From the sequence record PZ445498.1: a DNA stretch of 64,000 nucleotides; one strand, written 5' to 3'. Positions 1 to 64,000 of this stretch are shown here, piece after piece. How positions within the stretch are numbered: the first letter of the stretch is position 1; each line of letters begins with the position of its first letter. This stretch comes from a phage. Below the pieces are notes generated by a model. That model was not told the origin of the DNA. It worked only from the letters and a program-made list of their open reading frames with translations, and made no database searches. Position numbers and translations under genes: made by a program.

Positions 1-1512
1 TAGCTGTTGCAGGTTCAGCTTACCAGAAGAACTCAGACGACCAGAAGTAGTCATATGTTCATGGAAACCAGTACGAATGCAACCATCTGCATCAATGCTC
101 AGAAGAATCTTCTCAACATAAGTAGAGATCAGCTTAGTCAGCTTACGAATCTCTAGCAGAGTCTTAGCAATTGGATGCTGAGTAGCCAGTTCGTTCAGAG
201 CTTCTGCGTTTGTAGAATCTGCACCTGTATCCGTCAGTTTACCAGTTGGAGTCAAACCAACATAATCAAACAGAAGAACACGGAGTTGCTTAACAGAGTT
301 AGGGTTAAATGCTTCGTTCTGGTCTTTTTCTAGCTGAACGACTTCTGGATAAGTATACAGTTTCTCACGAGCCTTGTTCAGATTGTGAGTTAGCTGATAC
401 TGAGCTTCTTTCAAGCGATCAACAGAAATCGGTACACCACGATCTTCCACACGTTGCAAGAATACACAACCAGGCATCAGAACGTCATAGTATAGACTGC
501 AAAGCTTTTCATTCTTCTCAATTTTCGGTAAGAAGAAGTTATGCAGACGCAGAGTAGCATCGGTATCTTTTGCAGCATAAGGCCACATAATATCAAATGG
601 AATCAGATCATAGCTGAAATCCTCTTTTTTGATCTTATGTGCCTTGCAATAATCATCCTTGAACTTATCCAGTTCAAAGTCATAATCGCCCATGTCAGTA
701 TACTTCATAGCCAGAGATTTCAAGCCGTGAGTACCACGACGTTCATCAAGAACATAGTGTTGCAACATGGTATCATGAAGTCTACGCTCTTTATGTGCTT
801 TCTCGAAGGAAAGTCCTAGATGATAGGAGTAAAAGTGCATATCGAACTTCAAGTTATGAAAAACGATCTGATGATTCTTGCTATCCAGAATTTTCTGGAG
901 ATAATGTACAGCTACTTCGGTGATGCTATCAGAGTCAATATAAACACCCTGATACTCTTGGTGAGACATAGAAACACCAAGAAGATAACCATCACGAGCA
1001 TACAGAGCTGAGGTTTCGGAGTCGAATGCGATAGGTCCGATAACCATATTATACACCATCTTGATGTATTCTTCAGCTTCATCTGGATCAGTAATAGGGC
1101 GATAATCACCAGCTTTTGCAATCTTCTCACGACCATTAATAATGTCATGAATACTTTCTACAGTTGCATCGAAAACTGGTTTCATTTCAGGTTTAAAGTG
1201 TAACTGAGCTGGACTAATACTTGCAATCCAATTGGCATAGCCACCATGCTCTACACGTTTACCAGTATAATCACCGATACCTTTCTTACCTGCGAAATAC
1301 AGGAAAGGTTCAGCACCGACTAGCACAACAAAATCGTAATCATTCGGATCAAACGGGTTATCTGGAGTTCCGATTGTAATATGCTTTTTCAGCAAACGAC
1401 CAGATAACTTCTCGTTACACATATGGAATACATCAACTTCCTCCCCATAAAGCTGGAAGTGTTTATCATAACGAGTGTTATTTAGAGCTTTATCAACTAC
1501 TGCAATTTTCAA
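1..1512 (-). CDS. DNA polymerase, family A (T5-type), 5' part of gene; C-terminus lies beyond window start
   Basis: Minus-strand frame from TTG ~1510-1512 with AGGAG RBS reads MKIAVVDKALNN...; 3'-5' exonuclease motifs FDSETSALY and HNLKFDMHF, pol motif LLEIRKLTKL. Confidence 0.85.
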   Translation of the reverse strand, partial: MKIAVVDKALNNTRYDKHFQLYGEEVDVFHMCNEKLSGRLLKKHITIGTPDNPFDPNDYDFVVLVGAEPFLYFAGKKGIGDYTGKRVEHGGYANWIASISPAQLHFKPEMKPVFDATVESIHDIINGREKIAKAGDYRPITDPDEAEEYIKMVYNMVIGPIAFDSETSALYARDGYLLGVSMSHQEYQGVYIDSDSITEVAVHYLQKILDSKNHQIVFHNLKFDMHFYSYHLGLSFEKAHKERRLHDTMLQHYVLDERRGTHGLKSLAMKYTDMGDYDFELDKFKDDYCKAHKIKKEDFSYDLIPFDIMWPYAAKDTDATLRLHNFFLPKIEKNEKLCSLYYDVLMPGCVFLQRVEDRGVPISVDRLKEAQYQLTHNLNKAREKLYTYPEVVQLEKDQNEAFNPNSVKQLRVLLFDYVGLTPTGKLTDTGADSTNAEALNELATQHPIAKTLLEIRKLTKLISTYVEKILLSIDADGCIRTGFHEHMTTSGRLSSSGKLNLQQL

Positions 1513-1574
1513 ATTTAGTCTCCTTTTGGTAAGTAAGTATAACTTCAGTGTTTCTTCTCTAACTTACCAATATA

Positions 1575-2465
1575 TTATACCAAATCTTTGAGCGATTCGG
1601 CAACTAAAATTTCAATACGTTGAGCCAACATATCGATCTCTTCTTTATTTAAGTCACCTGGGTCTTTGCCTTCTGGAAGAAGGAAGTTACCAACTACAGG
1701 TGTTAAACGCGTTTTTGTACGAATTAGCTTCGCTAGTGCTTGTGCGGCTTTATTACCAGAGGCATCATTATCTAATAGGATAACTACTACTCTTACTCCA
1801 GCAATAATGTAAGGACTGAACTTATCGGCAATGTTATCAGATGTAAACTGATGTGTACCAAAGCAGCAAGAAGCATAATCCACACCGTTATCTTCTAGAT
1901 TTAACATATCAAAGATACCTTCAACTAGAACAAGAACTGGTGTATTATATCGTACAGGAAAAATCGGTGGTGAAACTTGTTTTGGTTTTACTAAGTATTT
2001 AGGAGGGGCAGAACTGTTTATAGAACGTCCCAGGAATAGGATATTGCGTCCAACAGCATCTGTTATTGGGAATACAATTCTGCCTTCCCAGTCTGCTTGA
2101 TGTTGGAAAGCAAAATATTTCTTCAAGGTCTTAGAACTGATACCTCGGAAATCACCTTCGAAAAGGTAAGCAGATTCAGGAATTGCAAGATTCGTAGATC
2201 CATTCCTAATCTCTGAAATCTTTTTACGTACTTGTGACAATCTTGGGGACTGTCTGTACTGAGTCTCATTAAAATAATGGTAAATGCTCGGTATTCCTCT
2301 ACCGAAGCCACAGCTCAAGCAATGCATAATACCTGATTCAGGATCAATACGCAAGCTTGGGTGTTTATCATCATGATCTGGATTGAGACAACAGATGAGG
2401 ATGTCCCCACCTGTGTCTTTGTATTCAATGCCTTTCAGATCAAGTAGTTCTGTTATTCTACTCAT
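1575..2465 (-). CDS. DNA primase (DnaG-like: zinc-binding plus TOPRIM)
   Basis: 296 aa ORF; Cys/His cluster CCLNPDH...CLSCGFG and acidic TOPRIM-like VLVEG / LLDNDASG motifs. Confidence 0.7.
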   Translation of the reverse strand: MSRITELLDLKGIEYKDTGGDILICCLNPDHDDKHPSLRIDPESGIMHCLSCGFGRGIPSIYHYFNETQYRQSPRLSQVRKKISEIRNGSTNLAIPESAYLFEGDFRGISSKTLKKYFAFQHQADWEGRIVFPITDAVGRNILFLGRSINSSAPPKYLVKPKQVSPPIFPVRYNTPVLVLVEGIFDMLNLEDNGVDYASCCFGTHQFTSDNIADKFSPYIIAGVRVVVILLDNDASGNKAAQALAKLIRTKTRLTPVVGNFLLPEGKDPGDLNKEEIDMLAQRIEILVAESLKDLV

Positions 2466-3934
2466 ATATCGCTGGCCTGTTCACCTGTTGAATTTTCAGC
2501 TTTGTCTTTCTTAGCACGTTTAGGTTGAGCTGGTTTATCCTTTTCAATAGGAATAACGAACTCAGCTTCCATTTGCGCAATATCTTCCATTGCTAGGTTG
2601 GTAGTGTTATCCATTCGCAGAGTTTCCCAGTTCATCTTAGGCATAAACTTCACACTATCAGAGGAACGAGTCTTAACGAAGTCAAACATAATAGCACCTT
2701 GACCATTATCAGCTTTTGCAGCATTAAGATTAGCAGCCATATCTGCGGAATCAAGAATCCCTTTAGACATACGCGTTCTACCATCTTGGTCAATCTGATA
2801 AGGAGCAACACCAGCCACGTTATGTTTCTGGCAGATAGATTTGAAAGACGAACTAACAACCATCTGTTCTTTCCAGTCATACATGTCAATGGTCTTTGAA
2901 TCTGGAAGTCTTGTTTGGTTAATATAGTCTAGAAGAGCTACAGTAACCTTATCACCATACTTAGCAACTAGTTTATTTAATTCTACGTCAACCGTCGTAA
3001 TAGACAGTTCAGGATCGTAAACGATGATCATAGGAGTGTGAAGCTCATAGCCTTCAAGGAGTTTACTTTCCATATCATAGAAGTCACTCATTTTAGCCAT
3101 AGTGTATTGCTTAACGAAGTTATCGAAAAGCTCTTCACCACCATTAAACATCCTAGCCCTAGTTCTGGCTAATCTCAACAGAGCAGCACCTTCAAGAGTG
3201 TTGTTACGCATTGCTAATGCAGATACTCCAGCTAACATAGCCAGATTACGTCTAAACACTTCGTGCTCTTTCATCTCAATTGAGAAATATGGAGCAATGT
3301 CTCCATTCAAATATTGCTGAACCTGTATGTTTGAGCAGATAATGGATTTACCAGTACCACGCCAACCACCAAGCAGTAACGTTTCTGTGCGAGCTAAACC
3401 AATTTGAGCGTCGAACTCATTACAAATACCAAGAGCGATCAAGTTCAGTTTGGTATCTTCTTCTCTCTGGAAAATACGCATTGTGTCTGCGTTGAATACC
3501 TTTCCAGTATTCGTTACTTTCTCTTCTAATTTTAAGTGAAGGGAGGCAACTCGGTTGAGAATTTCTCCCTGATCCAGCATTGTTAAATCTTGAAGCACGT
3601 CTGTTTCTAGAAGTTTCAGGAATAGATCCTGTGTATATTCGGCTTCTAGGACTTCAAGCGCCTGTTCCATGCTCACTTCTGGAATTTGAGTGTTAGCTAA
3701 GACGACAAGAGCTTGAGAAAGGCGGGCGTTCCTATTGGCCTCAAGCATCAGTGCGTCAATGGACGGCATTGCGTTATATTTCTTATAATAATTCTGGACG
3801 GCTTGGTAAATTGAGGAGAAAGCGTCATTAAAATGATCTTTATGCAGTTTTGAGAATGTTTCCAATGCTATTTGCTTCTGTTCAGAAGCGAGAAGCATCT
3901 TCAACACTACAGCTTGCACGTTAAACAAGGTCAT
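2462..3934 (-). CDS. replicative DNA helicase (DnaB-like)
   Basis: Walker A GGWRGTGKS; start placed at ATG 3934 with AAGGAGA RBS; track start 3985 would run through a terminator hairpin. Confidence 0.75.
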   Translation of the reverse strand: MTLFNVQAVVLKMLLASEQKQIALETFSKLHKDHFNDAFSSIYQAVQNYYKKYNAMPSIDALMLEANRNARLSQALVVLANTQIPEVSMEQALEVLEAEYTQDLFLKLLETDVLQDLTMLDQGEILNRVASLHLKLEEKVTNTGKVFNADTMRIFQREEDTKLNLIALGICNEFDAQIGLARTETLLLGGWRGTGKSIICSNIQVQQYLNGDIAPYFSIEMKEHEVFRRNLAMLAGVSALAMRNNTLEGAALLRLARTRARMFNGGEELFDNFVKQYTMAKMSDFYDMESKLLEGYELHTPMIIVYDPELSITTVDVELNKLVAKYGDKVTVALLDYINQTRLPDSKTIDMYDWKEQMVVSSSFKSICQKHNVAGVAPYQIDQDGRTRMSKGILDSADMAANLNAAKADNGQGAIMFDFVKTRSSDSVKFMPKMNWETLRMDNTTNLAMEDIAQMEAEFVIPIEKDKPAQPKRAKKDKAENSTGEQASDI

Positions 3935-3965
3935 TCTCCTTTGCACGCTTTCGTGCCTTCTAAAT

Positions 3966-4005
3966 GCAAAAAGGGGAAGGAGCATAGCCCCCTCCCCTTA
4001 GGTTT
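3966..4005 (-). terminator. rho-independent terminator (minus)
   Basis: G/C-rich hairpin GGGGAAGGAG...CCCCTCCCC with T-run on minus strand downstream of gene 4017-4784. Confidence 0.55.
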
Positions 4006-4016
4006 AATTTACCAGA

Positions 4017-4784
4017 TTATTCAGCAGCCGCAGCTTTTGCATCCAGTTTAGCACGCTTAGCGGCACCATCATAGTCCTTAGCAACCAGACCACGACGAGA
4101 CAGCATAGATTTAACACCGCGCTCAGACTTACCAGTTTTCTCAGCGATCTCAGCAACAGTCATGTTAGCCAGATCCAGACCTTCTAACAGATCTTCACGA
4201 GTTTTAGCACTTGAAGTTTCCTGTACCGGCATAGCAGCGATACGACCTTCACGAAGCAGGCTCAGAGCTTTACCACGGATCTGCTTAATATTGCGACCGA
4301 AGTGAGCAGCGATAGCTTCAATAGTAGCACCAGCAACAACCTGATTAACGAAATCAGTTTCTTCGTCAGGAGTGAAGGAACGAACAGCAGCAGCTTTTTC
4401 AGTTGGCTTAACAGAAGCGGTCATTTCCAGACTCAGGATCTTACCCTGTACCTGCTTAGCACCGAACTGACCACCAGCTACAGCAGCAGCGATTTCAGCG
4501 TAAGTATACTGACCAGCATGAGCGTTCAGGAAATCAACCAGTTCAGCTTCTTGTTCAGGAGTCCACGGGGATTTCTGTACTTCGTTAGCTTTCTGTACTT
4601 CGAAACCTTCTTTACGCAGCTTAGAGCCAACAGAGCGAGCGGTAACGTCTTTACCAGTCTCGGTAGCCAGTTCAGCAGCGATAGCAGCTACTTGTTCTTG
4701 AGAGATTACAGCAACACCCAGAGCAGTGGCTTTTGCTTTCAGAGACTCGGTTACACCTTCTACGTTCCAGTTCAGTTTAGACAT
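4017..4784 (-). CDS. Ala/Lys-rich putative DNA-binding protein (possibly T5 D5-like)
   Basis: 255 aa ORF with highly expressed-type codon usage and GGAG RBS; product assignment is a guess. Confidence 0.45.
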   Translation of the reverse strand: MSKLNWNVEGVTESLKAKATALGVAVISQEQVAAIAAELATETGKDVTARSVGSKLRKEGFEVQKANEVQKSPWTPEQEAELVDFLNAHAGQYTYAEIAAAVAGGQFGAKQVQGKILSLEMTASVKPTEKAAAVRSFTPDEETDFVNQVVAGATIEAIAAHFGRNIKQIRGKALSLLREGRIAAMPVQETSSAKTREDLLEGLDLANMTVAEIAEKTGKSERGVKSMLSRRGLVAKDYDGAAKRAKLDAKAAAAE

Positions 4785-5559
4785 TATTATTTTTCTCCAA
4801 TAGTTCTTTAATCGACAGGATTTCTATCCCATTCGTTTCGGCTTTCTTATAAGATGAGGAAGAACGTTTTGATTCATCCTCACAGATTAGGTATTTGACG
4901 TCTTTGGTAACGGACTTCTTAACCGTATATCCTAGACTTTCTAAATAGTTTGTTGCATCCGTTCGATTTGCAAAATCTTGCAAAGATCCGGTAATACAGA
5001 CCGTGATTCCATTTGGCTGGGCAACTAAATCATCAGTAATGATGATATCAGCTTTAGCACCTCGAATACCAGTTGAGAATTTCCACGGTAATTCAATAAC
5101 ATCCTTGCCTTGTGGGGAATTTAGCCAGGTTTTGTAATTTTCTCCAGCCTTGCCGTCAGCCTTCACATCGTGGAAGCTAGTGCAATTTTGGGACAGTTTC
5201 TTTGCTGCAACCTCTCCAATAAGAGGAATTCCTAAAGAACCGAGAACTGAACCAAAGTCAATGTCTCCGCGAACCTTAGTATTTAACTCGCTAATCAACT
5301 TAGTGGCAACCTTGCTACCCACAGCTCCGACCAAATCTTCTTCGGTCAGGTAAAACAGTTCTGAGATCTTAGTCAGTTCCAGCTTCTCAATAGTTTTTGG
5401 GCCAAAGCCCTTTAACTTCATTTTTGTGCAGAAGTTCTCGATTAACTTACTTGATTGCGCTGGACAGTTGGACTTATTCCTACAGAATAATTGCCCGTTG
5501 ACAAGATCTAGCTTAGAACCACAAGAGGGACATTGTGTTGGAATTTCGATTTTCATCAA
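4777..5559 (-). CDS. NAD-dependent DNA ligase, C-terminal fragment (Zn-finger, HhH, BRCT-like)
   Basis: CPSCGSKL...C..C zinc ribbon, helix-hairpin-helix and BRCT-like tail; own promoter and RBS upstream. Confidence 0.75.
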   Translation of the reverse strand: MMKIEIPTQCPSCGSKLDLVNGQLFCRNKSNCPAQSSKLIENFCTKMKLKGFGPKTIEKLELTKISELFYLTEEDLVGAVGSKVATKLISELNTKVRGDIDFGSVLGSLGIPLIGEVAAKKLSQNCTSFHDVKADGKAGENYKTWLNSPQGKDVIELPWKFSTGIRGAKADIIITDDLVAQPNGITVCITGSLQDFANRTDATNYLESLGYTVKKSVTKDVKYLICEDESKRSSSSYKKAETNGIEILSIKELLEKNNNV

Positions 5560-5586
5560 ATTTCTTCCTTATCAATTTATATAAAT

Positions 5587-5615
5587 ATTATAGCAAGTAT
5601 TTAAGCATTTAGCAA
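5587..5615 (-). promoter_or_regulatory. early promoter (minus) for ligase C-terminal fragment
   Basis: Reverse complement reads TTGCTA-17-TATAAT followed by ATTTATATAAATTGATAAGGAAG leader and ATG 5559. Confidence 0.7.
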
Positions 5616-5758
5616 CTACAATTTTAACTAACTTTGCTTACCCTCGCCATAACTTTCTATCCCTCAACTGAATGATAATAGTATATACCTAAGCGGCGAA
5701 AATGTCAATAACCACTTTATAATTCCGACATGGTAAACGGGTAGCAAAGGGTTACGAA

Positions 5759-6733
5759 TTAGTCGTATACTCGCTCTACTATACAAGGGATTACACCACC
5801 AGCACGAATCACTCGAATCTGGCAACCGATCTCTAAATCGAGAGCGTTAATATAATCAACGTTATTAAGAGTTGCTTTAACGATTGTGGCATCATCAATA
5901 ATCACCGGCTCGAAATAACCAACTGGAGTTACTTTACCAGAAGCCCCTACTTGCCATTCAACTTTAACAAGTGTGGTAATTTCGCCTTCTTCATCCTCTT
6001 TAATAGCAAATGCACCACGAGGAAATTTATTAGTCCAACCTTCACGGAAGAATTTATTGTTGTCGTTAATACGAACAACTTTACCGTCCGTCGGAATCCA
6101 TTTAAAAAAGGAACGAACATTAACAACTGTCAAGAAGTTCTCATTCTCTAGCCAAAGCATATCTTTTAAATAGGCTTCTGTAATACCGACTGTTTCCGCT
6201 GAACACTGTATACCATATGCAACGAAGATTAAACCACCTTCACCAATACGTTGCATGAAATCATCGCTGTCTTTCAGGTTAATAGCACCCGAAGCGTAGT
6301 TACGTTTGTTCTCTACTTCTTTAGTAATGAGAACTTCACCAGTGATTTGAGTTGGTACTTTTTGGGAAATAGTTTTGGGGATGTTCAGCATTTTAACATT
6401 ATGCGTTACATCATTCCCTAGAATACCGTTACCACGAGTTAACGCTTGAACAAACTCACCATTAATATATAATAGAGAAATCGCACAACCATCTAACTTA
6501 TCAGTTTCAACCTGACCAAGTGGGTTGAATGGAGCTTTATCACCACGATCGTAATAGACTTTCTGCAAAGAATACATACGATACAAATGAGGGATATCAC
6601 CTTTCGGTCCGATTTCTTCCTCTAGTGGGAATCTTTTAATCAGACGATCATATTCTTCATCGGAAATAAGACTCATTCCCTGGTAGTACGCTTCTTGACA
6701 ACGTTTAATAAAGTCTTTTACATTATTCATCAT
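5759..6733 (-). CDS. NAD-dependent DNA ligase, N-terminal adenylation-domain fragment
   Basis: KLDG adenylation lysine motif and OB-fold region; ends ~200 bp upstream of the C-terminal fragment ORF. Confidence 0.75.
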   Translation of the reverse strand: MMNNVKDFIKRCQEAYYQGMSLISDEEYDRLIKRFPLEEEIGPKGDIPHLYRMYSLQKVYYDRGDKAPFNPLGQVETDKLDGCAISLLYINGEFVQALTRGNGILGNDVTHNVKMLNIPKTISQKVPTQITGEVLITKEVENKRNYASGAINLKDSDDFMQRIGEGGLIFVAYGIQCSAETVGITEAYLKDMLWLENENFLTVVNVRSFFKWIPTDGKVVRINDNNKFFREGWTNKFPRGAFAIKEDEEGEITTLVKVEWQVGASGKVTPVGYFEPVIIDDATIVKATLNNVDYINALDLEIGCQIRVIRAGGVIPCIVERVYD

Positions 6734-6923
6734 CTGCGATTTCCATTTTGAGTTCTTTACTATACTGCGCAGCCATACCAGCTAAATCAGCAGCTTCTTT
6801 CAACCACGCATCTTTGTACGCTTTCTGGTTTGGAGTGCCGATACTATCCTGGTAATTGATTCTTGCTATGGAGAGCAAATTAAGTTTTGCTTGAATCTTT
6901 GGAAGTGTTATTATCATTGCCAT
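6723..6923 (-). CDS. hypothetical small protein
   Basis: ORF after minus-strand early promoter; start moved to ATG 6923 because track start lies in the conserved promoter leader box. Confidence 0.45.
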   Translation of the reverse strand: MAMIITLPKIQAKLNLLSIARINYQDSIGTPNQKAYKDAWLKEAADLAGMAAQYSKELKMEIADDE

Positions 6924-6952
6924 AATTGATCCTCTCATCAATTTATATAAAT

Positions 6953-6981
6953 ATTATATATGAAAACTGAGTCGAAAGCAA
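6953..6981 (-). promoter_or_regulatory. early promoter (minus)
   Basis: Reverse complement TTGCTT-17-TATAAT plus conserved ATAAATTGATGAGAGGA leader. Confidence 0.7.
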
Positions 6982-7008
6982 GTACATTTATAAAGAAAAA
7001 GCCAAGAA

Positions 7009-7317
7009 CTAGGCATTCTTGGCTTTGAGTTCTTCAGCTCGTTTCTGTACTTCATGCAAGACCTCTGATTCACTGAGGATTTGCGTAAAAGCGTAGAATA
7101 GCTGTGATGTAGTTTCTAGGGTATAAGGAAAAGAGAAGCCGGATTTCGTTGGAAACCACTCTCCAGTAATATCTTGGAGCCAGTAACGAATTCCCATGTA
7201 TAGATTCCCACGAAATTCAGATACGGTTAGTCTTACTTGTTCCCCCTCCTTCTCCCAAAGCATGATGGACTGGTCGTCAACGTGTCCTTCATAGTTTTGA
7301 TTTACTTGATCGCTCAT
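7009..7317 (-). CDS. hypothetical protein
   Basis: 102 aa ORF; terminator hairpin of upstream gene just 5' of it. Confidence 0.5.
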   Translation of the reverse strand: MSDQVNQNYEGHVDDQSIMLWEKEGEQVRLTVSEFRGNLYMGIRYWLQDITGEWFPTKSGFSFPYTLETTSQLFYAFTQILSESEVLHEVQKRAEELKAKNA

Positions 7318-7337
7318 TTACATATCCCAAATACACA

Positions 7338-7366
7338 AAAAGCCCCATATAGGGGCTAATTGGTTT
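7338..7366 (-). terminator. rho-independent terminator (minus)
   Basis: Hairpin AGCCCCTATATGGGGCT followed by T-run on minus strand. Confidence 0.65.
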
Positions 7367-7367
7367 C

Positions 7368-7664
7368 TTATCGGCCTACTGGAGAAGCACGATCTAACTC
7401 TGACTGGAGGCTCGTCACACGGCGAACTTTCGCAACAGGAATGAAACGGAAGCTATCATTAGTACGAGAGAAAACGAGGATTTCATCCTCTTTCGGCTTA
7501 CGGATGCGCTCACGTTTAATACGCTCAGCCAGGTATTTATCCTGAGCTGGATCAAATTCCATCGTACCCTGAAGGTACGTGGTTCCTTTCTGACGAAGTT
7601 TTTCGTAATGAAGATAAAACTCACCAAATTTTTCGCATTGAGCAATAATTTCAGCTTTATTCAT
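7368..7664 (-). CDS. hypothetical protein
   Basis: 98 aa ORF in operon context. Confidence 0.5.
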   Translation of the reverse strand: MNKAEIIAQCEKFGEFYLHYEKLRQKGTTYLQGTMEFDPAQDKYLAERIKRERIRKPKEDEILVFSRTNDSFRFIPVAKVRRVTSLQSELDRASPVGR

Positions 7665-7700
7665 AACTGTATTCCTTGTGTTGGTGGATTTATCTAAGAA

Positions 7701-8111
7701 TTACTTAGTAATAGCTCTGATAGCTTCTGCCAGATGAGCAGCTGCTTTACCGGTCAGCTTGTCGACGATCGTGTCGTCCAGGAAGTCCGGTGCTAAGCCA
7801 GCATCAGAGAATGCAGAGCGAAGATCGGAGTGAGCCTGAGCTTTGGAAGTACGAGAACCACCAGAAGCTTTTTCTCCAGTAGATGCGCTTGATTTAGAAG
7901 TAGAGCCAGCAGCTTTCTTGATATACAGACCTGCTTTGGTCAGCTTCATACGAAAACCGTTCGGAGTTACACCATTTTCCTGAGCAATTTCGCTAACAAT
8001 TTCCATGCTAACGCCCGGACGCTCATCTTCTGGGAATTGCTCCATACGAGCAACGTAGTCGGAAGACATTTTTTCGAACAGTTCATCAGTCCACTGAGTT
8101 GGAGTAGTCAT
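7701..8111 (-). CDS. hypothetical protein
   Basis: 136 aa ORF with AAGGAAA RBS and minus promoter at 8170-8198. Confidence 0.55.
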   Translation of the reverse strand: MTTPTQWTDELFEKMSSDYVARMEQFPEDERPGVSMEIVSEIAQENGVTPNGFRMKLTKAGLYIKKAAGSTSKSSASTGEKASGGSRTSKAQAHSDLRSAFSDAGLAPDFLDDTIVDKLTGKAAAHLAEAIRAITK

Positions 8112-8169
8112 ATTTTTCGATTTCCTTAATTAAGAATTAAACAGAATAGTTCTTTCAAACTATGAGAAT

Positions 8170-8198
8170 ATTATATCAAGAATTACAGGATTAAGCAA
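8170..8198 (-). promoter_or_regulatory. early promoter (minus) for gene 7701-8111
   Basis: Reverse complement TTGCTT-17-TATAAT. Confidence 0.65.
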
Positions 8199-8215
8199 CT
8201 GAAATTTTTCAGTAG

Positions 8216-8491
8216 TTACTCCACCAGGCCAACAGCAAGCATATCATCAATGCTGGCAATCTCCCAATCGTCGGCAATAGCTTCGCACACTGTTAACGTA
8301 ACAACCTCACTATAGGGATAATTACCAGCTACCCAGATATGTTGGGTAACTACATCTGAGTCAGCGTCTAAAGTTATTAACACTAAGCCATTATTGTCAT
8401 TATCCCAGCTTCTACGATATAGAGTTTTTACTTCCCCATCTTTAAGCAAATCTGTTAATTTACTCACTGCGTCTTCCTTTTTCTTTATCAA
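8216..8491 (-). CDS. hypothetical protein
   Basis: 91 aa ORF overlapping upstream gene end. Confidence 0.45.
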   Translation of the reverse strand: MIKKKEDAVSKLTDLLKDGEVKTLYRRSWDNDNNGLVLITLDADSDVVTQHIWVAGNYPYSEVVTLTVCEAIADDWEIASIDDMLAVGLVE

Positions 8492-9164
8492 GTTTCAGGG
8501 CAGCTTTAACAGCTTCATTGACTAATGTGATTACTTCTTCACGGCTATACTTGAATCCTAAAGCCTTAACATCGACTCCCAGCTCTTGAAGGTGTTTTAC
8601 AGAAGCTAACTCGTAATTCATATAGTGAACGTTCTGTTGTTTACCTTCTGATAACAACCAAACACGGTAGCAGCCAACTGGGTTAGTCATTGCTTTCTTG
8701 ATTTCACCAATACACTGATAGCCAGGAACCCAAACAAGTTCACCAACTTCAAATTCTTCCGCCATTGCATCATCTGGAATCAACGGAGGATTCAATGGAT
8801 CAACGATATCGTTAATTCGAAGCAGGGCACCATAACGTTCAAGAACAGATTTAACCATAGCTACGGAACGATAGTTACGATCGGCAATTTCTTCAAAAGA
8901 ATCGCCAGATAAATACTGTTCAATTACGTTTGCAAGCTCAACACCTTCAATCAGTGTTCCGCGCTTCTTCTTTTTCATTTCCGCAACCTGAACCTGACGA
9001 TCTCTCCATTCTTCGATCATTCGTTCCATAGTTGGGTTAGAAGAAACACCGAGCATTTCACATGCTGCTTTCTTAGTACCACCATTCTCCAGATGTTCAA
9101 TGACCTTTTTAAAGGTTTCATCAGGGATTTCATGGATAAGTTTCTTTCTACGAGAACCAGCCAT
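8460..9164 (-). CDS. HTH-domain protein, putative transcriptional regulator
   Basis: 234 aa; helix-turn-helix-like segment KKAACEMLGVSSNPTMERMIEEW; preceded by minus early promoter. Confidence 0.5.
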   Translation of the reverse strand: MAGSRRKKLIHEIPDETFKKVIEHLENGGTKKAACEMLGVSSNPTMERMIEEWRDRQVQVAEMKKKKRGTLIEGVELANVIEQYLSGDSFEEIADRNYRSVAMVKSVLERYGALLRINDIVDPLNPPLIPDDAMAEEFEVGELVWVPGYQCIGEIKKAMTNPVGCYRVWLLSEGKQQNVHYMNYELASVKHLQELGVDVKALGFKYSREEVITLVNEAVKAALKLDKEKGRRSE

Positions 9165-9196
9165 ATTTAAAACTCCTCTCTCAAATTTATGAATCT

Positions 9197-9225
9197 ATTA
9201 TACAGAAAATTTTTGCAAGATGCAA
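9197..9225 (-). promoter_or_regulatory. early promoter (minus) for HTH gene
   Basis: Reverse complement TTGCAT-17-TATAAT then ATTCATAAATTTGAGAGAGGAG leader, near-identical to the classic T5 early promoter leader. Confidence 0.75.
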
Positions 9226-9233
9226 GTAAATTT

Positions 9234-9467
9234 TTAGGATTCTTTGAGCAAAGAAGCAAGCTCAGCATAGACTTTATCTAACTCAAAGCCAATGCGAAGA
9301 GACACACGAGTCTTCCGTTGTTTAAGTAACCATATGGAGACGTTAGGGATGCCAGCGAGACGAGGTGGTACAACCCTACATAGTTTCTCCGCGGTATCGT
9401 AAACAGAAGTTTTACGTTCTTTTACTGGAAACTTCCTTGTTTCCCACTTTTTATTCTTCACTGTCAT
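9234..9467 (-). CDS. hypothetical small basic protein
   Basis: Start placed at ATG 9467 (GGAG RBS) just after the helicase stop. Confidence 0.4.
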   Translation of the reverse strand: MTVKNKKWETRKFPVKERKTSVYDTAEKLCRVVPPRLAGIPNVSIWLLKQRKTRVSLRIGFELDKVYAELASLLKES

Positions 9468-12240
9468 TTCTAGCTCCCAATTCAGCAAGAGCTTCCTCAT
9501 GCATCTGACGTTCTTCATCTGTCATAAACTTAACTGGAATCGGCATACATTCGATCTTACAGTAAGTTCTGTACCAGTCCACAATCTTTTCCGTATCCAG
9601 ATCTTTACCGATACCCATCATGCCAAGATACATACGGGCATATTTTGGGTTAGCGCTCTGACCTGTCTTAAGGAAGAAATCCTTCTTCTTATTCTTAAGA
9701 GCTTCGATAAACGGTTTGATTGTTACATTTGAACACTTCTTGATATCTTCCCAAAACATGTCGTGCATCTTATGGAAGAATGCAGCTCTATCGTTTGGTT
9801 TATCCTTGATATACTGTTCAACGTGTTCCACTGTTACATCTTTAATAGAATCCAGATGATAATAGCGAACCAGAAGTAACTTGGCTTCATAGGCATCTGC
9901 ATGACGTGGTGCGCAATATTCAGGAGTTGAGTACAAAATAGCTTTGATTCGCTCTTCTGTATACTCTTTGCCTGCACCTTCGATAGTTCCCCAGCTTTCA
10001 CTGAAAATATCAATAGTTGCACCCTGATCAAGTAGATAATAACGCAAAGTACTAGTATAGTTTCTAGATTCCAGCTCACGACGACGTGCGTACAGTTGTT
10101 GGGCTAACTCAATCCAACCTTCGTCAATATTATACTGCTCGGAACCGGCAGAAAATCCACTCGTAGATTTATCAATAAAATAATAAATGTTCTGAGCACC
10201 ACGGTCGCGCCTGATTGCTTGAAAACGCATGTTTGGCGCTTGGTTTGAGGTTCTAGTGATTACGAATACGTTATCAAAATAGTTAAAGTCAACACCACTC
10301 GTTACAGATGGACTACATAATAAACAATCAATCTGTTGATCAATTAGCTCATTAGTTGTATAATCCAGAATACGTCGGATATCTACATCAGACGTAGAGT
10401 TTGAGTGAATTTCTTTAACTAACGCACCAGTATTACGACGTAATGCCATTCCCTTCTCATTCAGTTCATCCGGGCCACAGTCAGATACTAGGATTGATTT
10501 CTCCCCCATCTCTAAAGATGTTTGAAGTGCAACCCAAATACTGGATTCATCAGGGAATTCATAAGCATGAGCTTTCGCCAGCATTTTACGGTGGTGATTA
10601 TAAAATGCGACTGGTTTATCAAAATCAATCAAAGAACCATAGGCTTCAATCGTTTCTGCACTGATATCACCATCGGATAAGATAACAGTTTTAGCAGTAA
10701 TAAGGATATCACGAAGAACCTGAATACATTCACGACGGTTTTTAACAACCGGAGCGAATAACAGATCATTCATTACTGCGTCACATTCATCAATAAAGAT
10801 CGTATCAATCTGACCCACAAAGCTCTTGAACTTATGGATAGAGTGAATAGTTGAAGACATACGATCAATGGCACCACGTTTGAAGTTCAGCATATCAACT
10901 GACTTATCATACTGACCAGCACCGAATTTCTTCGCGTTAGAAGATACAAGTGCCCTAGTATTTGTGATTGCAATAAAGTTTCCTGGAAGAACACCTGCAT
11001 CTAGCCACTTAGTTACTGCGGTAGTTTTACCCGTACCAAGACTTGCCTTAACAAATGTTAAATGTCCTTTTGGTGGTACAATGTTAATTTTCAGGTATGG
11101 AACTTCTGGTGGAGAATCTGTGTCTAGACGTTTTAATGGTACACCTTTTAAGTTTGGTGGAATCTCACGTTTGGAGTTATTTACAAAGGCTTTGAGAGCC
11201 TGCTTACGACCGTTATTAAAGTAATCTTGAATATTACGACTATTATCTTTAGTCGTAATATACTCAGATAAAGCTGGTTTAATCTCACGTTCTAACCACG
11301 TAAAGTCAACACCATCTTCTAACGCTCTGTGATAAAGTTTTGGGATAATACGCAGGTACACTCCATCCTCAGCTTCTTCTAGTTCGCTGATGGTTTCTTC
11401 CACTTTATCAGATGCAGCCTTCTTGCCTTTAATTTGATCAAGTAAGGAGTAGAACTCTTCTTTAAACTCACCTCTAGTTGTCTCAAAGTCAACTAGGTTA
11501 TTAGGTAGATTCACCTTCGAACCCTTAACATACACAAGGCGTGGTTTATTCTCCGCTTTAAACGGATCGACTATACCATCATCAAATAAGGGATCTGCGA
11601 AATAGTGAAGCTGAACAGAAGAATAATAAGCTAAGTCAGCAATATCAAAGCCATACTTTTGCTTACTACTGTCATTGATAGATGTAAATAAGAACTTTAA
11701 CTGTCCCTGCGTTACCTTGACATTAGATTCTAGCATTAAGTGCATTCGGATACCTGGTTTTAATCCAGCCGAAGACGATGCATGGGCAATAAACCCTGCA
11801 TCAAGAGGAAACATATCCTCACTAATACTATTCAACATCTTAATAATATGACGTGCCATGCCAACAAGATTAAACTTGTCATAGCCACCAGTATCTACAA
11901 TACCATCCACGTCCATAGCAATAATATGACTAGGATTGGATACGTTAAAGTTTCCCCTGGTACGACGCACATTATCTTTTGGAGCTAAACATTTACCACG
12001 AATAGCTACAATATGCGGGTCTTTGGTAAGACGACGCATGATAGGTAACATTTCAGCAAGGTTTTGCGGGTCAAGTTCTTCAAGTACATCAAATTTGAAG
12101 GGCATGGAAGCTGGTTTACCTTCTGGATGCTCTTTAGAGAATCGCTTTGCAAAGGTGTAATCTTCCACTTTGATCTCTTTCCAGATGCCAGTGGCTTTAT
12201 CTCTGGAAAATCCTGCGTGACCTTGTAGGATTGAGAACAC
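9451..12240 (-). CDS. SF2 helicase-like protein, putative replication origin-binding helicase
   Basis: Walker A LGTGKTT and Walker B FIDECD; start placed at GTG 12240 with AGGAGT RBS; track N-terminal extension looks non-coding. Confidence 0.7.
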   Translation of the reverse strand: MFSILQGHAGFSRDKATGIWKEIKVEDYTFAKRFSKEHPEGKPASMPFKFDVLEELDPQNLAEMLPIMRRLTKDPHIVAIRGKCLAPKDNVRRTRGNFNVSNPSHIIAMDVDGIVDTGGYDKFNLVGMARHIIKMLNSISEDMFPLDAGFIAHASSSAGLKPGIRMHLMLESNVKVTQGQLKFLFTSINDSSKQKYGFDIADLAYYSSVQLHYFADPLFDDGIVDPFKAENKPRLVYVKGSKVNLPNNLVDFETTRGEFKEEFYSLLDQIKGKKAASDKVEETISELEEAEDGVYLRIIPKLYHRALEDGVDFTWLEREIKPALSEYITTKDNSRNIQDYFNNGRKQALKAFVNNSKREIPPNLKGVPLKRLDTDSPPEVPYLKINIVPPKGHLTFVKASLGTGKTTAVTKWLDAGVLPGNFIAITNTRALVSSNAKKFGAGQYDKSVDMLNFKRGAIDRMSSTIHSIHKFKSFVGQIDTIFIDECDAVMNDLLFAPVVKNRRECIQVLRDILITAKTVILSDGDISAETIEAYGSLIDFDKPVAFYNHHRKMLAKAHAYEFPDESSIWVALQTSLEMGEKSILVSDCGPDELNEKGMALRRNTGALVKEIHSNSTSDVDIRRILDYTTNELIDQQIDCLLCSPSVTSGVDFNYFDNVFVITRTSNQAPNMRFQAIRRDRGAQNIYYFIDKSTSGFSAGSEQYNIDEGWIELAQQLYARRRELESRNYTSTLRYYLLDQGATIDIFSESWGTIEGAGKEYTEERIKAILYSTPEYCAPRHADAYEAKLLLVRYYHLDSIKDVTVEHVEQYIKDKPNDRAAFFHKMHDMFWEDIKKCSNVTIKPFIEALKNKKKDFFLKTGQSANPKYARMYLGMMGIGKDLDTEKIVDWYRTYCKIECMPIPVKFMTDEERQMHEEALAELGARNDSEE

Positions 12241-12736
12241 AACAATACTCCTATGTTGGTTATTCGGATATCTTTCTTTAGGACTATTCAAAAGAATAGA
12301 ACAACTATTACTACCATTTACACAAACATTAATCATCATCAAGCAGTATGAATAAGTTATCATACCTCAGTGCTGCGCTCTCTTAACTCTTATCCAGATC
12401 AGAACCTAGGTCATTGGCCGCTAAGCCGATTCTGATTGCCCTCACTATCCTATTGGTAGGTGGCTACTGGACGTGTCACCATTCGCTGCTCTTTTCGTTC
12501 GCACCCCCATATAAAGCTCTGCCTATATAACGAGCTAAATATGCACGGTTTGGATTTACCTTTCCGAATTCAGGGTACGCAGATCACTTAATTGATAATT
12601 AACTAATGCAGTATAAACACTAGTAATAGTTAAAACAACCCTTAATGGGGCAGCCTAACTGTTCCGTATTGCGGATTGTAAACAAGAAAAATTAGCAAAA
12701 TCAATTTTTACTAATGTCTCTCAATTCAATATAAAT

Positions 12737-12765
12737 ATTATATCAAGATTTTGAGCATCCTGCAA
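12737..12765 (-). promoter_or_regulatory. early promoter (minus) with ~490 nt leader before SF2 helicase gene
   Basis: Reverse complement TTGCAG-17-TATAAT plus ATTTATATTGAATTGAGAGA leader. Confidence 0.65.
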
Positions 12766-12856
12766 GTAAAATTTTTCCGAAGGTGCTATCAGTGTCTTTG
12801 AGCACAGAGAAAACCGAGCCAAAATGACTCGGTAATCAGGATTGGGCTAACGAAAA

Positions 12857-13252
12857 TCAATCATCATTTAGACCTGGGACATAGATCCCAATGCGATTTA
12901 ATTGACCTTTAGCTTCTTCGAGAATATCTTCGGTGTACTCCCAAATATCATCTTCTACTTGCAAAAGATAAGGGGATTCACCAGTTTCGGGGTCACGTGT
13001 AATGGCTAAGCCACGTGAATGGAATATAGAGAAGTTGAGGGCAACAATCAAGCCCATGCTGGACAATTCATTCCAGTCAGCTTCCCAACCATCATCTTCA
13101 TCTTCGTCCACAAATACACCTACACTAGGGTCTGTTACAGAAGTAAACGGAAATGTTACACTAACCTTGTCAACCCCCAACCAACGTGCAAGGAGCCCCT
13201 CAGCACGCTCTACCAAACTAGGATCTATCTGACGCCAAAATACTTGTTCCAT
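12857..13252 (-). CDS. hypothetical acidic protein (paralog 1 of tandem pair)
   Basis: 131 aa; shares C-terminal ...GxY(V/M)IPGL motif with the next ORF. Confidence 0.5.
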   Translation of the reverse strand: MEQVFWRQIDPSLVERAEGLLARWLGVDKVSVTFPFTSVTDPSVGVFVDEDEDDGWEADWNELSSMGLIVALNFSIFHSRGLAITRDPETGESPYLLQVEDDIWEYTEDILEEAKGQLNRIGIYVPGLNDD

Positions 13253-13261
13253 TCTGCCTCC

Positions 13262-13690
13262 TTAAGCAGTTAAACCTGGGATCATATACCCGAAACGACG
13301 AAGTTTCTGAATCCCCTCATTTACTTCCTCGGGCGAATATGACCAGCCATCACGTTCATTTACCTGGAAAGCAGGAGCTTCACCAGTGCGATAATTTACA
13401 ATAAGACGGTGATTTGCAGGCATAAACAGCTTATGATTCAAGGCAAAAACCAGACCCATTTCATCGAGTTCTTTCCAGTCTACAATCTCTTCTACTCCCT
13501 CCCCTAAATCCACGCTAACTCCAATACACGGAGCTTCCTCTAGCGGGCCTTTAAAGGATAAGAAGATATCGTTATTCTCACACCAAATCTTGAGCAGATT
13601 GATGGTTTCATTATACATACCATTAGGGAGAGAGCGCCAGAAGTTGAGAAGCATAGGATTTACCTCTTTCATGAAAATATTATTGAACAT
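13262..13690 (-). CDS. hypothetical acidic protein (paralog 2 of tandem pair)
   Basis: 142 aa; similar to 12857-13252 over the C-terminal half. Confidence 0.5.
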   Translation of the reverse strand: MFNNIFMKEVNPMLLNFWRSLPNGMYNETINLLKIWCENNDIFLSFKGPLEEAPCIGVSVDLGEGVEEIVDWKELDEMGLVFALNHKLFMPANHRLIVNYRTGEAPAFQVNERDGWSYSPEEVNEGIQKLRRFGYMIPGLTA

Positions 13691-13692
13691 GC

Positions 13693-14232
13693 TTATACCT
13701 TAAGTTTCTGAAGAGCCTTACACATTTCAAGATTTGGACTAAACTCCAGCATATAGCTGATAGCGTTTAAATCTTGAAGGTTTATTCCAGTCCTGCCGTT
13801 TACAATAACAGAAGGAAATTGATACATCATAGCACCAGCATCATCTAGGACACACCAATGCTTGAGCTTATATTTTTCTACAAAACGTAAAACAGAATTA
13901 CCCCGAGATAAACCACCTCCAGTAAAGTCTGTTGTACCAAGAAAACGATCGATCAAACCGAGTCCGGTCATAATCTGAACGTTCTCCATTTCATTTCGTA
14001 CAGAAAACCATGAAGATACCCCAACAATCATTATTGGGGGTGGCTTAAGAAAGTTCTGAAAAGCCTGGAGTAATGGCTTGTAAACCCAATCACCACCAAA
14101 GAATAGCTTCTCACTATCTGGAGCATGATGGTGAGAGATGCTCGAATTGAGCACCCCATCAATATCCAGGAAAATCACAGGAGTATTACTTATTTCCACC
14201 AGTAGCATCCCACGTCCAGACTTTAACTTCAT
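13693..14232 (-). CDS. HAD-superfamily phosphatase-like protein
   Basis: HAD motif I FLDIDGVL near the N-terminus. Confidence 0.55.
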   Translation of the reverse strand: MKLKSGRGMLLVEISNTPVIFLDIDGVLNSSISHHHAPDSEKLFFGGDWVYKPLLQAFQNFLKPPPIMIVGVSSWFSVRNEMENVQIMTGLGLIDRFLGTTDFTGGGLSRGNSVLRFVEKYKLKHWCVLDDAGAMMYQFPSVIVNGRTGINLQDLNAISYMLEFSPNLEMCKALQKLKV

Positions 14233-14371
14233 CAGTAAAAGGAACTGGAACCTTCAATTCACCTTTACCCCACATAACAGATAGGAACAGAGAATAAATG
14301 GTAATCATACCGATTAGGTTGACAAACCATACTAGACCTTTCCAGATACCCTTAAAAATCTTCTTCACCAT
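14186..14371 (-). CDS. hypothetical small membrane protein
   Basis: Start at ATG 14371 with AGGAGGG RBS; hydrophobic segment LVWFVNLIGMITIYSLFL. Confidence 0.4.
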   Translation of the reverse strand: MVKKIFKGIWKGLVWFVNLIGMITIYSLFLSVMWGKGELKVPVPFTDEVKVWTWDATGGNK

Positions 14372-14534
14372 ATTCTCCCTCCTTAATAAGGAACTCTTTC
14401 CATTCTGCTGTATCCTCATAGATAACGCAGAAATCATCACTCTTCCATGAGAAGTCATCAGTAGCAAATTCGAAACGGTAGCACCAACTACCATCTGGCC
14501 ATATTAAAAGATCACACATGCTTTTCTGGGACAT
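14352..14534 (-). CDS. hypothetical small protein
   Basis: Start at ATG 14534 with GGAGGG RBS; overlaps Sir2-like gene 3' end. Confidence 0.4.
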   Translation of the reverse strand: MSQKSMCDLLIWPDGSWCYRFEFATDDFSWKSDDFCVIYEDTAEWKEFLIKEGEYGEEDF

Positions 14535-15363
14535 AAATATTTCCCTCCATAAAAGCTTCAACTTGATCAATAAAGTGTTTATTACCAAAAACTTCGGCAG
14601 CTCCAGCACGCCATACAGTAACACCACGTTTCTCATACTCAAGCTGTTCGTCATAACGAACTTGTGGGTTAACAACCATCATCTTAGTTCCACGACATAC
14701 AGCAGGAAATAATTCCCAGTTGAAGTTGATAACTTGGTTACTACAACCCACCACAATAACCATGTCATTGCTAGTAAGAGTATCAAACAGGTTGATTTGA
14801 CCCATGTACCACGGAGCTGTCTCACCAAAGAACACCACGTTTGGTTTTACCCATTCGTAATCTTCAGGGGCAATCGCAGTATACCCAACATCTTCGATGA
14901 TTTGATTGCGACCCTGACGATAGATCACCTCTTTCAAGTACCCGTGAGCGTGAATTATTTCATCACGAGGGATACCAGCACGTTCCAGAAGGTCATCAAC
15001 GTTAGTAGTGAAGTTCTTCACGCTATCCGCACCATAACGCTGGAACCATTCTGCAATTCGCAGATGGGCAATGTTAGGCTCAACAGTCTGTAGTTCCTGA
15101 CGACGCATGTTGTAGAACTCATGAGTCTTGAGATACAGATCGTTACCATCTTCATCAATGCCAGGGAAACGAGCACTGAAGTAGTTAGGATCATCTTCAC
15201 CACAGAAGCGACGGAAGCCAGCTTCAAAGTTAGGCAAGCTACATACTTCCTCTAGATCGTACTCATCCCACAAGGATTTCCCACTAGCAGTATCAGTACG
15301 GAAAGCACGAACACCACTATCTACACTCAAACCTGCACCACTAACAACGATTAGTCTACGCAT
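14512..15363 (-). CDS. Sir2-family (sirtuin-like) NAD-dependent protein
   Basis: Sirtuin motifs GAGLSVDSGVRAFR, FTTNVDDL and HG. Confidence 0.65.
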   Translation of the reverse strand: MRRLIVVSGAGLSVDSGVRAFRTDTASGKSLWDEYDLEEVCSLPNFEAGFRRFCGEDDPNYFSARFPGIDEDGNDLYLKTHEFYNMRRQELQTVEPNIAHLRIAEWFQRYGADSVKNFTTNVDDLLERAGIPRDEIIHAHGYLKEVIYRQGRNQIIEDVGYTAIAPEDYEWVKPNVVFFGETAPWYMGQINLFDTLTSNDMVIVVGCSNQVINFNWELFPAVCRGTKMMVVNPQVRYDEQLEYEKRGVTVWRAGAAEVFGNKHFIDQVEAFMEGNIYVPEKHV

Positions 15364-15557
15364 TATACGATTCCTTGCTTGAATCCTTCGATGATATTTT
15401 GGAGCAGAATTGCTTCTTCTGGGCGAACCTTCTCTTGCTTAATAAGCATATCCAAACCAGCAATACAGGTAGCTACTCCAGCATTATACCCAGCATTCCA
15501 CTGCTCCATAAGCATATTTTCTAAATTACTTTTTAGATTCTGATTCAAGAAGTCCAT
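15363..15557 (-). CDS. hypothetical small protein
   Basis: Start placed at ATG 15557 with GGAGG RBS. Confidence 0.4.
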   Translation of the reverse strand: MDFLNQNLKSNLENMLMEQWNAGYNAGVATCIAGLDMLIKQEKVRPEEAILLQNIIEGFKQGIV

Positions 15558-15729
15558 AAAGTTTTTCCTCCAATTCCATAATACGATTTTCGTAAGAAGC
15601 ACGCAGCTTCTCGATGGACAAAGCACGAACTGTAACTTCATCTGAATTGATCGCTAGCTGAGCTAGATCTTCTGTTTCCATACGTCCGTTGTAAATTAAG
15701 CGATATTTAAGATGTTTTACGTTTTTCAT
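15526..15729 (-). CDS. hypothetical small protein
   Basis: 67 aa ORF in operon context. Confidence 0.4.
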   Translation of the reverse strand: MKNVKHLKYRLIYNGRMETEDLAQLAINSDEVTVRALSIEKLRASYENRIMELEEKLYGLLESESKK

Positions 15730-15738
15730 TCTTGTTCC

Positions 15739-16020
15739 TTAGTTCTGTACTGTAAATTCATTCTTATCACAGTGAGCATAATAATACCCATACATACGAT
15801 AAATTTTCACAGCCTTAGTAGACCCCTTCGATTCTTCATAATCAATCCAGAGCCACTTGTCTTTACCTACATAATGTACCCGAAACTTCTTAACTTTCTT
15901 ATCATTCCATGTTGCAACAACACGACGATAATCAAATCCGCCCAACCAATCTAGAGCCTTACGTTCTTCACTAGGCTCTCCAAGATAGGAAACATCTACT
16001 TTCGGAAGCAATTCGCTCAT
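15739..16020 (-). CDS. hypothetical protein
   Basis: 93 aa ORF directly downstream of minus early promoter at 16049-16077. Confidence 0.5.
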   Translation of the reverse strand: MSELLPKVDVSYLGEPSEERKALDWLGGFDYRRVVATWNDKKVKKFRVHYVGKDKWLWIDYEESKGSTKAVKIYRMYGYYYAHCDKNEFTVQN

Positions 16021-16048
16021 AGCTTTCTCCTCTCAAATTTATAAATCA

Positions 16049-16077
16049 ATTATACATAAGTTTTAGCTCGAAAGCAA
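16049..16077 (-). promoter_or_regulatory. early promoter (minus) for gene 15739-16020
   Basis: Reverse complement TTGCTT-17-TATAAT plus CATAAATTTGAGAGGAG leader. Confidence 0.7.
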
Positions 16078-16083
16078 ATAAAA

Positions 16084-16114
16084 TAAAAGCCAGATCGACT
16101 AGCGACCTGGCTGA
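16084..16114 (-). terminator. rho-independent terminator (minus) after nrdD
   Basis: Hairpin AGCCAGGTCGCTAGTCGATCTGGCT plus T-run on minus strand. Confidence 0.65.
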
Positions 16115-16118
16115 TTCA

Positions 16119-17993
16119 TTATTTAGCTCTTACATCTGCATGCTTGATTCGTCCCATAACCTCATGCTGTTTACCTGGGTTAAATGGGCGTGCACCTGGA
16201 TTACCAAGGTACCCACAAACACGACGTGTTACCTCAAGAGTCTCAGGATCATGGTTGCCACAAATTGGGCATTTAAATCCATCTTCAGAAGCAATTGTTT
16301 CGCCTAAGAATCCACACTCACCACAAGAATCAACTGGAGTATTAATACCAAAGTAGTGAACTTTACTTGCAGCATAGTTAATTACCCATTCTAGGGCATC
16401 TGGGAATTTCTTCATGTCAGGTAATTCCACGTAGGAAATGCACCCACCAGAAGCAATAGGAGTAAAGTTAGACTCATAATCAAATTTCACATTTGGAGCA
16501 ACCTTACGTTCTACATCAAGGTGATGGGAGTTAGTGTAATATCCTTTAGCCAGAATATCCTCATGCTCTGGGAAGTACTCACGGTCTAGACGACAGAAGC
16601 GATCACACAGAGATTCAGATGGTGTAGCATACAGACTATAACCTAACTGAGTCTCTTCCTTCTTCTGATCAGCACGATCACGCATATATTGTAGCACACG
16701 TTGAACGAACTTGATACAAGACTCAGACATTGTATCTACATCTTTACCAAACATGAGCTGCAACATTTCGTGGCAACCAATATATCCTAGAGATACGGAA
16801 GCACGCTTGTAGAAATGATCAAATACATATTCATCTGGCCCCAGACGTAATCCAAAGGCTCCTGACATATAGAGGATGGGCGCAGCTTTAGCTTGAATGT
16901 ATTTTAAGCGATCAACCCTCCACTCCAATGCTTTTAACGCGGTATCCACACGCAGCTCAAGCAGATCGAAGAATAGATCAATATTTCCTTCCGCTTCGAT
17001 AGCGATTCGAGGAAGGTTTACGGAAACAACGCCTAAGTTGTTACGACCAGAAGTTTCACCATCTTCCGCAGCAGCCAGGAATGAACGACAGCCCATAGAG
17101 ACTTTGTAGTCTCCCGTAACTTCTACAACCTTATCATAACTGATGTAGTCAGGATACATACGTTCAGCAGTACATTTCATAGCTAACTTCTTGATATCAT
17201 AGTTAACATCACCAGGTTTCATGTTTACGCCATCACGCAAAACAAATACCAGTTTAGGGAAGATAGCTGTACGTTTATTGATACCCAAACCATCCATACG
17301 CACTTCTAGGATTGCTTTCTGTACAAGACGTGCTTCCCAAGAAGTTCCTAGACCAAACCCAAAGGTAATAAACGGACTTTGACCATTAGAGTTGAACATC
17401 GTATTGATTTCATACTCCAGGCCCTGACAGGCATCGTAAACTTCTTTCTCAGTCATTTCCGTAGCCATTACAGATGCTTTGGCTTCATCCTTAGTCCAAC
17501 GTTTTGCAAACGCATGATTCTTATCATAAGACTTACGAACATAAGGAGCCAGTACTTCATCTAATCGGTCTACAGAAGTACCACCATATTGATGGGAGCT
17601 AACCTGAGTAATAATCTGAGCTGTAATAGCAGCCGCAGTAGTAATGGAGTTTGGCGTACTGATTTCAGCATTACCAACCTTCATACCGTTTTTCAACATA
17701 TCTTCCAAAGCAACCAGGCAACAGTTAGTCATACCTAATGCAGCGTAATCAGCATCATGGAAGTGAATATCACCAATCATGTGAGCATTTCGAATCTGGA
17801 TTGGCATTTCTTCCAGAATCAGATATTTACTCAATTCCCCTGCAAGCATATCCCTTTGTGTAGGGAAACGTTCTGAGGGCTTATTGGCATTATTAAACAG
17901 CAGCTCTTCATCTGCTGAACCTTCGATAATTTCTTTGCAGTTTCGAATTAAGGACTGCATTCCTTTATATTTTAGTTCTTCATTGCGATTCAT
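16119..17993 (-). CDS. nrdD: anaerobic ribonucleoside-triphosphate reductase
   Basis: 624 aa; C-terminal glycine-radical motif RVCGYLG and Cys cluster CGECGF...CPICG. Confidence 0.85.
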   Translation of the reverse strand: MNRNEELKYKGMQSLIRNCKEIIEGSADEELLFNNANKPSERFPTQRDMLAGELSKYLILEEMPIQIRNAHMIGDIHFHDADYAALGMTNCCLVALEDMLKNGMKVGNAEISTPNSITTAAAITAQIITQVSSHQYGGTSVDRLDEVLAPYVRKSYDKNHAFAKRWTKDEAKASVMATEMTEKEVYDACQGLEYEINTMFNSNGQSPFITFGFGLGTSWEARLVQKAILEVRMDGLGINKRTAIFPKLVFVLRDGVNMKPGDVNYDIKKLAMKCTAERMYPDYISYDKVVEVTGDYKVSMGCRSFLAAAEDGETSGRNNLGVVSVNLPRIAIEAEGNIDLFFDLLELRVDTALKALEWRVDRLKYIQAKAAPILYMSGAFGLRLGPDEYVFDHFYKRASVSLGYIGCHEMLQLMFGKDVDTMSESCIKFVQRVLQYMRDRADQKKEETQLGYSLYATPSESLCDRFCRLDREYFPEHEDILAKGYYTNSHHLDVERKVAPNVKFDYESNFTPIASGGCISYVELPDMKKFPDALEWVINYAASKVHYFGINTPVDSCGECGFLGETIASEDGFKCPICGNHDPETLEVTRRVCGYLGNPGARPFNPGKQHEVMGRIKHADVRAK

Positions 17994-18024
17994 TATACCC
18001 TCCTTCTCTAACTAAGACTACTAT

Positions 18025-18053
18025 TATAACTCATTAGAAGGCGGATGTCAACA
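18025..18053 (-). promoter_or_regulatory. sigma70 consensus promoter (minus) for nrdD
   Basis: Reverse complement TTGACA-17-TATAAT, then GGAGG RBS and ATG 17993. Confidence 0.7.
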
Positions 18054-18102
18054 ATATTTTACTATAAAGTTCTGTAACATGATCTGAGTCAAAAAATTTT
18101 AT

Positions 18103-18131
18103 TTGCCAACCTCTATTAAAAATAGTATAAT
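18103..18131 (+). promoter_or_regulatory. promoter (plus), distal of two upstream of phoH
   Basis: TTGCCA-17-TATAAT with AT-rich upstream tract. Confidence 0.6.
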
Positions 18132-18243
18132 CACGCGCCCGTGTACGCGATATAAAATGATTATCTAGTACCATACATCTCCCAATAAAAGCAAGCAAAT
18201 TTTTTATTTAAATGCAATATCATAGGCTTATTTAAAATTGTAG

Positions 18244-18272
18244 TTGCTTTCTCCCGTATATATTGGTATAAT
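18244..18272 (+). promoter_or_regulatory. promoter (plus), proximal to phoH
   Basis: TTGCTT-17-TATAAT. Confidence 0.65.
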
Positions 18273-18345
18273 ATATTTGTAAGTTGATAAACAAGATCTT
18301 TTTGTTGATCCTCTGTTAGCGAAGTACACTATAGGAGTGTTATTT

Positions 18346-19098
18346 ATGGGAAAAGCACGTCAAAAAAGAGAGAACCGCAATGGTTCAAGAAAGCGTGGCA
18401 ACAAGTATGAGAGTAACGTAATTCAAGCAGATTTCTCTGGTGATTACGCCAATCCAGTTGCTAAATCCCTAGTTGGTAAAAACCGTGAGCAAAAATCATA
18501 TATCAATATGATCAAGAACAACACAGTGACTGTGGGTATTGGTGAACCAGGTACTGGTAAAACCTTTATTCCGTCCGTTCTTGCAGCTCAGGAACTCGTA
18601 GACATTCACTCAGATATTGAGCAAGTGATCCTCGTGCGTCCGAACGAACCTCTAGGTAAATCTCTTGGTATGCTCCCAGGTGATCTGGCAGAAAAGCTAG
18701 AGCCTTGGTTGGAACCAATAGCCGATGGCATGAAATGGTCAATCGGTGATCACGCCTACAAAGGATATGTCGAACGTCAGAAAATTAAATTCCTGGCTAT
18801 CGAACATGCCCGTGGCCGAACTTTCAACAACTCCTATGTAATTGTCGATGAAGCTCAGAATATCTCCGTTGAAGCAATGATCTGTCTCTTGACTCGTGTA
18901 GGACAAGATTGTCGTTTAATTATCTGTGGGGATATAGCTCAGAAAGACATCAAGGGTGATTCAGGTCTAGCACTTCTTATGGAAGTCTATGAGAAGTACG
19001 AAAACTCTCCTTTCTCTATGATCGAACTGATCGACAACGTTCGCTCACCAGAGTCTAAAGCATTCTACGATATCTTTAAGGATATGGGGAAGGTGTAA
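18346..19098 (+). CDS. phoH: PhoH-like ATPase
   Basis: Walker A GEPGTGKT and Walker B VIVDEAQN; ATG 18346 with AGGAG RBS. Confidence 0.85.
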   Translation: MGKARQKRENRNGSRKRGNKYESNVIQADFSGDYANPVAKSLVGKNREQKSYINMIKNNTVTVGIGEPGTGKTFIPSVLAAQELVDIHSDIEQVILVRPNEPLGKSLGMLPGDLAEKLEPWLEPIADGMKWSIGDHAYKGYVERQKIKFLAIEHARGRTFNNSYVIVDEAQNISVEAMICLLTRVGQDCRLIICGDIAQKDIKGDSGLALLMEVYEKYENSPFSMIELIDNVRSPESKAFYDIFKDMGKV

Positions 19099-19099
19099 T

Positions 19100-19342
19100 A
19101 TGGGAAACGTCGTACATCTGCACCGCAAAACTAAGATCCACCGTACTTCATTGAGTGCTGCTAATATGATTACACGTAAGGAAGGGGAAGAAAGTCCTAA
19201 GACTACCCTAGCGTGGAAAATTGTAGCCTCTAATCCAAATCGGCCTTTCAACTATAATGAACTGAGTACTTCTATAGACATTCTTATGGCTAAGGAAATA
19301 CGACAGAAACTAACTGATATGACCGATAAACTTAAATGGTAA
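19100..19342 (+). CDS. hypothetical protein
   Basis: 80 aa ORF followed by terminator hairpin. Confidence 0.5.
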   Translation: MGNVVHLHRKTKIHRTSLSAANMITRKEGEESPKTTLAWKIVASNPNRPFNYNELSTSIDILMAKEIRQKLTDMTDKLKW

Positions 19343-19349
19343 GACAGAC

Positions 19350-19385
19350 GAGCCTGGGTATGAAAATATCCGGGCTCTTTTTATC
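19350..19385 (+). terminator. rho-independent terminator
   Basis: Hairpin GAGCCTGGG...CCGGGCTC followed by TTTTT. Confidence 0.6.
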
Positions 19386-19398
19386 TGTAAAATTGTAC

Positions 19399-19427
19399 TT
19401 GCAAAATGACTCAAAACAAAGTAGAAT
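19399..19427 (+). promoter_or_regulatory. promoter for nrdA
   Basis: TTGCAA-17-TAGAAT directly after terminator hairpin. Confidence 0.6.
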
Positions 19428-19465
19428 ATCTCCTAAATCCTGATAACTACAAAAAGGAAAGCCAA

Positions 19466-21799
19466 ATGAGCCATCGTATAGAAAAAGTAATTAAACGTGA
19501 CGGTACTGTTCAGGACTTTGCTCCTGAAAAACTCAATGATTGGGCTGCATGGGCATGTAAAGATACTGACGTAAGTTGGTCTGCCGTAGTTATGGCTGCC
19601 CTGAAAAATCTACCCAAAGGTGTTGTAGACTCCGATACACTCCAAGATGTGTTAATTAAAGCCGCTGAAGGTCTTATAAAAGACAATCCAGCATATGATA
19701 CTGTAGCAAAGGAATTACGTCTTGCGCAGATGCGTAAACGCCTATATGATTCCTTCGAACCACCTTCTCTGCGTTTCTTCCACGATCATATGGTTCGTGT
19801 TGGCGCTTGGGAAGACATGAGTGCATGGATTAGCGATGATCAGTTTGATGCTCTGAATCAAGTTATTGATCATGATCGCGATCGTTTATTCACTAGTGGT
19901 GGACTGAAACAGTTCTTCGACAAGTATTCCCGTCGTAATATTGCAACTGGTGAAATTTATGAAACTCCGCAGTTTGCCTACATGGGTATGGCAATGGCGA
20001 TGTTATCTCAACCTAACTGGACAATTCTAGATGCAATCGACCTCTACAATGCAATGTCGCTCCACAAAATCAACGTTCCTACGCCGCCACTGGTTGGTCT
20101 GCGCTCTAGTGACCGTGGATTTGCTAGTTGCTGCCTCGTGGATTCCACTGACACGCTGGATTCAATCGACACAGCCGAGCACATCGTCTTCAAAATGGTC
20201 GCAGCCAGAGCGGGAATCGGGTATCATCTTGAAAGCCGATCAATTGCTGATCCGGTGCGAAATGGGGCATTCCCGCATTCCGGAAAACTGCCATATTATC
20301 GACACATTGACCGATCAGTAAAAGCTAACACTCAGCAAACCCGTGGCGGTTCTGCTACTGTGTCTTATCCATACTTCGATCCTGAAATCATTCAGTTGAT
20401 GCAGGTTAAGCAGCAACGTGCTACAGACGAGAATAAAATCGATAAGATGGATTACTCTCTGAGCTTTAACAACCTTCTATTAAAACGTTACCTGAAAAAC
20501 GAAGATATTACGCTAATGTCCTACTTCTACGCACCAGAAGTTCATGAAGCGTTTTATGGCGAAGATGAGGCTAAGTTTGAAGAAATCTACGTGGCAGCGG
20601 AGAAACGTGTGGCTTCTCTTACAAAGATCGACCACGAAGGAAAAACAATTCCAGCAGCTCCTAGAATCTCTGCAAAAGAAATCCTAGATACTTGGTTACG
20701 TATCCGTATGGAAACAGGGCGTATGTATGCTCATCACATTGGTGAATCTAACCGTCATGGTAACTTCCTTGACCCGATTCGTATGACCAACCTATGTGTT
20801 GAAATTACTCAGCCAACCAGGCCATTCCATCACATTACGGAGCTGTATAAGACCCAAGATCAGTTAGATGATATGCGTCCAGAAGATATTGGCGAAGTAT
20901 CTCTGTGTAACTTAGGTGGAGTTGTACTAGGACGCATGGAATCTCTGGCTGAATGGGAAAAAACTTGCTACATTCTTCTGAAATTCGTTGATACCATCAT
21001 TGAAATTCAGGACTATCCGTTCCCTACTATGGAATACACGGCTAAGAAGCGTCGTAACGTAGGTATTGGTCTGATGAACGCAGCAGGTGCAATGGCAGCA
21101 GAAGGTCTGGCTTACGAAGGTGAAGAAGCCCGTAACTGGATTCACCGTGAAGCTGAGAAACTTTCTTACTTCCTGCATAAAGCCTCTGTACGTCTGGCTA
21201 AAGAACAAGGTGCATGTGACTGGTTTAATCGTACTAAACCATCCAAGGGGACTCTGGTAATCGACACGTATAAGAAAACTGTTGATGAACTGGTAACTGT
21301 AGATCTAGAAATGGATTGGGAATCTCTGCGTGCAGATATTCTGAAATATGGTATGCGTAACTCTGTTCTGACTGCTCAGATGCCCGGTGAAAGTTCCTCT
21401 GTACTGCTAGGTGTTACTAACTCTATCGAACCGCCTCGTAAGATTGTATCTATCAAGGGTAGTGCAGTGAATAAAGTAATTGCAATTGCTCCAGGTGCAA
21501 CTGATTGGGATACATTAATGAGTTATAAACTGGCTTATGATGTAGATCGTATCGAGTGGGTCAAATGGGTAGCAACCATGCAGAAATTCTTCAGTCAGTC
21601 TATAAGTACGAATATGTACTATGACTACACCAAGTTTGAGAATGAAATTATTCCTGGCCCAGTAGTAGTTCGTGATTTCATGACTGCTGTTAAGTACGGT
21701 TGGAAAACTTTCTACTATGCAAACTTTAACACCGAGAATGGTGGTGGTGCAGGGGAAGAAACTGCTGCTGGATGCGCATCTGGTGGTTGTCAATTATAA
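19466..21799 (+). CDS. nrdA: ribonucleoside-diphosphate reductase large subunit
   Basis: ATP-cone start MSHRIEKVIKRDG; start ATG 19466 after promoter 19399-19427 (track ATG 19406 lies inside the promoter spacer). Confidence 0.85.
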   Translation: MSHRIEKVIKRDGTVQDFAPEKLNDWAAWACKDTDVSWSAVVMAALKNLPKGVVDSDTLQDVLIKAAEGLIKDNPAYDTVAKELRLAQMRKRLYDSFEPPSLRFFHDHMVRVGAWEDMSAWISDDQFDALNQVIDHDRDRLFTSGGLKQFFDKYSRRNIATGEIYETPQFAYMGMAMAMLSQPNWTILDAIDLYNAMSLHKINVPTPPLVGLRSSDRGFASCCLVDSTDTLDSIDTAEHIVFKMVAARAGIGYHLESRSIADPVRNGAFPHSGKLPYYRHIDRSVKANTQQTRGGSATVSYPYFDPEIIQLMQVKQQRATDENKIDKMDYSLSFNNLLLKRYLKNEDITLMSYFYAPEVHEAFYGEDEAKFEEIYVAAEKRVASLTKIDHEGKTIPAAPRISAKEILDTWLRIRMETGRMYAHHIGESNRHGNFLDPIRMTNLCVEITQPTRPFHHITELYKTQDQLDDMRPEDIGEVSLCNLGGVVLGRMESLAEWEKTCYILLKFVDTIIEIQDYPFPTMEYTAKKRRNVGIGLMNAAGAMAAEGLAYEGEEARNWIHREAEKLSYFLHKASVRLAKEQGACDWFNRTKPSKGTLVIDTYKKTVDELVTVDLEMDWESLRADILKYGMRNSVLTAQMPGESSSVLLGVTNSIEPPRKIVSIKGSAVNKVIAIAPGATDWDTLMSYKLAYDVDRIEWVKWVATMQKFFSQSISTNMYYDYTKFENEIIPGPVVVRDFMTAVKYGWKTFYYANFNTENGGGAGEETAAGCASGGCQL

Positions 21800-21807
21800 T
21801 AAAAACA

Positions 21808-21838
21808 AGGAGATCTTCGGGTCTCCTTTTTCTTTGAA
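21808..21838 (+). terminator. rho-independent terminator after nrdA
   Basis: Hairpin AGGAGATC-TTCG-GGTCTCCT followed by TTTTTCTTT. Confidence 0.7.
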
Positions 21839-21845
21839 ATTTTAC

Positions 21846-21874
21846 TTGCTAATCGCTACCAGATTTGCTATAAT
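21846..21874 (+). promoter_or_regulatory. early promoter for HNH/nrdB unit
   Basis: TTGCTA-17-TATAAT; AAGGAGA RBS and GTG 21899 follow. Confidence 0.7.
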
Positions 21875-21898
21875 ATCTCTATATTAAGGAGATATACT

Positions 21899-22417
21899 GT
21901 GAAACCTCAACTAACAAAAGAATTTCTAGAGAAATATCTAGAACTCAGAGAAGATACTCTCTATTGGAAGCCAAGAGAGACTAATAAAGGTGGATTTAAT
22001 ACTAGATTTGCTGGAAAACCTGTAGGAGCCGTCAATGGAAATGGCTACCTATGCTTCCGACTTAACGTGGAAGGTTATAGATGGGAATTAAGAAATCATG
22101 TAGTAATCTTCTGTCTCTATTATGGATATTACCCAACTAAGACAGTAGACCATAAAGATACAAATAAACTTAATAACCATCCTTTAAATCTACGAGAATC
22201 AACCGATGCTGGTAATGCCCAAAATAGGGGAGCCGGTAAAAACAATACCCATGGACATAAAAACCTAGAGCCTCTTAGTTCAGGAAACTGGAGGGTTAGG
22301 ATAACACACAACGGTACTGTTTACAGATCTTCCGCAATGCCTCTAGAAAAAGCTCTAGAACATAGAGATATTAAACTTAAAGAATTTCATGGCGAATACG
22401 CTAATAATGGAGAATAA
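21899..22417 (+). CDS. HNH homing endonuclease with AP2-like DNA-binding domain
   Basis: GTG start after AAGGAGA RBS; HNH-like VDHKDTNKLNNH; wedged between nrdA and nrdB; paralogs at 36897 and 55342. Confidence 0.7.
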   Translation: MKPQLTKEFLEKYLELREDTLYWKPRETNKGGFNTRFAGKPVGAVNGNGYLCFRLNVEGYRWELRNHVVIFCLYYGYYPTKTVDHKDTNKLNNHPLNLRESTDAGNAQNRGAGKNNTHGHKNLEPLSSGNWRVRITHNGTVYRSSAMPLEKALEHRDIKLKEFHGEYANNGE

Positions 22418-22420
22418 TTA

Positions 22421-23566
22421 ATGACAACCTTACTAAATCTGAACTGGAATCCTGATTCTGAAGAGCTATTTCTCGGAGATGCCCTGGGAGTAGCAGACTA
22501 TGTTCGTGTTGCTCATCCAGAGCTAGAACGACTCGCACTATTACAGAGGAGCCAGTTTTGGACTGAAACTGAAATCAGTCTAGAAAGTGACAAAAAGCAA
22601 TGGCCTAATCTTCCAAGAGAAATACAAGAAATCACTCTGCTGAACTTAGCTTGGCAGGTTCAAACAGATTCTTTCATTAGTCGTGCTCCTGAGGCAGCTA
22701 TTATGCCACTTGTAAGCCGTCCTGAATTGGAAGGTATGCTCAAGCAGTGGAGCTACTTCGAAGATCTGCATAGCCGTGCATATAGTAACATTATTCGTAA
22801 CGTTCTGACTGATCCAGCAGAATTTATTGATTCTGTAACTAAAAACCAAGAAGCATTTGCACGTATCGCAGATTCTGTTGAACTGTTTGATGAATTGTAT
22901 CTGTTAGGCCAGTATTTCCTTGCAGTACGTGATCATCGTGGTGATAATACTTATCCAGAAACTGAGTTCCCTGAAGTTAAACGTGAAACTCAGGCTAAAC
23001 TGTTAGACGCTTACTTTGCAATCTACGGTCTGGAAGCAATGCAGTTCTACGCATCCTTTGCATGTACCTTTGCTCTAGCAGAGAACGATATTCTGCAAGG
23101 TATTGCTAAGAACCTGCAATTAATCGCTAAAGATGAAGCTCTACATACTCAAATGTCTAAAGCTATCATCCAGATTATGTTCCAGCAGTTTGATAAAGAT
23201 CTGGTAGATGAAGCATTAGCTAAAGCACCAACACAACTCCTAAAAACTCTGAAAACTGAGATTGAATGGGGTCACTTTATCTTTAAAGGCCGTAGTCTGA
23301 TTGGTTTGAACGCAGAACTGCTTGAAGAATACCTTTACTTTGTAGGACGTAACGCATTTATGCACATTGGTGTAGAATGGCCAAGCCACTTACCTGTAAT
23401 TACTAAGAACCCTATTCCGTGGATTATGAACTGGCTGGATACTACTTCCTTACAGCCTGCCCCACAAGAAATCCAGATTGGTGCAGCATATCGTGTGGGT
23501 CAGGTAACTGAAACTTCTGCTGATACCCTGAAAGATCTGGGTAACGAATTTGAGGGCATGTTCTAA
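22421..23566 (+). CDS. nrdB: ribonucleoside-diphosphate reductase small subunit
   Basis: 381 aa, R2 family iron-ligand and tyrosyl radical region; immediately after the HNH gene. Confidence 0.85.
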   Translation: MTTLLNLNWNPDSEELFLGDALGVADYVRVAHPELERLALLQRSQFWTETEISLESDKKQWPNLPREIQEITLLNLAWQVQTDSFISRAPEAAIMPLVSRPELEGMLKQWSYFEDLHSRAYSNIIRNVLTDPAEFIDSVTKNQEAFARIADSVELFDELYLLGQYFLAVRDHRGDNTYPETEFPEVKRETQAKLLDAYFAIYGLEAMQFYASFACTFALAENDILQGIAKNLQLIAKDEALHTQMSKAIIQIMFQQFDKDLVDEALAKAPTQLLKTLKTEIEWGHFIFKGRSLIGLNAELLEEYLYFVGRNAFMHIGVEWPSHLPVITKNPIPWIMNWLDTTSLQPAPQEIQIGAAYRVGQVTETSADTLKDLGNEFEGMF

Positions 23567-24096
23567 TGATAGCAGCAATCTATGCAACTGGGCCGAATGG
23601 GGAGTTCGGCCTCAATGGTAAACTCCCTTGGGGTTCTTTCAAAGAAGAACTAAATACTTTCTATGCTACTTTGGATTCTCTAGCACCTGATAATATTATT
23701 GTAGGAGCAGGAACTTGGTTAGCCTTCCCTGAGACTCTGCAAAAAAGAATACTAGGAGATTCTGACCTATTTATTTATGCAAATAGACCACTACCTAACT
23801 CTGTAGGATCAGCTACACGCATAAGCAACATTGGATACCGTCTGCCTGATTTTCTCAAGGAAGAGGTAACTGTAGTATTAGGGGGAGCAACTCTGCTTCT
23901 TGAAATGTATGTCAAAAATCATCTAGATATGGCGTATATCTCTACTATTACTTCAGCCACACCATTATCTGCTGATGTACATCTGCATCATCATATTACT
24001 TTAACTAATTCAATGGCAACTAGAATGGACTATGTGGCAGGACAGAATGCAGATAAAACGCTTTCATTCTTACAAGAATTGGTGATATTTAAATGA
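23566..24096 (+). CDS. frd: dihydrofolate reductase
   Basis: N-terminal [25 protein letters not shown] signature. Confidence 0.8.
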
Positions 24097-24947
24097 AGCA
24101 ATATATTGAAACTGGAAAACGTATTCTTGAAGAGGGTGTATGGGTAACGAATCCTAGAACAGGGGTTCGTTGCCTAACCATTATTGATGCAGACTTTACC
24201 TTTAACGTAGGAGCAGGAGAACTGCCGCTAGTAACTACTCGTAAAGCATTTGCTAAACAAGCAATAATGGAAATGATCGGATATCTCCGTGGGTACGACT
24301 CAGCAGCACAATTCCGCGCTATTGGTGTTAATACATGGAATGCTAATGCAAATGAAAATATTGCCTGGCTAGGTAATCCATTCCGTAAAGGCGAGGATGA
24401 TATGGGACGAGTTTATGGTGTTCAAGGACGTCATTGGACTAATTCTGATGGTATGGTATTTGATCAGTTAGCCAAAGTCTATCATAATTTGAAAAGAGGG
24501 ATTGACGATCGTGGAGAAATTTTAACTTTTTGGAACCCTGGGGAATTTCGTAAAGGATGCCTACGTCCATGTATGCATACCCATCAATTCTCTATTTTAG
24601 GTGATACACTATACCTAAACTCTTTCCAGAGGTCTAATGATTTCTTGCTGGGCCAAGTATTTAATATGGTGCAATGCTATGCACTTCTAGCTATTATGGC
24701 ACAGATTACAGGTCTTAAGCCAGGTATTGCTCGTCAAAAGATTATTAATCTTCATATCTATGAAGATCAGTATAATGTTCTGATGGAGCACAAGCAATTC
24801 GATCGTGAACCTTTTGCACCTCCTACTTTAGAAATCAATCCAAATATTAGAACTTTGGATGATGTATTAACGTGGGTAAGTAAGGATGATTTTACTGTTC
24901 GTGGCTATGAACACCATCCTGCTATTGCATATCCATTTACGGTGTAA
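24093..24947 (+). CDS. thyA: thymidylate synthase
   Basis: 284 aa; ThyA-like catalytic Cys region [10 protein letters not shown] and conserved flanks. Confidence 0.85.
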
Positions 24948-24950
24948 CAT

Positions 24951-25304
24951 ATGTTAATTATACTATTATTTGTCATATTCTTTCTAAAACATTTTATGGC
25001 CGATTATCCACTCCAAACACCATATATGCTAAGAAAGACGCATAAAATAGGGTGGAAACTTCCATTATTAACCCATTCGCTAGTACATGCTGGATTAACA
25101 TTTGCAATTCTAATCCTATTCACATCACCAGGAATGTCTATAGCTTTAGCTATTATGGAATTAATTCTACACTTTATTATAGATTATTGGAAAGCACAAC
25201 GCTGTAAATACGCTATAAGCGATGCTAAGTTTTGGATAGCTTTAGGATTTGATCAGTTACTACATTATCTGACATACGCCCTAATAATCTTGATTATAAT
25301 CTAA
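24951..25304 (+). CDS. hypothetical membrane protein
   Basis: 117 aa with three hydrophobic segments; terminator follows. Confidence 0.5.
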   Translation: MLIILLFVIFFLKHFMADYPLQTPYMLRKTHKIGWKLPLLTHSLVHAGLTFAILILFTSPGMSIALAIMELILHFIIDYWKAQRCKYAISDAKFWIALGFDQLLHYLTYALIILIII

Positions 25305-25332
25305 TTCAAATAGCCCTTCGGGGCTATTATAT
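25305..25332 (+). terminator. rho-independent terminator
   Basis: Hairpin TAGCCC-TTCG-GGGCTA followed by T-rich tract. Confidence 0.65.
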
Positions 25333-25343
25333 TTAAATTTCAT

Positions 25344-25372
25344 TTGCTTACTGAGTGAAATTCAAATATAAT
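25344..25372 (+). promoter_or_regulatory. early promoter
   Basis: TTGCTT-17-TATAAT after terminator. Confidence 0.7.
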
Positions 25373-25402
25373 ATACTTCTAATTTGACAGAAGGATTTAA
25401 TA

Positions 25403-25981
25403 ATGACAGCCATAGTAGCATTTAAATATAAAGATAAAGTATACTTAGCTGGTGATCGTATGGGTTCTAATGGCTATACGAAACTGCTGGTTAAAAATCC
25501 GAAAGTATTCAAAATCTCTGATGATTTGTACTTCGGATACACTAGTTCCTTCTACATGGGACAATTACTAGAGCATAGCTTTACTGTACCACCACGTTTA
25601 GCAGATATTTCTGATGATAAATATTTATACACGGAAATAGTACCTAAATTACGTGATATGTTTAACCAGAAAGATTTTGGCGAAAAGAAAAATGAAAAAT
25701 ATGCTGAACCTAATCTGGGACAATTTATTATGCTCTACAAAGGAAGAATCTTTATTTTCCAATCTAATGCTTCTATTCTAGAAGTTGAATATGCCGGTGT
25801 AGGCTGTGGAGGAGAAGATGTACTTTCCAGTATTCGTACAGGTTTAGCTATTGCGGATTGTCGAGCCACAGATTTAGATGTAGATGATATATTTGAAATC
25901 ATTGATCTGGCTTTTACGCATTGTGCAGATTATATGTGTGGTGTATCTTCTCAACATGATGTTTTAGTAATTGGAGAATAA
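25403..25981 (+). CDS. hypothetical protein, possibly Ntn-hydrolase (HslV/proteasome-like)
   Basis: N-terminus MTAIVAF... resembles Thr-1 nucleophile start of HslV-type peptidases; weak. Confidence 0.4.
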   Translation: MTAIVAFKYKDKVYLAGDRMGSNGYTKLLVKNPKVFKISDDLYFGYTSSFYMGQLLEHSFTVPPRLADISDDKYLYTEIVPKLRDMFNQKDFGEKKNEKYAEPNLGQFIMLYKGRIFIFQSNASILEVEYAGVGCGGEDVLSSIRTGLAIADCRATDLDVDDIFEIIDLAFTHCADYMCGVSSQHDVLVIGE

Positions 25982-25983
25982 AT

Positions 25984-26253
25984 ATGTCTATTCTTTTATC
26001 TGCTCTAGAAGCAAAACAAAATACTATTGCTAGCATTAAAAAGGAAGTAATTGACCTAGAATCACTTATTGCCGTAGAGATTGACAAAGCTATTAAAGAT
26101 AAAGAATTTAATTGTCACATCCAGGGATTAACTGAATACTCAGAAAACGCTAGAAATAGCGTCATGCAAAAACTTAGCAAACTAGGTTATGTTGTGGAAG
26201 CTAAGTATGAGCAACGTGAAGGTTTTTGGCTTGAAATTGATTGGAGCAAATAA
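25984..26253 (+). CDS. hypothetical protein
   Basis: 89 aa ORF. Confidence 0.5.
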   Translation: MSILLSALEAKQNTIASIKKEVIDLESLIAVEIDKAIKDKEFNCHIQGLTEYSENARNSVMQKLSKLGYVVEAKYEQREGFWLEIDWSK

Positions 26254-26729
26254 TGTCGGTTTTCCACATATATACAGATGGTGCATGTAAAGGCAATCCT
26301 GGTTTAGGTGCGTGGGGATTCGTTGTCTATAATGATAATGATGATCGTATTGGCTCTAAATCTGGCTTCAGCCCTAAAACTACTAATAACGAAATGGAAC
26401 TTACTGCAATTGTAGAAGTTCTTCGTTGGTCTACTAAGAAAGATAATCGTCCAGTAATTATCTACACTGATTCTGCTTACTGCAAAAATGGTATGGAAAG
26501 CTGGATGTGGTCTTGGCAGAAGAAAGGCTGGAAGAAGGGAGATGGTGAAACTCCTCTTAATCTAGAACTCTGGCAAGAAGCATTTAAACTAACTCAACAG
26601 TATATTAACTTCCATGATACCAATCCAACCTTTGTTAAGGTTAAAGGTCACTCAGGTATTCGTGGTAATGAAGAAGTTGATGCTCTATGCAATACTGTAA
26701 TTACTGAGCAAGAACTTGCTGAGATGTAA
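26253..26729 (+). CDS. rnhA: ribonuclease H
   Basis: RNase H motifs YTDGACKGNPG, TDSAY, GHSGIRGNEEVD; ATG 26253 with GGAG RBS. Confidence 0.8.
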   Translation: MSVFHIYTDGACKGNPGLGAWGFVVYNDNDDRIGSKSGFSPKTTNNEMELTAIVEVLRWSTKKDNRPVIIYTDSAYCKNGMESWMWSWQKKGWKKGDGETPLNLELWQEAFKLTQQYINFHDTNPTFVKVKGHSGIRGNEEVDALCNTVITEQELAEM

Positions 26730-26749
26730 TAAATAATTTAAAAATTCAC

Positions 26750-26778
26750 TTGCTTAAAGCCCTCGAATTTAGTATAAT
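26750..26778 (+). promoter_or_regulatory. early promoter
   Basis: AAAAATTCAC-TTGCTT-17-TATAAT. Confidence 0.7.
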
Positions 26779-26805
26779 ATTCGTATTGAAAGTGAGGAGG
26801 GCTTT

Positions 26806-27084
26806 ATGCGAATTTACAACTCAAATTCATTAGGATTTAAACCTTTGAGAAAACGCGCACAATCTCCGCGTCAGATCAGAAAGGCAAATATTGGTGAGCC
26901 AGAAACTAGGCTTCCACCACCTCCGGAGCAGCGTCTAGTTTATCTAGATGAAGAATTAGCCGAAAGGGAACGCAAAGCTCAAGAAGAAATTGAGCGCAAG
27001 AAACTGTGTACTGCTCCTGCATATAACAAGGGTGGTTATCAGTACGTTTCCAGTGAGGAACAAGCTAAGATGATCGGCAGATAA
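26806..27084 (+). CDS. hypothetical protein
   Basis: 92 aa ORF after early promoter. Confidence 0.5.
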   Translation: MRIYNSNSLGFKPLRKRAQSPRQIRKANIGEPETRLPPPPEQRLVYLDEELAERERKAQEEIERKKLCTAPAYNKGGYQYVSSEEQAKMIGR

Positions 27085-27100
27085 TTTTTAAAAAATTCAT

Positions 27101-27129
27101 TTGCTAAACGCTTCAAAATTTCGTATAAT
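27101..27129 (+). promoter_or_regulatory. early promoter
   Basis: TTGCTA-17-TATAAT plus CTCATAAATTGATCAAC leader. Confidence 0.75.
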
Positions 27130-27167
27130 ATATCTCATAAATTGATCAACAAAAAGGAAAACAAATA

Positions 27168-27683
27168 ATGGCTAAGCAGAAAAACGCAAAAACTCAGGCA
27201 GCTCCGGCAGTTAAAACTTTCGCTCAGACCGAAGCCAATCGTAAGGCTCGTCTGGAACGTCATCTGCGTAAGCATCCTACTGATGCTCAGGCTCAGACTG
27301 CCCTGAAGTCTGCGGCTCCGGTTCGCCAGAAGCCGAAGGCCAAGAACTCTACTCGCGCAACTGCTAAGCAGGTTGTGTTCATCAAGGGTGAAGGTCATAA
27401 GTCTGTACCTGTAACTCTGAGCTTTAACGGCGGTGCTGAGATGTTCGCCCGCAACGGTATGGCTCTGAAAGACTACGAAAAAGCAGTCAATCAGAAGCGT
27501 AAGCCAATGGCTGACGTAATGCGTGAATCCCGTGGACAGTTTGGCTCCGTTAAACCGAATATTTTCGGTGTAGAGTATAGCCGTGACAACGTTCGCGCTC
27601 TGTGCTACGGTATCGGTATTAAGTTTACTGGTGCTTCTGATCGTAAATCCGCTAAACCTACTCGTAAGCGTAAAGCGAAGTAA
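27168..27683 (+). CDS. hypothetical basic (Lys/Arg-rich) protein
   Basis: 171 aa; promoter and RBS on plus strand; the overlapping 190 aa minus-strand ORF is taken as shadow. Confidence 0.55.
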   Translation: MAKQKNAKTQAAPAVKTFAQTEANRKARLERHLRKHPTDAQAQTALKSAAPVRQKPKAKNSTRATAKQVVFIKGEGHKSVPVTLSFNGGAEMFARNGMALKDYEKAVNQKRKPMADVMRESRGQFGSVKPNIFGVEYSRDNVRALCYGIGIKFTGASDRKSAKPTRKRKAK

Positions 27684-27690
27684 TGATTGA

Positions 27691-27705
27691 GGGGGCGAAA
27701 GCCCC
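27691..27705 (+). terminator. GNRA-loop hairpin, possible terminator/attenuator (copy 1)
   Basis: GGGGGCGAAAGCCCC; identical copy at 27970-27984; weak T-run. Confidence 0.4.
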
Positions 27706-27744
27706 ATATACTAACTCTTTCTCTGACTAATCAAGGATATTTTT

Positions 27745-27960
27745 ATGTTCTCTAAGAAACCACGTTCCGTTACTGAAATCGTTGCTTCCTTTACCACTAT
27801 TACTGATGAACTTCAAGCTCGTATTGAAGCTGACCAGAAAACTGCTGCTGATATTCAGAAACAGCAGGAAGAACTCGCTCTGAAACTGGCTGAAACCAAT
27901 AAGAGTGAAAAATCTGCTCAAACTATTAAGGAAAATATCCTTAAACTGCTGGGCAAGTAA
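27745..27960 (+). CDS. hypothetical small coiled-coil protein
   Basis: 71 aa ORF flanked by two identical GGGGGCGAAAGCCCC hairpins. Confidence 0.5.
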   Translation: MFSKKPRSVTEIVASFTTITDELQARIEADQKTAADIQKQQEELALKLAETNKSEKSAQTIKENILKLLGK

Positions 27961-27969
27961 TTTAAATCA

Positions 27970-27984
27970 GGGGGCGAAAGCCCC
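27970..27984 (+). terminator. GNRA-loop hairpin, possible terminator/attenuator (copy 2)
   Basis: GGGGGCGAAAGCCCC followed by TCTTATTT. Confidence 0.45.
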
Positions 27985-28001
27985 TCTTATTTGGAGAAAC
28001 T

Positions 28002-28214
28002 ATGCGTAACTTCGTTGCAAAGAATGATTTTAACCGTGCTAGCACTCACAAGTCTGCTAGAGACTACACTCGTCTTTCTAAACATGAGCTTCTAGAAGAG
28101 ATCATGGAAGAAAACTGGGATGTTAACGAAAATGGAACAGACCTGTTTGAAGAAGAGGAACTTCCTCTGAAAGACCCCAAACAGTGGGAGTCTATTAAAG
28201 AGACAGCTCTTTAA
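28002..28214 (+). CDS. hypothetical small acidic protein
   Basis: 70 aa ORF. Confidence 0.45.
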   Translation: MRNFVAKNDFNRASTHKSARDYTRLSKHELLEEIMEENWDVNENGTDLFEEEELPLKDPKQWESIKETAL

Positions 28215-28244
28215 TAGTTTTCTACAACAATAAAGGACATAATT

Positions 28245-28946
28245 ATGAAATTCAAGCCCTTTGGTATGCTGGACATTGAATCTCTAGGTACTCCAGGAAA
28301 TTGCGGTACTACTCATATTGCAATGCCTTCTTTCGCTTTTGTAGCTATGCACGGAATTGATAAAGATCCTGATCTGGTATTCGTTACTCTAGACGTTCAA
28401 GATCAGCTTAATGCGGGTGCTAAGGTAACTGCCTCTACTATTGCATTCTGGATGGATCAAGCTAAAAACAGTCCATCTGCGCTCCATATTATGGAGGCTC
28501 TGAACGGTCGCAATCCAAAACTGATTGCCTTCCGTGATGGTAAGCATCACTGCACTAATGATGTAGGCTCCAATTACGCTGCCTTCTCTATGGCTCAGAA
28601 CATTATGGAATTGTCTCTAGGAGATAATGCTCTGTATTACGGCAATGGCCCAGAGTTTGATATGACTATCTACTCTGCAAATACGTTCCATGCCGGAACC
28701 CATGAAGAAATAGTTCCGTGGAAATTCTGGAACTTAGGTAACGTTCGATCTTTCCGTAATCAGTGGATGCAAGCTGGTTATACTTATAAAGATCTAGAAG
28801 CCGAAGGTGCTAGCTGGGCAAAAGCTAAAATGGAAAAGATGGACACCATTCGTTATGGAATCTATCCTGTGAAGCATGATCCAGCATTTGATGCTTTAGT
28901 TGAAAGTTATTGTGTAGCCGTCATGATCGAAAAAATCAAAATTTGA
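28245..28946 (+). CDS. hypothetical protein, possible DEDD-type 3'-5' exonuclease
   Basis: N-terminal LDIESLG and C-terminal H..D pattern; weak. Confidence 0.45.
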   Translation: MKFKPFGMLDIESLGTPGNCGTTHIAMPSFAFVAMHGIDKDPDLVFVTLDVQDQLNAGAKVTASTIAFWMDQAKNSPSALHIMEALNGRNPKLIAFRDGKHHCTNDVGSNYAAFSMAQNIMELSLGDNALYYGNGPEFDMTIYSANTFHAGTHEEIVPWKFWNLGNVRSFRNQWMQAGYTYKDLEAEGASWAKAKMEKMDTIRYGIYPVKHDPAFDALVESYCVAVMIEKIKI

Positions 28947-28947
28947 T

Positions 28948-28976
28948 TTGCTTTCAGCTCCAAAATTCTGTATAAT
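28948..28976 (+). promoter_or_regulatory. early promoter
   Basis: TTGCTT-17-TATAAT plus TCATAAATTTGAGAGAAC leader. Confidence 0.75.
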
Positions 28977-29016
28977 ATATTCATAAATTTGAGAGAACAA
29001 CAAAAGGAAAATAATT

Positions 29017-29199
29017 ATGCCAGTATCTAAAAACGTCCGTAAAAATGGTAAAGTAGCAAAACGTAACCTGGGTCTGCGTCGTATGGCTGAGCGTCAGTCC
29101 GGCATCCAGAAAATCTTTAATGTGCTGAATCGCGCCAACCCGAATATTGATAACAGTTCTGATACTGTTCTGCGCACTCTGCTGGCAATCGGTCTGTAA
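29017..29199 (+). CDS. hypothetical small basic protein
   Basis: 60 aa ORF after promoter 28948-28976. Confidence 0.45.
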   Translation: MPVSKNVRKNGKVAKRNLGLRRMAERQSGIQKIFNVLNRANPNIDNSSDTVLRTLLAIGL

Positions 29200-29251
29200 T
29201 AGACTGTTTTTTAAAACAAATTCAAATCTCAAACTTCATATAAGGAAGCAA

Positions 29252-29893
29252 ATGATGACTACTCGTATCTCTAAAACTCGTGCTCTGGCAACTATCAAGT
29301 CTCTGGAATCTAAAATCCGTAAAGCTACTGAACAACAGCTTTTGATTGCTGTTGGTGAAGGTAAAGACAAGAATCAAGTTGTCGTTGGTGCTGCAATCGA
29401 AGTAGATGCTCTGTCTACTCGTATTAAAACTGATTTCCAGTCTCTGCTGGATATGATGACCCAGCGTGATCAGCTGAAAGCAGCGCTGATCAAGAGCAAT
29501 GCTGAAACTGTTGTAGAGATCGGTTCCCGCTCTATGACTGTTGCGGAAGCAATCGAAGCTAAGCGTTCTATGGAACTCAAAGCTCAGTTGCTGGCTAACA
29601 TGCGTAAGCAGTTCCATGCTGCTACTGTTAAGTTTAACACTCAGAAGGCTCAGTTTGATGCCAAGTATGAGCGTTTGCAGGATACCATGGCTACCCGCGA
29701 CAAGAAGACTTCCGAGGATGAAGTTAAGATGCAGCTTAACCTGCTGGAACTCAAGAACACTCCATTCCTGATCGATCCGCTGGAGCTGGAAAAGCTGATC
29801 AAGCAACACGACGAAGAATACCAGGACTTTGCAACCAACGTTGACTTTGTTCTGTCTGAGTCCAACGCCTCTACTTTTATCGAAGTAGAGTAA
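29252..29893 (+). CDS. hypothetical coiled-coil protein
   Basis: Start ATG 29252 after TAAGGAAG RBS; highly expressed-type codon usage. Confidence 0.55.
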   Translation: MMTTRISKTRALATIKSLESKIRKATEQQLLIAVGEGKDKNQVVVGAAIEVDALSTRIKTDFQSLLDMMTQRDQLKAALIKSNAETVVEIGSRSMTVAEAIEAKRSMELKAQLLANMRKQFHAATVKFNTQKAQFDAKYERLQDTMATRDKKTSEDEVKMQLNLLELKNTPFLIDPLELEKLIKQHDEEYQDFATNVDFVLSESNASTFIEVE

Positions 29894-30273
29894 TAATTTA
29901 AAAGACTAGTAAATCGGTAGACGAAAGCCCAAGCATCTTACCTCGCAGCAGCGGTTGAAATACGAGGTTAAATAAGACCGCTGACCATACTATAAAGTAT
30001 AATCTATTGGAGATTATGTTTATTACACCAGCCTCTTAAGCTGAACTGTAAAAACGGTCGTTGGTAGTACCAACACAACTTCAAAGATCAACGCTCAAGT
30101 ATGAAAGCTGAAAAGTTAAAAGCACTCAAACTTCTAACCTTCTAAAGCTAAAAGATGCAAAGTATTCGTTGATGATTCAAACCCTAGATCAAAGGTACAT
30201 GGCTCATAAGATATGGCCTGTGGCGCCTCTAGGCTGTTTATCGGTTTACTAGTCTCTCAATTTAAAAATGTAT

Positions 30274-30302
30274 TTGCTAATTAGTTTAGTTTTCTATATA
30301 AT
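30274..30302 (+). promoter_or_regulatory. early promoter
   Basis: TTGCTA-17-TATAAT plus TAAATTGATGAGACGAGG leader. Confidence 0.7.
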
Positions 30303-30332
30303 ATATTTTTAAATTGATGAGACGAGGCTATT

Positions 30333-30650
30333 ATGATTTTTCATATTCTAATTGATGATGTTCGTGACCTACATGGGATGGATATTATCATTCGAACCCC
30401 CGAAGCCGCTATTGAGTTTCTGAATACAACCGATACCACCGGACATTTCGTTTATATGGATAACGATCTGGCTGTAGATGGTATGGAAGGTTATCAAATT
30501 CTTCGTTTACTCCTAAAATTTGGTCAGAGACCCAAGAAAGTGGTACTAGTAACCTCGAACCCAGTAGCTAAAGAGACCATGCGTAATGATCTCTTAGACG
30601 AAGGGTATCAAGAAAGCCCTAATCGTATTGAGTACGATTGGCCGGAGTAA
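30333..30650 (+). CDS. hypothetical protein
   Basis: 105 aa ORF after promoter 30274-30302. Confidence 0.5.
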   Translation: MIFHILIDDVRDLHGMDIIIRTPEAAIEFLNTTDTTGHFVYMDNDLAVDGMEGYQILRLLLKFGQRPKKVVLVTSNPVAKETMRNDLLDEGYQESPNRIEYDWPE

Positions 30651-30655
30651 ATAAA

Positions 30656-31105
30656 ATGAAGGCAGCTTTGCTTTTAATAGCTGCCCTAACCTATAGCTTC
30701 AATAGTCATGCGACCTACGACTCAAAGCAGATTGATTGCATTGCAAAAAATATCTACTTCGAAGCACGAGGTGAGGGCACTAAAGGAATGATCGCAGTTG
30801 CACAGGTTACTAAAAACCGTGTTAACTCTGGTACTTTTCCTGATTCTTACTGTAAAGTAGTATATCAGTCTAACCAGTTCTCTTGGGTGGCCAAGAGACC
30901 AAAAGTTGATAAAACCGATGAGGCTTGGCAAGTTGCTAAGAATTTAGCTAGAGTGATATACTACGTTGATTTACCACAAGATCCAACACATGGAGCGTTA
31001 TACTTCCATAGTGGTAAAGATAAACCGTACTGGACAAAGAAGTTTAAGAAAACAACGAAGATTCAAGGCCATACGTTTTACAAGCCTGTGGTTAAGAAAA
31101 CTTAA
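30656..31105 (+). CDS. secreted cell-wall hydrolase-like protein (SleB/Hydrolase_2-like)
   Basis: Signal peptide MKAALLLIAALTYSFNSHA; motif FEARGE...GMIAVAQVTKNR...QFSW typical of SleB-type hydrolases. Confidence 0.6.
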   Translation: MKAALLLIAALTYSFNSHATYDSKQIDCIAKNIYFEARGEGTKGMIAVAQVTKNRVNSGTFPDSYCKVVYQSNQFSWVAKRPKVDKTDEAWQVAKNLARVIYYVDLPQDPTHGALYFHSGKDKPYWTKKFKKTTKIQGHTFYKPVVKKT

Positions 31106-31114
31106 AAAATTCGA

Positions 31115-31143
31115 TTGCTTAAAGCCTTAAATTTCTGTATAAT
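31115..31143 (+). promoter_or_regulatory. early promoter
   Basis: TTGCTT-17-TATAAT plus TATAAATTGATGAGAGGAAAG leader. Confidence 0.75.
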
Positions 31144-31175
31144 AACTGTATAAATTGATGAGAGGAAAGCGAACA

Positions 31176-31346
31176 ATGAAAACCTTAGTAATTATTGGTG
31201 TTAACACTCACGGTATTCGTACTACGAAAACAGTTAAAACTACTAACGTTGCTGAAATTACTACAAATCCTAAGAAGTTTGATTTCGCCAAAGTCTCAGC
31301 AGTTATGACAGAACAATCTTTTAACCAAGCACTGGGAATTAAATAA
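31176..31346 (+). CDS. hypothetical small protein
   Basis: 56 aa from ATG 31176 after GAGAGGA RBS. Confidence 0.4.
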   Translation: MKTLVIIGVNTHGIRTTKTVKTTNVAEITTNPKKFDFAKVSAVMTEQSFNQALGIK

Positions 31347-31789
31347 TGGAAGAGAATATTCTAGATGTTTTGCGTAGGGCTTTGCAGGAATCCAAGTTTA
31401 ATGGTTCTGATAAAGAAGTAGCTAAAAGCTACCAGACCATAATCGGAGATCTTCAGCGTGTTGATAAAGACTTCATTACTTCTGAACAGTTTGTATCTTA
31501 TCTAAAAGCTCAACTGAAAAGCATTAATCAGACGAAAGCTAAACTTCACGGTCAAGACCTTGATAATTATAGCTTGCAGTCTGCTCAGTATGAATATATA
31601 CTGAACAAATGGTTACAGCAGTATCTGCCGCCTCAGTTATCTGATTCTGAGATTCGCAAATACTTTGCAGAATTAGTTAAGTTGAATCCTGGGATTACAA
31701 AAGGTATGCTGATGAAAGCGATTAAGGAAGAGTTTCCTGGTCGTTACGACGGTGGCATTGCTGCTCAGGTTGCTGGCGAATTTAATTAA
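31346..31789 (+). CDS. hypothetical protein
   Basis: 147 aa ORF. Confidence 0.5.
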   Translation: MEENILDVLRRALQESKFNGSDKEVAKSYQTIIGDLQRVDKDFITSEQFVSYLKAQLKSINQTKAKLHGQDLDNYSLQSAQYEYILNKWLQQYLPPQLSDSEIRKYFAELVKLNPGITKGMLMKAIKEEFPGRYDGGIAAQVAGEFN

Positions 31790-31797
31790 AAATTGAT

Positions 31798-31826
31798 TTG
31801 CTAAACGCCTCAAAATTCTGTATAAT
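31798..31826 (+). promoter_or_regulatory. early promoter with no ORF downstream
   Basis: TTGCTA-17-TATAAT plus TCATAAATTAGAGAACAG leader, but no RBS/ATG; drives the ORF-free 1 kb segment. Confidence 0.7.
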
Positions 31827-31832
31827 AGATTC

Positions 31833-32854
31833 ATAAATTAGAGAACAGCGAGCCGATTACGCTGAGTGAGTTTAGTGATTCCTACTAGGATAGCTATTCC
31901 ACTGAATAGAGTCGGTGAGTTTAGAATGATCACCTGTTAGAGTTCCGAGTCCAGTCCGGTATATCCGGCCAAGTGACTAGAGTAACGAATATAGGTTCGA
32001 GACTTCTTGTAAAACTCGGGAGCTGTCCCGAAACCTCGTAAACTCTTCTCTAATTTATACAAAACGATGGTTCTCAACATGAGCTAGGCACAGTGTGAAA
32101 TACGGTGCGTGTCCCAGAGGTAGAAGACTGAAGGTTGGGCTTGAGAAAACCATGTAACTTTCAACGCTGACCCGTCTAGGATGCAAGTCAAGACGTATGT
32201 ATACCACAATGCGGCGATTGTCCATCGAATAGTGGGGTGTCGAACCGACTTATGTGATAACACTGCCAGATGCTCACAGGCTGACATTGAGCTTCGCTGC
32301 TCCTTCTGGAAAGAATCGGATAACTCGGGCTTATACCGGATAAGCATTCGCTGCTGGAGTACATACTATGACGGTTCAGGAGGTACGCCGCCTGATCAGT
32401 ATTAGGTTAGAATCGAAACAGCTAAACCACGAAAGGACTGGGATGCTTGCTGAGCTACCCCTACCTGATACATGCCTCAGCTAACTTCGCATCGAAAATC
32501 GGAGGTGCGATTTAACCAGACCGCGTAACTATGAGAGTGGGAAATGGTAAACTGTATAGCTTGACTCTAACTTAGTTAGGTGGCTACAGAGCCTTAATGG
32601 GACAGTCTAGATACTTAGTGAACCGCGGATAACGCTAAGAATACTGTGAAAATACTATGGGAGTCATGACCCGGATGTTGCCCGATCGCTATAGTGGCGA
32701 ATAACCACGAAGTCACCTTGACTTAAACTGGAAGATATTGTTCGACGGAAGGGCTGAAGAGCTTAATCTGAGGGGGCTGACCCTACCTACCGCCGGGTAT
32801 CTTTAAGAGTTCTTACGAGAGTTCTTAAACATACCTAAACATTAAGGAATACTA
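31833..32854 (+). ncRNA. candidate large non-coding RNA (promoter-driven ORF-free segment)
   Basis: Consensus early promoter at 31798-31826 with no RBS or ORF for ~1 kb; stops in all frames; G+C higher than flanks. Confidence 0.3.
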
Positions 32855-33364
32855 ATGAATCTAGGAACTACTTGTATATTTGATCACAGAGAAATGTGTT
32901 GCCCACATATCCTCTACGTAGTTCACTTTGCAGAGCGTCTTACGCTGGATGAAGCTCGTGAGAAAATGAGTGGAATTACTGGATATGACTTCCGTGAAGG
33001 TGAATACTTTAGCGTTGCTCTTGATTACATTGACAATACCCGTCTTTATCATCTAGTGCAGCTAGGGGAAGAAACTGATGAAGTGAAAATGGCGAAAGAT
33101 ACTTTACGTCGTTATCGTCCTCAGATTCTAGAACGTACACTTCGTGGTGAGTTCAGTGACCCATTCTTTTTGAAGTGTTATGATGCAGACGCTAATGAGT
33201 ACTTGGGGCGACAAAGGTTTTACAAAGAAATCAAAGAGTTTGTGGGTGAAAAATACGAAGCACTACTCGTTGATTCTAGAGCACGACGTGCAGCTAAAAA
33301 TGCTGAGAAATCAGCTAAAGCAGCACTAGAAAGTCAAACCAAACTGAACGAAATCGTTAAGTGA
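32855..33364 (+). CDS. hypothetical protein
   Basis: 169 aa ORF with AAGGAAT RBS. Confidence 0.5.
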   Translation: MNLGTTCIFDHREMCCPHILYVVHFAERLTLDEAREKMSGITGYDFREGEYFSVALDYIDNTRLYHLVQLGEETDEVKMAKDTLRRYRPQILERTLRGEFSDPFFLKCYDADANEYLGRQRFYKEIKEFVGEKYEALLVDSRARRAAKNAEKSAKAALESQTKLNEIVK

Positions 33365-33372
33365 TCTAATTT

Positions 33373-33447
33373 CGGGGTGTAGTCTAAGGGATAGGCAGGA
33401 GTCTTCTAAATTCCTTTATGCAGGTTCGAATCCTGTCACCTCGGCCA
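33373..33447 (+). tRNA. tRNA-Arg (anticodon TCT)
   Basis: Acceptor CGGGGTG/CACCTCG, D stem GTCT/AGGC, anticodon arm GGAGT-CTTCTAA-ATTCC, T arm GCAGG-TTCGAAT-CCTGT, GCCA 3' end. Confidence 0.8.
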
Positions 33448-33480
33448 ACTTTAATAACTGTAACTAAACAAAGGAAATAT

Positions 33481-34425
33481 ATGTTTACTAAAAACACTAA
33501 AGAACTAACTTCTGAGCAAAAAGTAATTCGTACTATTAAACGTTGGGGTGTTGGTGCTGCTGTTGGTCTTGGTGCTCTTATTCTGGCTCTCAATTCCTAT
33601 ACAGTTGTTCAGGATGGTACTGTTAAGACCCAAACCTTCCTGGGTAAAGTTAGCCCTAATCCTGTATTGCCAGGCTTCCATATTGTTAACCCATTTGCTT
33701 CTTTTGATACTTTTAGTACGAAAGATATTTCCATGAAACTGGATAAACTTCAGGTGCCTAGCCAGGATAAGTTTAAGTCTACTGTTGACATTACCGTTAT
33801 GTTGCAGTTTGATGGTGCTAAAGCTCCTATGAACCGTGTTAACGCAGGTACTCAGGATCAAGCTCTGAACAAGTACGTTGAAGAGAAGATGCTGTCTACG
33901 ATTCGTGAGTTTGGTAAGTCTGTACCAAAAGCACAAGATCTGTTCGACGCTAAGATTCAGGCTCAACTGCAAACCGCTATTCAGCAAGAAGTAGAAGAGT
34001 ACGCGCGTCCTTATGGCTACACCGTTAAGCAAGTATTCCTTCAGGATATTACTCTGCCACCGGTAATCATGGAACAGGTACAGAACACTAAAGTTCGTGA
34101 AGAACAAGTTAACGCTGCAAAAGCTGAACTAGCTCGTGTTGAACAAGAAGCACAGCAGAAAGTTAAGCAAGCTGAAGCTGATCGTTCTGCTCGTGAAAAT
34201 ATGGCAGTAGCTAACGAACGTGACGCAGATGCTAAACTGTACGCAGCTAAGAAAGAAGCTGAAGCTAACGCCGCTCTGCAACGTACCATTACTCCTGAAA
34301 TGATTCGTTGGAAGCAGCTGGAAGTTGAAATGCTTCGTGCTGAAAAATACCAAGGTGGTGTACCGCAGACTGTTGTTGGTACTGGCTACGATGGTCAAAT
34401 GATCATGGATATGCGTAACAAGTAA
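33481..34425 (+). CDS. SPFH/band-7 (prohibitin/HflK-like) membrane protein
   Basis: N-terminal TM anchor then PHB-like domain and long coiled-coil; start ATG 33481 (track ATG 33418 lies inside the tRNA). Confidence 0.7.
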   Translation: MFTKNTKELTSEQKVIRTIKRWGVGAAVGLGALILALNSYTVVQDGTVKTQTFLGKVSPNPVLPGFHIVNPFASFDTFSTKDISMKLDKLQVPSQDKFKSTVDITVMLQFDGAKAPMNRVNAGTQDQALNKYVEEKMLSTIREFGKSVPKAQDLFDAKIQAQLQTAIQQEVEEYARPYGYTVKQVFLQDITLPPVIMEQVQNTKVREEQVNAAKAELARVEQEAQQKVKQAEADRSARENMAVANERDADAKLYAAKKEAEANAALQRTITPEMIRWKQLEVEMLRAEKYQGGVPQTVVGTGYDGQMIMDMRNK

Positions 34426-34448
34426 TAGTTACACGTAATCTTCGAACC

Positions 34449-34485
34449 AAGCCCGCGTTCCCTCCGAGAGCGCGGGCTTTTCTGT
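34449..34485 (+). terminator. rho-independent terminator after SPFH gene
   Basis: Hairpin AAGCCCGCG...CGCGGGCTT followed by TTTCTG. Confidence 0.65.
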
Positions 34486-34629
34486 ATTTAAGGCAAAAGA
34501 AAAGCCCATAAGTTATTCAACTAAGGTCTTTAGTATTTAATTCTTTAGAATCGCATACTATTGTTGCTGCAACAACGTGCTACCATTAAATGCCCTGAGA
34601 TTTTTCCACTAAAAAGTTTAAAAATTCGT

Positions 34630-34658
34630 TTGCTTGAATGCTAAATTCTCTGTATAAT
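34630..34658 (+). promoter_or_regulatory. early promoter for nadR-pnuC
   Basis: TTGCTT-17-TATAAT plus TTATAAATTTGAGAGAGGAATC leader. Confidence 0.75.
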
Positions 34659-34688
34659 ATATTTATAAATTTGAGAGAGGAATCAAAC

Positions 34689-35744
34689 ATGATTAAGACT
34701 GGTCTAGTAATTGGTAAGTTCGCACCCTTAACGCGTGGCCATATTAACCTAATAAATACAGCAGCAACTATGTGTGAACGAGTTATTATTGTAGTTAGTC
34801 ATGATAATCGTTGGCTGGATAAGCAGAACACACGTGATCAGGAAGTATTACAGTTAAAGAATCGTCTTCGTTGGTTAGAACAAACTTACGCGGATATTGA
34901 GCACGTTTCGGTAGAGTATATTATTGAAGATGATATTCCTGAATATCCGAATGGTTGGCCGGAATATGCTAGAATCCTTAATGAAAATTACGGACATTTA
35001 CCTGAGATCACCATTTTCTCTAGCGAACTAGACTATGATGCAGAATATAAGAAATATCTGCCGAAGTTTGGTCATTATATTGTAGATTCTGATCGGACTC
35101 GTGTTCCAATCTCAGCTACAATGATTCGTAATGATCTTATGAAGTATTGGGAGTTTCTTCCTAGCGTAGTTCGTAAAGATTACGTGCGTAGGGTTGTAAT
35201 CATTGGGACTGAAAGCTCAGGAAAGACTACTTTAACAAAATACCTTGCGAAGCTATACAACACTTCGTGGGTAGAAGAATATGGTCGAACGTATTGTGAA
35301 GTTGATCTAGTTGGTAACGAAAATCTGCTTACCAGCGAAGATTATAGTAAAATTGCGTTCAGACACAAAGAGCTAGAGTTTGAGGCAGAACGTACTGCAA
35401 ATAAGATCATGTTTGTGGATACAAATGCTTTTATTACTGAGTTCTACCACAGACTTTATGAACATCGTAAGAACCCTGTGGTTACAGCAATTGCAAAAGA
35501 AGAACATTACGATTTAGTAATTGTTCTAGCGCCCACTGTCAAGTGGGTAGATGATGGTTTACGTATTAACTCCGATCGTTCAATTACTTCTGAACTGTTC
35601 GAGCAGATGAAGAAAGAATTTCCAAATCAGTTCCCTGAAGGGCGTACTGTGTACATCGACTCCCCGGACTACAAAGTTCGTATGGACGAAGCAGTAAACG
35701 CAGTAGACTGGCTGATTCATCACTTTAACGTTGGAGAGTTTTAA
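34689..35744 (+). CDS. nadR: NadR-like bifunctional NMN adenylyltransferase / ribosylnicotinamide kinase
   Basis: Nucleotidyltransferase motif GKFAPLTRGH, ISATMIR motif, C-terminal P-loop GTESSGKTT. Confidence 0.8.
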   Translation: MIKTGLVIGKFAPLTRGHINLINTAATMCERVIIVVSHDNRWLDKQNTRDQEVLQLKNRLRWLEQTYADIEHVSVEYIIEDDIPEYPNGWPEYARILNENYGHLPEITIFSSELDYDAEYKKYLPKFGHYIVDSDRTRVPISATMIRNDLMKYWEFLPSVVRKDYVRRVVIIGTESSGKTTLTKYLAKLYNTSWVEEYGRTYCEVDLVGNENLLTSEDYSKIAFRHKELEFEAERTANKIMFVDTNAFITEFYHRLYEHRKNPVVTAIAKEEHYDLVIVLAPTVKWVDDGLRINSDRSITSELFEQMKKEFPNQFPEGRTVYIDSPDYKVRMDEAVNAVDWLIHHFNVGEF

Positions 35745-35745
35745 T

Positions 35746-36423
35746 ATGACTAACTATCTCGTAAATGACTTTAAAAACTGGAAACCTCTGGAATATCTGT
35801 GGCTGTTCATAGCGGTTGCCTTCATTAGTTTAGCTAACTATAATGGTACACCTCTAGATTGGGCTACTGCGATAACCAACGTAGTTTGTGTTATTTTGGT
35901 TGCTAAAGGACGTGTTTCTAACTATATTTGGGGCTTAGTTGGTGTTCTTACCTATGGTATTACAGCTTTAAACGCAGATCTTTATGGTAACGCTGCACTA
36001 AACCTGCTATACTACGTTCCTATGCAGTTTTATGGAATGTACTTATGGCATAAAAATAAGCCAAGTAATCTGCCAGATGTTCCAACTAAGATTCTGACTA
36101 AAGTCCAAGCTCTGCTGACTCTAGGGATTCTAGCAGTAGCCACGTTAGGGTATGGTAGTTTCTTAGCTACTACGGCTGATCCATTCCCAATGTTGGATGC
36201 ATTTACTGCGGTAGGTAGTGTGATCGCTATGTGGCTTATGGTTAAGCAGTATGCCGAGCAGTGGCTGATCTGGATTGCTATTAACATTGGTACTGTGTAC
36301 ATTTGGCTTGTAACTACTCAATCTACAGGTGCATCTTATGCAATCCTAGCAATGTGGCTAGTATTCTTAGGTAACTCTATTATGGGAGCCTATAAAGGAT
36401 ACTTTGTACGCGTTAACAAATAA
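35746..36423 (+). CDS. pnuC: PnuC-like nicotinamide riboside transporter
   Basis: Multi-pass membrane protein with PnuC-like ...LYYVPMQFYGMYLW... region; translationally coupled to nadR. Confidence 0.75.
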   Translation: MTNYLVNDFKNWKPLEYLWLFIAVAFISLANYNGTPLDWATAITNVVCVILVAKGRVSNYIWGLVGVLTYGITALNADLYGNAALNLLYYVPMQFYGMYLWHKNKPSNLPDVPTKILTKVQALLTLGILAVATLGYGSFLATTADPFPMLDAFTAVGSVIAMWLMVKQYAEQWLIWIAINIGTVYIWLVTTQSTGASYAILAMWLVFLGNSIMGAYKGYFVRVNK

Positions 36424-36431
36424 AGTAGTTA

Positions 36432-36458
36432 TAGCCCTCTAAGCGAGGGCTATTATAC
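36432..36458 (+). terminator. rho-independent terminator after pnuC
   Basis: Hairpin AGCCCTC-TAAGC-GAGGGCT followed by ATTATA; T-run weak. Confidence 0.55.
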
Positions 36459-36470
36459 AGAAATTTTCAC

Positions 36471-36499
36471 TTGCTTAATATAGAAAATTTCTATATAAT
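36471..36499 (+). promoter_or_regulatory. early promoter
   Basis: TTGCTT-17-TATAAT plus TTATAAATTCGAGAGAGGAATC leader. Confidence 0.75.
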
Positions 36500-36529
36500 A
36501 TATTTATAAATTCGAGAGAGGAATCAAAC

Positions 36530-36826
36530 ATGAAACGCATTGTACTTGCACTGACTCTAGTATCTACTTCTGTATTTGCTGCTCCGCAACAGGAACTTTG
36601 TCAAGTTCAGGTTTGTAATAAGTTAGAACGATTTACTTTGGATATTTGGTCACACATTAAAGATAATATGGGTGAACAGTGTTTTGATATTGTTCTGCCA
36701 AAAGAGCAGGCTGTTCCTGGTGCTATTCTTAGCTCAGAGTCACGTTGGTGGCAGGGTTCTTCTATCAATCCAACTAAGAAGTCAGTGACACGTATCAAAC
36801 AAGTATATCAGTGCAAGGTTCAGTAA
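36530..36826 (+). CDS. hypothetical secreted protein
   Basis: Signal peptide MKRIVLALTLVSTSVFA; 98 aa. Confidence 0.5.
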   Translation: MKRIVLALTLVSTSVFAAPQQELCQVQVCNKLERFTLDIWSHIKDNMGEQCFDIVLPKEQAVPGAILSSESRWWQGSSINPTKKSVTRIKQVYQCKVQ

Positions 36827-36834
36827 AATTTCAC

Positions 36835-36863
36835 TTGCTTAATGTCGAAATTTTCTGTATAAT
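36835..36863 (+). promoter_or_regulatory. early promoter for HNH gene and first tRNAs
   Basis: TTGCTT-17-TATAAT plus TCATAAATTCGGAAGATTAGG leader. Confidence 0.7.
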
Positions 36864-36896
36864 ATATTCATAAATTCGGAAGATTAGGAACTATTT

Positions 36897-37406
36897 ATGC
36901 TAGACTATGAGTCTATACTTTATAGATTCCGTTTAGAAGATGGTGTGCTGGTGTGGAATCCGCTCTCCGGAAACTCCAGAGAGGAGAAGATATTTAATAC
37001 TAAGTTTGCCAATAAACCTGCGGGATCTTTGCACAAAAGCTCTGGGTATATCAGAGTTAACGTTGATCACCAAGATTACTTAGCTCATATCATAGTATTT
37101 ATACTATATTATGGGTATAGGCCGGAAATGATTGATCATAAAGACTGCAATAAGTTAAACATACATCCTTTAAATTTAAGAGCAGCGGATAGTACCACTA
37201 ATACTCATAATGCTAGTAAATCTTCTAGGAATACTAGCGGATTTAAGGGAGTATCCTACCACAAAGCATCTGGTCAGTGGCAGGGTAGAATAATGTTTAA
37301 AGGTAAGTCATACTCCGCAGGGCTGCACAGTACTCCTGAAGCAGCAAATGAAGCTCTAATTCAACTGAGAGAGAAACTTCATGGGGAATACGCCCGAAAT
37401 AATTAA
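36897..37406 (+). CDS. HNH homing endonuclease with AP2-like domain
   Basis: Paralog of 21899-22417 (IDHKDCNKLN, GEYARNN tail); directly upstream of the tRNA cluster. Confidence 0.7.
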   Translation: MLDYESILYRFRLEDGVLVWNPLSGNSREEKIFNTKFANKPAGSLHKSSGYIRVNVDHQDYLAHIIVFILYYGYRPEMIDHKDCNKLNIHPLNLRAADSTTNTHNASKSSRNTSGFKGVSYHKASGQWQGRIMFKGKSYSAGLHSTPEAANEALIQLREKLHGEYARNN

Positions 37407-37495
37407 GGAAGAATAGCATAACGGTATTGCAGCAGATTGCTAATCTGTCGGTTTGAAACATAGCCTTGTGGGTTCGAATCCCACTTCTTCCTCCA
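37407..37495 (+). tRNA. tRNA-Ser (anticodon GCT)
   Basis: Acceptor GGAAGAA/TTCTTCC, anticodon arm GCAGA-TTGCTAA-TCTGT, long variable arm, T arm GGGTTCGAATCCC, CCA. Confidence 0.8.
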
Positions 37496-37500
37496 AATTT

Positions 37501-37578
37501 GGTTCTCAAGCTCATTTGGTATGAGCCGTCGCCTCATAAGCGAAAGGTAGGTAGGTTCGAATCCTCCGGGAGCCACCA
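37501..37578 (+). tRNA. tRNA with CAT anticodon (Met or Ile-lysidine type)
   Basis: Acceptor GGTTCTC/GGGAGCC, D stem GCTC/GAGC, anticodon loop CTCATAA, T loop TTCGAAT, CCA; one T-stem mismatch. Confidence 0.6.
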
Positions 37579-37595
37579 ATTAACTAGGAGACTAT

Positions 37596-37781
37596 ATGTC
37601 TAAGTTTCAAGAGCTTAAACAAGAACTAGAAGAGTGCATGTGTACTCACTGCCAAGGAACAGGTACTATTAATGATGCTGAACCTGGCGATATGCGTTTT
37701 GAAGAGTGGGAATGCGCAGCATGTAATGGTTCTGGTATTAATCCAGAATTTGGAATTTCTCTAGATATTGATCGAGGTTAA
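37596..37781 (+). CDS. hypothetical small Zn-ribbon protein
   Basis: 61 aa with CTHCQGTG and CAACNGSG Cys pairs. Confidence 0.5.
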   Translation: MSKFQELKQELEECMCTHCQGTGTINDAEPGDMRFEEWECAACNGSGINPEFGISLDIDRG

Positions 37782-37782
37782 C

Positions 37783-38115
37783 ATGGATATTTACACTACT
37801 CCAGCAGTAAATCTGATTGGCTCTTGCCTTGTGCATTTCCGCTTCTTCCAAACGGATGATAGCAAAGAGGAATATACTTATCCTCTGATGGATTTTCAGA
37901 TTGAGGATTTCTTTCGTGAAGTTCGTAATATTTCTGGAAACTTCTTCTATGGTATGGATAAGGAAGATTTTGACATTGAGTTCCCTATAATCTCTCGTTA
38001 TTTCCTAGAACAGTCTGACGCTCATTTTAGTAAGATTGAGCATATGGAAGTAGCATGGGCAATTCAGTTCGAGATTACTGGTTTTGCTCGATATATTCAG
38101 GGTTACGAACTCTAA
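37783..38115 (+). CDS. hypothetical protein
   Basis: Start ATG 37783 overlapping upstream stop. Confidence 0.45.
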   Translation: MDIYTTPAVNLIGSCLVHFRFFQTDDSKEEYTYPLMDFQIEDFFREVRNISGNFFYGMDKEDFDIEFPIISRYFLEQSDAHFSKIEHMEVAWAIQFEITGFARYIQGYEL

Positions 38116-38124
38116 AGATTACAT

Positions 38125-38201
38125 GGGGGTGTAATCGAATTGGCATAGGTACTGGACTTAAAATTCAGGTTTTGTGGGTTCGAATCCCACCACCCCTACC
38201 A
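38125..38201 (+). tRNA. tRNA, class-I length, anticodon TAA (Leu-type anticodon)
   Basis: Acceptor GGGGGTG/CACCCCT, anticodon arm CTGGA-CTTAAAA-TTCAG, T arm GTGGG-TTCGAAT-CCCAC, A73, CCA; imperfect D stem. Confidence 0.5.
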
Positions 38202-38216
38202 AATTAAGGAAATAAA

Positions 38217-38339
38217 ATGAAAGCTATTAAGAAAGCACTACGTAAATTTATGTACTGTCGTTTTCATAGCATCAAGACTTCAACTAATGGTACGACTTAT
38301 GATCGCTATGATCCTAAGTTTGGCTTACATTCTAAATAA
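38217..38339 (+). CDS. hypothetical small basic peptide
   Basis: 40 aa ORF with AAGGAAATAAA RBS right after the tRNA; speculative. Confidence 0.3.
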   Translation: MKAIKKALRKFMYCRFHSIKTSTNGTTYDRYDPKFGLHSK

Positions 38340-38352
38340 CTGGAGAAAACAA

Positions 38353-38559
38353 ATGGCTAATCCTGAAATTACGGCACAACGCTTTATGCTGAAAGGAATT
38401 ATTGCTGAAGCAGGCATGACAGAAGAAGTTACAGATTTTCAAAAGCAATTCCTCAATATTCTCACTCAAGCTAAAGAGCTAGGAGAGAAGGAACATGGCG
38501 CGGCTATTATGGCAATCACGTTGGTTGGGCTTGATCTGGCTGAAGAATCAGGAGTTTAA
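38353..38559 (+). CDS. hypothetical small protein
   Basis: ATG 38353 after GGAG RBS; track ORF 38287 is an in-frame upstream extension. Confidence 0.45.
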   Translation: MANPEITAQRFMLKGIIAEAGMTEEVTDFQKQFLNILTQAKELGEKEHGAAIMAITLVGLDLAEESGV

Positions 38560-38589
38560 CTCCTCCAAGCAGAAATTTTAAAAATGTAC

Positions 38590-38619
38590 TTGCTTTTTAC
38601 TTAAGATTTCTGTTATAAT
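38590..38619 (+). promoter_or_regulatory. early promoter
   Basis: TTGCTT-18-TATAAT plus TATAAATTGATGAAGGAG leader. Confidence 0.65.
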
Positions 38620-38649
38620 AGTTATATAAATTGATGAAGGAGTTAACGA

Positions 38650-38925
38650 ATGCAAAATCGTGTTATAACAACTGGTATTGAAAGTGCAATCTGTAAATCC
38701 TGGGAAGGCTGGGAAGGTGAGATTGAATGGCTTTATTTCTATGATGTAGAACTTCTGCCGGAAATTAAAGCTAAATGTGTTGAAGCTGGCATGGCTCCAG
38801 ATGCTACGGCTGATGTTGAGATTAGCATGAATAAGTTAGAGGGTCGGGTAATCACTGTTAGTGATGAGGGTGAAGAAGTTTTTGAACTTCCGTTCTCCTT
38901 AACTGTCACTCCTAAGTTCGACTAA
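38650..38925 (+). CDS. hypothetical protein
   Basis: 91 aa ORF after promoter 38590-38619. Confidence 0.5.
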   Translation: MQNRVITTGIESAICKSWEGWEGEIEWLYFYDVELLPEIKAKCVEAGMAPDATADVEISMNKLEGRVITVSDEGEEVFELPFSLTVTPKFD

Positions 38926-38961
38926 CTGATACAGCACTGAGCAAGTTCTTTAAAGTTTGAC

Positions 38962-38991
38962 TTGCTCAAGTGCCTTAAAACTTGATATAAT
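38962..38991 (+). promoter_or_regulatory. promoter for tRNA operon (Tyr-Glu-Trp-Phe)
   Basis: TTGCTC-18-TATAAT; ~120 nt leader then tRNA-Tyr. Confidence 0.6.
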
Positions 38992-39115
38992 ATTTATCTA
39001 ATTTGGAAACATATCTGAATGAGAAGTAATTAAGCGAGTTGCTTTTAGGGGTAAAGTCAGGAAATCCTGAAATATTCCACCTTGAGTTTAACCGACTTAC
39101 TTTTCATTCAAATAT

Positions 39116-39196
39116 GGGGGATTGGCTCAGTGGCGACGGCGCCTGGCTGTAGACCGGGTATATCACGCGGAGGTTCGAGTCCTCCATCCCCCACCA
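39116..39196 (+). tRNA. tRNA-Tyr (anticodon GTA)
   Basis: Acceptor GGGGGAT/ATCCCCC, anticodon arm CCTGG-CTGTAGA-CCGGG, 10 nt variable region, T arm GGAGG-TTCGAGT-CCTCC, CCA. Confidence 0.65.
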
Positions 39197-39204
39197 AATT
39201 TAAT

Positions 39205-39279
39205 GCACCTATCGTCTAATGGTTAGGACATCAGGATTTCAATCTGAGAATCGGAGTTCAATTCTCCGTGGGTGTGCCA
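39205..39279 (+). tRNA. tRNA-Glu (anticodon TTC)
   Basis: Acceptor GCACCTA/TGGGTGT, D stem GTCT/GGAC, anticodon arm TCAGG-ATTTCAA-TCTGA, T arm CGGAG-TTCAATT-CTCCG, CCA. Confidence 0.8.
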
Positions 39280-39288
39280 ATTAATAAT

Positions 39289-39359
39289 TGGGGTACGCAT
39301 AGGTTGCTAGTGGGCCTCCAAAACCCATGAAAAGGTTTCGAATACCTTTACCCCTGCCA
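39289..39359 (+). tRNA. tRNA-Trp (anticodon CCA), short form
   Basis: Anticodon loop CTCCAAA, T arm AAGGT-TTCGAAT-ACCTT, 3' end TACCCCT-G-CCA; 1-72 is U-U and D arm short. Confidence 0.55.
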
Positions 39360-39365
39360 ATATTT

Positions 39366-39440
39366 GCACCTTTAGCTGAGATGGATTAGCGCTTGCCTGA
39401 AGAGCTTGAGAGGTTCGTTCAATTCGAACAGGGTGCACCA
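39366..39440 (+). tRNA. tRNA-Phe (anticodon GAA)
   Basis: Acceptor GCACCTT/AGGGTGC, D stem GCTG/TAGC, anticodon loop CTGAAGA, T arm GTTCG-TTCAATT-CGAAC, CCA. Confidence 0.75.
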
Positions 39441-39457
39441 ATTTGAAGGAGATGCTG

Positions 39458-39730
39458 ATGCATCCTGAAAACTTCTTTATATACTGTACTAGTCTTTTGC
39501 TTAAACGCCGGATTAATAAAGTATATCACTACAGAGCTAGTCAACAGCCTTATGTTTATGATTCTAGTGGAGATCATATTCCACTTGAGCAACTAGGGAC
39601 TGATTATATGGTTTTGAAGCACTTTAATGAGGCGAATATCTCTAGCGTTCATAACCGACAAAACTCTAAAACGTGGTGGCATAAGAAGCGTAAGAAAGGC
39701 ATCAAATTTCTTAAAAATGTAGTTGCTTAA
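39458..39730 (+). CDS. hypothetical protein
   Basis: ATG 39458 after AAGGAG RBS. Confidence 0.45.
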   Translation: MHPENFFIYCTSLLLKRRINKVYHYRASQQPYVYDSSGDHIPLEQLGTDYMVLKHFNEANISSVHNRQNSKTWWHKKRKKGIKFLKNVVA

Positions 39731-39751
39731 ATCCTTAAAGTTCTGTATAAT
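39724..39751 (+). promoter_or_regulatory. early promoter
   Basis: TTGCTT-16-TATAAT plus CATAAATTGAACTGGAG leader; -35 overlaps upstream ORF end. Confidence 0.6.
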
Positions 39752-39779
39752 TATTACATAAATTGAACTGGAGAACTAG

Positions 39780-39968
39780 ATGAAAGCACCTAAACCGAAA
39801 TTAGTTAAGTTCGACTGCTGTGATACTGAAATCTTATTTACTAAGTTTGGTGAATTTAAGATGTGTGAATGTGGAACATGTGGTTACGATCATGGTGATG
39901 GATATTATTGCAGAACCCTAGGGCCTTCTGAACTAATCCACTTCTCATGGCCGGAAAGTAAAGAATAA
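39780..39968 (+). CDS. hypothetical small Zn-ribbon protein
   Basis: 62 aa with CC...CEC..C Cys cluster. Confidence 0.5.
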   Translation: MKAPKPKLVKFDCCDTEILFTKFGEFKMCECGTCGYDHGDGYYCRTLGPSELIHFSWPESKE

Positions 39969-39970
39969 TA

Positions 39971-40046
39971 CGACCGTTGGCTGAATGGCTTAGGCGGAGG
40001 CCTGCAAAACCTCCTTATGTGAGTTCGAATCTCATGCGGTCGTCCA
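39971..40046 (+). tRNA. tRNA-Cys (anticodon GCA)
   Basis: Acceptor CGACCGT/GCGGTCG, anticodon loop CTGCAAA, T arm GTGAG-TTCGAAT-CTCAT, U73 discriminator, CCA. Confidence 0.75.
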
Positions 40047-40053
40047 AATTTTA

Positions 40054-40136
40054 GGGTCGTTAGCCAAGCGGTTTGGCGGGGGACTGTTAATCCATGTCGA
40101 AAGACAACGTAGGTTCGAATCCTACACGGCCCGCCA
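40054..40136 (+). tRNA. tRNA with Asn-type anticodon arm (GTT) but 13 nt variable arm
   Basis: Acceptor GGGTCGT/ACGGCCC, D stem GCCA/TGGC, anticodon arm GGGGA-CTGTTAA-TCCAT, variable hairpin GTCGAAAGAC, T arm GTAGG-TTCGAAT-CCTAC, CCA. Confidence 0.6.
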
Positions 40137-40163
40137 ATTTCATTAACAACTGAGGAAATAGAT

Positions 40164-40349
40164 ATGACAACTCGTGCAATTGCTCGACTAGAAGCTGATC
40201 GTGATAATCTGATTAATAATATTAAGGTTCGTGATAATATTATTAAGGCTCTGAAAGCTGAACTTCTTGAAGAACTTCAAGGTCAAGTAGAGCGTCGTGA
40301 AGCTCTAAAAGAGGTTGAGGAAGCTATCGAAAAACTCAAGGCTGAATAA
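40164..40349 (+). CDS. hypothetical small coiled-coil protein
   Basis: 61 aa ORF. Confidence 0.45.
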   Translation: MTTRAIARLEADRDNLINNIKVRDNIIKALKAELLEELQGQVERREALKEVEEAIEKLKAE

Positions 40350-40352
40350 ATT

Positions 40353-40934
40353 ATGCACGGAATATCCTTACCCATTCCAGGGTTTGAGGAGTACTTAGTA
40401 AGTTTGGATGGGTTAGTATTTAGTATCAAATCAAACAAAATACTAACCCCAATAACCAGTAATTACGGATACTTATCTATACGTCTCCATAAAAATGGTC
40501 AACAGAGAAATACCGGTGTACATAGGATTTTAGCATGTGCATTTAAGAAATTACCAAGTCTAGACTCTGAACTAGAAGTTGACCATATTAACACAGACAT
40601 TACTTATTGGGGTCTTAATAACTTACAAGTGCTCACAAAAGAGCAGCATCTAGAAAAGACTTTAAAAGACAAAGGATTTAGTAAACTAAACCATGATAAT
40701 TGTTGTAAGGATTGTGGTAAAGCTATTTCTTTAAAAGCTGAAAAATGTCAGGAGTGCTCTTCATATAAACCAAAAGATATCTCTATAACTAAAGAAATAA
40801 TCGAGGTTACAGTAAGAGAGCTAGGCTGGTCAGGTGCAGGGAGAAAGTTAAGTTATTCAGATAATGGGTTGCGTAAAAGATACACTTCTTTAGGAGGCAA
40901 TCCTAAAGAACTTAAAAAGTTAAAGGTACTATAG
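40353..40934 (+). CDS. HNH homing endonuclease
   Basis: HNH core ELEVDHINTD and C-terminal Cys4 CCKDCGK...CQEC; stop codon lies in first bases of tRNA-Asp. Confidence 0.7.
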   Translation: MHGISLPIPGFEEYLVSLDGLVFSIKSNKILTPITSNYGYLSIRLHKNGQQRNTGVHRILACAFKKLPSLDSELEVDHINTDITYWGLNNLQVLTKEQHLEKTLKDKGFSKLNHDNCCKDCGKAISLKAEKCQECSSYKPKDISITKEIIEVTVRELGWSGAGRKLSYSDNGLRKRYTSLGGNPKELKKLKVL

Positions 40935-40999
40935 TCTAACGGTTAGGATACTCCCCTGTCACGGGAGAGGTAGGGTTTCGATTACCCTTAGTACCGCCA
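40925..40999 (+). tRNA. tRNA-Asp (anticodon GTC)
   Basis: Acceptor GGTACTA/TAGTACC, anticodon arm CTCCC-CTGTCAC-GGGAG, T arm AGGGT-TTCGATT-ACCCT, G73, CCA. Confidence 0.85.
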
Positions 41000-41005
41000 A
41001 ATTAT

Positions 41006-41081
41006 ACATCCATAGCTCAATTGGTTAGAGCTACCGCCTCTTAAGCGGTAGGTTCTAGGTTCAAGTCCTAGTGGGTGTACC
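41006..41081 (+). tRNA. tRNA-Lys (anticodon CTT)
   Basis: Acceptor ACATCCA/TGGGTGT, D stem GCTC/GAGC, anticodon arm ACCGC-CTCTTAA-GCGGT, T arm CTAGG-TTCAAGT-CCTAG, CCA. Confidence 0.8.
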
Positions 41082-41295
41082 AAACATCAGAGCAGCGTGA
41101 TGTACTGCAAAGACCCAAAGTCCGGGGTGGACTTCTTGATTCAAAGGAGCAGGCATTAATTATCATTCTAGCGTGGTGGAGAGGGGACACCAGCTTGCCG
41201 AGGGTAGAAGCTCGTTCGATTCGAGTGAAAGAATGGTTCTCGTAAATCCGCACAAGTGATAGTAGGTTCAAGTCCTACCTAGATTGACTCATTAT

Positions 41296-41369
41296 GCGTT
41301 CGTAGTTAAAAGGTATAATTTTTGGTTGCCAACCAGAAGTTGAGGGTTCGATTCCCTCCGACCGCACCA
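41296..41369 (+). tRNA. tRNA-Gly (anticodon GCC)
   Basis: Acceptor GCGTTCG/CGACCGC (one mismatch), D stem GTTA/TAAT, anticodon arm TTTGG-TTGCCAA-CCAGA, T arm GAGGG-TTCGATT-CCCTC, CCA. Confidence 0.7.
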
Positions 41370-41624
41370 AATCTTTGTAGGTCGCGTCACTTATAATGGG
41401 ACTACAGGGTAAACAAGGCGATGAGTTTCCGGCCGGTTCTAGTCGCTGAAAATCCTCCCGACCAGGTAGGTGTAGGTAAACGAAAGTTTACTTATTGAGT
41501 AGGTTCCGATAGATCGGCGAGTCTATTCTGGCATTTAAGAGAAGTCTCGCAAACTTCTTTGTCAGCCGTGGGGCTTGAACCCTCCAGGTGGCCTACGCAA
41601 TAAGTAAATTTATTAAAAATTCAT

Positions 41625-41653
41625 TTGCTATTTTGCTTAATTCTCTGTATAAT
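41625..41653 (+). promoter_or_regulatory. early promoter
   Basis: TTGCTA-17-TATAAT plus TTATAAAGTGTTGAGAAGGAAAG leader. Confidence 0.7.
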
Positions 41654-41685
41654 ATATCTTATAAAGTGTTGAGAAGGAAAGCAAA

Positions 41686-41883
41686 ATGAAAAAAGTTATG
41701 TTACTATCTGTATTCTTACTCACTGGTTGCTTTAAATTTGATTCAACCATTAACAAGGAGTATGAATTTGCAAAAAATTTCTGTGGTGGAGAGAGTAAAA
41801 TACAAAACTTCAGTATACACTCTACAATTCCTAGTACCATTTACTGCGTAGATGGACGGAATATTAATATTCCACCACAATAA
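41686..41883 (+). CDS. hypothetical lipoprotein
   Basis: Signal peptide with lipobox LLTGC. Confidence 0.5.
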   Translation: MKKVMLLSVFLLTGCFKFDSTINKEYEFAKNFCGGESKIQNFSIHSTIPSTIYCVDGRNINIPPQ

Positions 41884-41892
41884 AAGAATATT

Positions 41893-41969
41893 CTCCGATT
41901 AGCTCAATTGGCTAGAGTACACCGTTTGGGGCGGTGGGGTTGAAGGTTCGAGTCCTTCATTGGAGACCA
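41893..41969 (+). tRNA. tRNA-Pro (anticodon TGG)
   Basis: Acceptor CTCCGAT/ATTGGAG, anticodon arm CACCG-TTTGGGG-CGGTG, T arm GAAGG-TTCGAGT-CCTTC, CCA. Confidence 0.85.
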
Positions 41970-41975
41970 AACAAT

Positions 41976-42053
41976 TGCGGGTTAGATCTTTGGTAGAGAT
42001 CGCTAGTCTCATAAGCTAGAAAGAGGTAGGTTCGATTCCTACACCCGCTTCCA
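41976..42053 (+). tRNA. tRNA with CAT anticodon (Met or Ile-lysidine type)
   Basis: D stem GATC/GATC, anticodon arm CTAGT-CTCATAA-GCTAG, T arm GTAGG-TTCGATT-CCTAC, CCA; 1-72 is U-U. Confidence 0.7.
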
Positions 42054-42074
42054 ATTTAATAGAAGGATTTCGAA

Positions 42075-42239
42075 ATGAAATTATTTCGTTTAAAGGTAAG
42101 TGATCTACGATCTAGCAAAGATCGTAAGAAGTATCCACTAGCCCATTACGGTAAAGATAAAAACGAAGTGATGGCGGAATTAGGAATCAATCATCCTTAC
42201 TTGAAAGTCTACTCTATTAAGGAAGTCTATGCTAATTAA
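42075..42239 (+). CDS. hypothetical small basic protein
   Basis: 54 aa ORF with AAGGA RBS between tRNA and endonuclease gene; below track size cutoff. Confidence 0.4.
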   Translation: MKLFRLKVSDLRSSKDRKKYPLAHYGKDKNEVMAELGINHPYLKVYSIKEVYAN

Positions 42240-42702
42240 TAAAGTTTTAGCTGCCTTAAACCTTCCTGATAACTTCATTATAGATGATAAGCTCATAAGA
42301 GCTTATATGAGCAAATATAACGAAATTTCGGGTAAAGAAGGTAAGTTAAAAACTTCAGAGTTTAGATTCTGTTATCGAATGGCAGCCTTAAATCTCTTAA
42401 AGTATAAAAGGGAGCATAAAATACCTATAACGGAAGGTTTTGTATATGTAATTGGTAATCCAGCATGGCCAGGCATGTATAAAATAGGTATGACTATAGA
42501 TGTGAATGAGAGGTTAGCAAGTTATCAAACTTATTCACCTAATAGAGACTACAAGCTATACCATTTCAGATTTTCGTCGGATAAAAGACGTACAGAGAAA
42601 GAATTACATAATCTTCTTAAAGATTATAGAGTATCTGGAGAGTGGTTTGAAGTACCTGTACTAGATGCTTTTAAATTATTAGTAGAAAAATTGGATTGCT
42701 AG
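42229..42702 (+). CDS. T5orf172 / GIY-YIG-like domain protein, putative homing endonuclease
   Basis: Motif GFVYVIGN...YKIGMT...ERLASY characteristic of the T5orf172 family; stop codon lies in tRNA-Lys 5' end. Confidence 0.65.
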   Translation: MLINKVLAALNLPDNFIIDDKLIRAYMSKYNEISGKEGKLKTSEFRFCYRMAALNLLKYKREHKIPITEGFVYVIGNPAWPGMYKIGMTIDVNERLASYQTYSPNRDYKLYHFRFSSDKRRTEKELHNLLKDYRVSGEWFEVPVLDAFKLLVEKLDC

Positions 42703-42770
42703 CTCAACTGGATAAGAGTAGCGGACCTTTAATCCGTCAGTTCTGGGTTCGAATCCCAGGCAATCCACCA
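42693..42770 (+). tRNA. tRNA-Lys (anticodon TTT)
   Basis: Acceptor GGATTGC/GCAATCC, anticodon arm GCGGA-CCTTTAA-TCCGT, T arm CTGGG-TTCGAAT-CCCAG, CCA. Confidence 0.85.
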
Positions 42771-42774
42771 AATT

Positions 42775-42848
42775 GCTCGGTTAGTTTAATGGTAGAACCC
42801 CGTCTTTACACGGCGGTTGCGATAGTTCGATTCTATCACCGAGTACCA
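42775..42848 (+). tRNA. tRNA-Val (anticodon TAC)
   Basis: Acceptor GCTCGGT/ACCGAGT, anticodon arm CCGTC-TTTACAC-GGCGG, T arm GATAG-TTCGATT-CTATC, CCA. Confidence 0.8.
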
Positions 42849-42874
42849 ATTAACTCAAAATAAGGAATTGCAAA

Positions 42875-43228
42875 TGCAATTATCAAGCAAGGTTCAAGGC
42901 TATTTCGGTCATGTAACAATGGAGTTCGCTATCTCTTAAAGGTTGGGACTTCGAACAAGATCTAGCTGAATTCTACAAAGATATTGATCTGAACGTACCA
43001 TACATAGGACTCTCCACTGGTCAAGAGATTACAGAAGCCGATGTATTCAAGGCAAGTCAAGGTGAGGTAACACCTAGTTTTGCCGAGTTCTGGTTAGGTA
43101 TCACACTGAAAGAAGATGCACCGGATGGTGGTGTGGTTATGCAGAGTATGCACTCTGGAAGCTCTGATTACCTTTTCGTTAGCGACGTTAAGGAACTACA
43201 AGAAATCGCTAAAAATGTACTTGCTTGA
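42875..43228 (+). pseudogene. ORF interrupted by in-frame TAA (21 codons, stop at 42938-42940, then ~95 more codons)
   Basis: ATG 42875 with AAGGA RBS; in-frame TAA; downstream frame stays open to TGA 43226-43228 with no ATG near its start. Confidence 0.35.
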
Positions 43229-43239
43229 TGCTTAATTTC
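43211..43239 (+). promoter_or_regulatory. early promoter ahead of ORF-free leader and tRNA-Ala/Leu
   Basis: TTGCTT-17-TATAAT plus TATAAATTGATGTGAAAATAG leader. Confidence 0.7.
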
Positions 43240-43604
43240 TTGTTATAATATTTATATAAATTGATGTGAAAATAGCTGCCTAGATATCAGGTGTATGACG
43301 TCTACACTAGCAGAGCTACCGAAAAAGAGATCCTCAGGATAAACGCCGTAGCAAAATTAGTCTGATATCCATCAATTTAGTTCACTAAGGTATTAGCTCG
43401 ACCTAGGACTGGCTGCCAAAAAGCACAGTTGCAATTAGACCCCCTAATGGCGGGGGATGCTTTGCAATAAGTTCTAGATTAGTCCACTAGATTCAGCGGC
43501 TACTGAATAGTGTATTGGGTTTGCGAGATGACGCGGTTCCTTCCGCTCGAAGCGAAGGTGCTGTAGTTACGCCGAGCTAATAGCCTTAGTAAACTAAAGA
43601 ATTT

Positions 43605-43679
43605 GGGCGGTTAGTTTATCTGGGAAAATACCTGACTTGCACTCAGGAGTGAGGAGTTCGACTCTCCTACTGTCCACCA
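43605..43679 (+). tRNA. tRNA-Ala (anticodon TGC)
   Basis: Acceptor GGGCGGT/ACTGTCC with G3-U70 wobble, anticodon arm CCTGA-CTTGCAC-TCAGG, T arm AGGAG-TTCGACT-CTCCT, CCA. Confidence 0.85.
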
Positions 43680-43684
43680 AATTC

Positions 43685-43769
43685 GGGGCTATGCTGGAAC
43701 TGGTAGACAATACGGCCTTAGATTCCGTAGCTTAAATGCGTGGGAGTTCGAGTCTCCCTAGCCCCACCA
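43685..43769 (+). tRNA. tRNA-Leu (anticodon TAG)
   Basis: Acceptor GGGGCTA/TAGCCCC, anticodon loop CTTAGAT, long variable arm, T arm GGGAG-TTCGAGT-CTCCC, A73, CCA. Confidence 0.7.
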
Positions 43770-43785
43770 ACTTATAGGATAATGT

Positions 43786-44370
43786 ATGCAGTTTGTACCA
43801 ATAAAAGATGCACCAGGGTATTTAGTAAATGAAACAGGGGATGTGTTATCTACATTTACTAATAAAATTTTATCAAGATATATAGTTGATGGATACCCTG
43901 CTGTAAAATTACAGATAAATGGTAAGCAAACTTCGGTACTTATACACCGAATTATTTCCCATGTATTTGGGGACTTATATAATCTATTTGATCCTGAATT
44001 AGAAGTAGATCACAAGGATAGAGATAGGCTGAATCTATCTAAAGATAATCTTCAAGTTTTATCAAAAATAGAACATCAGAAGAAAACTAATAAAGATAAT
44101 GGATGGTCTGATAGTAGAGTACCTTGCCCCTTATGTGGAAATCTAATGCTTCAGAGATCAGTAACATGTACAAATTGTAAGCCAAAACCTACAGGAAAGT
44201 TAATAAAACCAGAATTGTCCTTAGAAGACATAACTGAAAAGGTTTTATTAATGGGGTGGGTTAAGGCAGCTAAAGATCTAGAAGTATCAGAGTCCACTTT
44301 ACGTAGACGATATACTAAACTAACCGGATTAAGCCCAAAAGTATTAACAGAACAACGGAAAAGCAAATAG
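43786..44370 (+). CDS. HNH homing endonuclease
   Basis: Paralog of 40353-40934 (ELEVDHKDRDRLN, Cys4 cluster); 3' end overlaps tRNA-Ser. Confidence 0.7.
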   Translation: MQFVPIKDAPGYLVNETGDVLSTFTNKILSRYIVDGYPAVKLQINGKQTSVLIHRIISHVFGDLYNLFDPELEVDHKDRDRLNLSKDNLQVLSKIEHQKKTNKDNGWSDSRVPCPLCGNLMLQRSVTCTNCKPKPTGKLIKPELSLEDITEKVLLMGWVKAAKDLEVSESTLRRRYTKLTGLSPKVLTEQRKSK

Positions 44371-44450
44371 ACTGGTGACTAAACCCGATTGGAAATCGGT
44401 TGAGGGGTAGCAATACCGCCTTATGGGTTCAACTCCCATCTTTTCCGCCA
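44357..44450 (+). tRNA. tRNA-Ser (anticodon GGA)
   Basis: Acceptor GGAAAAG/CTTTTCC, anticodon arm CCGA-TTGGAAA-TCGG, long variable arm, T arm ATGGG-TTCAACT-CCCAT, G73, CCA; overlaps HNH stop. Confidence 0.7.
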
Positions 44451-44462
44451 AACAATTTATAT

Positions 44463-44557
44463 GGTAGGTCAATCCAATGGCTGGCGCTGGACTCCGACTT
44501 GAAATCGGTTGATCGTAGTGATACGGTGTAAGGGTTCGATCCCCTTACCTACCTCCA
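44463..44557 (+). tRNA. tRNA-Ser (anticodon TGA)
   Basis: Acceptor GGTAGGT/ACCTACC, anticodon arm CCGA-CTTGAAA-TCGG, long variable arm, T arm AAGGG-TTCGATC-CCCTT, CCA. Confidence 0.7.
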
Positions 44558-44938
44558 AATCTTGAAGTATGCCGGAATCGGTAGACGGGGCTTCCTAAAG
44601 GGCGTAAGGGGAACATCCACTCCTCATAAGATACCCGAAAATGAGGCTGAGATAAATGGTCTATCTCATGAAGGTTCAAGTCCTTCTGCTTCTTGATACA
44701 TTAATGGCTCAAAGTGTAACGGTGCTATTTGATGTTCTTAGTAAGACTTTCCCGACATGCGTTCGGGAGTAAGCTGCTAAGGCTAGAGTAGAAGAGTTTC
44801 GGAGAGCCGCCACAATTGAGTATTATTAGAGAGCATTCGCAAGAAAGAATCAGGAGAAAAACCTGTGCGCAGAATGACTAACTTTGGTACCTTAGACGGC
44901 CAAATGGAGGACTGATCATCCCCTAATAGTATTCAATT

Positions 44939-45015
44939 GTGGCTATATCATAATTGGTTAATGATCCTGATTGTGAATCAGGCCTATGTGGATTCGAATT
45001 CTACTAGCCACCCCC
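44939..45015 (+). tRNA. tRNA-His (anticodon GTG)
   Basis: Acceptor GTGGCTA/TAGCCAC, D stem TCAT/ATGA, anticodon arm CCTGA-TTGTGAA-TCAGG, T arm GTGGA-TTCGAAT-TCTAC, C73; 3' tail reads CCCA. Confidence 0.8.
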
Positions 45016-45022
45016 AAATATA

Positions 45023-45097
45023 GCGTCCTTATTTCAACGGAAAGAATGTAAAGCTACGAACTTTACGATCGGGGTTCGATTCCCTGAGGATGCACCA
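45023..45097 (+). tRNA. tRNA-Arg (anticodon ACG)
   Basis: Acceptor GCGTCCT/AGGATGC, anticodon arm TAAAG-CTACGAA-CTTTA, T arm CGGGG-TTCGATT-CCCTG, A73, CCA. Confidence 0.8.
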
Positions 45098-45121
45098 ATT
45101 AACTTAAACAGGAAATAAAAT

Positions 45122-45322
45122 ATGGCTGATTTCTGCAAAGAATGCTCTATTGATATGTGGGGAAGAGATACTGGTGATCTTTCTGGTCTGATTACAGAAG
45201 CCGAAGTTAAAGAAGGCTATGGTGCTGTTGTAATCTGTGAAGGTTGTGGCATTATCCGTGTTGATCATAATGGTAAACGTCTAGAAGAACCTGATCCAAT
45301 CGCCACGGTTCCTGTAGAATAA
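45122..45322 (+). CDS. hypothetical small Zn-binding protein
   Basis: 66 aa with CKEC and CEGC Cys pairs. Confidence 0.5.
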   Translation: MADFCKECSIDMWGRDTGDLSGLITEAEVKEGYGAVVICEGCGIIRVDHNGKRLEEPDPIATVPVE

Positions 45323-45330
45323 AAAATTAT

Positions 45331-45406
45331 TGGAGTGTAGCTCAACTGGCAGAGCGACGGTTTCTGACACCGTAGGTTTCTAGTTCGATCCTAGACATTC
45401 CAGCCA
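45331..45406 (+). tRNA. tRNA-Gln (anticodon CTG)
   Basis: Acceptor TGGAGTG/CATTCCA (U1-A72), D stem GCTC/GAGC, anticodon arm ACGGT-TTCTGAC-ACCGT, T arm TCTAG-TTCGATC-CTAGA, G73, CCA. Confidence 0.85.
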
Positions 45407-45412
45407 AACAAT

Positions 45413-45490
45413 TGGGGATTAGCTTAGCTTGGCCTAAAGCTTCGGCCTTTGAAGTCGAGATCATTGGTTCAAATCCAATATCCCCTGCCA
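45413..45490 (+). tRNA. tRNA-Gln (anticodon TTG)
   Basis: Anticodon arm TCGGC-CTTTGAA-GTCGA, T arm ATTGG-TTCAAAT-CCAAT, CCA; 1-72 is U-U and D loop is long. Confidence 0.7.
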
Positions 45491-45498
45491 AACAATAA

Positions 45499-45574
45499 GC
45501 GGTTAAGCACACGGGTTGTGCCGCAGGCCTTCCAAGCCCCGCTGAGTAGGGTTCGATTCCCTCTAGCCGCTCCA
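45499..45574 (+). tRNA. tRNA-Gly (anticodon TCC)
   Basis: Acceptor GCGGTTA/TAGCCGC, anticodon loop CTTCCAA on a weak stem, T loop TTCGATT, U73, CCA. Confidence 0.6.
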
Positions 45575-45591
45575 ACTTTAAGGAAACATTT

Positions 45592-45813
45592 ATGCACGTT
45601 TTTGAGTTTCGTGATAAAAGTAACAATAAACGAGTTATTGTTATTGGAGAAACATACCTAGCATACGAACAAACTGACGGCTCTGTTATCTTGAATGATG
45701 AGAAAGCAAATTTTAGCTTTTATCCAGAAGAACCTTATGAAGAGTTTCGTACTAAGTTTCTTTTACCAGACTGGCTAGCAGTAGCCGAGCAACTAGAATC
45801 CGAAGATGGCTGA
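45592..45813 (+). CDS. hypothetical protein
   Basis: 73 aa ORF right after tRNA-Gly. Confidence 0.5.
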   Translation: MHVFEFRDKSNNKRVIVIGETYLAYEQTDGSVILNDEKANFSFYPEEPYEEFRTKFLLPDWLAVAEQLESEDG

Positions 45814-45970
45814 TAACCTGAGACTAAAGGTTGACAAACAAAAGAAACGTGTAGAGATTGAGCTTGGTGACGAACGCCTAGCACTATCCTTCGAGTTTCT
45901 TCAGCAGTTGGCGATGACAGTAATGTCTGATAAGTCTCCTGTATTTGAAAAAGAAATCCCGTTGAAATGA
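45806..45970 (+). CDS. hypothetical small protein
   Basis: 54 aa ORF with ATGGCTGA start-stop overlap; below track cutoff. Confidence 0.35.
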   Translation: MADNLRLKVDKQKKRVEIELGDERLALSFEFLQQLAMTVMSDKSPVFEKEIPLK

Positions 45971-45980
45971 CGGGTTTATT

Positions 45981-46055
45981 GCTCCTAAAGCATTGCTGGC
46001 GATGCAGTTGCCTTGTAAGCATCTGAACTGGGTTCGACTCCTGGTGGGAGCACCA
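45981..46055 (+). tRNA. tRNA-Thr (anticodon TGT)
   Basis: Acceptor GCTCCTA/TGGGAGC, D stem GCAT/ATGC, anticodon loop CTTGTAA, T arm CTGGG-TTCGACT-CCTGG, CCA. Confidence 0.8.
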
Positions 46056-46070
46056 AATTTAAAAATTCAT

Positions 46071-46099
46071 TTGCCTTCTCTCTTATTTCTTGTTATAAT
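46071..46099 (+). promoter_or_regulatory. early promoter
   Basis: TTGCCT-17-TATAAT plus TATAAATTAATGAGAGGGAAACC leader. Confidence 0.7.
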
Positions 46100-46129
46100 A
46101 TTTATATAAATTAATGAGAGGGAAACCAA

Positions 46130-46423
46130 ATGAAACGTTATCTTTCTGTCGTGTTCCAAACTGGTGGTCAACGCTACACTTATGAATTTCCTGAGTCCTG
46201 GAAAATTAAAGAAGGTGATCAAGTTGTTGTATTAACACCTCGTGAAGGCTTCAAAGTAGTAACGGTTAAACAAGTCTTTCCAAAAGATCACGAACCATCT
46301 AAGTCTATTCAGTACAAGATGATTCACGGTCTGGTACGAAAAGTACCTAGAACAGAAGTCGAAGTAGATAAAACTGGGGAAGCTAAATACCAGTATACTT
46401 CTTACTTGGATGAAATGATGTAA
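46130..46423 (+). CDS. hypothetical protein
   Basis: 97 aa ORF after promoter 46071-46099; stop abuts tRNA-Ile. Confidence 0.55.
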   Translation: MKRYLSVVFQTGGQRYTYEFPESWKIKEGDQVVVLTPREGFKVVTVKQVFPKDHEPSKSIQYKMIHGLVRKVPRTEVEVDKTGEAKYQYTSYLDEMM

Positions 46424-46424
46424 T

Positions 46425-46500
46425 GCTCTGATAGTTCAACAGGTTAGAACAGGCGACCGATAATCGTCAAATCTTGGTTCGATCCCAAGTCGGAGTACCA
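46425..46500 (+). tRNA. tRNA-Ile (anticodon GAT)
   Basis: Acceptor GCTCTGA/TCGGAGT, D stem GTTC/GAAC, anticodon arm GGCGA-CCGATAA-TCGTC, T arm CTTGG-TTCGATC-CCAAG, CCA. Confidence 0.75.
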
Positions 46501-46506
46501 AATTAT

Positions 46507-46582
46507 AGTTAGTTGGCAGAGTGGTTATGCACCTCCTTCATACGGAGCGACTACAGTGGTTCAACTCCACTACTAACTACCA
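46507..46582 (+). tRNA. tRNA with CAT anticodon (Met or Ile-lysidine type)
   Basis: Acceptor AGTTAGT/ACTAACT, anticodon arm CTCC-TTCATAC-GGAG, T arm AGTGG-TTCAACT-CCACT, CCA. Confidence 0.7.
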
Positions 46583-46765
46583 AAGATAAGATCAGGCCTT
46601 TGTGCCAGATCTCTGTGTTTATTAAACTGAATGGGACTATCAATCCACAAGCCGGACTACGAGCGATTATCGGGTATTCACTTAATAAACAGCCTGCCTC
46701 CCAGTTTTTATCTTGCTTCTGGGTTAACAAAAAGCTGAGCCAAATTCTAACATCAGGGAGATCTA

Positions 46766-47134
46766 ATGAAAGCATATCAAAGTCTTAAGTCTGGCGTAAT
46801 TAACCTTGTTCATGATAACCAGATCATTCAGCTATATTCTAAAGATGGTGAACTTAAACAAAAGGTTCTAGTTGAAGATCTAGAGGGTATCACACCTCAT
46901 TTTGACCCTGAGGCCTTCCGCATTGTAGATGTAGAAGTGGTTCCTCAAGTCGAGGGTGGTCAGCACCTAAATGTCAATGTGTTAAGCCGTGATCAGCTTT
47001 TGGATGCACAGAAACATCTTGAAAAATATCCTCAGTTGACCATCCGTGTCTCTGGCTATGCTGTTCGATTTAACGCATTGACGCGTGAACAACAGAACGA
47101 CGTTATTAGTCGTACATTTACTCAGGCGATATAA
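46766..47134 (+). CDS. hypothetical protein
   Basis: 122 aa ORF with GGGAG RBS. Confidence 0.5.
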
Positions 47135-47215
47135 TGGGGTTTGGATACGATTTCTCCCAACTACGCAAGGTAGTCGAGCAAACTCCATTTATCTCCCAAG
47201 TTTTAGGAGAAATGT

Positions 47216-47515
47216 GTGGATCGAGCAGTAAGACGCCATCACCGGCAACGTGTGAAAAACAATCGCAAGAAGTATTGGACAGTCTTCCCACATGAAGAAA
47301 GCCCTAAGAGGTTAGGCATTATCACTACCACTCCTTGCATCTGTTCTTGTTGGATGTGTGGGAATCCTCGCAAATACTATAAGAATAGTAAAGCAGGCAT
47401 GAAAATTTCGGAGATTAAAAAGATGGATGCAATGATTATGGGCATCACCTTTACAGGTGGTATCTCTGATGAATTCGACGGTTTTGTAACTCAGGATATT
47501 GTCGAAATTATCTAA
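47216..47515 (+). CDS. hypothetical protein
   Basis: 99 aa ORF; terminator hairpin follows. Confidence 0.5.
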   Translation: MDRAVRRHHRQRVKNNRKKYWTVFPHEESPKRLGIITTTPCICSCWMCGNPRKYYKNSKAGMKISEIKKMDAMIMGITFTGGISDEFDGFVTQDIVEII

Positions 47516-47525
47516 TTAATAATAA

Positions 47526-47560
47526 ACCCCAGCTATTGAATACGTAGTCTGGGGTTTTCT
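47526..47560 (+). terminator. rho-independent terminator
   Basis: Hairpin CCCCAG...CTGGGG followed by TTTTCTT. Confidence 0.65.
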
Positions 47561-47579
47561 TGTATATAGGATTTTCGAA

Positions 47580-47765
47580 ATGAAAATTTTTAAAGTGAAC
47601 TATAGCGGCCTGTGGTTAGGTGGTACAGCTATTGTTGTTGCGGAAACTGCGGAAGAAGCAATCGAACTGGCTAGAAATCATAGAAGTTCTATAGAATTCG
47701 AGAATGTGACAGCAGAAGAACTCCCTAGCAGTGGGGTAGTATACAACGATAACGGAGACTACTAA
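47580..47765 (+). CDS. hypothetical small protein
   Basis: 61 aa ORF. Confidence 0.45.
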   Translation: MKIFKVNYSGLWLGGTAIVVAETAEEAIELARNHRSSIEFENVTAEELPSSGVVYNDNGDY

Positions 47766-47824
47766 ATGTTATATTTTGAAGTTAGACCACATTAAGTTAC
47801 TTTAACAGACTTAATGGAGGTATT

Positions 47825-48178
47825 ATGAGCCGTACATATCGTAAACAATCGGGAAATCGTCACTGGCGTGATGCACATCGTTCTAAATTCAACTTTACTC
47901 TTGGGTACAATCGTCGTTTCTTTGCTTTGAAGGAGCCAGCAGTCCCGTATACTAGAGAAGAAGTTGAAAAGGAATTACAAGACCATATCATTAAATATGA
48001 GAAGAAGGATGGTTACAACTGGGATTCTATCAGCCAAGCCGTCAAGTGGCACTCTAACAAAATGGTTCGTCAAGGAAACCGTATGGAACTGCATCGTGTT
48101 ATGCAAGATCCGGAAAATTACGACTACAACTGCGATCATGACCTACGTAAGCGTGGGTTATGGTGGTGCTACGACTAA
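47825..48178 (+). CDS. hypothetical protein
   Basis: 117 aa ORF with GGAGG RBS. Confidence 0.5.
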   Translation: MSRTYRKQSGNRHWRDAHRSKFNFTLGYNRRFFALKEPAVPYTREEVEKELQDHIIKYEKKDGYNWDSISQAVKWHSNKMVRQGNRMELHRVMQDPENYDYNCDHDLRKRGLWWCYD

Positions 48179-48195
48179 TTTCGTAAATAATTCAT

Positions 48196-48224
48196 TTGCT
48201 AAAACCCTCTCCTTTTGATATAAT
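48196..48224 (+). promoter_or_regulatory. early promoter
   Basis: TTGCTA-17-TATAAT plus TATAAATTGATGAGAGGGC leader. Confidence 0.75.
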
Positions 48225-48254
48225 ATTTATATAAATTGATGAGAGGGCTTTGAA

Positions 48255-48536
48255 ATGAAAACTCGCCTAGACTGTGCTGTTCACGTACTTGAGCATGATG
48301 TTGTTGGGACTTGTATGTCTTATCATGAAGCAGGTAAAATGATTGTTAAACGTGTTGCTGATGTTTGTAGTTTGAAAATCACCGAAGATGAAGCAGACGA
48401 ACTGCTTGGACAGGCAATAGAGAAAACAGAAATTTTCTTGTGCGATTCTTGTTCTTGGTGGTGTGAAGCTCACGAACATTCTTTCAATGATTATGATGTA
48501 TGCCGTGACTGTAAAGAGGACGATGAAGATGAATAA
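48255..48536 (+). CDS. hypothetical Cys-rich protein
   Basis: 93 aa after promoter 48196-48224; CDSCSWWC and CRDC motifs. Confidence 0.5.
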   Translation: MKTRLDCAVHVLEHDVVGTCMSYHEAGKMIVKRVADVCSLKITEDEADELLGQAIEKTEIFLCDSCSWWCEAHEHSFNDYDVCRDCKEDDEDE

Positions 48537-48828
48537 GTTTATTATTGCTCTGGTAATTTCAGCAGTCAGTTTCGGTTCTCTGGCATCTACCAAAGTTTCT
48601 ATGAAGAATGGTAATGTTAAAGTTCAGCAGAATGGCATTACCACCGAATATGGTAAAGTACGTGGTGTAAAAGAACGTAATGGCAAAGTAGAAATATATA
48701 CTAATAAAAACTTCTCTACTCCGGCTGTTACTGTTAGTAAACGTGGTGAAATCACTACTCAACGTACTAATAGTTCTGATTCTTTTACTTGCCGTTATGA
48801 CTGCGGCTTTGAAGGTGAAGATGAGTAA
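48523..48828 (+). CDS. hypothetical secreted protein
   Basis: Signal peptide MKMNKFIIALVISAVSFGSLAS; start placed at ATG 48523. Confidence 0.5.
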   Translation: MKMNKFIIALVISAVSFGSLASTKVSMKNGNVKVQQNGITTEYGKVRGVKERNGKVEIYTNKNFSTPAVTVSKRGEITTQRTNSSDSFTCRYDCGFEGEDE

Positions 48829-49240
48829 TTTAGACCCTAGAATTAAACATGCAGTTGAAGAAATCCAAGATCAAATCGATGAGGATTTCACTGTTTGGTC
48901 AAGATTTGGTAATGGTGAAGGTTGTCAGCTTTATAGCATGAAAATGGGTATCTCGATTGAACTTAGTATCAATCCCGAGGGTAACGTAGAAGCCCAACCC
49001 CTGTTCAGTGTTCCAGGCTTCTCTGGATTTGTTATGGGCATGAAACTATGTCTACCAAATAAACATCTTTACCGTGTTATCTGTCAGCTAGAAACAATTA
49101 AACATTTCTTGCCAGAAGATAACATTAATGACTACTATCATGAAGTTGTAGCAGCTTACATGATGAAAGAACGCAAACGTCGGAGAGCAGAACGTGAAAG
49201 AGCTAAATCTCAACAGTCTAGTACAGATTCCAGCAACTGA
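48821..49240 (+). CDS. hypothetical protein
   Basis: Start ATG 48821 overlapping upstream stop. Confidence 0.5.
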   Translation: MSNLDPRIKHAVEEIQDQIDEDFTVWSRFGNGEGCQLYSMKMGISIELSINPEGNVEAQPLFSVPGFSGFVMGMKLCLPNKHLYRVICQLETIKHFLPEDNINDYYHEVVAAYMMKERKRRRAERERAKSQQSSTDSSN

Positions 49241-49487
49241 TGCTGTACTAGAATATCTTAGAAAGGATCATGTTAAATTCTGGACTGATTATAGCTACGA
49301 TCATAACTCAGATTTAGCTACTGATTTTGCAAATAAACGAATAGCTGAGTATAAAGATCCTAGAGTTAAAAATGGTATGATTACCTTACCACTTTGGGAT
49401 GTAATGGAAAAGTTTGGTAAAGATTTGTGCCCAGGTTGTATACCATTGTTTGTTACTATTCTAATTGACGAAAAGGATCTTAAATGA
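49194..49487 (+). CDS. hypothetical protein
   Basis: GTG start with GGAGAG RBS; overlaps upstream gene end. Confidence 0.4.
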   Translation: MKELNLNSLVQIPATDAVLEYLRKDHVKFWTDYSYDHNSDLATDFANKRIAEYKDPRVKNGMITLPLWDVMEKFGKDLCPGCIPLFVTILIDEKDLK

Positions 49488-49768
49488 TTATCTCTCCATT
49501 TGCTTTGTGGTTTGTTATTGGTGCAGTTGTCGCGATTTATAGCCTGATTGATGATCTGTATATCTCTAAAAATAAAGATGTTATTCTTTATGTTATAAAC
49601 AAATATCGTACACCAGAATTAGCAGAATTTGACGATGAAAAGATGTTCAAATTCATTATGTCAGGTATGCTTATTATGGACACCTTGTTCGGGCCAGTAG
49701 CTACTTATTTCTTCTTTCGTAAAACTCGTAAGATGAAAAAATTCCGTGCTGAAATGCAGAGCAAGTAA
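49484..49768 (+). CDS. hypothetical membrane protein
   Basis: Two hydrophobic helices. Confidence 0.5.
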   Translation: MIISPFALWFVIGAVVAIYSLIDDLYISKNKDVILYVINKYRTPELAEFDDEKMFKFIMSGMLIMDTLFGPVATYFFFRKTRKMKKFRAEMQSK

Positions 49769-49884
49769 AGAACTCGCGTAGGACCGAGTTGCGTCACCTG
49801 CAACTGTTACGGATAAGGGAGTCGTGCCCCTTAGTGCGGTAAGTGGTGAGTTGGTCGCGGACCTCAACTTTAACTGGAGATATC

Positions 49885-50232
49885 ATGAGCTTTATTTTAT
49901 TCATTGTAGCAGCATGGTTTATTATTGGTTTAGGCTATGCTATTGCAGTTATTCGTCATCTGGATGAATATTCTGCTGAATGGTTTATTAAGTACCTACG
50001 TTTAGACGATCAAGAATATGAGTTCGACAGTGATGAGGAAAGGCAGGCTGTCCAGTCAATGACTCCCAAAGAATGCTTGCTCTACATGCGTGTAATTGGT
50101 TTCTTTGGACTGTTGGTAGCAGGACCGCTAGGTCTTACTATTGCTCCTTACAAAGACGTTATTGACGACATTAAACTATGGAGAACCGCTGGATCGCTAC
50201 GTCGTGCTAGAGAATTAAGTAAACAAGAGTGA
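49885..50232 (+). CDS. hypothetical membrane protein
   Basis: Start ATG 49885 after GGAG RBS; hydrophobic N-terminus. Confidence 0.5.
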   Translation: MSFILFIVAAWFIIGLGYAIAVIRHLDEYSAEWFIKYLRLDDQEYEFDSDEERQAVQSMTPKECLLYMRVIGFFGLLVAGPLGLTIAPYKDVIDDIKLWRTAGSLRRARELSKQE

Positions 50233-50267
50233 TGATAATCACCTCCTAGCAAGAATAATAATGACAA

Positions 50268-50303
50268 AGCCCAGTCGCAAAATTGCAGGCTGGGCTATTT
50301 TTT
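50268..50303 (+). terminator. rho-independent terminator
   Basis: Hairpin AGCCCAG...CTGGGCT followed by ATTTTTTG. Confidence 0.65.
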
Positions 50304-50317
50304 GTAATAAAATTTCA

Positions 50318-50346
50318 GTTGCTCAGATGCCACAAGTATTATATAA
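50318..50346 (+). promoter_or_regulatory. early promoter
   Basis: TTGCTC-17-TATAAT plus TTTATAGATTGAGGCAAGAGG leader. Confidence 0.65.
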
Positions 50347-50378
50347 TATGTTTATAGATTGAGGCAAGAGGATTAAAT

Positions 50379-51059
50379 ATGAGAATTATTAGTAAATGGG
50401 CAGATGTATACGATTTGCAGAACAGCTTGTTTGACCCCGATCGTGCTTGGGAGCGTAAAACTGAAGAGCTAACAATAAAGGCTCCAGATGATGGCAACTA
50501 CATGATTATGCAAGAACGTATGATTGCTCGTGTTGGTGAAAAGAAAGGCTATTTTAAAATTCTACCGTTTTTCCTAGCAGGAGAGATTTATTGGATGTAC
50601 CATATTGATGTATTGGATACTCAAGTAAAAACTTTCAATCTAGACAAAGCATTAGAAGTTTTGAAAGAGAATGGATGGTCAACGGGATTTTCTCTACTAG
50701 ATATAAATAGAGGAAAGCCAAAAGAATCTATTCTATCCTGGCAAGAGGAAGTTACCTCTAAAGCTGAAGAGGCCTTAGCTGAGTTAAGAGTACCTTTAGC
50801 GGTTCTAGACTCAGTAGTTCCAAATGATAAAGATAGTAATAAGTATTTCAAGGTTATAACTAACCCACGCCTACATCTATCAGGTATTCCGTGGCAGGAA
50901 GTTGAAAGCAACTTATACCGATTACACCAGAGAATTGAACAATATATCTGGGGCGTACTTGGAACAGGAGAACCAGATATTATTACCATTTCTGATAAAG
51001 ACCGCCTAGCAGCACATGGATTTGATACGGTTACGTCATTCAGGAATATGAAAAGATGA
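50379..51059 (+). CDS. hypothetical protein
   Basis: 226 aa ORF after promoter 50318-50346. Confidence 0.55.
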   Translation: MRIISKWADVYDLQNSLFDPDRAWERKTEELTIKAPDDGNYMIMQERMIARVGEKKGYFKILPFFLAGEIYWMYHIDVLDTQVKTFNLDKALEVLKENGWSTGFSLLDINRGKPKESILSWQEEVTSKAEEALAELRVPLAVLDSVVPNDKDSNKYFKVITNPRLHLSGIPWQEVESNLYRLHQRIEQYIWGVLGTGEPDIITISDKDRLAAHGFDTVTSFRNMKR

Positions 51060-51499
51060 TAAAAAACTTTATTAGTTCTCTATGGCAAGGTAAGTGGTAT
51101 ATCCTGGGAGCTGGTCTTGCGATAGGTATCGGATTCGGTGCTTATCATTTAGTAAATAAGGTCGAAACTTTAGCGGGAGATCTTGCAGTTGCGACTAAAA
51201 AGATCTCCACTCTAGAGACTTCTCTTAATAAAGTGAAAACTGAGAGTGAACTTCGTGAGACTCGAATGAACCAGTATTTTACAATGAATAATATTTCGCA
51301 AGCAGATCTAGACAAAAAGATTAAGCAGTTAGATAAAGCTCTTAGTCGTCAAGATGTTATTGCTGCAAAGCCTGGATTGGTAACATTAATTGCTAAAAAG
51401 CAGAATAAAGAGTTCGAGGAAAGATTAGCATGTTTAACTGGAAACTTGGAGTACTGCTCGCAGCCGCAATCACAATCACAGGCTGTGCAGAAGAAATAA
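51056..51499 (+). CDS. hypothetical membrane-anchored coiled-coil protein
   Basis: N-terminal TM helix then coiled-coil. Confidence 0.5.
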   Translation: MIKNFISSLWQGKWYILGAGLAIGIGFGAYHLVNKVETLAGDLAVATKKISTLETSLNKVKTESELRETRMNQYFTMNNISQADLDKKIKQLDKALSRQDVIAAKPGLVTLIAKKQNKEFEERLACLTGNLEYCSQPQSQSQAVQKK

Positions 51500-51783
51500 A
51501 ACCGGAGCCATCCCATGAGTTAAAGCAAGCTCATGTAGATTGGCCTAAAGTACTTCAGCCGTGTAGCTTTGATTTCAAATTCGAAAAGAAATTAGCTACA
51601 AATGGTGAAGATGGCGTAGTAGTTGTTGTACCTTACAAAGATTGGAATGCAAAAGCAAAATGCGAGGAAGCAGTTTACTCTTACATTTCACGACTGACCG
51701 GTATGGTTTGCTTCTATCGTCAAGATTTACAAGAAAAACGTTGCTTAGTTTATTATCCACCCATTACAAATAGGAAAGATTAA
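51430..51783 (+). CDS. hypothetical lipoprotein
   Basis: Lipobox ITGC after signal peptide. Confidence 0.5.
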   Translation: MFNWKLGVLLAAAITITGCAEEIKPEPSHELKQAHVDWPKVLQPCSFDFKFEKKLATNGEDGVVVVVPYKDWNAKAKCEEAVYSYISRLTGMVCFYRQDLQEKRCLVYYPPITNRKD

Positions 51784-52535
51784 TGTCAGTATTAGTCGGT
51801 TTACATGGTGAGGCTGGTGCGGGAAAAGATACCGTTGCAGAATTAATGATTGACTGGTGTAATGACACGTTCCCAACGTGTTCATCCCGTCGTTATAGTT
51901 TTGCTAAACCCGTTTACGAACTTGCATCCGTAATCCTTGGGGTAACTCCAGAGTTTCTGGGAGAGCGCAGGGGAAAAGAGATTGACCAATGGTTTACAGT
52001 CACACAATCTCAATTGGAGCGAGCTAGAGACGTATGGTTTAAGTATGGTATCGATAAGTTTGAGGACTTCTCGTACGTTTGGCCGATATTTGAAGGAAAA
52101 TACCTTGATCCTCAGCAGTTAATTGGGCAAGCTGATGATGCGCTGTATAGCGTATTTATCTCCCCAAGAAAAATGCTACAGCTTGTAGGTACTGAGTTAG
52201 GAAGGCAGCTGGTGCATGAACGCATTTGGCTCATAATTCTGGAGCAATCCATCGATAAAGACGACCCAGACGTCGCAATAGTTACCGATGTGCGTTTCCC
52301 CAATGAGGGAGAACTAATCATGGAAACCAATACTCTAGATATGGATTCCATGCTTATTAAGGTTGAATCTGGTATTACTAATAAGTATCGCATCGAGACA
52401 GATCATCCGTCTGAAAGCGGTATTCCTGAAAAATACATTTCTCATAAATTTGAGAATACCTTCAACGGACTTGATGCACTTCGTACCGATGTGTACCACT
52501 TCTGTGACTTAGAGCTAGAACCACTAGTTGGATAA
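51783..52535 (+). CDS. dnk: deoxynucleoside monophosphate kinase
   Basis: P-loop GEAGAGKDT at N-terminus and VTDVRFPNE motif resembling phage dNMP kinases. Confidence 0.65.
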   Translation: MSVLVGLHGEAGAGKDTVAELMIDWCNDTFPTCSSRRYSFAKPVYELASVILGVTPEFLGERRGKEIDQWFTVTQSQLERARDVWFKYGIDKFEDFSYVWPIFEGKYLDPQQLIGQADDALYSVFISPRKMLQLVGTELGRQLVHERIWLIILEQSIDKDDPDVAIVTDVRFPNEGELIMETNTLDMDSMLIKVESGITNKYRIETDHPSESGIPEKYISHKFENTFNGLDALRTDVYHFCDLELEPLVG

Positions 52536-52547
52536 TTAAGGATCACT

Positions 52548-53147
52548 ATGACTAACAAGAAAGAAGAAAAGACTAACCTGTTTCACACTGTTCGCCAATC
52601 TAATGAGTATACCTTTTTCTTTGACGAAGAGTTAGGCTCACCGGATGAGTATCGTGATCTATCAATGATACTTATGCAGGCTGGTGAAGATGATGAAATT
52701 AATCTGATGATTAATGGGCCTGGTGGTTATGTTGATACTGCTGCACAGCTATCTAACCTAATCGCTAACTGTCGTGGAACGGTTATTGGACACCTGCTCG
52801 GTCCTAGTGCTTCTGCTTACTGCACAATCTTCCTATCTTGCCACGGTTGGGTTGTACATCCACATGCTACGCTTATGGGGCATACGTTCTCTGGCGGATT
52901 CTGTGAGAAAGGTCAAGAAATCAAGAAAGCCTATGAATCCTACAACCAGTTTGTAGAAGATATGATGCTAGATATTTACTTTCCGTTCTTCTCTGTAGAC
53001 GAAATCGAGGACATGGTAAAAGAGAATAAGAATATCTATCTCAACAGCAAAGAAATCAATAAGCGTATTGAAATTTTGGCGAATTATCGTAAAGAGCAGT
53101 GTAGTAAAGCTCAAGCCCCGCATCCAGAAGAACATGGAGAAGTGTAA
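52548..53147 (+). CDS. ClpP-like serine protease
   Basis: INGPGGY and GPSASAY(Ser) segments align with ClpP active-site region; His and Asp downstream. Confidence 0.55.
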   Translation: MTNKKEEKTNLFHTVRQSNEYTFFFDEELGSPDEYRDLSMILMQAGEDDEINLMINGPGGYVDTAAQLSNLIANCRGTVIGHLLGPSASAYCTIFLSCHGWVVHPHATLMGHTFSGGFCEKGQEIKKAYESYNQFVEDMMLDIYFPFFSVDEIEDMVKENKNIYLNSKEINKRIEILANYRKEQCSKAQAPHPEEHGEV

Positions 53148-53156
53148 GTAGTTTTA

Positions 53157-53190
53157 AGCCAGAGTTTAACGACTCTGGCTTTTCTTTTGC
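53157..53190 (+). terminator. rho-independent terminator after ClpP-like gene
   Basis: Hairpin AGCCAGAG-TTTAACGA-CTCTGGCT followed by TTTCTTTT. Confidence 0.7.
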
Positions 53191-53250
53191 CTAAAATTCT
53201 TCTTGACAACGACAAAAAATTGTGCTCCAGAAGTGATCTTAAAAAACACA

Positions 53251-53279
53251 TTGTAATTTTACTCTAGAATTAGTATAAT
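53251..53279 (+). promoter_or_regulatory. promoter
   Basis: TTGTAA-17-TATAAT, with an additional TTGACA at 53203-53208; GAGGAGG RBS and GTG 53304 follow. Confidence 0.55.
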
Positions 53280-53303
53280 GGTAGTGGTTAGAGGAGGTTA
53301 CAA

Positions 53304-53960
53304 GTGGAAAAGTTTATACAACTATTAACGATACTGCTACAAGAAGCGAAAGATCCAGCTTCGCTACTAAAACGTCTGCTAACTATCTTAGTTGCTGTCA
53401 TTATTTTCTTGTTTGTAAGTAACACTAGCGAGGTGATGTCATTTTTAAAGACTTTCTCCACGTCTTCGGTTTTACAGGATGTTCAAACCCAAAGGATAGA
53501 TAACTTTCCTAATGTAGCACGAGAAAAGAGTATGATTCTTTTCTCCCAGACTGGTGCGGATGCCGTTTTTGTAGTAAAATATAAACCAGATGCTATAAAT
53601 GATTATTCAAACATTATTGCATGGGAAAGCAATGCGCAATTGGATAGGGCTGACTTGGCCGATAAAGCAGTAAATAAGACGTCTGAACTTTATAGACGTC
53701 ACCTGGAAGGCTTTAACTACGCTGCGGATTTAAGTGTAAAAGTAAATAAATATACTGGGTCAAATATACCAGCATTTAAGAACATTACTTTTAATTACGT
53801 CTACACTTGTCCATATTTCAACCTAAATAATATCTATGCTGGATACATAGGTATTGCATGGAAGGATAAACCCGTAGATACAGCTGATTCGGAACAATTT
53901 AATGAGTACTTAGCAAAGCTCTGTTCCCCACAACGGAGATCATTAGGTAGATCTATATGA
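53304..53960 (+). CDS. hypothetical membrane-anchored protein
   Basis: GTG start after GAGGAGG RBS; N-terminal TM helix. Confidence 0.5.
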   Translation: MEKFIQLLTILLQEAKDPASLLKRLLTILVAVIIFLFVSNTSEVMSFLKTFSTSSVLQDVQTQRIDNFPNVAREKSMILFSQTGADAVFVVKYKPDAINDYSNIIAWESNAQLDRADLADKAVNKTSELYRRHLEGFNYAADLSVKVNKYTGSNIPAFKNITFNYVYTCPYFNLNNIYAGYIGIAWKDKPVDTADSEQFNEYLAKLCSPQRRSLGRSI

Positions 53961-54370
53961 GTTTTAAATTTGGTAAAAATAGCGAAAAACAATTAGCAAC
54001 TGTTAAGCCCGAGCTACAAAAGGTAGCTCGTAGGGCTTTAGAATTATCTCCATATGATTTCACAATCGTACAGGGTATTCGTACAGTAGCACAAAGTGCC
54101 CAAAACATTGCTAATGGTACTTCATTTTTGAAAGACCCTAGCAAGAGTAAGCATGTAACTGGAGACGCTATCGATTTTGCACCATATATTAATGGAAAGA
54201 TTGATTGGAAAGATCTGGAAGCATTTTGGGCTGTTAAGAAGGCTTTTGAACAAGCTGGTAAGGAACTTGGTATCAAACTTCGTTTTGGTGCCGACTGGAA
54301 TAGTTCTGGTGATTATCATGATGAGATCGATCGTGGTACTTACGACGGTGGTCACGTAGAATTAGCCTGA
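53957..54370 (+). CDS. lys: endolysin, L-alanyl-D-glutamate peptidase (peptidase M15 family)
   Basis: 137 aa; zinc-ligand motifs HVTGDAIDF and DGGHVE typical of M15 peptidases. Confidence 0.8.
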   Translation: MSFKFGKNSEKQLATVKPELQKVARRALELSPYDFTIVQGIRTVAQSAQNIANGTSFLKDPSKSKHVTGDAIDFAPYINGKIDWKDLEAFWAVKKAFEQAGKELGIKLRFGADWNSSGDYHDEIDRGTYDGGHVELA

Positions 54371-54376
54371 TAATAA

Positions 54377-54400
54377 ATCAAGGCGGGAGTTACCCCGCCT
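54377..54400 (+). terminator. rho-independent terminator after endolysin
   Basis: Hairpin GGCGGG-AGTTAC-CCCGCC followed by TTTT. Confidence 0.65.
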
Positions 54401-54445
54401 TTTAAAGCAAAGGGGGCTTTAAAAACTTAATGATAGGAGAAAGCC

Positions 54446-54862
54446 ATGTTTGCAGAACTATTCACCATGATGTTACTAGGAATATGGAAGATAAGCCTAG
54501 TAGTTTTCATTTTAATGATAATTCTTACGGTTGTCGCACTAGTTACCCAAAATGACACATTAAAGAAAGTCGTTCATGGGCTAGAGTATATAATTATGGG
54601 CACATTCGGCGTTTGCAAATGCAACTGCCAGAGAAATACGAAATATTGTTGGCTTTGGATGGAGTTAGAGAACTGCATCACAGTAGCCCTGGCTGTCTCA
54701 TTCGGTATGATTCTTATGGCCCTTACTCTAGCATTGATACCACTGATGTTAGCTGGGGGAGTCACGGCTTATTTCACCCTTTTCTCCCCTATACTTATGT
54801 ATTCAATATATCCAATAACAATGTACTTAGTTAGGAAGAGATTCCCACATCAAGCACATTAA
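54446..54862 (+). CDS. hypothetical multi-pass membrane protein, holin candidate
   Basis: Four predicted TM segments, adjacent to endolysin. Confidence 0.45.
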   Translation: MFAELFTMMLLGIWKISLVVFILMIILTVVALVTQNDTLKKVVHGLEYIIMGTFGVCKCNCQRNTKYCWLWMELENCITVALAVSFGMILMALTLALIPLMLAGGVTAYFTLFSPILMYSIYPITMYLVRKRFPHQAH

Positions 54863-54875
54863 TATAAAAAAGTGT

Positions 54876-54904
54876 TTGACTTTCCGCTGAAATTTTTATA
54901 TAAT
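54876..54904 (+). promoter_or_regulatory. early promoter
   Basis: TTGACT-17-TATAAT plus TGTATAAATTGAATCAGAGGAG leader. Confidence 0.7.
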
Positions 54905-54937
54905 ATTTGTATAAATTGAATCAGAGGAGTTTCACAA

Positions 54938-55345
54938 ATGTCAGATCGTTACTATACTCAGATGGCTAACCATTACAATATGGCTCCGTATGAATTGAAC
55001 ATCGCATTACGTGACCTCGATTCACCAGAGCGTGCAAAACTTGATAAAAAGGCGGGAATTCGTATGTCTAGCAAGGGCAAGAAACTTACTCGTATTGACT
55101 TAAATACCATGCTAATGGAAGAGCTTGGCGTGAATATTGAAGGTCAGAAGTTGCCTCTCAATGTTCTTGAAACGATGCTGGATAAAGTCAAAAAGAAAAC
55201 CTATAAGAAAGTACAAGTACCGGAAGGCAGGCTAAAAGCCCCTTATCAGGCTGCTGTATCTGAGTGCTTAGGTGCTACCTTAGATCTTAGCACTGCAACT
55301 GTTAAAGTGATGCGTGCGTTTTTAGAGGCAGTTAATAAATTGTGA
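54938..55345 (+). CDS. hypothetical protein
   Basis: 135 aa after promoter 54876-54904. Confidence 0.5.
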   Translation: MSDRYYTQMANHYNMAPYELNIALRDLDSPERAKLDKKAGIRMSSKGKKLTRIDLNTMLMEELGVNIEGQKLPLNVLETMLDKVKKKTYKKVQVPEGRLKAPYQAAVSECLGATLDLSTATVKVMRAFLEAVNKL

Positions 55346-55869
55346 TTACCCAAGAAAGATTGAAGGAGCTTCTAGAGTACAATCCAGATACAGGGATATT
55401 TATATGGAAGAGCCGAAAGATAGATAGAAGTGGTTTTAACAAGCAATTCGCAGGAAAAGTTGCTGGCAATCCTCAAAATAACGGTTATATCAATATTACT
55501 GTTGATTCCGAAGTTCATGGGGCACATAGATTAGCTTTTCTTTACATGGAAGGCTATATGCCTGCAAGGGTAGACCACGAAAACATGGTTAGGTCTGATA
55601 ACAAATGGCTTAACCTACGAGAAGCTACAGTCTCTCAAAATGGTGCTAATGCGTTAAAGTATTCGAATAATAGTTCTGGATATAAGAACGTATACTGGAC
55701 AAAGAAAACGTGTAAATGGCAAGTACAGGTTATGAAAGATGGTAAATCCTACTCGGGAGGATACTTCACAAACCTCAAAGATGCTGTAGAAACTGCCAAT
55801 GAGTTAAGATTTGAATTATTTGGGGAATTTGCCCTATATGAACCATTTAAAGGAGATAAACATGAGTAA
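55342..55869 (+). CDS. HNH homing endonuclease with AP2-like domain
   Basis: Third paralog of 21899 and 36897 genes (VDHENMVRSDNKWLNLREAT, GEFALYEPF tail). Confidence 0.7.
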   Translation: MITQERLKELLEYNPDTGIFIWKSRKIDRSGFNKQFAGKVAGNPQNNGYINITVDSEVHGAHRLAFLYMEGYMPARVDHENMVRSDNKWLNLREATVSQNGANALKYSNNSSGYKNVYWTKKTCKWQVQVMKDGKSYSGGYFTNLKDAVETANELRFELFGEFALYEPFKGDKHE

Positions 55870-56152
55870 ATTAGTATATCTATTAAAGGGATCTACCTGC
55901 AATCCTTGTAAACTTTTCGAGCCTGTATTCGATAAAGTAGTACAGGACTACAGTCTAGAAGTTCATAAAGAGACTGATAATACAGAACTTATGCAGAAAT
56001 TTGGCGTTCGTCAGGTTCCTGTAGTAGTTTTAGCAGATCGTCTCCCGAATGGTCGTGTGGAAGCCAACCACATTCTGATTGGTCGTCAACTTCGTAAAGA
56101 AACTATGCATGACGCAATCAAAAACTTCCTGGAAGATAATCCAGAAGATTAA
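55862..56152 (+). CDS. thioredoxin/glutaredoxin-like protein
   Basis: Start ATG 55862; N-terminal CNPC redox motif in thioredoxin-fold context. Confidence 0.55.
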   Translation: MSKLVYLLKGSTCNPCKLFEPVFDKVVQDYSLEVHKETDNTELMQKFGVRQVPVVVLADRLPNGRVEANHILIGRQLRKETMHDAIKNFLEDNPED

Positions 56153-56159
56153 TAAATCT

Positions 56160-56193
56160 AACCCAGATCTTAGCTGATCTGGGTTTTTCTTTA
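56160..56193 (+). terminator. rho-independent terminator
   Basis: Hairpin ACCCAGATC-TTAGCT-GATCTGGGT followed by TTTTCTTT. Confidence 0.7.
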
Positions 56194-56194
56194 T

Positions 56195-56223
56195 TTGCCA
56201 AACGCCTAAAATTTTGATATAAT
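56195..56223 (+). promoter_or_regulatory. early promoter
   Basis: TTGCCA-17-TATAAT plus TTATAAATTGATGAGAGGAG leader. Confidence 0.75.
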
Positions 56224-56254
56224 ATATTTATAAATTGATGAGAGGAGTATCACA

Positions 56255-56635
56255 TTGAATTACGCATATCTTATAATACATAATAACGTGGTCTGTGGTA
56301 CTCGTGCTGTAGAAATGGGAATCACAGAAGAAAAATATAAGTCACTGCCTGAAAAGGAGCAAGAATATTATGTTGAGCAAGCTGCTTGGGAATATGCTGA
56401 GGCTTATCCCGAAGAACGTGAAGGCCGTGTTACTATTGTTGTTACTTTGGGGCTGGTGGGCTGTGATACCGAAGTTGATACAGATATAGAAACACTTGAA
56501 GAATGGGAAGAGTTGGATATTGCAGAACAAAATGCTATCATCCATCAATCTTTCTGGGAAGCAGTAGACTGTCACGTTGTCTTTGAGCCAAACGATACAG
56601 AAGCTGAAAAACACACTAATTGGATGACTCGATAA
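56255..56635 (+). CDS. hypothetical acidic protein
   Basis: TTG start 6 nt after GAGAGGAG RBS. Confidence 0.45.
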   Translation: MNYAYLIIHNNVVCGTRAVEMGITEEKYKSLPEKEQEYYVEQAAWEYAEAYPEEREGRVTIVVTLGLVGCDTEVDTDIETLEEWEELDIAEQNAIIHQSFWEAVDCHVVFEPNDTEAEKHTNWMTR

Positions 56636-57498
56636 TGAAAAAAGAATTTAACCTGCACGAAATGTTAGTAGTACCAGACGATGTTAACCTGTTCTTCGTA
56701 GGAGATATTCACGGCTGTAATGATATGCTGGAAGATGCTCTTAAACTAGCAGGATATAAAGAAAAGCGTGACTATGTTGTCTGTGTTGGCGACTTAATTG
56801 ACCGTGGCCCGCAGAACTTACAGGTTCTAGCCAAATTCTTATATAACCCACGCTTCCGTAGCGTTCGTGGCAATCATGATCAGTTTATGATTGCCGGGGA
56901 TTATGCCAACTGGATGTATAATGGTGGAATGTGGGCAATGAATGATCTGGATACCAATACAATTAAAGGTATCGCAGAAGATATGGCAGTTAAAATGCCA
57001 GTATTCATGACTGTACTCCATCGTGGCATGAAATACGGTGTTGTTCATGGTGGAATACCCTTCCAGTATAAAGATGCGGGATTCGATGTACATACACCTA
57101 ATTGGGACGATATTATCGATCATATCGCTGCAAGTGAAAATGATCCTAATGATCATCCTAGTTATTACATTGAGCCATATCTATTGGATCGTGATGTAAT
57201 TCAGGAAATTGGTTTTCATCTGTCTAAGCAAGGTGCAGAGCACCCCTATTTCCAGCGTTATGCAGGATTTAAAGATGAATTGACTGTGGAAGTACCAGAA
57301 GTTGAGAGTGTGGATTTCGTATTCCACGGACACACTGGTGTTCCTTACCCAATTCTGTACAAGAACCGTGTTTATCTCGATACTGGCGGTGTTTTCAACG
57401 GGCAGTTGACGGTTGCGCAAGTTAATGATGAAGCCGGTAAGATCATGACATTTACCACAGATAAAAATGATAGCTGTGGTGTACAGAGGATTCTGTAA
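56635..57498 (+). CDS. serine/threonine protein phosphatase (PPP-family metallophosphoesterase)
   Basis: Motifs GDIHGC, GDLIDRG, RGNHD. Confidence 0.8.
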   Translation: MKKEFNLHEMLVVPDDVNLFFVGDIHGCNDMLEDALKLAGYKEKRDYVVCVGDLIDRGPQNLQVLAKFLYNPRFRSVRGNHDQFMIAGDYANWMYNGGMWAMNDLDTNTIKGIAEDMAVKMPVFMTVLHRGMKYGVVHGGIPFQYKDAGFDVHTPNWDDIIDHIAASENDPNDHPSYYIEPYLLDRDVIQEIGFHLSKQGAEHPYFQRYAGFKDELTVEVPEVESVDFVFHGHTGVPYPILYKNRVYLDTGGVFNGQLTVAQVNDEAGKIMTFTTDKNDSCGVQRIL

Positions 57499-57782
57499 TG
57501 GAAAAACCTATTATACCAACAATTACTAAGTATTGTAACTTTGAGTCTCTAGGCTGGGCTGGCTTTATTGATGTTGAGGGGATACGATCTATATCCCCCG
57601 CATTTGAAGAAGATAATAGGCTCTTTATTATTATCTCGTATGAGAAGGGAGAACCAGTAAAACTTTACGCTAAAACACTAGAGAATGCTAACGATTTAGC
57701 CAAACATATCTTTAATCATATGAATGAATTTAAAGATAAGTGGAATCGCTATCAATATGAGCACCATATGTATTGGTTATAA
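57498..57782 (+). CDS. hypothetical protein
   Basis: 94 aa ORF, start overlaps upstream stop. Confidence 0.5.
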   Translation: MEKPIIPTITKYCNFESLGWAGFIDVEGIRSISPAFEEDNRLFIIISYEKGEPVKLYAKTLENANDLAKHIFNHMNEFKDKWNRYQYEHHMYWL

Positions 57783-57798
57783 CTAAAAAGAGGTATTA

Positions 57799-58005
57799 AT
57801 GAAAAAGCTGGTATTCTTATCTACATTGCTGTTAGCTGGATGTGATTCCTACGACGATAATATGAGATTTACTGCAGAAGATACAAAACACTTATGTGAT
57901 GTAGCTGGAGGTGAGCTAGATTATTCCAGTATTCAAATTGGACTCACAAAAGGTATATTCTACGATAGTTATACTATTACATCCACATGTGTAAGGGATA
58001 AATAA
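57799..58005 (+). CDS. hypothetical lipoprotein
   Basis: Lipobox LLAGC after signal peptide. Confidence 0.5.
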   Translation: MKKLVFLSTLLLAGCDSYDDNMRFTAEDTKHLCDVAGGELDYSSIQIGLTKGIFYDSYTITSTCVRDK

Positions 58006-58595
58006 TGAAAGTTAAATTCTGGTCGGATTTGCACTTAGACCACCCTGGAACTCTTCGCTTCCGTCCGTGGTTTAAGAATATGAAAGAACATGATGAATAT
58101 ATCCTAGATACTTTGTCCAAGCACATTGGCAAGCGTATTAAGCTCGTCTTGCTAGGGGATATTGCCGTGGGGCGTGAAGGGTTGGCTAAATTAAAGTCGG
58201 TTATCCACAATGTGCCTAACCAGTTAATCATGGGCAACCACGATGCTGAACGTCAGGGTCTGCGTATTAAAGATCTTGTAGACGTTTATGATGATATTCA
58301 GGCTCTAGGTAAGCAAACAGGTGGTGGCAAGAAGTTTTGGCTGTCACATTGTCCATTGCACGAAGCAGAACTTCGTGGTAGGCTAAACATTCACGGACAT
58401 GTGCACACTAATTCTGTGCGTGACCCACGTTATATCAACGTCTCTTTTGAGATGAGCAAGACTCCTATTCCTCTAGAGGATATTGTGTCTGGCAAATTCA
58501 CAAGCTATGATAAAGTGGTTAACTGCACTACTGGTGAAGTACTCCAAATCGATGAAGATGTGGCAGCGGTATTGAGTGGAGATATCAATGTTTGA
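58005..58595 (+). CDS. calcineurin-like metallophosphoesterase
   Basis: Motifs LGDIAVG, GNHD, GHVHT. Confidence 0.65.
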   Translation: MKVKFWSDLHLDHPGTLRFRPWFKNMKEHDEYILDTLSKHIGKRIKLVLLGDIAVGREGLAKLKSVIHNVPNQLIMGNHDAERQGLRIKDLVDVYDDIQALGKQTGGGKKFWLSHCPLHEAELRGRLNIHGHVHTNSVRDPRYINVSFEMSKTPIPLEDIVSGKFTSYDKVVNCTTGEVLQIDEDVAAVLSGDINV

Positions 58596-58654
58596 TTTTG
58601 ATGGAATGACTCGTGATATAGTTATAACAGCAGCAATAATTGTTGTTGTTTCTT

Positions 58655-58690
58655 TCTTACTTGGCCTAGGCTTAGGCCTTTTATTTTAAA
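58655..58690 (+). terminator. rho-independent terminator
   Basis: Hairpin GGCCTAGGCTTAGGCC followed by TTTTATTTT. Confidence 0.6.
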
Positions 58691-58697
58691 ACTTCAT

Positions 58698-58726
58698 TTG
58701 CTAAAACTCTTAGTTTTCTGTATAAT
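58698..58726 (+). promoter_or_regulatory. early promoter
   Basis: TTGCTA-17-TATAAT plus TTATAAATTGATGAGAAGGAATC leader. Confidence 0.75.
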
Positions 58727-58756
58727 TACTTTATAAATTGATGAGAAGGAATCAAA

Positions 58757-59188
58757 ATGCAAAAGATTGATAAAGCACTCTTAATCGCAACAGCTGATAA
58801 GTTTGAGCAAGTTAAAGCTACTTTTAAGGCAGTCTTTCAGTCCTATGTTCAAGACAAATCGAACCCTATTTCTGAGCGTTTGATGATGTGGGAATGTTTT
58901 GCTTGCAATGCTCTGCTAATTTCCGATTATAAGGGAGAAGTATCTGAGGAATTGCATGAGATCTTTATTAATGAGGATACTCCACGCTATCAGTTAGTGA
59001 ACTTCCAAGATTTAGCTGAGCAAGTTATTCCTGATGATCTTTGGGACAAGTATTACGGTGATCCTGAAGAAGATGGTATGGAACCTGAGAAGTGCATCGA
59101 ACTGATCTGTAAGGATCATCCTGAAATTGCTGAGAAATTTGAGTTAGTATTTGCTTCTGAGTTCTCAGGTTTCGTTAACGATTGGTAA
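58757..59188 (+). CDS. hypothetical acidic protein
   Basis: 143 aa after promoter 58698-58726. Confidence 0.5.
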   Translation: MQKIDKALLIATADKFEQVKATFKAVFQSYVQDKSNPISERLMMWECFACNALLISDYKGEVSEELHEIFINEDTPRYQLVNFQDLAEQVIPDDLWDKYYGDPEEDGMEPEKCIELICKDHPEIAEKFELVFASEFSGFVNDW

Positions 59189-59205
59189 GTAAATAAAAAA
59201 TTCAG

Positions 59206-59234
59206 TTGCTTTTAGCTTTAAAATTCTGTATAAT
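59206..59234 (+). promoter_or_regulatory. early promoter
   Basis: TTGCTT-17-TATAAT plus TCATAAATTAATGAGAGAGGAAATTC leader. Confidence 0.75.
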
Positions 59235-59266
59235 AAGTTCATAAATTAATGAGAGAGGAAATTCTA

Positions 59267-59518
59267 ATGGAAAACATGACTAAAACTGAAATGGCTAACG
59301 TTCTGGCAATTCTCCTCGATATGCAGGGTTTTGAAGGTCAGCTCATGAAGATGTCTATTCCGGCAATGAAAAAGATGTACGATTCTCTGAATAAGAATGC
59401 TATGGCATTCAACCTCGCAAAACAGGAAGCACGTTTTGCGAAAGAGCATCAAGCAACTGCCGAACGTCGTGCAGCATCTTTTGAGCGTGAAGTTAAGCAA
59501 CTAAAAGGTAAGAAATAA
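59267..59518 (+). CDS. hypothetical protein
   Basis: Start ATG 59267 after GAGAGAGGA RBS; track ATG 59249 is the ATG embedded in the promoter leader box. Confidence 0.5.
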   Translation: MENMTKTEMANVLAILLDMQGFEGQLMKMSIPAMKKMYDSLNKNAMAFNLAKQEARFAKEHQATAERRAASFEREVKQLKGKK

Positions 59519-59937
59519 TGACTAACGGAAAATTCTTACTTGTACTAGGGCTGAATGCCCTAGTTTCCCTGGCTATCACGCTTGGTGTTACCGATTTCAC
59601 GCTCAACCAGCGTGATAAAGTTGACGAAGACGCACCAGTATCAATTTCAGTAACTGAATATATCTATCCAGAAGTTAAAGAAAGGGCAGAACGTAATAAA
59701 GTGCTCGCAGAAGCAGAAGTTATACGCCAACAAGCTAATCTAGACGAAGCTCTTTCAAAATATTCCGGCGTAGAGGTTTTTGATGCGTATAAGCTAAATG
59801 ATATTATTGAAGCAAAACTTCAAATTGAAGAAGGTAAACGCTTTTGTAACGCAAGTGGTGCATCCCTAGTAAAGATTAAATTTTACCAAATGACAAGCCC
59901 CTACATTAAATGTAGTAATGGAGTAATAGATAAATGA
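59518..59937 (+). CDS. hypothetical membrane-anchored protein
   Basis: N-terminal TM helix. Confidence 0.5.
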   Translation: MTNGKFLLVLGLNALVSLAITLGVTDFTLNQRDKVDEDAPVSISVTEYIYPEVKERAERNKVLAEAEVIRQQANLDEALSKYSGVEVFDAYKLNDIIEAKLQIEEGKRFCNASGASLVKIKFYQMTSPYIKCSNGVIDK

Positions 59938-60215
59938 TAACGGAAATTCTAATTGGATTGCTAGTAATTACAACAATAGCAGCAATCGGTGGTATAATTG
60001 GCATCATTAATGCTAGTAAAAATATGGAAGCTATGAAGCTTACCAACGAAGGCTTACACAAACGTCTGGTCGAGCAAGAAGAAGCTATTGAAATGGCTCA
60101 ACGTAGATCAGATATTCTTAAAGATAAACTGACAACTATCGAATCAATAGCAGGGAATACGAAATTGCCTCCTAAAATCCTTCGTTCCCAGATAATTACG
60201 GAGATTAAGAAATGA
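59934..60215 (+). CDS. hypothetical membrane-anchored protein
   Basis: N-terminal TM helix, coiled-coil. Confidence 0.5.
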   Translation: MITEILIGLLVITTIAAIGGIIGIINASKNMEAMKLTNEGLHKRLVEQEEAIEMAQRRSDILKDKLTTIESIAGNTKLPPKILRSQIITEIKK

Positions 60216-60457
60216 TCATGTTTCTCTTAGCGATGTACATTGTAGTTATTGCAGTTTTGGTTCAAAAATATCATACTTGGTCAATTAAGAATGTTGCAAA
60301 AGTAGCACTATTCATTATTCCGGTTCCAGTTCTTATTATTGCTCTAGCCTTGACAATGATCGCAGGCAAGATCACTAAGACCAATGTTAAACGAATTATC
60401 GACGAAATCCAGCAATCTTCTGACCTAATTGAGGATATCCTGAAAGATGAAGCTTAA
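60212..60457 (+). CDS. hypothetical membrane protein
   Basis: Two TM helices. Confidence 0.5.
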   Translation: MIMFLLAMYIVVIAVLVQKYHTWSIKNVAKVALFIIPVPVLIIALALTMIAGKITKTNVKRIIDEIQQSSDLIEDILKDEA

Positions 60458-60776
60458 TCATTTAGAAGCAACTTTACTGCACGAGTTCTTGGGTTTTGTT
60501 ACAGATGGTTTCATTCAAACAGATACTCAAACTACTGAAGTTTTAACTCGGATTCGTGGAAAGCTAGAAGGCACATTGGAAGATTTCTGGAGACCACTGT
60601 CTGAACTGCCTCCACTTCATCTGAAAGTTATTGTTAAAGATATTGAGACTGGCGAAGAACGTGAAATGATCCGCAAAGAATATGCGGATAGTTATTCTCC
60701 AGCTTCTATGGTTATGCATCATGATGATGAAGCAGAAACTCTTTGGACAGCCCATTACAAATGGCGCCTCCCGTGA
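60447..60776 (+). CDS. hypothetical protein
   Basis: 109 aa ORF. Confidence 0.5.
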   Translation: MKLNHLEATLLHEFLGFVTDGFIQTDTQTTEVLTRIRGKLEGTLEDFWRPLSELPPLHLKVIVKDIETGEEREMIRKEYADSYSPASMVMHHDDEAETLWTAHYKWRLP

Positions 60777-60876
60777 TTGAATTATCAACTGTTACGGCAA
60801 TCCTAGTCTTCGGCTTAGTGGTTGCCGTTTTCATCATCGTGGAGCAAGCCAAAGTAATAAGGAGACTTAAAAATAA

Positions 60877-61074
60877 ATGTTAAGGTTATACACTCAGTTT
60901 CCCCAGCTATTGACCGAATACTTTGAGCTACTACCTCAAATTATGTTTTTAGCTAGTTTAGTGAATATCACGTTCAGACAACTAGGATTTGATGTTCCAC
61001 CATTCAATATTACCGAAGTTCTTCCAGTTATGTACGAAGGCATTATAGTAGCGTTTAACGGAGTTCGCAAATGA
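60877..61074 (+). CDS. hypothetical small protein
   Basis: 65 aa ORF. Confidence 0.4.
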   Translation: MLRLYTQFPQLLTEYFELLPQIMFLASLVNITFRQLGFDVPPFNITEVLPVMYEGIIVAFNGVRK

Positions 61075-61538
61075 CAGCACTGCAAAGATTACAGAATTAC
61101 TGGTTTGATGGACAATTTAATGATTTATTCATTCAGTTGTTTGTCGAAACAAATGGACGCTTCAATTATCGCTTCTTCAATACATTCCATGAGTCGAAAT
61201 ACTCCCACACAGAAATTAATGCAGCGATTCAAGACCTCACAGGTTCTAAGGTAATTCCTTATCGTGATGTAGATTTCGCACCTGACTGTTTTGGTTTTGA
61301 ATTGTTTAAGAAGGCATATAAATTCGGTAAGTTCGAAGATGCACGACATTGGGTTCATGACTTCTGGTATAATACTGATATCGTTCCTAGCCGTGTACTG
61401 ATCCTCAACTGGATTGCAAAACAACATCCGCCGAAGGCACAATCGGCATTCCTTCCAACTGATACAGGAAATCTTTACCATGACACAAAAGAAAAATCCA
61501 GTGCTAGAGCAGATGAAGCAGTTGGAGAAGCGGATTGA
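61071..61538 (+). CDS. hypothetical protein
   Basis: 155 aa ORF. Confidence 0.5.
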   Translation: MTALQRLQNYWFDGQFNDLFIQLFVETNGRFNYRFFNTFHESKYSHTEINAAIQDLTGSKVIPYRDVDFAPDCFGFELFKKAYKFGKFEDARHWVHDFWYNTDIVPSRVLILNWIAKQHPPKAQSAFLPTDTGNLYHDTKEKSSARADEAVGEAD

Positions 61539-61863
61539 GGAAGGTACTCTAGAAGGTCGAGATATTGTTAATCATGCCTTCGATCTTACTACAGACCATG
61601 CTGACCCAATCGTTGCAGGTGAAACAGCAGATCTTATTGGTCTCTTAATGGCAGTTGGCCAGTTAATGGACATTACTCAGGAAGAGATTGATAATGGTGA
61701 AGAAGTTACTGTTCAAGATGTTCTTGGTGCTGTAGATCTGGTTGTTAATGCCTATGCTTATAAACGTCGCCATGCAATTAATGAGTATTCAGTATCTCGT
61801 GAGATTACTGAATCTCTTCTAGAAACTGCTGATATGGCCTTAAACGGCAAGAAACTTCACTAA
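61480..61863 (+). CDS. hypothetical acidic protein
   Basis: Start tentatively ATG 61480; overlaps upstream gene end. Confidence 0.4.
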   Translation: MTQKKNPVLEQMKQLEKRIEEGTLEGRDIVNHAFDLTTDHADPIVAGETADLIGLLMAVGQLMDITQEEIDNGEEVTVQDVLGAVDLVVNAYAYKRRHAINEYSVSREITESLLETADMALNGKKLH

Positions 61864-61873
61864 GGAAATAATT

Positions 61874-62296
61874 ATGCAATTTAACGTTATATCTGCTTTT
61901 CCAGGGTGTGGTAAGACTTACTTTACTAAGTGTTTTCCACGTGTACTAGATTCAGATTCTTCTAAGTTCCCGAAGGATAACTTTCCAGCGAACTATATTG
62001 AGCACATTTCACAAGCTATAGAAGAAGGTAAACTGATCTTAGTTTCTAGCCATAAAGAAGTACGGGATGCTCTTCATGCTGCTGGAATAAATTTTATTCT
62101 GCTTTATCCAGAACGAGAGCTAAAAGAAGAATATTTAGCTAGGTATAAAGAAAGAGGAAGTCCTGATAGCTTTATCTCTTTACTTGATAGTAAATGGGAT
62201 GAATGGATAACCTCCTGTGAATGTGACCCTGCGATCTCTATTCCTATGGAATCAGGTGAATTTATAACGGATTTAGTGAGCATTGATGCTACCTAA
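61874..62296 (+). CDS. P-loop NTPase-like protein
   Basis: N-terminal Walker A FPGCGKTY; terminator follows. Confidence 0.5.
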   Translation: MQFNVISAFPGCGKTYFTKCFPRVLDSDSSKFPKDNFPANYIEHISQAIEEGKLILVSSHKEVRDALHAAGINFILLYPERELKEEYLARYKERGSPDSFISLLDSKWDEWITSCECDPAISIPMESGEFITDLVSIDAT

Positions 62297-62299
62297 TTT

Positions 62300-62335
62300 C
62301 TAGAGGCCAGGACTTAATTGTTCTGGCCTTTCGTG
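62300..62335 (+). terminator. rho-independent terminator
   Basis: Hairpin GGCCAGGACTTAATTGTTCTGGCC followed by TTT. Confidence 0.6.
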
Positions 62336-62860
62336 TATATTATGAGAGATAAAATAAACGAATTACTTTATGAGGAAGCACTACAATTCCCCCTAAATAG
62401 GTTCACTAAATCAGATGGATCTATTAATAGAACTAAGCTCAAACAACTTCATCCAGACTTCCAGCAAGATGCACTTAATCTTATCTTTATTAGAAGAGCT
62501 GTTGAAGCACATGGTAAGTTCTTTGGGTATGAAAGAGTTAAATATAGAACGATGCAACAGCAGGTTGAGATATATTGTCCAGATCACGATGGTTACTTCT
62601 TGCAAACTGCACGGTCTCACTTAGAAGGACATGGTTGCCGATTATGTGCTCATAAAGTTGTGACACGCTTAACAGAATATGGAGTGTACACCGTACCAGC
62701 ACCTTTCCACAAATTTGTAGTTGACGGTGAGCACATAATTTGGTATAATAAAGATCAAAAGTTAAAACAGGAGTTAAAGAAAGATGGAGTACGTAGTCTG
62801 GTCAAACCCCTTAGCTCTACTCTCCCACAAACTATTCAAGACGACGTGGGGGAGGCATGA
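62318..62860 (+). CDS. hypothetical protein
   Basis: 180 aa ORF; Cys/His pairs CPDHDG and HGCRLC. Confidence 0.5.
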   Translation: MFWPFVYIMRDKINELLYEEALQFPLNRFTKSDGSINRTKLKQLHPDFQQDALNLIFIRRAVEAHGKFFGYERVKYRTMQQQVEIYCPDHDGYFLQTARSHLEGHGCRLCAHKVVTRLTEYGVYTVPAPFHKFVVDGEHIIWYNKDQKLKQELKKDGVRSLVKPLSSTLPQTIQDDVGEA

Positions 62861-63071
62861 GATAACTGTTAATGAGAATCCACTTAATCATCAACATCCT
62901 TTAGTCCCAACTCTCTATAAGATTATTATAAATGATACAGAATACTTATTAGATGATTTTGGTAAAGAGTTTGTACAAAAAGCCATAGACGACAATAATG
63001 TTTCTATGGGCGAATTAATTAATAGAGCATCTAATTTTGATAAGAGTTGGATGTTAATTTGGAGTAACTAA
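62784..63071 (+). CDS. hypothetical protein
   Basis: 95 aa ORF overlapping upstream gene end. Confidence 0.4.
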   Translation: MEYVVWSNPLALLSHKLFKTTWGRHEITVNENPLNHQHPLVPTLYKIIINDTEYLLDDFGKEFVQKAIDDNNVSMGELINRASNFDKSWMLIWSN

Positions 63072-63304
63072 TGGAAATTGTAGCAAGCGTCTTAGTAGTT
63101 ATGTTATTCATAGTAATACTCGTATCTTTCGTTATTATGCGTAGAGCCAGAGAATTAGCAGAGGATCTAACAAAGTTACGTGGAGAGGTGGCTACTCTTA
63201 AATTACAACGTGAATCTCTCAAGCTATTCGTGGCCCAAGGTAGCCTAGAACATACAGCAGAAGACTTCATAGTATATCTTAAACGTTACATGGGAATCAA
63301 ATAA
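63071..63304 (+). CDS. hypothetical membrane-anchored protein
   Basis: N-terminal TM helix then coiled-coil. Confidence 0.5.
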   Translation: MEIVASVLVVMLFIVILVSFVIMRRARELAEDLTKLRGEVATLKLQRESLKLFVAQGSLEHTAEDFIVYLKRYMGIK

Positions 63305-63489
63305 TGGAAACATTACTTCTTGTACTACTAGGCGGCTCACTCTTAACTATTCTAGGCTTGATAATTGTATGTAGTCGCCTCAATGTTAAGAATCTAGAAT
63401 TAGATAGTGAGAATCAGATTCTTAACCGAGAAATTAAACAACATAATATCGCAGCTCGTAAGCTGTTAGATAAACTGGAGAATAGATAA
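63304..63489 (+). CDS. hypothetical membrane-anchored protein
   Basis: N-terminal TM helix. Confidence 0.5.
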   Translation: METLLLVLLGGSLLTILGLIIVCSRLNVKNLELDSENQILNREIKQHNIAARKLLDKLENR

Positions 63490-64000
63490 TGTTTACACAA
63501 CAAACCATTAAAGTAGTTGCAGATCATGAACTCGACACATGGGATTATAGCTTTAAAGATCTGACTGCTACAGTACAGTTTAAATCTATGCAACTGTCGT
63601 TTTTGCACATTGATCTTCAGGCTTGCAAAGAGTTTCAGGCTAAGCTCATGAATGCTCGTAAGATCTTTGGCACAGCTCGCATCCCGGCTGATAATCTGAT
63701 TAATGCACTAATCGATGCAGGATACAAACTCGTGAAGACTGAGGTGAATCGCCCTAGTACTCCAGTGACTATTCGAGATCCGTGGCAGTCTGGACCAATC
63801 ACGATGTTAAATAATTCTGATAAAAGATTAATGTCGGATATGCACAATGTTCCTTGTGGTGGCGTGGTAAGCAATACGCAATCATATAAGTTTGGGGAGG
63901 ATTGCAGTCCTTCTGTACAATTGAAACATACTCAAGAAGCTCTTGAATCTGATATGCGAAGCGTAGCACCAGCGGATGCTGGAGTTTCTAGGAACTCATA
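63489..64000 (+). CDS. hypothetical protein, 3' end beyond window
   Basis: ATG 63489; frame open to window end. Confidence 0.5.
   Translation, partial: MFTQQTIKVVADHELDTWDYSFKDLTATVQFKSMQLSFLHIDLQACKEFQAKLMNARKIFGTARIPADNLINALIDAGYKLVKTEVNRPSTPVTIRDPWQSGPITMLNNSDKRLMSDMHNVPCGGVVSNTQSYKFGEDCSPSVQLKHTQEALESDMRSVAPADAGVSRNS

What the first reader, a model, noticed from the sequence alone, without database searches (positions are those of the whole stretch)
31798..32854. Promoter-driven ~1 kb ORF-free segment: candidate large structured RNA
A full-consensus early promoter (TTGCTA-17-TATAAT at 31798-31826, with the conserved leader box) is followed by ~1,020 bp with no RBS or start codon and stops in every frame; the only listed ORFs are two overlapping opposite-strand reading frames of 87 and 74 aa. 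The segment is visibly more G+C-balanced than the surrounding AT-rich coding DNA and contains local hairpins (for example CCGG-TATAT-CCGG near 31956-31968). The next gene (32855) has its own RBS. In a tightly packed phage genome a kilobase of transcribed non-coding DNA is unusual; it resembles the large structured RNAs that tend to sit near tRNA clusters in phages.
Basis: partly seen in the sequence, partly recalled or inferred. Interest (0 to 1): 0.8.

Follow-up and report, generated by a model that had tools for sequence, protein, structure and literature searches.

The report
Large structured phage RNA (T5 RNAX ortholog)
The ORF-free kilobase is the counterpart of phage T5's "RNAX", a promoter-driven non-coding RNA of unknown function: its helices are conserved by compensatory mutations across T5-like phages, it is absent from Rfam, and no paper on it was found.

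Summary
Window 31798-31826 is a T5-early-type promoter, one of 10 in the window (0 expected by chance). It is followed by about 1 kb (31833-32839) with no ORF over 87 aa and a GC fraction of 0.45-0.49, against 0.33-0.42 in the flanks.

The interpretation also holds. T5 RefSeq annotates the same position as misc_RNA rnaX, "stable RNA with unknown functions", running from promoter P16-17 to tRNA-Arg.

- **Not coding.** Across 21-41 relatives the segment shows no codon periodicity (153/148/141, p=0.78), and most indels are not multiples of 3. Flanking genes are strongly periodic.
- **Structured.** In the core, 98.9% of cells are paired, against 43% or less in slid controls. Eleven of 29 pairs show compensatory changes. 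G·U pairs place the fold on the + strand.
- **Modular.** Conserved islands alternate with swapped modules. Most relatives carry a tRNA-like domain on a 12-bp stalk. This window keeps the stalk and has a shorter insert instead.
- **Restricted.** The family was found only in Demerecviridae.
- **Not a known family.** Rfam 15 gives no match (GOLLD, ROOL, introns).

The function is unknown. The locus lies inside the st(0) deletion, which viable T5 mutants carry. I file it as a new member of a known but uncharacterised RNA, of moderate to high interest.

The parts
31798..31826 (+). T5-early-type sigma-70 promoter (TTGCTA, 17-nt spacer, TATAAT); ortholog of T5 promoter P16-17
   Evidence: It is one of 10 family members in the window, against 0 expected. 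It is conserved in all Markadamsvirinae loci. T5 annotates the site as promoter P16-17.
31833..32839 (+). RNAX-family non-coding RNA, about 1007 nt. The 5' end is inferred at +7 from the -10 box; the T5 annotation would place it at 31840. The 3' end is inferred from T5 and SH9, where the homologous ...ATACYTAAA abuts tRNA-Arg.
   Evidence: T5 rnaX; homology; not coding; covariation.
31833..32058 (+). 5' domain closed by helix P1 (31833-31848 pairs with 32043-32058). It contains hairpins at 31847-31865 (CAGCG/CGCTG), 31956-31968 (CCGG-TATAT-CCGG) and 32016-32031 (TCGGGA-GCTG-TCCCGA).
   Evidence: Inverted repeat I1. In every long form, the P1 3' strand is the best partner of the 5' 17-mer in the whole RNA: -10 to -17 kcal/mol, against a median of -2.5. 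An AG insertion in TrudiGerster is matched by a CT insertion opposite. T5 and EC122 reduce the domain to a 32-nt hairpin but keep P1.
32059..32227 (+). Variable module, present only in some lineages and absent in Shin27, Sepoy, Stitch and T5
32228..32351 (+). Conserved core. It comprises the invariant AUAGUGGGGUG, a 12-bp stalk (32245-32258 pairs with 32315-32328), an inner stem (32266-32270 pairs with 32305-32309) and a hairpin (32329-32333 pairs with 32341-32345).
   Evidence: Alignment A1 with RNAalifold and pair counts. Model R1 scores the window at 100.3 bits, E=1.4e-24. The MFE fold of the window sequence alone reproduces the stalk.
32271..32304 (+). Short two-hairpin insert that occupies the place of the 74-nt tRNA-like domain carried by most relatives
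   Evidence: ARAGORN and the Rfam tRNA model find nothing here in the window. They do find a tRNA-like element at the homologous site in 17 of 21 relatives. The Rfam tRNA model scores it 38.3 bits in T5, above the gathering score of 29.
32352..32659 (+). Central domain with conserved islands. These include CGAAACAGCUAAACCACGA (32413-32431) and the hairpin 32487-32510 (TCGCA/TGCGA), whose conserved loop is UCGAAAAUCGGAGG.
   Evidence: The hairpin stem covaries: TCGCA/TGCGA, TCACA/TGTGA, TTACATA/TATGTAA.
32660..32671 (+). Nearly invariant 12-mer GGAGUCAUGACC. It forms an apical loop that presents the self-complementary hexamer UCAUGA, closed by a partly covarying stem.
   Evidence: It is unique in the window. 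It is present, allowing at most one mismatch, in all 40 sequences examined, and also in KKP_3711 and Pantoea AAS21. The closing stem is shown.
32703..32733 (+). Nearly invariant AACCAC, then hairpin AGUCA-CCU-UGACU (32711-32723), then UAAACUGGAA
   Evidence: This unit is duplicated in T5.
32741..32795 (+). 3' multi-helix junction (GACGG/CCGYC, AGGG/CCCU, GGGGG/CCC)
   Evidence: Support is partial: pairs 68-85 and 70-83 of alignment A4 vary on both sides.
32796..32835 (+). 3'-terminal long hairpin, about 16-18 bp and rich in G·U. In T5 and SH9 it ends 4-5 nt before tRNA-Arg.
   Evidence: Inverted repeat I2. Alignment A4 gives 16 pairs with a few compensatory changes, including in KKP_3711. No T-run follows it, and no + strand terminator occurs before 34449.
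32855..33364 (+). ORF169, a lineage-specific protein gene inserted between the RNA and tRNA-Arg. It is co-transcribed context, not part of the RNA.
   Evidence: Substitutions show third-position bias. It has no Pfam or PHROG match.
33373..33447 (+). tRNA-Arg(UCU), the ancestral 3' neighbour of the RNA

Best explanation
Window 31833-32839 (+ strand) encodes the Epseptimavirus version of phage T5 'RNAX', a large non-coding RNA of about 1 kb.

Shown or directly supported:
- A T5-early-class sigma-70 promoter (31798-31826) starts an operon that has no terminator before 34449.
- Its first kilobase is not translated. It folds into a modular, multi-domain structure: a 5' domain closed by helix P1, a conserved core built on a 12-bp stalk, a central domain, and a 3' domain.
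- The 3' domain carries nearly invariant loop motifs and a terminal hairpin of about 18 bp.
- The family is confined to T5-like phages (Demerecviridae). It always sits at the head of the tRNA region, ancestrally abutting tRNA-Arg(UCU).

Inferred:
- In T5 and SH9, RNase P cleavage at tRNA-Arg would release the RNA with the hairpin as a 3' protective end.
- In this window, ORF169 has been inserted after the hairpin. The RNA is therefore either cut off by another endonuclease or remains as a leader.

Hypothesis, at roughly one chance in three: the mature RNA acts in trans as an abundant scaffold or decoy that engages the tRNA, translation or RNA-processing machinery, or tRNA-directed host defences. 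The tRNA-shaped domain on the stalk in most relatives points this way. It is not a cis regulator. Like ROOL, it is dispensable in the laboratory.
For: - Homology and annotation: T5 records annotate rnaX/T5s08, 'stable RNA with unknown functions', between promoter P16-17 and tRNA-Arg. The window shares the promoter and leader, the core block and the 3' block with it.
- Not coding: substitutions by position mod 3 are 153/148/141 (p=0.78), and 133 indels are not multiples of 3 against 34 that are. Flanking genes give p<1e-15. The internal ORFs have no family match.
- Structure: on the MAFFT alignment A1 of 20 distinct sequences, 98.9% of cells pair, against 30-43% in slid controls. Eleven pairs carry two-sided changes, against 2 or fewer in controls, and 0 of 500 shuffles reach the covariation score. 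On 30 distinct sequences, 17 of 29 pairs are compensatory. P1 is kept through compensatory indels and domain loss. The 3' hairpin is shown.
- Strand: frequent G·U pairs fit only the + strand.
- Promoter family.
- No terminator.
- Distribution: Markadamsvirinae, Sugarlandvirus, Enterobacter, Pantoea and Providencia phages. Twelve of the 13 metagenome pattern hits are confirmed T5-like contigs; tRNA-Arg lies downstream in the four that hold enough flanking DNA.
- Selection: core islands stay 85-97% identical between coliphage-type and Klebsiella phages, whereas the neighbouring hydrolase is 65% identical at the protein level.
Against: - No expression data could be examined here. 'Stable RNA' rests on a GenBank note.
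- MFE z-scores are not significant.
- Much of the 5' and 3' domains is invariant or lineage-specific, so covariation support is strong only for the core, P1 and a few hairpins.
- The tRNA-like domain on which the trans-acting idea leans is absent from this window's copy.
- The absence of a terminator means a cis-leader role cannot be excluded.
- The invariant AGTCA...TGAC(T) palindromes could be DNA-level protein sites.
- The locus lies inside the st(0) deletion. T5st(0) is viable (established knowledge), so any function is conditional.
Confidence: 0.78

Rival explanations
1. It is a cis-acting leader. The kilobase would be the structured 5' part of the RNAX-(ORF169)-tRNA-Arg-SPFH operon. Its job would be to control the processing, stability or timing of the downstream tRNA and mRNA, with no function as a free RNA.
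For: No + strand terminator lies between the promoter and 34449. The RNA directly abuts tRNA-Arg in T5, SH9 and others. In this window the 3' hairpin is followed at once by the ORF169 ribosome-binding site.
Against: The RNA persists while its downstream neighbour changes. ORF169 is inserted in some phages. Sugarlandvirus has two small CDSs downstream instead of an adjacent tRNA-Arg. Providencia has other ORFs. A structure of 0.65-1.3 kb with many invariant loop motifs is far more than known tRNA leaders need. T5 annotators call it a stable RNA.
Confidence: 0.13
2. It is a DNA-level element. The conserved palindromes and hairpins would act in DNA, as a replication origin, an R-loop primer site, or operators for a phage DNA-binding protein. 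The transcript would be incidental.
For: The invariant motifs AGTCATGAC and AGTCACCTTGACT are imperfect DNA palindromes about 50 bp apart, and one is duplicated in T5. A strong promoter feeding into structured DNA recalls transcription-primed origins (from general knowledge).
Against: Covarying helices span up to 225 nt and contain many G·U pairs that are strand-specific, which double-stranded DNA sites do not need. There is no GC-skew inflection here. The palindromes lie in loops of covarying stems. The T5 annotation is an RNA.
Confidence: 0.04
3. It is a graveyard of decayed tRNA genes or neutral spacer at the edge of the tRNA cluster.
For: A tRNA-like element is found at the homologous site in 17 of 21 relatives. 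It passes the Rfam tRNA gathering score in T5, Pantoea AAS21 and KKP_3711. Some records annotate it as tRNA-Sec, tRNA-Ser or tRNA-OTHER. The region is a mosaic of swapped modules.
Against: There is only one tRNA-like unit per locus, and it sits on a covarying 12-bp stalk that is kept even where the tRNA-like part is replaced. The rest has no tRNA similarity even at E<=10. Neutral spacer would not keep islands at 85-97% identity across genera, nor compensatory changes.
Confidence: 0.03
4. It is hidden protein coding: a frameshifted gene or several small conserved ORFs.
For: Annotators have placed hypothetical CDSs of 30-60 aa over the region in several genomes.
Against: There is no codon periodicity, and about 80% of indels are not multiples of 3. 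Stops occur in all frames. The 87-aa and 74-aa ORFs have no Pfam or PHROG match. The annotated small CDSs differ between genomes in position and strand.
Confidence: 0.02

Closest known systems
Phage T5 RNAX (gene rnaX, T5s08; NC_005859 40848-41566; AY734508)
   Same: It occupies the same locus: after the YqeY-like gene, driven by promoter P16-17, and upstream of tRNA-Arg(UCU) and the SPFH lipoprotein gene. It shares the leader and P1 stem, the core stalk block, the GGAGUCAUGACC, AACCAC and AGUCACCUUGACU-UAAACUGGA motifs, and the 3' hairpin.
   Different: T5 RNAX is annotated at 719 nt; this copy is about 1007 nt. T5 lacks the 5' domain of about 200 nt (only a 32-nt P1 hairpin remains) and the 32059-32227 module. 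T5 carries the 74-nt tRNA-like domain, which this window has replaced with a 34-nt insert. T5 also has a duplicated 3' motif. Most interior sequence cannot be aligned by BLAST, which covers only 4-17%.
GOLLD RNA (Rfam RF01998)
   Same: It is a large RNA (over 800 nt) of unknown function, encoded by phages and prophages and often near tRNA islands. [quoted passage not shown] Here the RNA sits at the head of a phage tRNA cluster. It has a conserved 3' block and a variable, modular 5' part, and most relatives carry an embedded tRNA-like unit.
   Different: There is no match to the Rfam model even at E<=10. The hosts differ: Enterobacterales T5-like lytic phages. Multimeric nanocage formation is untested.
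ROOL RNA (Rfam RF03087)
   Same: It is a large ornate RNA of about 580 nt found in phages and prophages near tRNAs. It is abundant but non-essential, and its function is unknown. Here too the locus is dispensable, because it lies inside the st(0) deletion.
   Different: There is no Rfam match, the secondary structure is unrelated, and the taxonomic range differs.
RNAs with a tRNA-mimic module on a stem (bacterial Y-RNA-like YrlA; tmRNA), recalled from memory rather than tested
   Same: In most family members a tRNA-shaped domain is fused to a long helix of a larger non-coding RNA. It has an acceptor-like stem, a canonical T arm GUAGG-UUCGAAU-CCUAC with covariation, and a D loop containing GG.
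   Different: Here the stalk continues from the acceptor stem, so no free CCA end exists unless the RNA is processed. The anticodon arm is degenerate or extended. ARAGORN finds no tmRNA and Rfam finds no Y RNA or tmRNA. The window's own copy lacks the module.

Membership tests
T5 RNAX (rnaX) family | Position: transcribed from the promoter after the YqeY-like gene, at the head of the tRNA region and upstream of tRNA-Arg(UCU) | tested here: met
   ORF169 is inserted between the RNA and tRNA-Arg in this lineage.
T5 RNAX (rnaX) family | Sequence and structure homology to T5 RNAX | tested here: met
   A covariance model built from the core hits T5 at 176.6 bits and the window at 100.3 bits. The leader and P1, the 3' motifs and the hairpin are shared. 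The interior is only partly alignable.
T5 RNAX (rnaX) family | Accumulates as a stable RNA in infected cells | not testable with these tools
   Only the RefSeq note 'stable RNA with unknown functions' is available. No paper was found.
GOLLD RNA (RF01998) | Match to the family covariance model (conserved 3' domain) | tested here: not met
   cmscan of the region alone at E<=10 gives 0 matches. The 5-kb scan, the scan of relatives and the whole-window gathering scan also give none.
GOLLD RNA (RF01998) | Phage or prophage location near tRNA islands, with tRNA sometimes embedded | tested here: met
   The embedded tRNA-like unit is found in relatives, not in this window.
GOLLD / ROOL | Self-assembly into homo-oligomeric nanocages | not testable with these tools
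   The only lead is the nearly invariant palindromic loop UCAUGA.
ROOL RNA (RF03087) | Match to the family covariance model | tested here: not met
tRNA (RF00005) | Cloverleaf scoring above the gathering threshold, with a normal anticodon loop | tested here: not met
   In the window region, ARAGORN finds none, even at -ps85, and Rfam finds none at E<=10. Relatives score 30-39 bits against a gathering score of 29. Their anticodon loops lack U33 or are replaced by an extended stem, and the unit is embedded in a stalk.
Group I / group II introns, RNase P RNA, tmRNA, 6S, Y RNA | Match to the Rfam covariance models; tmRNA also by ARAGORN | tested here: not met
Protein-coding gene | Codon-periodic substitution, indels that preserve the frame, an open frame | tested here: not met

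The most novel reading that the evidence does not exclude
RNAX may be the enterobacterial-phage counterpart of GOLLD and ROOL. On this reading it is an abundant RNA that self-associates, for example through the nearly invariant UCAUGA loop. It would either display a tRNA-shaped domain or bind tRNA-handling factors, and so protect the phage's tRNA-based counter-defence or sequester host tRNA-directed nucleases, RNases or ribosomes. Lineages such as this window would have swapped the tRNA mimic for another module under an arms race. Because T5 and E. coli are fully tractable, this would give the first genetic handle on what large phage RNAs next to tRNA islands do.
Probability: 0.2. Interest if true: 0.85.

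Novelty: new member of a known kind. Interest (0 to 1): 0.6.

Why it matters
Large, elaborately folded bacterial and phage RNAs are rare. The best-known phage-linked ones (GOLLD, ROOL) still have no known function, and their hosts are hard to work with.

T5 RNAX has sat in GenBank as a 'stable RNA with unknown functions'. It is not in Rfam 15, and no paper on it turned up in the library searched. This work adds four points:

- It is a conserved, covarying, modular RNA family of 0.65-1.3 kb.
- It is found across Demerecviridae phages infecting E. coli, Salmonella, Klebsiella, Enterobacter, Pantoea and Providencia.
- In most members it contains a tRNA-shaped domain on a stalk.
- It always sits at the head of the phage tRNA island.

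That makes an old annotation a testable object in one of the best model phage-host pairs. This matters now that phage tRNA clusters are being linked to evasion of tRNA-targeting defences (PMC11555353).

There is also a practical benefit. Many genome records mis-annotate this locus as hypothetical CDSs, tRNA-Sec, tRNA-Ser(ACT) or tRNA-OTHER. A covariance model would fix that.

Tried and rejected
- Rfam scans found only ordinary tRNAs and nothing in the RNA itself. I scanned 5 kb at E<=1, the region alone at E<=10, six relatives at E<=0.1, and the whole window at gathering score. GOLLD, ROOL, introns, RNase P RNA, tmRNA and Y RNA are therefore rejected as family assignments.
- MFE z-scores of three 300-nt pieces were -1.54, +0.40 and -1.32. 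They are uninformative, and thermodynamic stability alone would not have flagged this RNA.
- Full-length MFE folds of both strands have no shuffle control above 1000 nt and were not used.
- RNAalifold on the global alignment projected onto the window was muddled by non-homologous swapped modules. I used domain-wise alignments instead.
- Internal direct repeats are only short two-copy chance-level matches.
- Pfam and PHROGs searches on the 87-aa and 74-aa ORFs and on ORF169 found nothing.
- Literature searches for T5 RNAX, stable RNAs, a T5 transcriptome, and structured RNA in Demerecviridae found nothing relevant.
- The IMG/VR pattern scan returned mostly the same isolate genomes, cut into chunks, and added little diversity.
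- tblastn with the SPFH protein and the cell-wall hydrolase, intended to find remote T5-like phages, hit many unrelated phages. The YqeY-like protein worked better.
- A weak full-length hit of model R1 at window 41258-41408 is tRNA-Gly plus a T-arm-like remnant, not a second RNAX core.
- The idea that GUGGGGUG pairs with ACCCUAC was suggested by the projected alifold. I dropped it because T5-type members lack the partner sequence.
Full report
**What is in the sequence**

The window is a T5-like (Epseptimavirus-type, Demerecviridae) phage segment. It carries 26 tRNA genes between 33.4 and 46.6 kb.

At 31798-31826 lies TTGCTA, a 17-nt spacer, and TATAAT. Including its initial transcribed box (TATAATAGATTCATAAAT), this is one of 10 copies of the T5 early-promoter family in the window. 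Shuffles give 0.00.

Neither matches Pfam or PHROGs.

GC is 0.45-0.49, against 0.33-0.42 in the flanks. The CCGG-TATAT-CCGG hairpin is at 31956-31968.

Short ATG ORFs do exist. The -35 box matches the phage-family consensus, not the sigma-70 consensus. With a 100-aa ORF threshold, this is the largest ORF-free stretch of the window outside the tRNA cluster and the window ends.

**It is already named in T5**

BLAST against phage genomes finds the region in more than 500 T5-like records. The matches come as collinear pieces separated by divergent segments.

T5 records annotate the same position:
- GenBank AY734508 carries misc_RNA rnaX 'RNAX', 719 nt, running from promoter P16-17 up to tRNA-Arg.

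The 8208-bp AY734508 record is exactly the segment removed in the T5 st(0) deletion mutant (coordinates 33667/41891). RNAX therefore lies inside a deletion carried by a viable laboratory phage. The viability of T5st(0) is established knowledge, not tested here.

No paper on RNAX turned up in the library.

**Not coding**

I collected 21 orthologous regions. They are 686-1327 bp long, all ORF-poor, and all richer in GC than their upstream kilobase.

| Segment | Distinct substitutions by position mod 3 | p |
|---|---|---|
| Non-coding region | 153/148/141 | 0.78 |
| YqeY-like gene | 38/16/98 | <1e-15 |
| ORF169 | 49/31/144 | <1e-15 |
| SPFH gene | 36/11/182 | <1e-15 |
| Hydrolase gene | 38/25/116 | <1e-15 |

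In the non-coding region, 133 indel runs are not multiples of 3 and 34 are.

**Structured**

The region is a mosaic. Conserved islands are the leader, 32228-32267, 32308-32350, 32414-32476, 32483-32526 and 32701-32839. They stay 85-97% identical even to Klebsiella Sugarlandvirus phages, whose neighbouring hydrolase is only 65% identical at the protein level. Between the islands, modules are swapped, inserted or lost.

*Core.* I made a MAFFT alignment of the core from 20 distinct sequences (A1). RNAalifold predicts 29 pairs.
- 98.9% of cells form standard pairs, against 30-43% when the 3' partners are slid by 1-3 columns.
- 11 pairs show changes on both sides, against 2 or fewer in the slid controls.
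- 0 of 500 shuffles reach the observed covariation score.
- The main feature is a 12-bp stalk (window 32245-32258 with 32315-32328). Five of its pairs alternate between A-U/C-G or G-C/C-G types, and none is broken in any sequence.
- A covariance model built from A1 (R1) recovers the core in 41 loci. On the 30 distinct sequences, 17 of 29 pairs are compensatory. That alignment is fitted to the model and so leans towards it.

*Helix P1.* The first 16 nt of the transcript (31833-31848) pair with 32043-32058.
- In every long form, the P1 3' strand is the best partner of the 5' 17-mer in the whole RNA: -10 to -17 kcal/mol, against a median of -2.5.
- TrudiGerster has an AG insertion matched by a CT insertion on the other strand.
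- T5 and EC122 have lost the enclosed 200 nt but keep P1 as a 32-nt hairpin.

*Other helices.*
- The hairpin 32487-32510 covaries: TCGCA/TGCGA, TCACA/TGTGA, TTACATA/TATGTAA.
- The 3'-terminal hairpin 32796-32835 has 16 pairs, with G·U pairs and a few compensatory changes.

The many G·U pairs mean the + strand is the folded strand, which is the strand the promoter reads.

MFE z-scores are unremarkable (-1.5, +0.4, -1.3). The case rests on comparative evidence.

**A tRNA-like module in the relatives but not here**

ARAGORN at a relaxed threshold finds one 74-nt tRNA-like element at the same place in 17 of 21 loci, including inside T5 RNAX.
- It has an acceptor-like stem and a canonical, covarying T arm (GUAGG/GCAGG/GUGGG-UUCGAAU-...).
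- Its D loop contains GG.
- Its anticodon arm is abnormal: no U33 and 'anticodons' ACU or UCA. In some Sugarlandvirus phages it is an extended stem-loop instead.
- The Rfam tRNA model scores it 38.3 bits in T5, 39.2 in Pantoea AAS21 and 30.1 in KKP_3711, against a gathering score of 29.
- It sits on top of the covarying stalk, so it is a domain of the larger RNA and not a free-standing gene.

In this window, and in SH9, Eps7 and Sepoy, the stalk and a 5-bp inner stem remain. The cloverleaf is replaced by a 34-nt two-hairpin insert (32271-32304). The Providencia phage has yet another insert.

**Distribution**

R1 finds the core in these groups:
- Tequintavirus, Epseptimavirus and Sugarlandvirus
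- Enterobacter phage KKP_3711 (175 bits)
- Pantoea phage AAS21 (142 bits)
- Providencia phage PSTCR5, genus Priunavirus (61 bits, E=3e-14)

A metagenome scan with a 20-base core pattern gave 13 loci. Twelve are confirmed by R1 and are T5-like contigs. The four contigs that hold enough downstream sequence each have tRNA-Arg(UCU) 450-1100 nt downstream. I found no member outside Demerecviridae.

**Transcription-unit context**

No terminator-like site occurs on the + strand between the promoter and the strong hairpin at 34449-34479. That hairpin corresponds to T5's annotated bidirectional terminator.

The unit therefore reads promoter, RNAX, ORF169, tRNA-Arg, SPFH gene.

In T5, SH9 and others, the 3' hairpin ends 4-5 nt before tRNA-Arg. 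RNase P cleavage there would release the RNA with a stable 3' hairpin; this step is inferred. In this window, ORF169 is inserted after the hairpin. It is a real gene by codon periodicity but has no family match.

**How it most likely works**

- Shown: promoter-driven, non-coding, + strand-structured, modular, and conserved under purifying selection across genera.
- Inferred: released as a stable RNA by tRNA-processing cleavage.
- Hypothesis, about one chance in three: it acts in trans as a scaffold or decoy linked to tRNA, translation or RNA-processing factors, or to tRNA-directed host defences.

Three observations lean towards the hypothesis. The RNA sits at the head of the tRNA island. Most members carry a tRNA-shaped domain. 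Phage tRNAs have a reported role in evading tRNA-targeting immunity (PMC11555353).

A nearly invariant loop motif offers a second lead. GGAGUCAUGACC (32660-32671) is unique in the window. It is present, allowing at most one mismatch, in all 40 sequences examined, plus KKP_3711 and Pantoea AAS21. It presents the self-complementary hexamer UCAUGA on a partly covarying stem. This makes it a candidate kissing-loop contact, by analogy with the homo-oligomeric ROOL, GOLLD and OLE RNAs. The same motif and AGTCACCTTGACT are also DNA palindromes, so a protein-binding or DNA-level role for them is not excluded.

**Comparison with known families**

- Membership in the T5 RNAX family is met by position and by sequence and structure homology.
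- GOLLD and ROOL share the lifestyle: phage-borne, next to tRNA islands, large, of unknown function, and dispensable. GOLLD additionally has a conserved 3' region, a variable 5' region and embedded tRNAs.
- Their covariance models do not match. This is therefore an analogue, not a member.
- Introns, RNase P RNA, tmRNA and Y RNA are likewise excluded as family assignments.

**Verdict**

The element is a new, structurally distinct member of an RNA that was already annotated in T5 but is essentially uncharacterised and absent from Rfam. Interest is moderate to high. The function is open, and the system is unusually tractable.

Noticed in passing
window 32855-33364: ORF169 is a real gene by third-position substitution bias, with no Pfam or PHROG match. 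It sits between the RNAX 3' hairpin and tRNA-Arg only in some phages (S126, HMD-P2, Shin27, 1-23, S124). It is absent in T5, SH9 and Eps7, so it looks like a lineage-specific insertion.
   Followed up: partly
L015 (phage H8) 1517-1999: In phage H8 a 160-aa HNH_3 endonuclease ORF (Pfam E=1.2e-11) lies directly after the RNAX promoter, in place of the 5' P1 domain. The core and 3' domains are kept. The 5' domain therefore appears expendable and is a landing site for a homing-endonuclease gene.
   Followed up: partly
window 33418-34425: The mechanically listed 335-aa ORF overlaps tRNA-Arg (33373-33447). tblastn matches in relatives begin at residue 17-19, so the true start of this SPFH/Band_7 protein is probably downstream of the tRNA.
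   Followed up: partly
window 41258-41295: A T-arm-like remnant (GTAGG-TTCAAGT-CCTAC, preceded by GATAGT) lies just upstream of tRNA-Gly. It was picked up as a weak full-length hit of the RNAX core model (24.3 bits). It may be a decayed tRNA fragment.
   Followed up: partly
window 42849-43604: About 750 nt between tRNA-Val and tRNA-Ala has no ORF of 60 aa or more on either strand. T5 annotates several other 'stable RNAs' in its tRNA region, for example rna3 in AY734508. This could be another non-coding RNA.
   Followed up: no
L002, L003, L009, L014, L016, L019, L020, L054, L055 (public records): GenBank records annotate the RNAX locus inconsistently. Some place hypothetical CDSs of 30-60 aa on either strand. 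Others label the embedded tRNA-like element tRNA-Sec(TCA), tRNA-Ser(ACT) or tRNA-OTHER. These are probable mis-annotations.
   Followed up: yes
window 34449-34479: A strong intrinsic terminator (12-bp stem with 8 G-C pairs, followed by a T-run) ends the RNAX, tRNA-Arg and SPFH unit. It corresponds to T5's annotated 'efficient bidirectional rho-independent terminator', next to a major DNA nick site.
   Followed up: partly
window 9185-59246 (10 sites): Ten copies of the extended T5 early-promoter pattern (-35, 17-nt spacer, TATAAT, plus the AGATTCATAAAT box) occur on both strands, against 0 expected by chance.
   Followed up: no
L004 (T5) about 820-960: T5 RNAX carries a tandem duplication of the AGUCACCUUGAC(U/A)-UAAACUGGAA unit, separated by about 85 nt. 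It is seen only in the T5 row of the 21 aligned loci.
   Followed up: no

What the first reader, a model, noticed from the sequence alone, without database searches (positions are those of the whole stretch)
34630..36423. Phage-encoded NAD+ salvage pair (NadR-PnuC), plus a Sir2-like gene elsewhere
A single promoter drives a NadR-like bifunctional NMN adenylyltransferase/ribosylnicotinamide kinase and a PnuC-like nicotinamide riboside importer, coupled by a TAATATG overlap. A Sir2-family NAD-dependent protein is encoded at 14512-15363. Together these would let the phage import nicotinamide riboside and rebuild NAD+ during infection, the kind of function that could offset host NAD-depleting defences.
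Basis: partly seen in the sequence, partly recalled or inferred. Interest (0 to 1): 0.6.

Follow-up and report, generated by a model that had tools for sequence, protein, structure and literature searches.

The report
Known phage NAD+ salvage operon (NARP3)
This T5-like phage carries a two-gene operon that imports nicotinamide riboside and turns it into NAD+; it is real, but a 98-99% identical pair from phage TrudiRoth was characterised in 2026 as "NARP3", a counter to NAD+-depleting bacterial defences, so it is already known.

Summary
The window is a T5-like phage (Epseptimavirus). One sigma-70 promoter (34630-34658) lies between two terminator hairpins and drives a NadR-like gene (real start 34689, stop 35744, 351 aa) and a PnuC gene (35746-36423, 225 aa). 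Profile searches pass the curated cut-offs for NadR and PnuC.

The NadR-like protein lacks the DNA-binding domain of bacterial NadR. It is 347/351 identical to Bas30_86 (crystal structures 9X6F/9X6H). The PnuC is 220/225 identical to Bas30_87. Every mutagenised residue the paper names for both proteins is conserved.

Yan et al. (Sci Adv 2026, PMC13464706) showed that this pair, NARP3, imports nicotinamide riboside, converts it to NMN and then NAD+, and rescues phages from Sir2-HerA and DSR1. The pair had already been predicted in 2022 and 2024. The finding is therefore correct but already known.

Corrections:
- TAATATG is stop, one base, then start. It is not an overlap.
- The Sir2-like gene (14512-15363) is real, but it consumes NAD+. 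It lies 19 kb away on the other strand, next to a HAD phosphatase, a pairing predicted to act in RNA repair. It occurs in far more phages than NARP3 does.

Side notes:
- A split NAD+-dependent DNA ligase is also encoded in the window.
- A small secreted protein recurs next to NadR-PnuC in three phage lineages.

The parts
34449..34479 (+). Intrinsic terminator hairpin ending the upstream SPFH/Band 7 gene (33418-34425); it isolates the operon from upstream transcription
   Evidence: 12-bp stem with 8 GC pairs, followed by a T run.: -21.8 kcal/mol.
34630..34658 (+). Sigma-70 promoter, TTGCTT-17 nt-TATAAT, with an A+T-rich upstream stretch; first of three copies of the same promoter/leader module
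   Evidence: Sequence. Repeat family D1. Near-identical to the annotated promoter P15a of phage BF23.
34673..34688 (+). Short leader with ribosome-binding site GAGAGAGG, 8 nt before the ATG; too short for a riboswitch
   Evidence: No Rfam family above threshold.
34689..35744 (+). nadR-like gene, 351 aa. N-terminal NMN adenylyltransferase domain (GKFAPLTRGH, ISATMIR) and C-terminal ribosylnicotinamide kinase domain (Walker A GTESSGKTT). No helix-turn-helix domain. Orthologue of Bas30_86.
   Evidence: 9X6F, E 3.9e-240; 347/351 identical.
35746..36423 (+). pnuC gene, 225 aa, nicotinamide riboside transporter; orthologue of Bas30_87; N45, Q94 and N180 conserved
   Evidence: 4QTN, E 9.9e-33; 220/225 identical.
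36431..36451 (+). Hairpin after pnuC with a weak T run; a likely leaky terminator
   Evidence: -14.9 kcal/mol. The consensus scan did not call it.
36471..36826 (+). Second copy of the promoter/leader (36471-36529), then a 98-aa secreted protein with four invariant cysteines (36530-36826; equals Bas30_88, phrog_6894). Function unknown. A recurrent neighbour of NadR-PnuC, not shown to be part of the system.
14512..15363 (-). Sir2-like protein, 283 aa. NAD+-binding and catalytic motifs intact (GAGLS 9-13, TTNVD 119-123, H140, FFGE 178-181). No zinc-binding cysteine pairs. A separate module and an NAD+ consumer.
13693..14232 (-). HAD phosphatase of the 'Swiss Army Knife RNA repair' type, 279 nt downstream of the Sir2 gene on the same strand
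   Evidence: PF18143, 6.7e-18. The Sir2+HAD neighbourhood is described for T5-like phage SP15 in PMC9503650.
4777..6733 (-). Split NAD+-dependent DNA ligase: adenylation + OB subunit (5759-6733) and HhH + BRCT subunit (4777-5559). A second phage-encoded NAD+ consumer, which releases NMN.
   Evidence: Annotated as NAD-dependent DNA ligase (two CDS) in the S116 relative.

Best explanation
The locus is an intact orthologue of NARP3, the third phage NAD+ reconstitution pathway, carried by a T5-like (Epseptimavirus) phage. A strong host-type promoter transcribes a two-gene message early in infection. PnuC inserts into the inner membrane and lets nicotinamide riboside (NR) in. The NadR-like enzyme traps NR by ATP-dependent phosphorylation to NMN in its C-terminal kinase domain, then adenylates NMN to NAD+ in its N-terminal domain. 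This tops up NAD+ in the infected cell, so that defences which kill infection by hydrolysing NAD+ (Sir2-HerA, DSR1) lose their effect, provided NR is available outside the cell.

Shown here: the gene structure, the family assignments, near-identity to the characterised proteins, conservation of every mutagenised residue the paper names, and purifying selection.

Shown by others on the 98-99% identical proteins: NR binding and transport dependence, both enzyme steps, NAD+ restoration, and rescue of phages.

Inferred: that the same happens during natural infection by this phage.
For: - Family assignment: Pfam and NCBIfam hits lie above curated cut-offs. PHROG nicotinamide-nucleotide adenylyltransferase 4.9e-153 and PnuC-like 1.3e-72.
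- Identity: the best solved structure is 9X6F/9X6H, which is Bas30_86 (E 3.9e-240, full length). NadR is 347/351 and PnuC 220/225 identical to TrudiRoth Bas30_86/87, and the operon DNA is 97.3% identical.
- Residues: the mutagenised residues named in the paper's text are all present, namely K10, F11, S37, E80, P84, G89, F110, S112, D115, V139, I141, E230 and D275 in NadR, and N45, Q94 and N180 in PnuC. Of the modelled NR-pocket residues, only K168 differs, conservatively, as R168.
- Motifs shared with H. influenzae NadR 1LW7 and N. mucosa PnuC 4QTN are conserved.
- Selection: codon differences against TrudiRoth are mostly synonymous (nadR 22 to 4, pnuC 11 to 5).
- Operon anatomy: one promoter, terminators on both sides, and a 1-nt intergenic gap.
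- Experiments on Bas30_86/87 are in PMC13464706.
- Earlier predictions of the same operon: PMC9503650 and bioRxiv 10.1101/2024.02.11.579819.
Against: - No experiment exists for this phage or for any native T5-like phage. The authors could not obtain TrudiRoth.
- The pathway depends on external NR, with a half-maximal effect at about 4-6 uM in minimal medium. Its benefit in nature therefore depends on NR supply.
- The closest sequenced genome, vB_EcoS_Ace, has a stop codon at Ser74 of nadR. Many T5-like phages carry other genes or nothing at this position. The module is therefore dispensable.
- One modelled NR-pocket residue differs (K168R).
Confidence: 0.88

Rival explanations
1. The main native role is housekeeping rather than counter-defence. 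The operon would supply NAD+ for the phage's own NAD+-consuming enzymes. In particular, the adenylyltransferase domain would re-adenylate the NMN released by the phage's NAD+-dependent DNA ligase during rapid replication. This does not exclude the counter-defence role.
For: The same window encodes a split NAD+-dependent DNA ligase and a Sir2-like NAD+ consumer. NAD+-dependent ligases release NMN (established biochemistry), and Bas30_86 converts NMN plus ATP to NAD+ in vitro.
Against: - T5-like phages without the operon at this position still carry the Sir2 gene, for example SSP1 and BB1. The Sir2 family occurs in 980 phage records, against about 200 for this operon. These enzymes therefore do not need it.
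- NMN recycling would not require a transporter, yet pnuC is always retained next to nadR, and both genes were needed for rescue.
- Bas30_86 binds NMN weakly (6.8 uM, against 34 nM for NR).
Confidence: 0.1
2. The Sir2-like gene and the NadR-PnuC pair form one functional system. Sir2 would use or regulate the NAD+ that the pair makes.
For: Both are in one phage genome and both handle NAD+.
Against: - They lie 19.3 kb apart on opposite strands in different transcription units.
- Sir2 is instead linked to a HAD RNA-repair-type phosphatase, a neighbourhood predicted to clean up RNA 2'-phosphate ends.
- Sir2 homologues occur in about five times more phage records than the operon, including T5-like phages that lack it at this slot.
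- Sirtuin chemistry releases nicotinamide, which a kinase/adenylyltransferase acting on NR cannot recycle (established biochemistry).
Confidence: 0.05
3. The genes are decaying cargo, or they transport and activate a different vitamin. Other Pnu-family members carry thiamine or riboflavin.
For: The nearest genome, Ace, has a nonsense codon in nadR. Pnu-family transporters for other vitamins exist (listed, PMC5749112).
Against: - Both ORFs are intact, with all functional residues and an excess of synonymous change.
- The PnuC equivalog model is passed threefold.
- The 97.8% identical Bas30_87 binds NR with Kd 0.66 uM, and mutation of N45, Q94 or N180 abolishes binding.
Confidence: 0.02

Closest known systems
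NARP3 (Bas30_86/Bas30_87 of Escherichia phage TrudiRoth; Yan et al., Sci Adv 2026, PMC13464706; PDB 9X6H, 9X6F)
   Same: - Same genus of phage, same genomic slot, and the same gene order: SPFH gene, nadR-like, pnuC, 98-aa gene.
- Near-identical promoter and leader (one base differs in the leader).
- 98.9% and 97.8% protein identity; no helix-turn-helix domain; every mutagenised residue the paper names conserved.
   Different: - Four substitutions in NadR (I34V, V73I, R168K, R260S; window residue first) and five in PnuC (A25V, P36A, I116V, V120A, T191A).
- The hairpin after pnuC is in the opposite orientation.
- The window has an extra HNH/AP2 homing-endonuclease gene (36897-37406) before tRNA-Ser that TrudiRoth lacks.
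Bacterial NadR (E. coli/Salmonella trifunctional NadR; H. influenzae NadR, PDB 1LW7) and PnuC (N. mucosa, PDB 4QTN)
   Same: Same two catalytic domains and motifs (1LW7 E 4.8e-55). Same transporter fold family (4QTN E 9.9e-33). Same NR to NMN to NAD+ chemistry.
   Different: - No N-terminal DNA-binding domain: the alignment to the enterobacterial NadR model starts at position 65 of 411.
- The two genes are fused into one operon, whereas in E. coli nadR and pnuC are at separate loci.
- No host NadR operator sequence at the phage promoter.
NARP2 (NadV/Nampt plus NMN adenylyltransferase, e.g. vibriophage KVP40) and NARP1 (Adps plus Namat)
   Same: All are phage-encoded two-enzyme routes that rebuild NAD+ and blunt NAD+-depleting defences.
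   Different: NARP2 starts from nicotinamide and PRPP. NARP1 starts from ADP-ribose and nicotinamide, which are the breakdown products left in the cell. NARP3 instead needs an external precursor (NR) and a transporter, and does not recycle the breakdown products.
Phage sirtuin + HAD 'RNA-repair' neighbourhood typified by Escherichia phage SP15 (Iyer et al. 2022, PMC9503650, section 3.7.3); applies to the Sir2 gene only
   Same: A T5-like phage, with a Sir2-family gene and a Swiss-Army-Knife-type HAD phosphatase just downstream on the same strand.
   Different: Only about 52% protein identity to the Tequintavirus versions. The proposed KptA-like removal of RNA 2'-phosphates is a prediction and has not been tested.

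Membership tests
NARP3 (phage NAD+ reconstitution pathway 3) | NadR-like enzyme with NMN adenylyltransferase and ribosylnicotinamide kinase domains but no N-terminal helix-turn-helix domain | tested here: met
   alignment to NadR model positions 65-407 of 411; full-length match to 9X6F.
NARP3 (phage NAD+ reconstitution pathway 3) | PnuC-type transporter gene immediately downstream on the same strand, in one transcription unit, in a phage genome | tested here: met
   1-nt gap; one promoter, flanking hairpins; Epseptimavirus.
NARP3 (phage NAD+ reconstitution pathway 3) | Residues shown by mutagenesis to be required: NadR K10, F11, S37, E80, P84, G89, F110, S112, D115, V139, I141, E230, D275; PnuC N45, Q94, N180 | tested here: met
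   all present at the same numbering. The modelled pocket residue K168 is R168.
NARP3 (phage NAD+ reconstitution pathway 3) | Orthology to Bas30_86/87 | tested here: met
   347/351 and 220/225 identical. Same flanking genes.
NARP3 (phage NAD+ reconstitution pathway 3) | NR uptake, NR to NMN to NAD+ conversion, restoration of NAD+, and rescue from Sir2-HerA/DSR1 | not testable with these tools
   Demonstrated only for Bas30_86/87 expressed from plasmids. Never tested in a native T5-like phage.
Bacterial trifunctional NadR (enterobacterial type) | N-terminal helix-turn-helix repressor domain | tested here: not met
   the first 64 model positions are unmatched, and the protein starts at the adenylyltransferase domain. 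The TIGR01526 score of 273 is below its cut-off of 341.
Bacterial trifunctional NadR (enterobacterial type) | (H/T)xGH and ISxTxxR adenylyltransferase motifs; Walker A kinase motif | tested here: met
   TRGH 15-18, ISATMIR 141-147, GTESSGKTT 173-181.
PnuC / Pnu transporter family | Profile match above the curated cut-off, and similarity to the solved NR transporter | tested here: met
   PF04973 148 bits against 27.3; TIGR01528 120.2 against 42.45. 4QTN E 9.9e-33.
Sirtuin (Sir2) superfamily; the gene at 14512-15363 | Rossmann NAD+-binding motifs (GAGxS, xxNxD) and catalytic histidine | tested here: met
   PF02146 78.7 bits against 24. GAGLS 9-13, TTNVD 119-123, H140 aligned to the CobB catalytic HG.
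Sirtuin (Sir2) superfamily; the gene at 14512-15363 | Zinc-binding module with two CxxC-type cysteine pairs, as in CobB and eukaryotic sirtuins | tested here: not met
   The only cysteines are at 41, 54, 207 and 223. The CobB cysteine-bearing segment aligns to a gap.
CobB-type protein deacylase (equivalog) | Score above the NCBIfam equivalog cut-offs | tested here: not met
   The best is 91.9 bits against a cut-off of 243. It is a Sir2-superfamily member but not a CobB orthologue.

The most novel reading that the evidence does not exclude
The 98-aa secreted, four-cysteine protein encoded just after pnuC (36530-36826; Bas30_88; phrog_6894) may be an unrecognised periplasmic accessory of NARP3-type loci, for example helping to obtain or protect NR outside the cytoplasm. 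It sits within about 0.7 kb of NadR-like and PnuC genes in three unrelated phage lineages with different gene orders. Across those lineages it is more conserved (53-64% identity) than NadR or PnuC (about 35-39%). The NARP3 paper does not mention it.
Probability: 0.12. Interest if true: 0.45.

Novelty: already known. Interest (0 to 1): 0.15.

Why it matters
NAD+ depletion is one of the commonest ways bacteria abort phage infection, and phage-encoded NAD+ rebuilding is the matching counter-move. This locus is a textbook copy of the third such pathway, so it adds another natural carrier rather than new biology.

Its practical value is that T5-like phages with and without the operon at one defined slot are natural test pairs. 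They could supply the one experiment the published work lacks: deletion in the native phage, on defence-carrying hosts, with and without nicotinamide riboside.

Tried and rejected
1. Host NadR operator at the phage promoter. TGTTTA-N6-TAAACA with up to 2 mismatches gave 7 hits in the window against 6.3 expected, none near 34630. Rejected.
2. An NAD+ riboswitch or other structured leader. Rfam with permissive thresholds over 34300-36950 gave only two sub-threshold chance hits, and the leader is only about 30 nt. Rejected.
3. Foreign base composition of the cassette. GC is 0.35-0.41 across the operon against 0.40 for the window. No signal.
4. Fold of the 98-aa neighbour. The AlphaFold model from 39 homologues has mean pLDDT 75, one helix and four long strands. 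Foldseek against the PDB gave nothing better than E 0.37. There is no Pfam family and no source name among 70 clusters. Function stays unknown.
5. Obligatory linkage of that protein to NadR-PnuC. It is linked in T5-like phages, in Eneladusvirus-like jumbo phages and in phages of about 145 kb. It is not linked in Aeromonas T4-like phages, pEt-SU-like phages and at least eight other contexts. So it is recurrent, not obligatory.
6. Sir2 as part of the salvage system. Rejected on linkage, distribution and chemistry.
7. The longest-ORF start at 34638. Rejected because it lies inside the promoter.
Full report
**What the window is.** The 2.1 kb around the finding matches 408 phage records. The best matches are T5-like phages of E. 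coli and Salmonella: 99.3% to vB_EcoS_Ace, and 97-98% to many members of the genus Epseptimavirus, family Demerecviridae. The rest of the window fits this. It holds 26 tRNA genes, ribonucleotide reductases, a DNA polymerase and a split NAD+-dependent ligase, in the order found in Salmonella phage S116.

**The observation.**
- The NadR-like ORF can be read from ATG 34638, but that codon lies inside the promoter. The real start is ATG 34689, eight bases after GAGAGAGG. This gives 351 aa and matches the CDS annotated in relatives and the crystallised protein.
- PnuC runs from 35746 to 36423 (225 aa).
- The heptamer TAATATG is present, but it reads stop TAA (35742-35744), one T, then ATG (35746-35748). 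The genes are adjacent and do not overlap. A GGAGAG lies 7 nt before the pnuC start.
- Profile searches are unambiguous. For the first protein: Pfam AAA_28 (1.2e-31) and CTP_transf_like (4.4e-07), and the NCBIfam NadR model at 253.9 bits against a cut-off of 201. For the second: Pfam NMN_transporter (3.6e-43) and the PnuC equivalog at 120.2 bits against 42.45. For the gene at 14512-15363: Pfam SIR2 (6.6e-22). The PHROG families agree.

**Operon anatomy.**
- A 12-bp GC-rich hairpin with a T run (34449-34479, -21.8 kcal/mol) ends the upstream SPFH/Band 7 gene.
- The promoter is TTGCTT (34630-34635), 17 nt, TATAAT (34653-34658), behind an A+T-rich stretch.
- This promoter and leader is the first of three copies in the region, at 34620, 36461 and 36825. 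The 39-nt stretch running from the -10 hexamer through the leader to the ATG occurs exactly twice in the window: before nadR and before the next gene.
- It is almost base-for-base the annotated promoter P15a and ribosome-binding site of phage BF23.
- After pnuC comes an 8-bp hairpin (36431-36451, -14.9 kcal/mol) with a poor T run, so some read-through is likely.
- The leader is about 30 nt. There is no Rfam match and no host NadR operator.
- 'One promoter drives both genes' is therefore well supported by sequence, but has not been measured.

**What it is.**
- The NadR-like protein aligns to positions 65-407 of the 411-position enterobacterial NadR model, so it lacks the N-terminal DNA-binding domain.
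- Its best solved relative is PDB 9X6F/9X6H (E 3.9e-240, end to end). Next come H. influenzae NadR 1LW7 (4.8e-55), 8X7F (9.2e-52) and L. lactis NadR 6GYE (1.6e-43). It carries the TRGH and ISATMIR adenylyltransferase motifs, the GTESSGKTT Walker A motif and the WVDDGLR segment.
- 9X6H and 9X6F are Bas30_86 of Escherichia phage TrudiRoth.
- I fetched that locus (MZ501109) and compared it. NadR is 347/351 identical (I34V, V73I, R168K, R260S; window residue first). PnuC is 220/225 identical. The downstream 98-aa protein is 96/98 identical. The DNA is 97.3% identical over 1.86 kb including the promoter.
- Most differing codons are synonymous: nadR 22 synonymous to 4 non-synonymous, pnuC 11 to 5. 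Both genes are therefore under purifying selection.

**How it works.** Yan et al. (Sci Adv 2026, PMC13464706) named Bas30_86/87 'NARP3'. They showed the following.
- Bas30_87 is a trimeric membrane protein that binds nicotinamide riboside (Kd 0.66 uM). N45A, Q94A or N180A abolishes binding and function.
- Bas30_86 phosphorylates NR to NMN and adenylates NMN to NAD+ in vitro. Mutations in either site, among them K10A/F11A, F110A, S112A/D115A, E80A/P84A/G89A, E230A and D275A, cripple NAD+ regeneration.
- Co-expression of both genes, but neither alone, restores NAD+ and NADH depleted by Sir2-HerA. It raises T7 and lambda plating 10^3- to 10^4-fold and also counters DSR1.
- Rescue depends on external NR, with a half-maximal effect at 3.6-5.6 uM.
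- Every one of these residues is present at the same position in the window's proteins. The only change in the modelled NR pocket is K168 to R168.
- The mechanism is therefore transferred with high confidence. PnuC admits NR; the kinase domain traps it as NMN; the adenylyltransferase domain makes NAD+.
- What remains inferred is the role in natural infection. The authors state that they could not test NARP3 in its native phage.

**Prior art.**
- Iyer et al. 2022 listed phage NadR among the NAD+ synthesis enzymes that counter NADase effectors (PMC9503650).
- Osterman et al. 2024 pointed out the NadR-PnuC operon in BASEL phages as a probable further reconstitution pathway.
- GenBank and RefSeq records already annotate both genes.
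- The finding is correct and already known.

**A variable slot.** In T5-like phages the interval between the SPFH gene and tRNA-Ser holds different cargo behind the same promoter.
- This phage and TrudiRoth: nadR, pnuC and the 98-aa gene. This phage also has an HNH/AP2 homing endonuclease at 36897-37406.
- BF23 and SP15: a three-gene opposite-strand operon plus a gene annotated as primase-related (trn2.1).
- S124, also an Epseptimavirus: only trn2.1.
- About 200 of 50,697 phage records carry this allele of the operon.
- The closest genome, Ace, has TCG to TAG at codon 74 of nadR.
- The module is an accessory. That fits a conditional, defence-related benefit.

**The Sir2-like gene.** It is real, but it belongs to a different story.
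- It keeps the NAD+-binding and catalytic motifs (GAGLS, TTNVD, H140, FFGE) and the FYNMRR segment, which matches the YxxR of CobB and SIRT5.
- It has no zinc-binding cysteine pairs, and it falls far below every CobB equivalog cut-off.
- It lies 19.3 kb from nadR on the opposite strand. A HAD phosphatase of the 'Swiss Army Knife RNA repair' type lies 279 nt downstream of it (PF18143, 6.7e-18).
- Iyer et al. described exactly this sirtuin-HAD neighbourhood for the T5-like phage SP15. They proposed a KptA-like, NAD+-dependent removal of RNA 2'-phosphates. That proposal is untested.
- Homologues occur in 980 phage records, including T5-like phages that lack the operon at the slot.
- Sirtuins consume NAD+ and release nicotinamide, which the NR route cannot reuse (established biochemistry). 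The phrase 'together these would rebuild NAD+' therefore does not apply to Sir2.

**Other NAD+ users.** The window also encodes a split NAD+-dependent DNA ligase (5759-6733 and 4777-5559). Such ligases release NMN, which the NadR-like enzyme can re-adenylate. A housekeeping contribution is therefore possible. The points against it as the main role:
- The transporter is always retained next to nadR.
- Both genes were needed for rescue.
- The enzyme binds NMN weakly.
- Ligase and Sir2 persist in relatives without the operon.

**A side observation.** The 98-aa protein after pnuC has a signal peptide, four invariant cysteines and an ESRW(Y/W)QGSSINPTKKSVTR motif.
- It has no Pfam family, name or structural match.
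[quoted passage not shown] The gene order differs between them.
- Many other copies are not so linked.
- This is the only element here that the literature has not discussed. The evidence for a functional tie is weak.

**Verdict.** Novelty: already known. Interest is low.

Noticed in passing
window 36530-36826 (+); also L009 4001-4315, L010 4001-4315, L034 4001-4306, L035 4001-4324: A 98-aa secreted protein with four invariant cysteines (Bas30_88, phrog_6894; no Pfam family, name or structural match). It recurs beside NadR-like and PnuC genes in T5-like phages, Eneladusvirus-like jumbo phages and phages of about 145 kb, with different gene orders. It is unlinked in many other phages. It is more conserved across these lineages (53-64%) than NadR or PnuC (about 35-39%).
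   Followed up: partly
window 13693-15363 (-): A zinc-less Sir2-like gene followed 279 nt later by a Swiss-Army-Knife-type HAD phosphatase, with two small ORFs between them. This is the sirtuin-HAD neighbourhood that Iyer et al. 2022 predicted to be an NAD+-dependent RNA-end repair system; it has never been tested. RefSeq mislabels the HAD gene as 'Sir2' in phage S116.
   Followed up: partly
window 34620-34692, 36461-36533, 36825-36897 (+): Three direct copies of one promoter/leader module (homologue of BF23 promoter P15a), each heading a separate cargo gene. The first two bracket nadR-pnuC. Recombination between copies would delete or swap cassettes precisely, which fits the variable content of this slot in T5-like phages.
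   Followed up: partly
L001 6290-7345 (Escherichia phage vB_EcoS_Ace, closest genome): nadR in Ace is split by a single TCG to TAG change at codon 74. This is either a natural knockout of NARP3 or a sequencing error. The window's copy is intact.
   Followed up: partly
window 36431-36451 versus L005 4737-4757 (TrudiRoth): The hairpin after pnuC is present in TrudiRoth as its exact reverse complement (loop TAAGC versus GCTTA, identical stems). The palindromic element has been inverted.
   Followed up: no
window 36897-37406 (+): An HNH_3 + AP2 homing-endonuclease gene sits between the 98-aa gene and tRNA-Ser. It is absent from TrudiRoth, S116 and Ace at this position. BF23, SP15 and S124 carry an unrelated gene there, annotated as primase-related (trn2.1).
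   Followed up: partly
L008 1651-3273 (BF23) and L006 1855-3276 (SP15), the slot equivalent to window 34480-34620: Tequintaviruses carry an opposite-strand operon of 326-, 138- and 64-aa proteins of unknown function where this phage has NARP3. It may be an alternative accessory or counter-defence cargo.
   Followed up: no
window 4777-6733 (-): The NAD+-dependent DNA ligase is split into an adenylation + OB subunit and an HhH + BRCT subunit. It is a second phage NAD+ consumer, and its NMN by-product is a substrate of the phage NadR-like enzyme.
   Followed up: partly
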